DNA of 17,361 bases from Pseudobacteriovorax sp. (GCA_050293845.1 JBNKNM010000111.1:1-17361); one strand, 5' to 3'. Shown: positions 1 to 17,361, counted from the stretch's first letter. Made by a program: numbers and translations. Notes: generated by a model not told the origin, from the letters alone.

Positions 1-42
1 CTATCCTCGAAGCGTCTGAATTGCCCTCCTTGCCAACTTCAT

Positions 43-260
43 TTAGGTGAGGTTGGCTACCTGCGGCTGCAATTGGATGCTAGGTCCATCTTCGTAACAC
101 CGCCTCCAACTGCGAACCGTACCCTCGTCAAGAAAAAGAAAGCGGGCGATATCAACTAAAGCTTCACCTGCGTCAATCAGAAGAATGATTTGAATGCGAT
201 CCGCATATCGGCGGTTACTCTCACGCGACAGTTAGTCTAGGAGTTCTTGTAGCTGCAACA
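43..260 (-). pseudogene. IS630-family transposase N-terminal HTH remnant
   Basis: Manual minus-strand translation: LQLQELLD*LSRESNRRYADRIQIILLIDAGEALVDIARFLFLDEGTVRSWRRCYEDG. This resembles the IS630 N-terminal pattern (DRI..ILL...G....IA..L......V..W...Y..G). In-frame TAA at 234-232; similarity is lost after about nt 85 and there is no DDE domain. Confidence 0.7.
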
Positions 261-549
261 GAACCAAATTATCCGATGGATCAAATTTCTAACTGCCGCA
301 TAGCACCTTTATTAAGATTTTAAAAGGTGATCAAAATTTTTAAAAAAAACGTAGCGATCTCCTCTAAAAAAACACCCTTTCTTCATTTAGTCCGCTATTG
401 CATGAATCTGCTCAATTTGGCATTTTTTAATGCCGAGAATAACGATCAAGGGAAGACCTCATGAGATATTCAAGTATGTATCTATTCATGTGCTAAAAAT
501 TTATGTTACTATTCATAATAAGAGATTAACTTATCCACTATAGGAAAAT

Positions 550-1269
550 GTGATCATTATATTCCTCATTTTCAGCTTACTTTCTGGAATTTGCTTAGGG
601 AAAGAGCAGCTTATCAAAGCGAGTATAGGTCAAATTCCTGTTGTATCTGAGTCTGCTGAAAAAGGTGTATATCCTGAATCAGTTATAGAAATTGAAAAAA
701 TATCTGGGATAAAAATAGATATTAAGGTGGTGCCATTTGAACGTTCATTAAACATGGCCATCAAAGGTGATGCAGATTTTCATATTCCCATAATAGAGAC
801 TGATATAGGAGACGCACCTTATTTCTTTTCTTCGGAAATTTTACATAAGATGGCCTTTGCAATTTATTCTAATAAAAATAACCCTATCGATAAAGATCAC
901 TTAGAAGATAAAGCAATTGAATCAGACTCTGCTCACGTTAAATTATTTCCGTTCAAAACAATACCATCTACTTGTTTAGAATGTAGTCTAAAAAAAGTCA
1001 ATTATGGAAGAATTGATGGTTTTGTTTATGCTTTTTTCGCTGCTGATAAAGTTATAAGAGCAGAAAAGCTTTATAATATACATCGAGAGTTGTACAAAAA
1101 TTACAGTGTTAAAGCTTTAATTGCAAAAACCAAGCGGGGAAAATATATAGATCAATTTTTAACAAAATACATCAGCATCTTGAAAAAAAATGGAACTTGG
1201 AATATATATTATCCACCTGAGGAAGATATATATACCCATTGGCAACCTCATGATCTAAAGTCACCGTAA
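550..1269 (+). CDS. Periplasmic substrate-binding protein, family 3 (amino acid ABC-type/PBP2 fold), orphan
   Basis: 239 aa with an N-terminal signal peptide. Motifs GVYPE...I.I..VPFERSLNMAIKGDADF and LKKVNYGRIDGFV are typical of family 3 SBPs. GTG start follows AGGA at 542-545. Confidence 0.8.
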   Translation: MIIIFLIFSLLSGICLGKEQLIKASIGQIPVVSESAEKGVYPESVIEIEKISGIKIDIKVVPFERSLNMAIKGDADFHIPIIETDIGDAPYFFSSEILHKMAFAIYSNKNNPIDKDHLEDKAIESDSAHVKLFPFKTIPSTCLECSLKKVNYGRIDGFVYAFFAADKVIRAEKLYNIHRELYKNYSVKALIAKTKRGKYIDQFLTKYISILKKNGTWNIYYPPEEDIYTHWQPHDLKSP

Positions 1270-1719
1270 CAACGCTTACTGATTGAATCCATAGTGAAAA
1301 GTTAGTTTATTGGTTCTCCAAAGTTATAATAATAAGTAAAAATTTAGACTCGATCGTACACCACCCTGTTTTGACATTCCGATTTAGATAGCGCTGATTG
1401 CGAAATGTGCTATATTCTAACCCCTTCCTAGCACGGTATTTTTAATGGTTAGGCCAGAATTCTCATTATCGCGGAAGAGCTTTTCCCAATTAATATCAGT
1501 CATTTTTGTCTCCTAAATTGTACCTTCTTGATACATTCAGGATATCGTCAATTCTCTAGACTTAAAAACATGGAGATATAGATCGCTTACTGATCTTCGC
1601 CGGGCACGTAAGGTTAATGGCAATCTTGAATACGCCAGAATACCTTTTCACGCGTTAAAGCGTCGAGAGCCTGCATAAACTTACCGATTAGGTAATAAAT
1701 CGCACTTAGAGGGGAACTG

Positions 1720-3240
1720 ATGAAATTCATAGAACTTTTGCTACTAGGGTCAATGTTTTTAGTAAGTTGTACATCACAGACTAAGGTGAGTGATAGTGGC
1801 GACATCCAGGGAGCAGGAGCCTCACCAATTGATAATGAGGCCTCCAAGGATGCTGCCCAAACAGAGGATGAGCTAGAATCAATAGTCGAAAGAAGAGACG
1901 AGCTAAGTAGGACAGACGACTTCGTCTTGGTGAGCGAAACGCCCCTTTCGACCTTCTCTGCAGATGTTGATACAGCCTCATACACACGGTTTAGAGAAAC
2001 TATGCAAAAATTTGGACAAGTTGATCAAGCAGCAATTCGCACCGAAGAGTTTCTCAATTACTTTCCCTATCAATATGCAAACCCCACCGCAGAAGAGGTG
2101 TTTTCTTATAATTTCGCATCGACTCCAACACCTTGGAATGAAGGTACTCGGATTGCTCGTATAGGATTGAAGACTTTTGAACCTGCTGACTTAAAGACAC
2201 GAGCCAAAAACCTGACATTCTTAATCGATGTTTCGGGCTCCATGTCTGGCAACAAGCTAAACCTTATAAAAGAATCCATGACTCAATTAGTTGGTAAGCT
2301 CGCCCCAGAGGATACAATTGCTATCGTCACTTATGCCGGACGCGATGAAGTTGTACTATATCCGACCCCCATTTCTCAACGCGATATGATCATCGCTGCA
2401 ATCCAGGGTTTGGATGCTGGTGGGGGTACGAATGGTGCTGCAGGAATCACAACAGCCTATAAGCTAGCTAACGATACTTTTGTCACTGGTGGTGTTAACA
2501 GGGTTTATTTATGCACCGATGGCGATTTTAATATTGGTATAACAACCTCTGACGCACTCGGGCAACTTGTCCAGCAAGAATCCCAAAAGGGAATTTTTCT
2601 GAGTGTATTCGGAGTGGGTGCCAATGGTGGATATCAGGATCAAATGCTAGAATCCATTACAGGCGAAGGAAATGGCGTCTACCACTATATCGATAGTGAA
2701 ACCGAAGCCGCGAAAGTCCTAGGAATCGACTTGTACAAGGGGCTTGTAACCGTGGCAAAGGATACCAAATTTCAACTTAGCTTTAATCCAGATATGGTTT
2801 TTATGTACCGACTTATTGGCTATGAAAATCGCCGTTTAAATGACGAGGATTTTGAAAATGATGCCAAAGATGCTGGTGATATTGGTGCTGGTCATGAACT
2901 TACCGCCATTTATGAAGTCATGTTAAATGAAGGTGTCTCACTTAGCACCGCTTCTGCACCCTTGTTTACTTTATCCACTCGGTTTAAAAGACCTGAAGCA
3001 ACAGAGTCAGAGTTACTTTCTGTTTCATTTATTGATGATGGAACAGACGATATCATAGACAATCCCGATTTGAGCTTTCAAATTGGATTGGTAGCTTTTA
3101 CGTCTACACTTAAAGAGTCTCAACATACGGTAGATTTGGATGCCGCGGTGATGAGGTCCCTCATTACCCAGGGGGTAAGTGGCGAAACTGATTTGGGATT
3201 AAGAACCGAGTTTTCGAAATTATTAGATCTTCAGAAATGA
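1720..3240 (+). CDS. YfbK-like von Willebrand factor A domain lipoprotein (vWF_A N-segment + VWA + DUF3520-like C-terminus)
   Basis: Lipobox LVSC. PLSTFSADVDTASY and IRTEEFLNYF are YfbK signatures. MIDAS elements DVSGSM, GGGTNG and LCTDGDFN; C-terminal YRLIGYENR..DAGDIGAGH. SD GAGGGG upstream. Confidence 0.92.
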   Translation: MKFIELLLLGSMFLVSCTSQTKVSDSGDIQGAGASPIDNEASKDAAQTEDELESIVERRDELSRTDDFVLVSETPLSTFSADVDTASYTRFRETMQKFGQVDQAAIRTEEFLNYFPYQYANPTAEEVFSYNFASTPTPWNEGTRIARIGLKTFEPADLKTRAKNLTFLIDVSGSMSGNKLNLIKESMTQLVGKLAPEDTIAIVTYAGRDEVVLYPTPISQRDMIIAAIQGLDAGGGTNGAAGITTAYKLANDTFVTGGVNRVYLCTDGDFNIGITTSDALGQLVQQESQKGIFLSVFGVGANGGYQDQMLESITGEGNGVYHYIDSETEAAKVLGIDLYKGLVTVAKDTKFQLSFNPDMVFMYRLIGYENRRLNDEDFENDAKDAGDIGAGHELTAIYEVMLNEGVSLSTASAPLFTLSTRFKRPEATESELLSVSFIDDGTDDIIDNPDLSFQIGLVAFTSTLKESQHTVDLDAAVMRSLITQGVSGETDLGLRTEFSKLLDLQK

Positions 3241-3251
3241 AAAGCCTAGCA

Positions 3252-3343
3252 ATCAACCAAAGGCTCAGCTTTCAGCAAGAGTTGGCAAACTTATTTTTTC
3301 TAGCTAGAGCGACTTTGCAAGTTAGCTGAGTTTTCAGGTTGGT
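3252..3343. repeat. Long imperfect inverted repeat / stem-loop (about 92 nt) downstream of the vWA gene
   Basis: Nested pairings, allowing G-U: ATCAACC 3252-3258 with GGTTGGT 3337-3343; AAGGCTCAGCT 3260-3270 with AGCTGAGTTTT 3324-3334; GCAAGAGTTG 3275-3284 with CGACTTTGC 3310-3318. Confidence 0.55.
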
Positions 3344-3499
3344 AATTCACGAAGTCGATCAGAGTTTGATTGGCATGACCCACTCGGCTAAAAAGTCACA
3401 GGTCAGGAACTGGTTAATTGTCACCAGGATATCTTCATAATGACACGATATTATTTTCACCCATAAAAACCACAAAGTGAAATATTTTTTGACAATCGG

Positions 3500-3527
3500 T
3501 GTCCATTTTCAGGGGGCTGACTCGTAT
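3500..3527 (+). promoter_or_regulatory. Candidate ECF-sigma promoter (TGTCCAT-N16-CGTAT) for the barrel/sigma/anti-sigma/caspase operon
   Basis: Spacing and motifs resemble TGTC..-N16-CGT ECF promoters. Lies 43 nt upstream of the ATG at 3571. Inference only. Confidence 0.35.
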
Positions 3528-3570
3528 AGAGTTCGATAATACAATGTTGACTATATTTTAGGGGCGTATC

Positions 3571-4446
3571 ATGAAAAAATATCTTGTTTTTGGAGTATTA
3601 GCCATTGCCTCTGCAGGCCGGGGGGAGACGGTGTACCTAAAAAATGGCACTGTTCTACAAGGGGCTATTGTGGAGATGAGTGAGACCAATATTACCCTAT
3701 CTACCTCTGATCTTGGGACTATCATTATTAAAAGACGCTCCGTGGCTTCGATTAGTGATGGCCAATATGCTCGCCATGGAACGGCTTTACCTCAAGCGAA
3801 TGTTCCTCAACCTGCTCCCCCAAAGAGTGCTCCAGTCCCCCCCAGTCCCCTCCAGGCCGCTGCCCCATCAGCAGTGCCAATCCAACAAGATATTACCATT
3901 AATAACGGTAAGGTTTCTGGTACATCATCTACAAATTCAGCTCTGGCTGCTGCCTCAGATAGGGGCCATTTACACAGTAATCTTGCCGTGGGCTATTCTG
4001 GGGTGCGGATAGGCAATGATCGCTTGCGTATGTCGTCCATTCATTGGGATGTGCTCTCCTTCCGTACCCCGTCAGGGTCAAGCTTTGGTCTTTTTGCTAG
4101 TGCGGGTCGAGGTGATGATGGTTCCTTTTCCACTGGTGGCATCAAATCTGATTGGGCCTTAACCAGAACCCGTTTTGCCCAAGGGGCATCGAGTCTTTCC
4201 TTTGGCTTGCACGGTGGTGTCAGTCAAGTGGTTTATAAGGAAGCGTGGTCTTTTCCATATTACCCTATGTATTATGACCAAGAGGTTAAGGCCCATGGGC
4301 CTAGCTTTGGCGGCCAGTTGGCTTATAACTTCCTCAGTGACCATGATTTTGGCTTTCAGGTAGGTATTTCAGCAACTAGGGTTTTCGATGATGACCGTGA
4401 AATAGATCTAGCGAGTGGTTTTGGTGGAATTTCGATCGTCTTTTAG
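3571..4446 (+). CDS. Secreted protein: small N-terminal beta domain, Pro/Ala/Ser-rich linker, C-terminal outer-membrane beta-barrel
   Basis: Signal peptide; ETVYLKNGTVLQGAIVE..I.L....G.I.I N-domain; PQPAPPKSAPVPPSP linker. Amphipathic strands end in GGISIVF (terminal Phe, beta-signal-like). SD AGGGG. Confidence 0.75.
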   Translation: MKKYLVFGVLAIASAGRGETVYLKNGTVLQGAIVEMSETNITLSTSDLGTIIIKRRSVASISDGQYARHGTALPQANVPQPAPPKSAPVPPSPLQAAAPSAVPIQQDITINNGKVSGTSSTNSALAAASDRGHLHSNLAVGYSGVRIGNDRLRMSSIHWDVLSFRTPSGSSFGLFASAGRGDDGSFSTGGIKSDWALTRTRFAQGASSLSFGLHGGVSQVVYKEAWSFPYYPMYYDQEVKAHGPSFGGQLAYNFLSDHDFGFQVGISATRVFDDDREIDLASGFGGISIVF

Positions 4447-4966
4447 AAAGCAAAAGAATACATCTGAGAGCTTTGACTGTCGCTCAGAGGGCAAGGTAGA
4501 GGAACTTTACCAGGCAGTAGCTCCTTATGCTTTGAGTAAAACCCTTTATATGGTTGGCTGTCCGCAGATTGCCCAAGAAATTCTCCAAGAGGTTTTTCTT
4601 AAACTGTGGAGTAAGAAGTTAGTCTTCTTGTCAATTAAATCAGCGTATCAATGGATATATACGGCTTGCCATTATCGCGCCATAGATTATCTCAAAGCGT
4701 CTGTTAATAGGGTTAAGAAAGAGGCTTTGGCGGAGCTTTGCCTGCCGGAAACTGTTTCCGATAGGACTGCTAATGGTCAGATGATTGGGATGATTGCGGC
4801 TCAATTATCAAAGCGACAGCTATCAATCCTTTCCTATCGATTTGTGGATGGTCACAGGGTTGCAGATATTGCTGATATGATGAAGCTTTCTGAAAAGACA
4901 ATTCAAAGGGAGCTTAAGCTTATTAAAAAGCTAGGCATGAAAATGAAGGGAGTTTGGGATGACTAA
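4415..4966 (+). CDS. ECF-type sigma-70 RNA polymerase sigma factor
   Basis: Region 2: AQEILQEVFLKLW and WIYTACHYRAIDYLK. Region 4: LSKRQLSILSYRFVDGHRVADIADMMKLSEKTIQRELK. Start is uncertain (GTG 4415, TTG 4421 or GTG 4424), all overlapping the upstream gene end. Confidence 0.9.
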   Translation: MVLVEFRSSFRKQKNTSESFDCRSEGKVEELYQAVAPYALSKTLYMVGCPQIAQEILQEVFLKLWSKKLVFLSIKSAYQWIYTACHYRAIDYLKASVNRVKKEALAELCLPETVSDRTANGQMIGMIAAQLSKRQLSILSYRFVDGHRVADIADMMKLSEKTIQRELKLIKKLGMKMKGVWDD

Positions 4967-5645
4967 GGAGCCTCCTACTACTAAGGAATCATTATTGGAT
5001 CAGCACCTTCGCCTGATGGAAGGGGTGAGCTATGAGGCAAAGGATCACGAAGAATTCTCTCGGGCGATGGCCTTGAAACCAGCCCCTCTTAGCTTGACAG
5101 AAAAATCAAAGAATGGATTAAAACCAATATATCTTGGTCTTGCCGCCACATTTTTCCTTGGTTTGCTCCCATTTTTATTACCTGAATTTCTCAGTGATCA
5201 GACCCCGCCCTTTTCACCCAAAGGCCAGTACGGTGTTTCTGTTTACTGGAAACGAGATGGTCAGGTACACAGGCTTAAAAGCCATGACCGCTCCTTACAA
5301 GCCGGTGACGAGATCACGGTAGAGGTGCATTCAGGGGTAAATAGTATCGTATTTCTCGGGATTTATAATCGCCAAGGCCAGCGGTTGCATGATGGGCAGT
5401 CCTTTCTGAGTAGTCAATCTTTTGTGTCGCGGGGAGAATCGCAGATTCTTCCCAAGGCTTTTGCCTTAACCGGTTCTAGCGAGGGGGAGTTCCTATCTAT
5501 ATTTTTCTGTAATCCTCAGGTGTTTGCCGAACAGTCGCACTATCTAAAAGACCTAGTCCATCGCAGCCGGTCTATGTCTGAAAATGAGCTGTTTATCAAT
5601 AATTTTATTAACTGTAAGGTAGTCCGGAGGCGTTTACGAGATTAA
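4959..5645 (+). CDS. Putative anti-sigma factor: short cytoplasmic N-terminus, single TM helix, extracytoplasmic DUF4384-like Ig-type domain
   Basis: Overlaps the sigma gene stop by 8 nt. TM segment IYLGLAATFFLGLLPFLL, then PKG.GVSVYWKRDG...LQAGDEITVEV...VFLGIYN..G...LPKAFALTGSSEGEFLSIFF, which resembles DUF4384. No ZAS HxxxCxxC motif. Confidence 0.65.
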   Translation: MTKEPPTTKESLLDQHLRLMEGVSYEAKDHEEFSRAMALKPAPLSLTEKSKNGLKPIYLGLAATFFLGLLPFLLPEFLSDQTPPFSPKGQYGVSVYWKRDGQVHRLKSHDRSLQAGDEITVEVHSGVNSIVFLGIYNRQGQRLHDGQSFLSSQSFVSRGESQILPKAFALTGSSEGEFLSIFFCNPQVFAEQSHYLKDLVHRSRSMSENELFINNFINCKVVRRRLRD

Positions 5646-5656
5646 GGTTTAGTGTT

Positions 5657-7219
5657 ATGACCACATATTTTTTTTACGGCATGTTACTTGTATTGATGCT
5701 GCCTATGGGAACCGTACAGGCTCAGGTGGGTGTGTTAGCTGTCGGGTCTAATCGCTCGGCAGATCCTAGTCTCAAACCCCTTCGCTATGCTGCCCAGGAT
5801 GCCAGGCGGTTTGCTAATACTATGCGAACGGTGGGCATGCTTTCGGAGGGAGATGTAAGTGTTTATGAAAACCCTAGCCTTGCCTCTTTTCGCAAAGCCA
5901 TCAAGACTATAAAGGCAAAGTGGTTAAAACCCCAAGCATCTCAATCTCAAAAATTTGTGTTTTACTACTCTGGTCATGCCGATGCTAGAGGCCTTCATTT
6001 AGCTGATGGGATTGTTACTAAGGAAGAGCTTCATCGCAGCTTAGAAGGAATCAAAGCCAAGACCAAGGTGGTCTTTCTTGACAGCTGCTATGCGGGGGGG
6101 CTAGCACAAAAAGGTATTCGCGAGGTTAAGCCCTTTAAAATTCCGCGGGCCACCTATGATGAGCCCACGGGATCTATCTTTCTGTCGGCCACTAGTGACA
6201 ATCGCCTTGCCTATGAAAGTAAAGAGCTTGGTGGTAGCTTATTTAGCCATCACTTGATTCGAGGTTTGGAAGGGAGTGCTGATGGTAATCGTGATGGAGT
6301 TGTGACTGTCACGGAACTCTATGAGTATAGCTTTCAGCAAGCACAGTTTCAGAATCAGGTCCTTCCAGCTTTTGCCCAAAAGCCAGAGTTTATTTCTGAT
6401 CTTAAGGGGCGCGGGGCCGTTGCCTTGTCTTTTCCCCTATCCCAAGTAGGGACCCTTAGCCTCATGGGAAATTTATTTGGTGAGGTCCTGGTCCGCTCTC
6501 GGCGAGGACTGCATTCCTTTCAATTTAATATAAGTCATGAGAAGAGCCGATCGTTCAAATTAGCTGCTGGTGAGTATCAAGTACGAGTTAACCATGATAA
6601 TCGCGTTGGCATCACAGAAGCTAAGATTCATACCAATAAGACTACCGTATTGACCACCTATGATTTTGACTGGATAGAGCAGGGCACGACGAGGTTCCCG
6701 TTACCCGTGAATCAAAAAGGTCTTGCCATAGTAGAGGACTCCAGTAAAGGTGGTAGTCATCTTGGGTCTGTTGCTATCGGCGTAAGCTTTCTTAGGACCA
6801 AGGCTAAGTCGGCTGACTTTCTGCCGACGGTGGCTTTTGATGTTATTCTAAAACCAATGGCTGACGTTTACCAACTTTCGGCCTTTGCCAGCACCGGAAA
6901 TAAGGACGAAGCTCATTTTACTTGGGGGGGGGGTAAGTTAGATCGGATTTGGTCTCCAGCGTCCCTACATCAATTGCGCTTTGGCTTAAACTTTGGCTAT
7001 GGGCAGATGCGCTTCCATGAGGATGCCCCCTCTGTCTATTTTTACCGCCCTCCGCATCAGGTCAAAGCAGAAGCTCTTAGCTTCGGTGGCCAAGCTAACT
7101 ATCATTACTCTTTCCGTAGGGATGTTGCCTTTCACCTTGAAGGACTATTGGGGTCTTTTTTGGATGGTGATGAATCGTCAGTATTTAGCTTACTGGGCGG
7201 TATGGCTTATGCCTTTTAA
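5657..7219 (+). CDS. Exported caspase-family (peptidase C14, orthocaspase-like) protein with C-terminal beta-barrel
   Basis: Signal peptide (VQA|Q); VLAVGSN..L.PLRYAAQDA. Catalytic dyad FYYSGHA (H107) and FLDSCYAG (C144). AYESKELGGSLFSHHLIRGLEGSADGNRDGVVTVTELYEY; a PEGA-like beta segment (LAAGEYQVRV); C-terminal amphipathic strands ending GGMAYAF. Confidence 0.92.
   Translation: MTTYFFYGMLLVLMLPMGTVQAQVGVLAVGSNRSADPSLKPLRYAAQDARRFANTMRTVGMLSEGDVSVYENPSLASFRKAIKTIKAKWLKPQASQSQKFVFYYSGHADARGLHLADGIVTKEELHRSLEGIKAKTKVVFLDSCYAGGLAQKGIREVKPFKIPRATYDEPTGSIFLSATSDNRLAYESKELGGSLFSHHLIRGLEGSADGNRDGVVTVTELYEYSFQQAQFQNQVLPAFAQKPEFISDLKGRGAVALSFPLSQVGTLSLMGNLFGEVLVRSRRGLHSFQFNISHEKSRSFKLAAGEYQVRVNHDNRVGITEAKIHTNKTTVLTTYDFDWIEQGTTRFPLPVNQKGLAIVEDSSKGGSHLGSVAIGVSFLRTKAKSADFLPTVAFDVILKPMADVYQLSAFASTGNKDEAHFTWGGGKLDRIWSPASLHQLRFGLNFGYGQMRFHEDAPSVYFYRPPHQVKAEALSFGGQANYHYSFRRDVAFHLEGLLGSFLDGDESSVFSLLGGMAYAF
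6924..6933 (+). repeat. G10 homopolymer within the caspase gene barrel region
   Basis: TGG GGG GGG GGT AAG (WGGGK). Stops TAA 6934-6936 and TAG 6939-6941 follow immediately in the two alternative frames. Confidence 0.8.
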
Positions 7220-7356
7220 TCCAACAGAGCTATTAGTCTTGCGCACAAGAGGATCTCTTTCTAAAAACACATATCATATAGCAGCTCGACCAATGCTAGA
7301 CTCCTAATCCCTTGGATGGTGGGCTGCTTTCGTTAAATTCCGCGCAGTCTTAGCAT

Positions 7357-8129
7357 GGGGTTCTGAATCTTATCAGAAAATGGGTTAAGGCGGGCTCAGT
7401 AGAAAATAACACTTTTATCAAGAACGATTATGGAATACCGCAAGGCGGTCCGATTTCGGTTTTGATAAGTAATATCTACCTTCACTACGACCTTGACCTA
7501 TGGATGAATAAAAAAGTGAAGCCTAGGCTTCTTGGTGAAATTTACTATTTTCGTTACCTTGATGATTTTGTCGTTTGCTTTCAATATAAAGAGATGCGAA
7601 AAGAGTCCAGGCCGCACTTGTGCAACGGCCTGACAAGTTCAACCTATCTTTAGAAAAAGACAAAATTAAACTGGTGCGCTTTGGACGATTTTCTCTAGAG
7701 CAAAACAAAGAAAGGAGGCTGAGACAAGAGAGAATCTACTTTCTTGGCTTCACAATATTTGGTGATAGATCGTTGAATAGCGTTTCCCGTCTGGGATTTG
7801 TCACTGAACGGAGCCGAAGAAGAAGATGTAAAATAAAGATTAAGGAACTTACTCTAGCAAATCGTCATCTCTTGATACCCGGCCAACATCGGACATTAAA
7901 GATGACACTCAATGGGATATACAGCTACTACGCTATTGCGAGTAATCACGAATTTCTGGGGCGCTTGCATCATTATGCAAAGCTACGCTGGCGAATAGCG
8001 CTTTCCAAGAGGTCTCAAAATGGTAGGTATACTTGGGAAATGTTCAACAGAACCATGGAATACTTTCCACTACCGAGGCCCGGGTTGCTAATTCCCTACC
8101 TCAAGTTTGATGCTTTCGCTTTGCTGTGA
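7357..8129 (+). pseudogene. ltrA: Group II intron reverse transcriptase/maturase, truncated and frameshifted
   Basis: VLNLIRKWVKAG..GIPQGGPISVLISNIYLHYDLDLW..RYLDDFVVCFQYK, then a 1-nt deletion near 7588-7592. Continues DAKRVQAALVQRPDKFNLSLEKDKIKLVRFGRF..FLGFT and domain X (GIYSYYAI..N...WRIALSKRSQ..TWE.F..FPLPRP). No start codon (TAG at 7351) and no endonuclease domain. Confidence 0.92.
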
Positions 8130-8142
8130 ATGTTCATTCGGA

Positions 8143-8218
8143 GAGCCTATTGCTAGAAATTGGTACGATGGGTTCTGAGGGGAGGGAAACCGGCTGTGGT
8201 ATTTCCCTTACCCACCAT
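8143..8218 (+). ncRNA. Group II intron catalytic domain V and branch-point domain VI
   Basis: DV 8143-8175 reads GAGCCTATT-GCTAGAAATTGGT-AC-GATGGGTTC, with the AGC triad at 8144-8146 and an AC bulge at 8165-8166. DVI pairs GGGGAGGGAAA with TTTCCCTT-A-CCC, bulged A at 8210. The 3' splice site is at about 8215-8218. Confidence 0.9.
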
Positions 8219-8554
8219 AGTTTCTGAGTTGTTCAATTGTAGCATCTATGGTGATAAAGCATACTGCAACAGCGAATTACAAGAACAGTCTCTGGCAAAC
8301 CAATCTCTTTCAATACGAATCCCTATCAAGCTGTGTAGGAGCAAGAAACAGTTAACTTTCTTTGAAAAGCTGTATTCGACAGCGGTAAGCTCGATTCGTT
8401 ATCCAATAGAGTCTTTTTCAACTGTCTACAAGGAAAAACTAAGATTCATAAAGCAAGTAAAGTGCGATCATTTGCGGGGTTGAAGGTAAAATATTCGGCA
8501 GATTTGCCGCAGCAGTGATGATTCTGCGACTAGGTTAACTTTCAGTTGGCATTA
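8219..8554 (+). pseudogene. IS982-like DDE transposase C-terminal fragment with probable right end
   Basis: IYGDKAYCN...IPIK...KQLTFFEKLYSTAVSSIRYPIESF / frameshift at 8414-8418 / FNCLQGKTKIHKASKVRSFAGLKV / frameshift at about 8488-8491 / IFGRFAAAVMILRLG* (TAA 8536-8538). GDKAY and RxPIES supply the second D and the E of the DDE triad. Family assignment is from recalled motif similarity. Confidence 0.75.
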
Positions 8555-8869
8555 TCGATTTATATATAATGAAAACAATAATCCGTGCATAATAAAGAAC
8601 GGTAGATTTGAAGCCGTGACAGATTTTAATTTAGTGATTAACAGTACCTAAGTATTATTGAGTACGTAGTTTTATCATAGAGCCTAGATCGGGAAAGTTT
8701 AAAAATTTTGTAACAATACTAAGGGATACGAAAAATCGGAGCAAGGTTTGGCAACATTTCTAAACTGCAGCGTACCAAGGTACGTGAGGATTTCGTAAAA
8801 TTGGCATAACACTGTAAGCGATTAATTCTTGGGTTTCAGAAAGAGTTTGTACGGGATTGGTATTAAATC

Positions 8870-8901
8870 TTTACTGAAAAATTTTTACTGAATTTACTGA
8901 A
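8870..8901 (+). repeat. Three direct repeats TTTACTGAA upstream of the lipoprotein operon
   Basis: Copies at 8870-8878, 8884-8892 and 8893-8901; partial ATTAC(T) copies at 8905 and 8916; TATGAT at 8910-8915. Confidence 0.5.
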
Positions 8902-8961
8902 TGCATTACTATGATATTACACCATCGAAGCTGATTTCAAAGTTCTGAAGGATATTTAGAA

Positions 8962-9462
8962 ATGAAACAAAAAATTCTAAGGCAGTCCTTGGGTATCTTA
9001 GTACCCATAACTTGTGTACTAGCTCTCAGTGCTTGTGATAGTGAGGAAAAAAAAACCGAATCAGAAACACCAGCGGTAACCGCGAATTTTTCTAGTCTAT
9101 ATACCCATGTATTTTCTGGTTGTACTGCTGGTGGTAATTGCCATACGTCAACAACTAATCCAGAAAATGGTCCTGATTTTGCCACTACTGAGGCTTCAGC
9201 ATTTTATGATTTGATCGTTGGGATTGAGGCAAGCGCTTATGATTGGGATGTTGCATCAGGGTGTGAAAATGAATTGCTAATCAATCAATCCGATGCCAGC
9301 AGTTCCTTAATCGCTGGGGTTCTCATTGAATCCATCGCCAATGAATACCCAGAAGGTTGTGTGCCAAATTACTCAGCGCATGTTGATCTCTTTCGCGTGT
9401 TAGATGCTACTACAAGTGAGGCACTCATTACTTGGATCAACAATGGAGCAAGCAATAATTAG
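8962..9462 (+). CDS. Acidic lipoprotein, putative cytochrome c-like domain with atypical CX5CH motif
   Basis: Lipobox LSAC. NFSSLYTHVFSGCTAGGNCH, INQSDASSSLI and ALITWINNGA match the layout of planctomycete-type monoheme cytochrome c domains. Confidence 0.6.
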   Translation: MKQKILRQSLGILVPITCVLALSACDSEEKKTESETPAVTANFSSLYTHVFSGCTAGGNCHTSTTNPENGPDFATTEASAFYDLIVGIEASAYDWDVASGCENELLINQSDASSSLIAGVLIESIANEYPEGCVPNYSAHVDLFRVLDATTSEALITWINNGASNN

Positions 9463-9497
9463 TTTTTAGCGGATGAGATTGAATTAGGTATTCATTG

Positions 9498-12400
9498 ATG
9501 GCAGTACATCCTTCTATTCTAAGATGGTTTAAGCAACTAACTTTTGTAGTATTGACTGCTTTTTTGCTTGTATTTTTAGTCTTGTTTGCTGGAACGATTT
9601 ATATTGTTCAAAATCCTCATTTCCTGGATCACTACAAGTCAGATATTCAGGAAATTCTAGCTAAATTTTCTGTAGAATTAGACTATAAATCTTTCTTTTT
9701 TCAACCTTTACGTAAGATAGAAATTCGTGATTTAAATTTACACTGGGATAACGGTAAAGGCACTCAGTTAAGTCTACAGTCACCTTTGCTTAGGATTCAA
9801 TACCAGGGGCGTAAGCTACTGAATAAACATCTATTAATTGAGGAATTTTTATTTGAGCAAGTGAAAGTTTCTATTGCAATCGAACAACTGCCTGAACCGG
9901 CCCCACAAATAGAGGCCCCGGAAAAAGGACCGTTTTCATTAGAGCAATTAAAAGAAGTTTTAAGCAAACCACCAATCACTTTGGAAATCAAGAAGCTAAA
10001 AATAGACAGTTCCCGGATTCAAGTAAAATTAACTGATCCGAATCTTAAAGGTTTTATTAACTTTTCTCAATTCTCTTTGGATCAAACCTTTTACTGGGAT
10101 ACGCAAAAGCTTTTAGGAAATAGTCATGTCACTTTAAAGCACGCTGTCAATGAAAATATGAGCTTTTTGCTCGGTGAAAAAGAACAAATGCAAAGTATCA
10201 GCTTAAATCCAAATCTAGATCTAAAGCTAAACTTCGATGTTCAACCACAAACGGTTATCCGCGATGGAAAGCTGGATCTATCTGATTTACACGGGGAGTT
10301 GGAACAACAAATTAACCTTAATGATGTAGAATTTAGTGATAAATTATCAGGAATAAATCTCAATATTTCTGCATTATCTAATTATGTAAATATATCACCT
10401 AAAGCACAAATATTATATTTACGGCAAGCTCTCAAACTTAAGGAAATGGCATCTAGTATTCTTAGAAAAAAAATCCCAAACCTTTCAATGAATAGTCAAT
10501 TTCATTTTCCTCCTGACCTACAGAATTTGGAAGGGGATATCGATCTAAGTCTATCGGGATTTAAACTTTTCCATTGGTTGTTCGAACTCGAAAACGAAGC
10601 CCAAAGTTTGTTGCTTAAGCATAATATGGATTTAGATATTCATCTAGATCTAGCAAATTATTTAAAAGAAGCCAAAATTCTCGAACAGCTGGGAAGACTT
10701 CAGTTAAATATACAAGGTCAACATCAGCTAAGTCATATGTGGGATGATGGCTTTGCTATTAATTTTGAAAAGATTCAGGATCAAGAGGCTGCCAGTGATG
10801 TGTTGCTGACACTTAAACAAATTCCCTTAAGACAAAGAAAATTGCTTTTCCGCTTAGCTGGCCCCATGGTTTTGAAGTTAAATCATCATTATAAAAATCA
10901 ACTTTTAGAACAAAATATAGATATTAAGATAAATAAGTTTAAAATAAATCCTCTCAGACGACCAGTCAATCTTAGTATTATAGGAAAGCAAAAAGTTCCT
11001 CTAAACCTTTCCTACGCGGATAATGTTCTAGATTTATTTGTCAATCGAGAAAAAGTTTTTTGGATTTCTCAAAGAATAGAGAACTTCGATCAATTGTTTT
11101 TCCTAGATCAAAAGGTGTCCTTAGAACTTGATCCAGATATGGAAAGATATCTAAAGGAATTAAAACCACTTCAGCAAATGGGGAGAAACCGTATAGTTAG
11201 TCTTCTTAAGCTAAAACTCAAGCATGATCATAAAAGCCTTCTAGAAAAAGATAGTTTAAAGCTACATAAAAATCATGTGACTATTGATCATAAACTTGCC
11301 TTAAGTCAAAAGCGTCCTCCAGATAAAAAATATCCTTTAGGAATTCGTTTCTTAAAACCGATTGAGATCATAACAAAAGCAACTTTACTAGATAATCAGG
11401 CTAATCTGGATATACTTGGTAAGATACCGCATTTATCCATCAATTCTATAGCTAGAACCAAAAATTTTAGTTTTAAAATAAAAACAAAACCCTTTACTAA
11501 GTTGTTTTCAAAAGACAATCAACTAAATATTCCTCAATCGGGACAAGCTAGAATACAGCTCAGAAATGATGCCGTATATTTAACAAAAAAATTCGAATCT
11601 TTTCAGGAAAACTTGAAGGATATATCGCTCTCTTTTTTAGCTAGAATACAAAATAATAATAGAGTCTCTATTAGAGATTTTTTATTAAAAGTCGGTCCTA
11701 AGTTTATGATATTTCAACTAGAGAGTGAGGCCAATATTAAACCTATGCGGTTTAAGGCTGAGGGGCAAATTGATATGAAAATGCCTGTCTCCAAACTACA
11801 AAATTATCCCCTAAAATCACAAGGTTCATTAAAACTTCCCTTTGAATTCTTTTTTGATGAAAGCAAACAGTTAGCCCTGAAAAGCTCTCTTAATTTTCAA
11901 AATATTAGCCTAATGAATCCTGATTTTGTCCTAAAAAATTTGAATGGGACCGTCAAAATTGAAGAACTTGTAAAGCTTGAATCAGATAATAAATTTCATT
12001 TTACGAATCTAATCTCGAAAAATCCATTTCAAAGAGTAGATTTCAATGCTATTCGACCTTACTTGTTAGAAAATTCTAATGTAAATTTTCGATCCTTTCG
12101 TTGGCGAAATTTTGAACTTGGTCCATTTCTTGGGCAAATGAGCTTAGAGCAAAATTTGCTAAACCTGCCTTATTTTTCTTTAGGTATGTTTGGGGGAGAT
12201 TTAATTGGCGAACTGCTAGTCGATACTTATCCAAACCACTTAAAAATAGGTATCTTAGCCAGATTTACTAATATAGACCCGGCAAAAATGGTAACAGTGG
12301 GAAAAGCAGCACAGCAAAAATATGAAGCAAGCAAAATCAGTGGGAGCGTAAATTTCGTTTTTGATATTCGTAAAAGATTACTAGAAGGAAGGCTCAGTAT

Positions 12401-12701
12401 TACTGAAATTGGTAGTCAGCAATTACTGCGTTTAATTGATGTTTTAGATCCAGATTTCGAAGATGAAGATTTAAATAGTTTACGACAATTGTTATCAATT
12501 GGCTACCCAGAAAGAGTCATAGTCAAGATGCAAGAGGGTTTGATGGATATCGGAGTGGATGTAATTGTAGCGGGAGTGAGTAAGCATCAAGATATTTTTG
12601 CGGTGCCTCTCTCCCCTATGATAGAAAGTAATGTAGGTGAACTAATAGCCAAAATTCTTGAAGAGTATGCAAAGGTTTATCCTATTCCAAGTAAAAAGTG
12701 A
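9498..12701 (+). CDS. AsmA-like / YdbH-like intermembrane lipid-bridge protein
   Basis: About 1067 aa with a single N-terminal TM anchor. Chorein-N/AsmA-like start (IEIRDLNL..LRIQY...LLNKHLLIEEFLFEQVKV), beta-strand-rich throughout, C-terminal FSLGMFGGDLIGEL..ISGSVNF. Followed by a small lipoprotein. ATG 9498 preferred over TTG 9495. Confidence 0.7.
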   Translation: MAVHPSILRWFKQLTFVVLTAFLLVFLVLFAGTIYIVQNPHFLDHYKSDIQEILAKFSVELDYKSFFFQPLRKIEIRDLNLHWDNGKGTQLSLQSPLLRIQYQGRKLLNKHLLIEEFLFEQVKVSIAIEQLPEPAPQIEAPEKGPFSLEQLKEVLSKPPITLEIKKLKIDSSRIQVKLTDPNLKGFINFSQFSLDQTFYWDTQKLLGNSHVTLKHAVNENMSFLLGEKEQMQSISLNPNLDLKLNFDVQPQTVIRDGKLDLSDLHGELEQQINLNDVEFSDKLSGINLNISALSNYVNISPKAQILYLRQALKLKEMASSILRKKIPNLSMNSQFHFPPDLQNLEGDIDLSLSGFKLFHWLFELENEAQSLLLKHNMDLDIHLDLANYLKEAKILEQLGRLQLNIQGQHQLSHMWDDGFAINFEKIQDQEAASDVLLTLKQIPLRQRKLLFRLAGPMVLKLNHHYKNQLLEQNIDIKINKFKINPLRRPVNLSIIGKQKVPLNLSYADNVLDLFVNREKVFWISQRIENFDQLFFLDQKVSLELDPDMERYLKELKPLQQMGRNRIVSLLKLKLKHDHKSLLEKDSLKLHKNHVTIDHKLALSQKRPPDKKYPLGIRFLKPIEIITKATLLDNQANLDILGKIPHLSINSIARTKNFSFKIKTKPFTKLFSKDNQLNIPQSGQARIQLRNDAVYLTKKFESFQENLKDISLSFLARIQNNNRVSIRDFLLKVGPKFMIFQLESEANIKPMRFKAEGQIDMKMPVSKLQNYPLKSQGSLKLPFEFFFDESKQLALKSSLNFQNISLMNPDFVLKNLNGTVKIEELVKLESDNKFHFTNLISKNPFQRVDFNAIRPYLLENSNVNFRSFRWRNFELGPFLGQMSLEQNLLNLPYFSLGMFGGDLIGELLVDTYPNHLKIGILARFTNIDPAKMVTVGKAAQQKYEASKISGSVNFVFDIRKRLLEGRLSITEIGSQQLLRLIDVLDPDFEDEDLNSLRQLLSIGYPERVIVKMQEGLMDIGVDVIVAGVSKHQDIFAVPLSPMIESNVGELIAKILEEYAKVYPIPSKK

Positions 12702-12708
12702 GGACAAT

Positions 12709-12951
12709 ATGATGAAATGCTTACTAGTTCTACTATTATTAAGCGTATCTAGTTGTGCAAGTGTTGAAATTTATCAAGTGAGTCGGCAGACAGTCATGGA
12801 GGAGGAGGCTATGGGCGAATGGCCAGACTTTGAAAAATTATTTCAAAGTAAAAAATTATCAACGGGTCCCCAATTCCTACCGGAAACTAAGAATACTAAA
12901 AAAATACAACGATTGATGAACGTATTGCCTGGTGAGTTCGTGAACCGATAG
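12709..12951 (+). CDS. Small lipoprotein, YnbE-like (positional/structural analogy)
   Basis: Start moved to ATG 12709 (or 12712) after GAGGA. Signal MMKCLLVLLLLSVSS-C, followed by a single beta strand (SVEIYQV) and a helix. Directly downstream of the YdbH-like gene. Confidence 0.6.
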   Translation: MMKCLLVLLLLSVSSCASVEIYQVSRQTVMEEEAMGEWPDFEKLFQSKKLSTGPQFLPETKNTKKIQRLMNVLPGEFVNR

Positions 12952-12961
12952 GAGAGTCGGC

Positions 12962-15900
12962 ATGCAATGGTATCTATTCACCCTTAGTGTAGCATTTTTT
13001 CTATTTTTAAACTTACAAACTACCTTAATAGCAGGAGTGAGTGGGCATTTTGATCATATCAAATTGCCTGAAAAAATTTCTGTAGGACCTGATGATAGTT
13101 ATCAGGCAAAGGTTAAAGGAGAGCATCTTTATTATACTAAAAATATCCGGTTATCTAGCCAAATATTTAAACAATCTCTCCTTGATGGTAAATATCAGGC
13201 TTTGTTGGATGGAAAGTCCGATGCAAAAAGTCCTAGCCCGCAACCTAATGGCGAGAAAATTCTTTTCACTTACTTTAAATATGATGCCAAAGGTGATATT
13301 TGTCTCTTAGAAGATAAAGAAGTCCGCTGTATCACGGACAATAAAACAGAAAATCGGTCACCTACCTGGTTGAATTCAGATACACTAGCCTATTTAAGTC
13401 GTAAGACAAATAGTTCTTTTTGGAATCTTATCAGCTATAATATCAAGTCTGGACAAAAAAAGTCGATTCTTACTGCAAATATTGCATCTCTTGCATCCGA
13501 TCGCCAGGGGAAGTTTTTGGCTTTCACGCAGATCAGCAACAATCAACACTCTTTAATGGTGTTCGATCAAAAAGCAAACAAAAGTTTTCCAGTAGAGTTA
13601 AATCTCCCGGGACTCAGTGGATTCAGTAGTTTTTCACCTAATGGGAAATACCTCTATTTCAGTCATTATTTAAACGACACGAATGCAGATAATATTATCG
13701 ATGGTAACGATCATAGTGTTATTTTTCGTCTTCCACTTCAAAAAATATTGAATGCCTCCAAAGGAAAACAATTACCAGAACAAATGACGTCTGTAGAGCA
13801 AAATTGTAATTTTCCTTATGTTAACGATAAATATGTTTATCTAACCTGTGCATTTCAAGGTGCTTTGGATCTATATCGCATCCCATTTACTGGCGTGGTG
13901 CCAAAACAGTGGTCTCAATCCCAACTGTTAGAAGCACATCAAGTTGCAAGAACAGCTGAGGAACGATTATTAATTTTAAATAGTCTGCGCTACCGATTCA
14001 ATAAAAAAACTAGCGGTACTATGTTAGAAAAAATTCTCTTTCATCACTTGCAGCTCAATGAGATGACGGCTGCTAGGTACTATATCAATGAACTAATTCA
14101 AGCAGAACACTACCCAGATTTTTTTCAAACTCTCAAAATTTATGTTGATATTCGTGAAGCTAAAAACCGCGAAAAATCCTCTCTTTTATCCCAAAAATTT
14201 AAAGCAGATGCATTGCAGAAAATTCGTCAGCTTCCAAGTAATAAAAAATGGCACAATCTCACATTAATCATTCGGGCTTATATTTATGAATCGCTAAACA
14301 TGAAACAAAAAGCAAAGCAAGCTATTAGGGGCGTTCCTATATTTGATAGTAATGTCTTGCCTTTAGAAAGTTACCTGTGTTTCGAATTATATAAAAAATT
14401 ATTTGATCCCAAAAAGGAATTGAATAGGTTTATTGAACTCTATCGTTCTATGATTGACGCAAATAAGATTGCTCTAGAATCGAAGGTTTTTTTGGCATTT
14501 TATTTTCTTAAGCATGTAGAGCAGCTTCATTCATCATTATTGAATAAAATTTCTATTGTCAATAAATTCAAATCACAAATAAAAGTTCGAACATTAGATG
14601 ATTTATTTGATAGTGAAACGATTAACTATAAAATGATTGCTGATAATGATAATAAAAGCCAAAAAGATAATTTTACAAAACTAAAGAAGATCTATGCTAA
14701 GACAAAAGATCAATATTTCCTGCGTAAAGCAATTTATATACGATCTTTGAGTTTATTTTCGCAAGCAAATCTTGATACCTATTTAGAACGTGTGGCAAGT
14801 TACTGGCTGCGATATACGAAATTGTCTCATGCTGAGTTTATTTATGCTGCGGATCAGTTTAATTATGTCACCCTTGAAAAGGCCTATGCTAACTATCAAA
14901 ATAAAAAGTACGATTTATCATCGAGTTCCTTTTTTATGGCAATGAATCAAACCAATGATCTTGAAGCTCACTATGGATATTTGGCTGTTGTTATTTTAAA
15001 ACAAGGTAATTATGACAAATATGAGCAAGCATATAAGATCTTGAATAAAAATGGCAAGCTATCGACTGCTAAACCCATTGTTGAAGCTATGCTCGCAACA
15101 CAAAAGTTAGATGGGTCTAGCCAAAAAAAAATGGAACAATTGGATCAGTTGATTCAATCATTAGAAGCGGCTGTTACGGAACCATTTAATGAAAGCCTTC
15201 GCTATCTGCTCTTGGCTTTCTGCTACCATGAAAAATTACGAATGAGTTTTGAAATCTACGACTATGAAAGTACCTTTTTTGAGAAAGCTCATCGATATTA
15301 TATTTTGGCGGAGTATCTCGCTCAAGATAACGAAAGAATTCTAGCGAGTGTTTGGGAAAATTTGGGAATTTTGCATTATGAAGTCCAGAATCATTCCATT
15401 TCTTCAGCTTACTTCGAAAAAAGGGAACTGCTTGGCTTTGCAGAGATAACAGACGAAGTTACATTTAGGCTTTCTTATGCCCGATCTCTTTTTAACAGCC
15501 ACCAAGCAAGGGGTGCCCAGCAACAAATCCAAAAAGCAATGGGGCATAAATCCTTCTTAAACCAAAAACAGCAACAAATTCTTACCGAGAGAAGAGCCTT
15601 TTATGCTTTGCATAGTAATGATTATGCTGTAGCAGTTGAAGCTTATGCATCTTTAATAAAAATGCCCCACATTTCGGCACTCAATCAAGCGCGCTTTAAC
15701 CTAGCATTGGGATTTGCACAGAAAAAACTCTCTCACAAGCAAGCAGCAAAAAATTCTCTGCTCAAGGTTCTAAAATTTAGTAAAAAAATTCCGATCATTC
15801 GGCCCCAAGGAGGACGCTTACTGGGGCAATTTCCCCAAAGATTTCAATTGATTGCACTAGGTCTCCTAGCAGAGCTATCAGATGGTGATGAGGACATTCG

Positions 15901-16438
15901 ATACCGACGTAACCGGATAACGGAATTAATAACCTTAGAGGGACAAGTGGATGATTTTCGTATGAAAGAGTCTGATCGCTTAGCGCAGATTAATCTTGCC
16001 TATCAGCAGATTGCAGCGAACTATTTTTCCCATGGTCAATTATCAGAAAGTTTTAAGCATATGGATTTAGCTTGGCAATATGCAAAAAAATGGTACAAAA
16101 ATGGCGGTAGCCTATATGGTGAAACACTATATAAGAGTATGAGTAATAGCATGTTATTGGCGATTAAAACTCATGGCCATTACAAAGTGGATGAATCTGA
16201 TTTCCAAGAAATTATCAGTGAAGCGAAAGAAGAATTTTCTAAGCTTAAAAATGTTAGTGCTTTTCAGCTGTATAAACAGAAAAAAATGGAATTGTTTTGG
16301 GTTAGTTATCTTAATATTCAATCTCCTAAAAAATCGATGATTCTAGAAAATTTTATGAAAACTGCTGATATGAAACGTTTGGAAAGTGAACTACCTAAAA
16401 AATTTAGAGAGCTTCACTCTTTATCGATGAAATTCTAA
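12962..16438 (+). CDS. Large exported protein: TolB-like (PD40) beta-propeller plus long TPR/alpha-solenoid
   Basis: Signal peptide; PD40-like blades (SPSPQPNGEKILFT, SPTWLNSDTLAY, SDRQGKFLAF, SFSPNGKYLYF). Ca-loop-like DTNADNIIDGND. TPR-like helices (ENLGILHYEVQNHSISSAYFEK, NLALGFAQKKL). SD GGAG. Confidence 0.8.
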   Translation: MQWYLFTLSVAFFLFLNLQTTLIAGVSGHFDHIKLPEKISVGPDDSYQAKVKGEHLYYTKNIRLSSQIFKQSLLDGKYQALLDGKSDAKSPSPQPNGEKILFTYFKYDAKGDICLLEDKEVRCITDNKTENRSPTWLNSDTLAYLSRKTNSSFWNLISYNIKSGQKKSILTANIASLASDRQGKFLAFTQISNNQHSLMVFDQKANKSFPVELNLPGLSGFSSFSPNGKYLYFSHYLNDTNADNIIDGNDHSVIFRLPLQKILNASKGKQLPEQMTSVEQNCNFPYVNDKYVYLTCAFQGALDLYRIPFTGVVPKQWSQSQLLEAHQVARTAEERLLILNSLRYRFNKKTSGTMLEKILFHHLQLNEMTAARYYINELIQAEHYPDFFQTLKIYVDIREAKNREKSSLLSQKFKADALQKIRQLPSNKKWHNLTLIIRAYIYESLNMKQKAKQAIRGVPIFDSNVLPLESYLCFELYKKLFDPKKELNRFIELYRSMIDANKIALESKVFLAFYFLKHVEQLHSSLLNKISIVNKFKSQIKVRTLDDLFDSETINYKMIADNDNKSQKDNFTKLKKIYAKTKDQYFLRKAIYIRSLSLFSQANLDTYLERVASYWLRYTKLSHAEFIYAADQFNYVTLEKAYANYQNKKYDLSSSSFFMAMNQTNDLEAHYGYLAVVILKQGNYDKYEQAYKILNKNGKLSTAKPIVEAMLATQKLDGSSQKKMEQLDQLIQSLEAAVTEPFNESLRYLLLAFCYHEKLRMSFEIYDYESTFFEKAHRYYILAEYLAQDNERILASVWENLGILHYEVQNHSISSAYFEKRELLGFAEITDEVTFRLSYARSLFNSHQARGAQQQIQKAMGHKSFLNQKQQQILTERRAFYALHSNDYAVAVEAYASLIKMPHISALNQARFNLALGFAQKKLSHKQAAKNSLLKVLKFSKKIPIIRPQGGRLLGQFPQRFQLIALGLLAELSDGDEDIRYRRNRITELITLEGQVDDFRMKESDRLAQINLAYQQIAANYFSHGQLSESFKHMDLAWQYAKKWYKNGGSLYGETLYKSMSNSMLLAIKTHGHYKVDESDFQEIISEAKEEFSKLKNVSAFQLYKQKKMELFWVSYLNIQSPKKSMILENFMKTADMKRLESELPKKFRELHSLSMKF

Positions 16439-16940
16439 ATCAAGTCGAGTAAAATGCACTGAAAATGAAGGTGGGAACAGCATCATCGAGTTCCTTTTTG
16501 TAGCAGACCAAGATTTTGCAAAAAGGGACTACCATCTGGCTTTTCAGCACCTAGTACAATATGATTTTCCTTCACCCATGGGATTTAACTGTCGTTTAGA
16601 CTTATTTTGATGTCTATATGACATATCTGGCTACTTTCTCTCGTCCAGTAACCATACCCAGAAATGGAAAATATTTGCCCTTGAGCCAAGGGTTCTGTAT
16701 ATAATGTAGTGCCTTTATGCCATGTTTACCCAAAAAAACACCTGAAAATAAGCCGCCAAACAAGAGATGAAATATTTGATCGGGACGTGAGGTTAGACGT
16801 CCCAAAAATCTATGGTATAAACGAGACGGTTAAGTTTATTGCTGATAGCTTAGAGAAATGAGCGAAGGTTTCATTTTTGCACCAAGGAATATTCGAGTAT
16901 CATCTGGATATAGATGAGTTCTCATTTGAAAAGGACTTTT

Positions 16941-17361
16941 ATGAATCCTATAAACAAAAAAAATAGATTTAGTTTAGGCTACTTCATTTTCGCAATGTTA
17001 GTTGTGCTTGTGGTTCAAAACTTCATTATACAGAAGACTCAAGTGATTCGTATGAGCTATGATGATTTTCAAAAGCACTTGAAAGAAGGGTTGGTTCAGG
17101 AGCTTGAAATCGGTGATAACTACATTAAAGGAACCCTGCGCGAGTCCATCGACAATAAGAACCAATTCATCACAAACCGCGTTGACCCCAACTTAGCCCA
17201 GGAATTAAGCCAGTACAATGTAAAATTTTCTCGAATTGTAGAGGATCATTTATTAGGAAAAATATGGTCCTGGGTAGTCCCAACTTTATTTTTTATCATC
17301 ATCTGGATTTTCATTATGCGCTACCTATCAGCCAAAGGAGGTTTGGGTGGAGGCTTTATGG
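16941..17361 (+). CDS. ftsH: ATP-dependent zinc metalloprotease FtsH, N-terminal part (runs off window)
   Basis: Manual translation: MNPINKKNRFSLGYFIFAMLVVLVVQNF...MSYDDFQKHLKEGLVQELEI...FITNRVDPNLAQEL..YNVKF...WSWVVPTLFFIIIWIFIMR...GGLGGGFM. This gives TM1, the FtsH periplasmic domain, TM2 and the Gly-rich linker. SD AAGGA. Confidence 0.88.
   Translation, partial: MNPINKKNRFSLGYFIFAMLVVLVVQNFIIQKTQVIRMSYDDFQKHLKEGLVQELEIGDNYIKGTLRESIDNKNQFITNRVDPNLAQELSQYNVKFSRIVEDHLLGKIWSWVVPTLFFIIIWIFIMRYLSAKGGLGGGFM

Follow-up and report, generated by a model that had tools for sequence, protein, structure and literature searches.

We analysed a window of 17,361 nt, by which we mean the whole stretch of DNA, and the ORF calls placed four genes on the plus strand in the order given by the original prediction (Table 1). 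The genes are as tightly packed as had been claimed, with two overlaps and one short gap: ORF1 and the sigma factor gene overlap by 32 nt if the sigma factor starts at GTG 4415 (TTG 4421 and GTG 4424 are alternative starts), the sigma factor gene overlaps the membrane protein gene by 8 nt, and 11 nt separate the membrane protein gene from the caspase gene. The four genes probably form one operon. The sigma factor scored above the cut-offs of PF04542 (Sigma70_r2; 26.9 bits, cut-off 24), PF08281 (r4_2; 29.7, cut-off 25.7) and PF07638 (Sigma70_ECF; 23.7, cut-off 21.1), and exactly at the cut-off of TIGR02937 (42.9), which places this 183-aa protein among the ECF (group IV) sigma-70 factors, as predicted.

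Table 1. Genes and proposed sites at the locus, with positions counted in the window
Feature	Position	Strand	Basis
ORF1, 291 aa, exported accessory protein	3571..4446	+	No Pfam family; C-terminal homology to the caspase
ECF (group IV) sigma factor, 183 aa	4415..4966	+	Pfam and TIGR profiles; orthologues caspase-linked in relatives
Candidate anti-sigma factor, 228 aa, single-pass	4959..5645	+	TM helix, AlphaFold model, family of homologues
Exported C14 (metacaspase/orthocaspase-type) protease, 520 aa	5657..7219	+	PF00656, dyad, fold
K88-G89 of the candidate anti-sigma factor, proposed cleavage site	5220..5225	+	Near-invariance in family alignments
Candidate ECF-type autoregulated promoter, TGTCC-N17-TCGTATA	3500..3528	+	Motif recurrence at orthologous operons

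The exported caspase and its C-terminal domain

The identity of the last gene as a Peptidase C14, claimed from the start together with an intact His-Cys dyad, is established. PF00656 matched the protein at 52.9 bits (cut-off 21.4), and the caspase domain (residues 22-250), modeled by AlphaFold with a pLDDT of ~90, has the caspase-hemoglobinase fold, which Foldseek matched at an E value of 7e-9 and TM-target scores of 0.62-0.76. All 40 homologues keep both residues of the dyad, H107 in YYSGHAD (nt 5975-5977) and C144 in LDSCYAGG (nt 6086-6088), and C144 is the only cysteine of the protein. The closest solved sequences are metacaspases (6w8s, E 8.6e-6), with DSC aligned to DSCHSG. We take the Asp of the DSC motif to line the S1 pocket. 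Metacaspases are described as specific for Arg/Lys (PMC3501461), and from its sequence we infer that the caspase is an active enzyme of this basic-P1, metacaspase type.

The caspase domain is preceded by a hydrophobic N-terminus ending VQA-QV, which fits a signal peptide, and followed by a beta-sandwich (residues 255-341), a linker and a probable barrel (~356-520). The linker carries K354-G355 (nt 6716-6721), where the basic residue is [K/R] in 39 and the glycine is kept in all 40 of the homologues.

The C-terminal ~165 residues of the caspase and of ORF1 are homologous (BLASTP 4e-8, 34% identity, caspase residues 410-520). In ORF1 they follow a signal peptide, a small N-terminal domain (residues ~20-62) and a Pro-rich linker; no Pfam family was found on ORF1, and NF047433 (Lepto_7_Nterm) matched it at 28.7 bits, under the cut-off of 43. 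Outer-membrane barrel proteins typically end in an aromatic residue, the beta-signal. ORF1 and the caspase each combine such a beta-signal with a signal-peptide-like start, both ending in Phe (...GGISIVF and ...GGMAYAF, respectively), and in many members of the wider caspase family the last residue is F, W, L or I, preceded by an alternating pattern. AlphaFold modeled ~nine strands in caspase residues 345-520 at low pLDDT (29-48), and the nearest ESM Atlas clusters, which serve as leads only, are small barrels of the OMP_b-brl type (PF13505, DUF3575, TraO; scores 0.93-0.96). The outer-membrane barrels of the original prediction are supported indirectly: the homology, the Phe ends and the modeled strands speak for them, while a Pfam barrel family was found on neither protein and the pLDDT stayed below 50. 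Taken together, the two C-termini are probably paralogous small outer-membrane barrels.

The periplasmic topology of the caspase hangs on this barrel, because it is the barrel that would tether the protein to the outer membrane, and so it depends on the low-confidence model and the leads. The signal-peptide-like N-terminus, read with the topology of the candidate anti-sigma factor, would put the caspase and the beta-sandwich of the membrane protein in the same compartment. Full-length relatives of ORF1 were found in only two of 40 related genomes (G001 and G007), beside the caspase operon in both, and ORF1 is a lineage-specific exported accessory protein. Given this distribution and the barrel-like ends common in the wider caspase family, the twin barrels were overstated.

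The candidate anti-sigma factor

The membrane protein has a single hydrophobic helix at about residues 56-78 (nt 5124-5192), with Lys residues before it and two invariant cysteines (C184 and C219) after it. Its AlphaFold model (mean pLDDT 83.6) consists of two short N-terminal helices and a beta-sandwich, for which Foldseek returned only weak Ig-like matches; the beta-sandwich fold is established here as in the caspase. The family comprises 794 representatives at E<=0.001. Pfam and NCBIfam gave no family match for the window protein or seven orthologues, and neither profiles nor the model revealed an anti-sigma domain that could be recognised in the window protein, be it an HxxxCxxC zinc motif or ASD helices; a Myxococcus homologue has weak matches to zf-HC2 (E 0.002, below the cut-off) and RskA_N. 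The protein is single-pass with a predicted cytoplasmic N-terminus, its gene adjoins and overlaps that of the sigma factor, and this position is kept in relatives. It is a candidate anti-sigma factor, whose short cytoplasmic part would bind the sigma factor.

The domain outside the membrane had been called DUF4384-like. The DUF4384 profile (PF14326, gathering score 27 bits) was silent on the window protein and the seven orthologues at E values up to 10. Sub-threshold matches were found farther away, in six of 96 wider-family members (best E 0.011) and in distant cluster homologues (E 4e-4 to 8e-3, each short of the cut-off), and only the proteins that accompany paralogous caspases in G001 and G012 reached it. 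The label holds in a weakened form, the beta-sandwich being probably a remote, divergent relative of DUF4384. One reading of the locus gives this domain the central part: it would bind the caspase and hold it inactive or positioned in an envelope-spanning complex, and breakage of the complex by a signal would free the protease and destabilise the anti-sigma factor. In the G001 and G012 loci bona fide DUF4384 proteins directly adjoin the paralogous caspases, as this reading would have it, but Pfam does not recognise DUF4384 in the window domain and our search found no fused anti-sigma-caspase proteins, which is weak evidence both against it and against the cleavage proposed below. PCi is reported to inhibit PCaspase in a sigma-containing cluster, but it belongs to a different, CI-2-like fold family (10.1101/2023.06.23.546230). 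On balance we consider this reading unlikely.

The residues K88-G89 stand out in the alignments. Within the membrane-protein family K is present in 92 and G in 96 of 96 members, and in a cross-phylum set of 54 loci K is present in 51 and G in 53, with R at -2 in 36. The pair lies 9-44 residues past the TM helix and hardly varies, although the linkers around it otherwise diverge. We noticed that K88 and E177 are both invariant in the membrane protein, so structure could explain why the K-G pair is conserved, e.g. through a salt bridge where the first strand begins.

Conserved linkage and the candidate promoter

A gene-neighbourhood survey, proposed with the original prediction as a check, found conserved synteny. 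The sigma factor, membrane protein and caspase genes occur together in eight of nine orthologous Oligoflexales loci, in varying order and orientation, and the ninth contig begins 108 nt 5' of the caspase. Among the best 80 caspase relatives (Oligoflexales, Myxococcota and Spirochaetota), an ECF sigma factor is encoded within 2.5 kb of the caspase at 68 loci, nine of the 12 others having less than 1.7 kb of upstream sequence, and the membrane-protein family is present at 53. Related clusters in myxobacteria had been predicted, and both the survey and the operons described in PMC3501461 agree with this. The linkage is kept where the caspase is divergently transcribed (G002) and where it lies upstream of the sigma factor, and the genome itself holds two further modules of a caspase and an ECF sigma factor. 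An arrangement that recurs in this way in several phyla goes far beyond what chance would produce, and the survey supports the genes as a conserved functional unit. It is very improbable that they are mere neighbours, an ordinary sigma/anti-sigma pair beside an unrelated exported protease with no shared mechanism: genomes of this kind carry many ECF sigma genes, but the linkage survives rearrangements in at least three phyla and the further modules of the own genome repeat it.

The candidate promoter sits 43 nt 5' of the ORF1 start codon. In 15 Oligoflexales loci, 168,548 nt in total, we counted seven occurrences of the pattern TGTCC-N17-WCGTWYA, compared with a block-shuffle mean of 0.135 (maximum 2 of 200) and one site for the reversed control, an enrichment counted in the same loci from which the pattern had been derived by viewing. 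The motif recurs 5' of the sigma factor or an ORF1-like gene in G001, G007, G013 and L037, and it is not enriched in the own genome as a whole (three sites vs four in the control). These data suggest that the sigma factor probably transcribes its own operon from the candidate promoter.

The positions of the motif also bear on the order of events. In G013 it lies between the caspase and the sigma factor rather than 5' of the caspase, which fits a caspase acting upstream of the sigma factor rather than as its output. In the window the caspase is in the operon of the sigma factor and would therefore also be an output, and this fits equally well another alternative, in which the caspase and ORF1 are sigma-induced effectors, the beta-sandwich lets the sigma/anti-sigma pair detect an unrelated signal from the envelope, and other proteases release the sigma factor. 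Such effectors could turn over envelope proteins, carry out programmed cell death, or defend against phages or predators. The caspase does lie 3' of the sigma factor in the window, G001 and G007, in the same operon and behind the candidate promoter, and in G007 a second copy of the motif precedes the ORF1-like gene, whose product looks like a regulon target; however, the divergent and upstream caspases and the G013 motif do not follow this layout. The broad substrate use and abortive-infection phenotype reported for PCaspase (10.1101/2023.06.23.546230) would suit an effector role, although the PADLOC defence families match none of the caspase, the membrane protein and ORF1. A plain output would also be unlikely to stay beside the sigma and anti-sigma genes at 68 of the 80 loci, in several phyla, or to have a basic-Gly motif in common with the anti-sigma factor. 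We regard this alternative as possible but rather doubtful.

Known systems and the proposed mechanism

The E. coli sigmaE/RseA/DegS/RseP pathway follows the logic that we propose for the window: a single-pass anti-sigma factor first receives a site-1 cut in the periplasm, after which come an M50 site-2 protease, sigma release and autoregulation. The site-1 protease of that pathway is DegS, an inner-membrane serine protease switched on by the C-terminal ends of outer-membrane proteins. The site-1 candidate in the window differs, being a caspase-fold cysteine protease that would be tethered to the outer membrane; an RseP-type Peptidase_M50 is encoded in the genome (PF02163, 216.8 bits, G000:C13:7777-9354).

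The module type is already known. Four of the five M. xanthus metacaspases are described as lying in operons with sigma-70-family genes, and the same operon structure is given for Anaeromyxobacter, Haliangium, Sorangium, Ralstonia and Fibrobacter (PMC3501461, Asplund-Samuelsson et al. 2012). The gene association is like that of the window, but the account of these operons records co-occurrence only, with no anti-sigma factor, DUF4384-like domain, outer-membrane anchor, motif or mechanism, and Oligoflexales are absent from the genera it names. A close parallel in mechanism is DdvS/DdvA of M. xanthus, described in 2024 (PMC11506125), in which an ECF sigma factor is paired with a single-pass anti-sigma factor and a caspase-fold His-Cys juxtamembrane cut, a self-cleavage, is proposed to precede RseP. 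DdvA has a periplasmic TPR-CHAT protease fused to the anti-sigma factor, acts as a dimer in trans and contains a zinc-binding anti-sigma domain, whereas the window encodes its protease separately, as a PF00656 protein with a probable outer-membrane anchor, and the 228-aa anti-sigma candidate has a small beta-sandwich sensor only, without the zinc motif.

Two CRISPR-linked precedents named in the original prediction, Csx29/Csx30/CASP-sigma and PCaspase/PCi/PCc-sigma, are both in print. In the type III-E craspase system (Csx29 TPR-CHAT, Csx30, Csx31, RpoE/CASP-sigma), craspase cuts Csx30, for which one group of C-terminal domains is DUF4384; by cutting this sigma-binding partner the caspase-fold protease frees an ECF-type sigma factor (10.1101/2022.08.17.504292), which is what we propose for the window. 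In the type III-B system of Haliangium ochraceum, the gene for a Peptidase_C14 likewise adjoins those for a small partner protein and a sigma factor, and PCaspase, once activated, cuts PCc-sigma and PCi in vitro (10.1101/2023.06.23.546230). Craspase is described as cytoplasmic, RNA-guided and CRISPR-linked (10.1101/2022.08.17.504292), and PCaspase as cytoplasmic and activated by a SAVED-CHAT protease that depends on cA3, with an inhibitor rather than a membrane protein as its partner and no envelope location in that account (10.1101/2023.06.23.546230). The window, in contrast, has no cas genes: no Cas, SAVED or CHAT families were found among its 12 ORFs and no tandem repeat arrays in its 17 kb, and PADLOC returned only weak HTH matches of the sigma factor to CARF/Csa3 models. 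With the operon type noted in 2012 and the DdvA proposal of 2024 in print, the claim that the novelty lies mainly in the mechanism was also overstated.

The reading that we favour, with a probability of about 0.4, is that an outer-membrane-tethered protease of the metacaspase type cuts the anti-sigma factor at the juxtamembrane K-G and that RseP completes the release of the sigma factor. In the anti-sigma factor, one TM helix would join a short cytoplasmic part that binds the sigma factor to a DUF4384-like beta-sandwich in the periplasm; the caspase would be held by its small C-terminal beta-barrel with the catalytic domain towards the periplasm, and ORF1 would carry the paralogous barrel. An envelope signal would switch the caspase on or open the target to it. 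The caspase would then carry out the site-1 cleavage, severing the anti-sigma linker close to the periplasmic face of the inner membrane, on the C-terminal side of the conserved basic residue in R/x-x-K-G. RseP and cytoplasmic proteases would clear the rest of the anti-sigma factor, and the released sigma factor would transcribe its own operon from the candidate promoter. The [K/R]-G in the caspase linker may be an autoprocessing site. If this reading is true, the trio of sigma factor, inhibitor and protease, found in several phyla, is probably an envelope switch run by protein cutting.

Conservation and surroundings of the operon

All four open reading frames of the original prediction were located on the plus strand between 3571 and 7219, encoding an exported protein (ORF1), an ECF sigma factor, a membrane protein that is the candidate anti-sigma, and an exported C14 protease (hereafter the caspase). 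They are spaced by a 32-nt overlap, an 8-nt overlap and an 11-nt gap, in that order. The overlap between ORF1 and the sigma gene presupposes that the latter starts at GTG 4415; TTG 4421 and GTG 4424 are alternative starts. The sigma factor scores over the Pfam cut-offs for sigma-2, sigma-4 and Sigma70_ECF. The host genome of the window is a 6.68-Mb draft in 741 contigs.

Table. Features of the window and of related loci. Positions are those of the window unless a genome (G000, the window's own; G013, a relative), contig (C) or retrieved locus (L) is named.
Feature	Coordinates	Strand	Remarks
VWA-domain protein, YfbK type	1720-3240	+	PF12034, PF12450, PF00092; lipoprotein-like N-terminus; directly 5' of the operon
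Candidate promoter motif TGTCC-N17-TCGT	3500-3528		43 nt before the ORF1 start
ORF1	3571-4446	+	291 aa
ECF sigma factor	4415-4966	+	183 aa
Membrane protein, candidate anti-sigma	4959-5645	+	228 aa
C14 protease (caspase)	5657-7219	+	520 aa
1068-aa ORF	9495-12701	+	no Pfam family; 5' of an FtsH gene fragment
1158-aa ORF	12962-16438	+	weak PD40 repeat match only; 5' of the FtsH gene fragment
Further caspase module	G000:C83:13931-16666 (L113 4432-7167)	-	caspase of 550 aa, ends in W
Further caspase module	G000:C5:54573-58410 (L114 2074-5911)	-	caspase of 550 aa, ends in W
384-aa secreted protein	L022 5731-6885 (G013)	-	no Pfam family; divergent from the caspase; motif in front

Orthologues of the caspase (36-52% identity) were found in eight further genomes of the order, and in seven of these the genes for the sigma factor and the membrane protein adjoin it; the contig of the eighth starts 108 nt before the caspase. 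The gene order among the orthologous loci is ORF1-sigma-anti-sigma-caspase, sigma-anti-sigma-caspase-ORF1 or caspase-sigma-anti-sigma, and further arrangements have the caspase and sigma genes divergent, or a Kelch-repeat protein separating the caspase from the sigma/anti-sigma pair. This last protein (L019 4875-6347, minus strand, in the relative G036) is a lipoprotein-like beta-propeller of 490 aa.

We then surveyed other phyla with the caspase alignment as the query and one genome per species, so that the locus set is centred on the caspase. At least 593 caspase relatives were confirmed by tblastn from at least 599 pattern matches. The best 80 of these loci belong to Oligoflexales, Myxococcota, Spirochaetota (Treponema and Leptospirales MAGs included) and a few other MAGs, and six of the 80 duplicate loci already in the retrieved set. 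Scored by profiles built for this survey, 68 of the best 80 loci have an ECF-type sigma no farther than 2.5 kb from the caspase, and the membrane-protein family was detected at 53, usually ending at the caspase start; at 15 of the 80 the sigma is present without a membrane-protein profile match. Among the 12 loci where the sigma is missing, nine have less than 1.7 kb of sequence 5' of the caspase, and at L035, L053 and L057 no sigma was found near the caspase despite full upstream sequence. Conserved synteny had been named in advance as a test of the prediction, and the linkage of the trio indeed holds across phyla and through rearrangements. Because the gene order varies, a functional link is favoured over mere co-transcription, and comparative genomics supports such a link between the module genes well.

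The neighbourhood of the VWA gene and the module is not kept at the loci of the relatives. Directly 3' of the operon, a 169-aa ORF (7620-8129, plus strand) matches TIGR04416, the group II intron reverse transcriptase/maturase model, at E 3.7e-10, with the match confined to positions 238-352 of the 353 in the model, its C-terminal third; from this match, the ORF seems to be what is left of a mobile intron. Neither a group II intron RNA nor any other Rfam family was found in the window at gathering score, and scans of the window for sigma-70 promoters and terminators gave no excess over shuffles. The G+C content is 43-48% over the VWA gene and the caspase operon (1500-8000) vs 31-38% in most of the remaining window (compared over 9500-17000), and this difference, together with the intron remnant, suggests that the segment may have been horizontally acquired.

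The caspase and the membrane protein

The caspase matches PF00656 at 52.9 bits, above the cut-off, and its catalytic dyad is intact: H107 lies within YYSGHAD and C144, the sole cysteine of the protein, within LDSCYAGG, and both are invariant among 40 caspase homologues. In the AlphaFold model, residues 22-250 form a caspase fold and residues 255-341 a beta-sandwich (pLDDT ~90). Foldseek matched the model to caspases at E 7e-9, and its matches to the MALT1 paracaspase cover 328-399 alignment columns. Among proteins of solved structure, metacaspases come closest in sequence-profile comparison (6w8s, E 8.6e-6), and the DSC motif lies in register; this homology therefore assigns the window enzyme to the metacaspase/orthocaspase type, a group that cuts after Arg or Lys according to PMC3501461.

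The genome of the window holds two more modules of an exported C14 caspase and an ECF sigma. One is ordered sigma, 191-aa protein, caspase, and the other caspase, 269-aa protein, sigma, 221-aa protein; the small proteins in both are without annotation. Caspase matches of similar frame length (~550-580 aa) occur in most related genomes.

The membrane protein has no Pfam or NCBIfam family, and a word-based homologue search returned only the protein itself. A profile search retrieved 794 cluster representatives at E<=0.001; no longer, fused forms of the family were found by a search that is weak as evidence. The AlphaFold model from a 96-sequence alignment (mean pLDDT 83.6) has two short N-terminal helices, the single TM helix (residues 56-78) and a beta-sandwich, for which Foldseek gave no specific fold relative: its matches were all of a generic Ig-like kind (RhoGDI and Wzt CBD, E >= 8e-4). 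In the C-terminal domain, C184 and C219 are invariant across the family, consistent with a periplasmic, disulfide-bonded domain.

This domain had been described as DUF4384-like, a description that stands in part. Neither the window protein nor seven orthologues match DUF4384 even at E up to 10, but sub-threshold matches occur in distant members: in six of 96 wider-family proteins (best E 0.011), and in six of seven sampled membrane proteins from Myxococcota and Spirochaetota caspase loci (E 4e-4 to 8e-3, all below the cut-off; the seventh gave none). The Myxococcus protein additionally matches zf-HC2 (E 0.002). In 41 related genomes, only two DUF4384 matches exceed the cut-off, and each directly adjoins a paralogous caspase (G001:C45 and G012:C207). 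From these profile matches, the most fitting description of the domain in the window's protein is a putative remote DUF4384 relative missed by current models.

Just outside the membrane, the anti-sigma family carries a K-G that hardly varies: of 96 sequences, 92 have the K and all have the G. When the window protein is added to the cross-phylum locus set, 51 of the 54 sequences have the K and 53 the G, and in 36 of the 54 an Arg precedes the K by two residues; the distance from the TM helix to the motif in the cross-phylum set is 9-44 residues. A basic residue within a flexible linker would be the target expected of a metacaspase-type enzyme. There is possibly a structural reason for the K-G, because K88 and E177 of the anti-sigma are both invariant. 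The caspases themselves carry a [K/R]-G ([K/R] in 39 and G in 40 of 40) in a linker, modelled at low confidence, that joins the beta-sandwich to the C-terminal region.

Probable anchoring, candidate promoter and proposed mechanism

ORF1 begins with a signal-peptide-like sequence, and a proline-rich linker follows its small N-terminal domain, which matches the Leptospira N-terminal domain NF047433 weakly (28.7 bits, cut-off 43). The original prediction held that ORF1 and the caspase form twin barrels. Their C-terminal parts are homologous (34% identity, E 4e-8) and both end in Phe, the kind of ending found on outer-membrane barrel proteins; many distant caspase-family members also have an aromatic or hydrophobic last residue. 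The pairing fared less well, since the AlphaFold model of caspase residues 345-520 has about nine strands at pLDDT of only 29-48, and full-length ORF1 occurs in just two of 40 related genomes, so that ORF1 is a lineage-specific extra of the window's module. The nearest ESM Atlas clusters to both C-terminal regions are small barrel families (PF13505, DUF3575 and TraO), which serve as leads only. An outer-membrane barrel anchor on these regions is probable, and if the barrel is small and its two ends lie in the periplasm, the catalytic domain would be on the periplasmic side. Autotransporter-like surface display of the caspase was considered and set aside, as known barrel sizes suggest that a translocating barrel needs more than the ~165 aa of its C-terminal part.

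A candidate promoter motif recurs at these loci. The refined pattern TGTCC-N17-WCGTWYA occurs seven times in 168,548 nt from 15 Oligoflexales loci, compared with a mean of 0.135 and a maximum of 2 in 200 shuffles and one occurrence of the reversed control, an enrichment that is overstated because the pattern was fitted on these same loci. The sites lie 5' of ORF1 (the window and the relative G001), 5' of sigma (G007 and locus L037), between the caspase and sigma (G013) and 5' of a separate ORF1-like gene (G007); the seventh faces the divergent 384-aa secreted protein of G013, which may be a regulon member. In the window's own genome the pattern is not enriched (3 sites vs 4 for the reversed control), and a wider regulon is not supported. 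The placement of the sites is consistent with an autoregulated ECF promoter of a very small regulon, with the ORF1-type protein as a likely sigma target. The caspase could in turn be an effector induced by the sigma factor, a reading that we consider unlikely.

The reading that we prefer is proteolytic. The membrane protein would act as the anti-sigma of the co-encoded ECF sigma, and the caspase, tethered to the outer membrane and facing the periplasm, would upon a signal cut it after K88. RseP would then finish the release of sigma (an RseP-type M50 protease is encoded in the own genome), and the freed sigma would boost transcription of its own operon. We give this whole chain a probability of about 0.4. 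Complex prediction of caspase residues 22-345 with anti-sigma residues 79-228 (on the caspase and anti-sigma alignments) scored 0.01 against a mark of 0.32, with no control predictions, and counts neither way on binding; the reading in which the beta-sandwich restrains the caspase by binding it seems to us quite improbable. The cleavage chain, the effector reading and the restraint reading are not mutually exclusive and can hold together. A more specific form of the cleavage chain, which we regard as doubtful, is an envelope-spanning switch in which the outer-membrane metacaspase would extend through the periplasm and cut the inner-membrane anti-sigma at R-x-K|G upon a change in outer-membrane integrity, envelope spacing or a bound ligand, and ORF1 would reset the system as a sigma-induced partner or decoy.

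Known systems and significance

According to the available parts of the sources cited here, several systems resemble the module. Operons of a sigma-70-family factor and a metacaspase in Myxococcus, Anaeromyxobacter, Haliangium, Sorangium, Ralstonia and Fibrobacter were published in 2012 without a mechanism (PMC3501461). In M. xanthus, a periplasmic TPR-CHAT domain of the caspase fold is fused to the anti-sigma DdvA, for which self-cleavage preceding RseP was proposed (PMC11506125), and a review mentions CHAT proteins as conserved in the vicinity of ECF54 sigmas (PMC8999054). Cleavage of Csx30 by the type III-E craspase releases an ECF-type sigma, and DUF4384 is one group of Csx30 C-terminal domains (preprint 10.1101/2022.08.17.504292); the Peptidase_C14 protein PCaspase from H. 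ochraceum cleaves both PCc-sigma and PCi in vitro (preprint 10.1101/2023.06.23.546230). The ECF classification mentions DUF4384 anti-sigmas for ECF25, and its main text and the available part of one supplement contain neither 'Caspase' nor 'Peptidase_C14' (PMC7826278). By analogy with these precedents the mechanism is plausible; of the original proposal, in which the caspase acts on the anti-sigma or is inhibited by its domain, the functional link of the genes was well supported, and the mechanism keeps this lesser standing.

The literature searched, which mostly excludes subscription journals, holds no experimental study of a C14/DUF4384/ECF trio, and beyond the CRISPR-linked cases we found in it no experimentally defined physiological substrate or role of bacterial C14 caspase homologues. 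Within a widespread, already noted and uncharacterised module, the window represents a divergent member from Oligoflexales, and its value is limited because the sigma/metacaspase association is already in print. It adds a divergent anti-sigma branch unrecognised by Pfam, a variable gene order, the promoter motif and a lineage-specific paralogous putative barrel protein. For a substrate, the operon type supplies a concrete candidate in the anti-sigma that it encodes, which bears the conserved K-G, and its own promoter offers a simple read-out. If the protease is the site-1 enzyme, ECF sigma factors would be gated in a new way, by an outer-membrane-tethered cysteine protease, and envelope systems would be tied to the CRISPR-associated protease/sigma modules. 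If the envelope-spanning switch is true, a physiological substrate would for the first time be defined for the bacterial C14 metacaspases, and their role would be one of signalling rather than death. The biology concerned may be broad, because predators (Oligoflexales and myxobacteria) have the module, as do spirochaetes, among them Treponema and Leptospirales MAGs.
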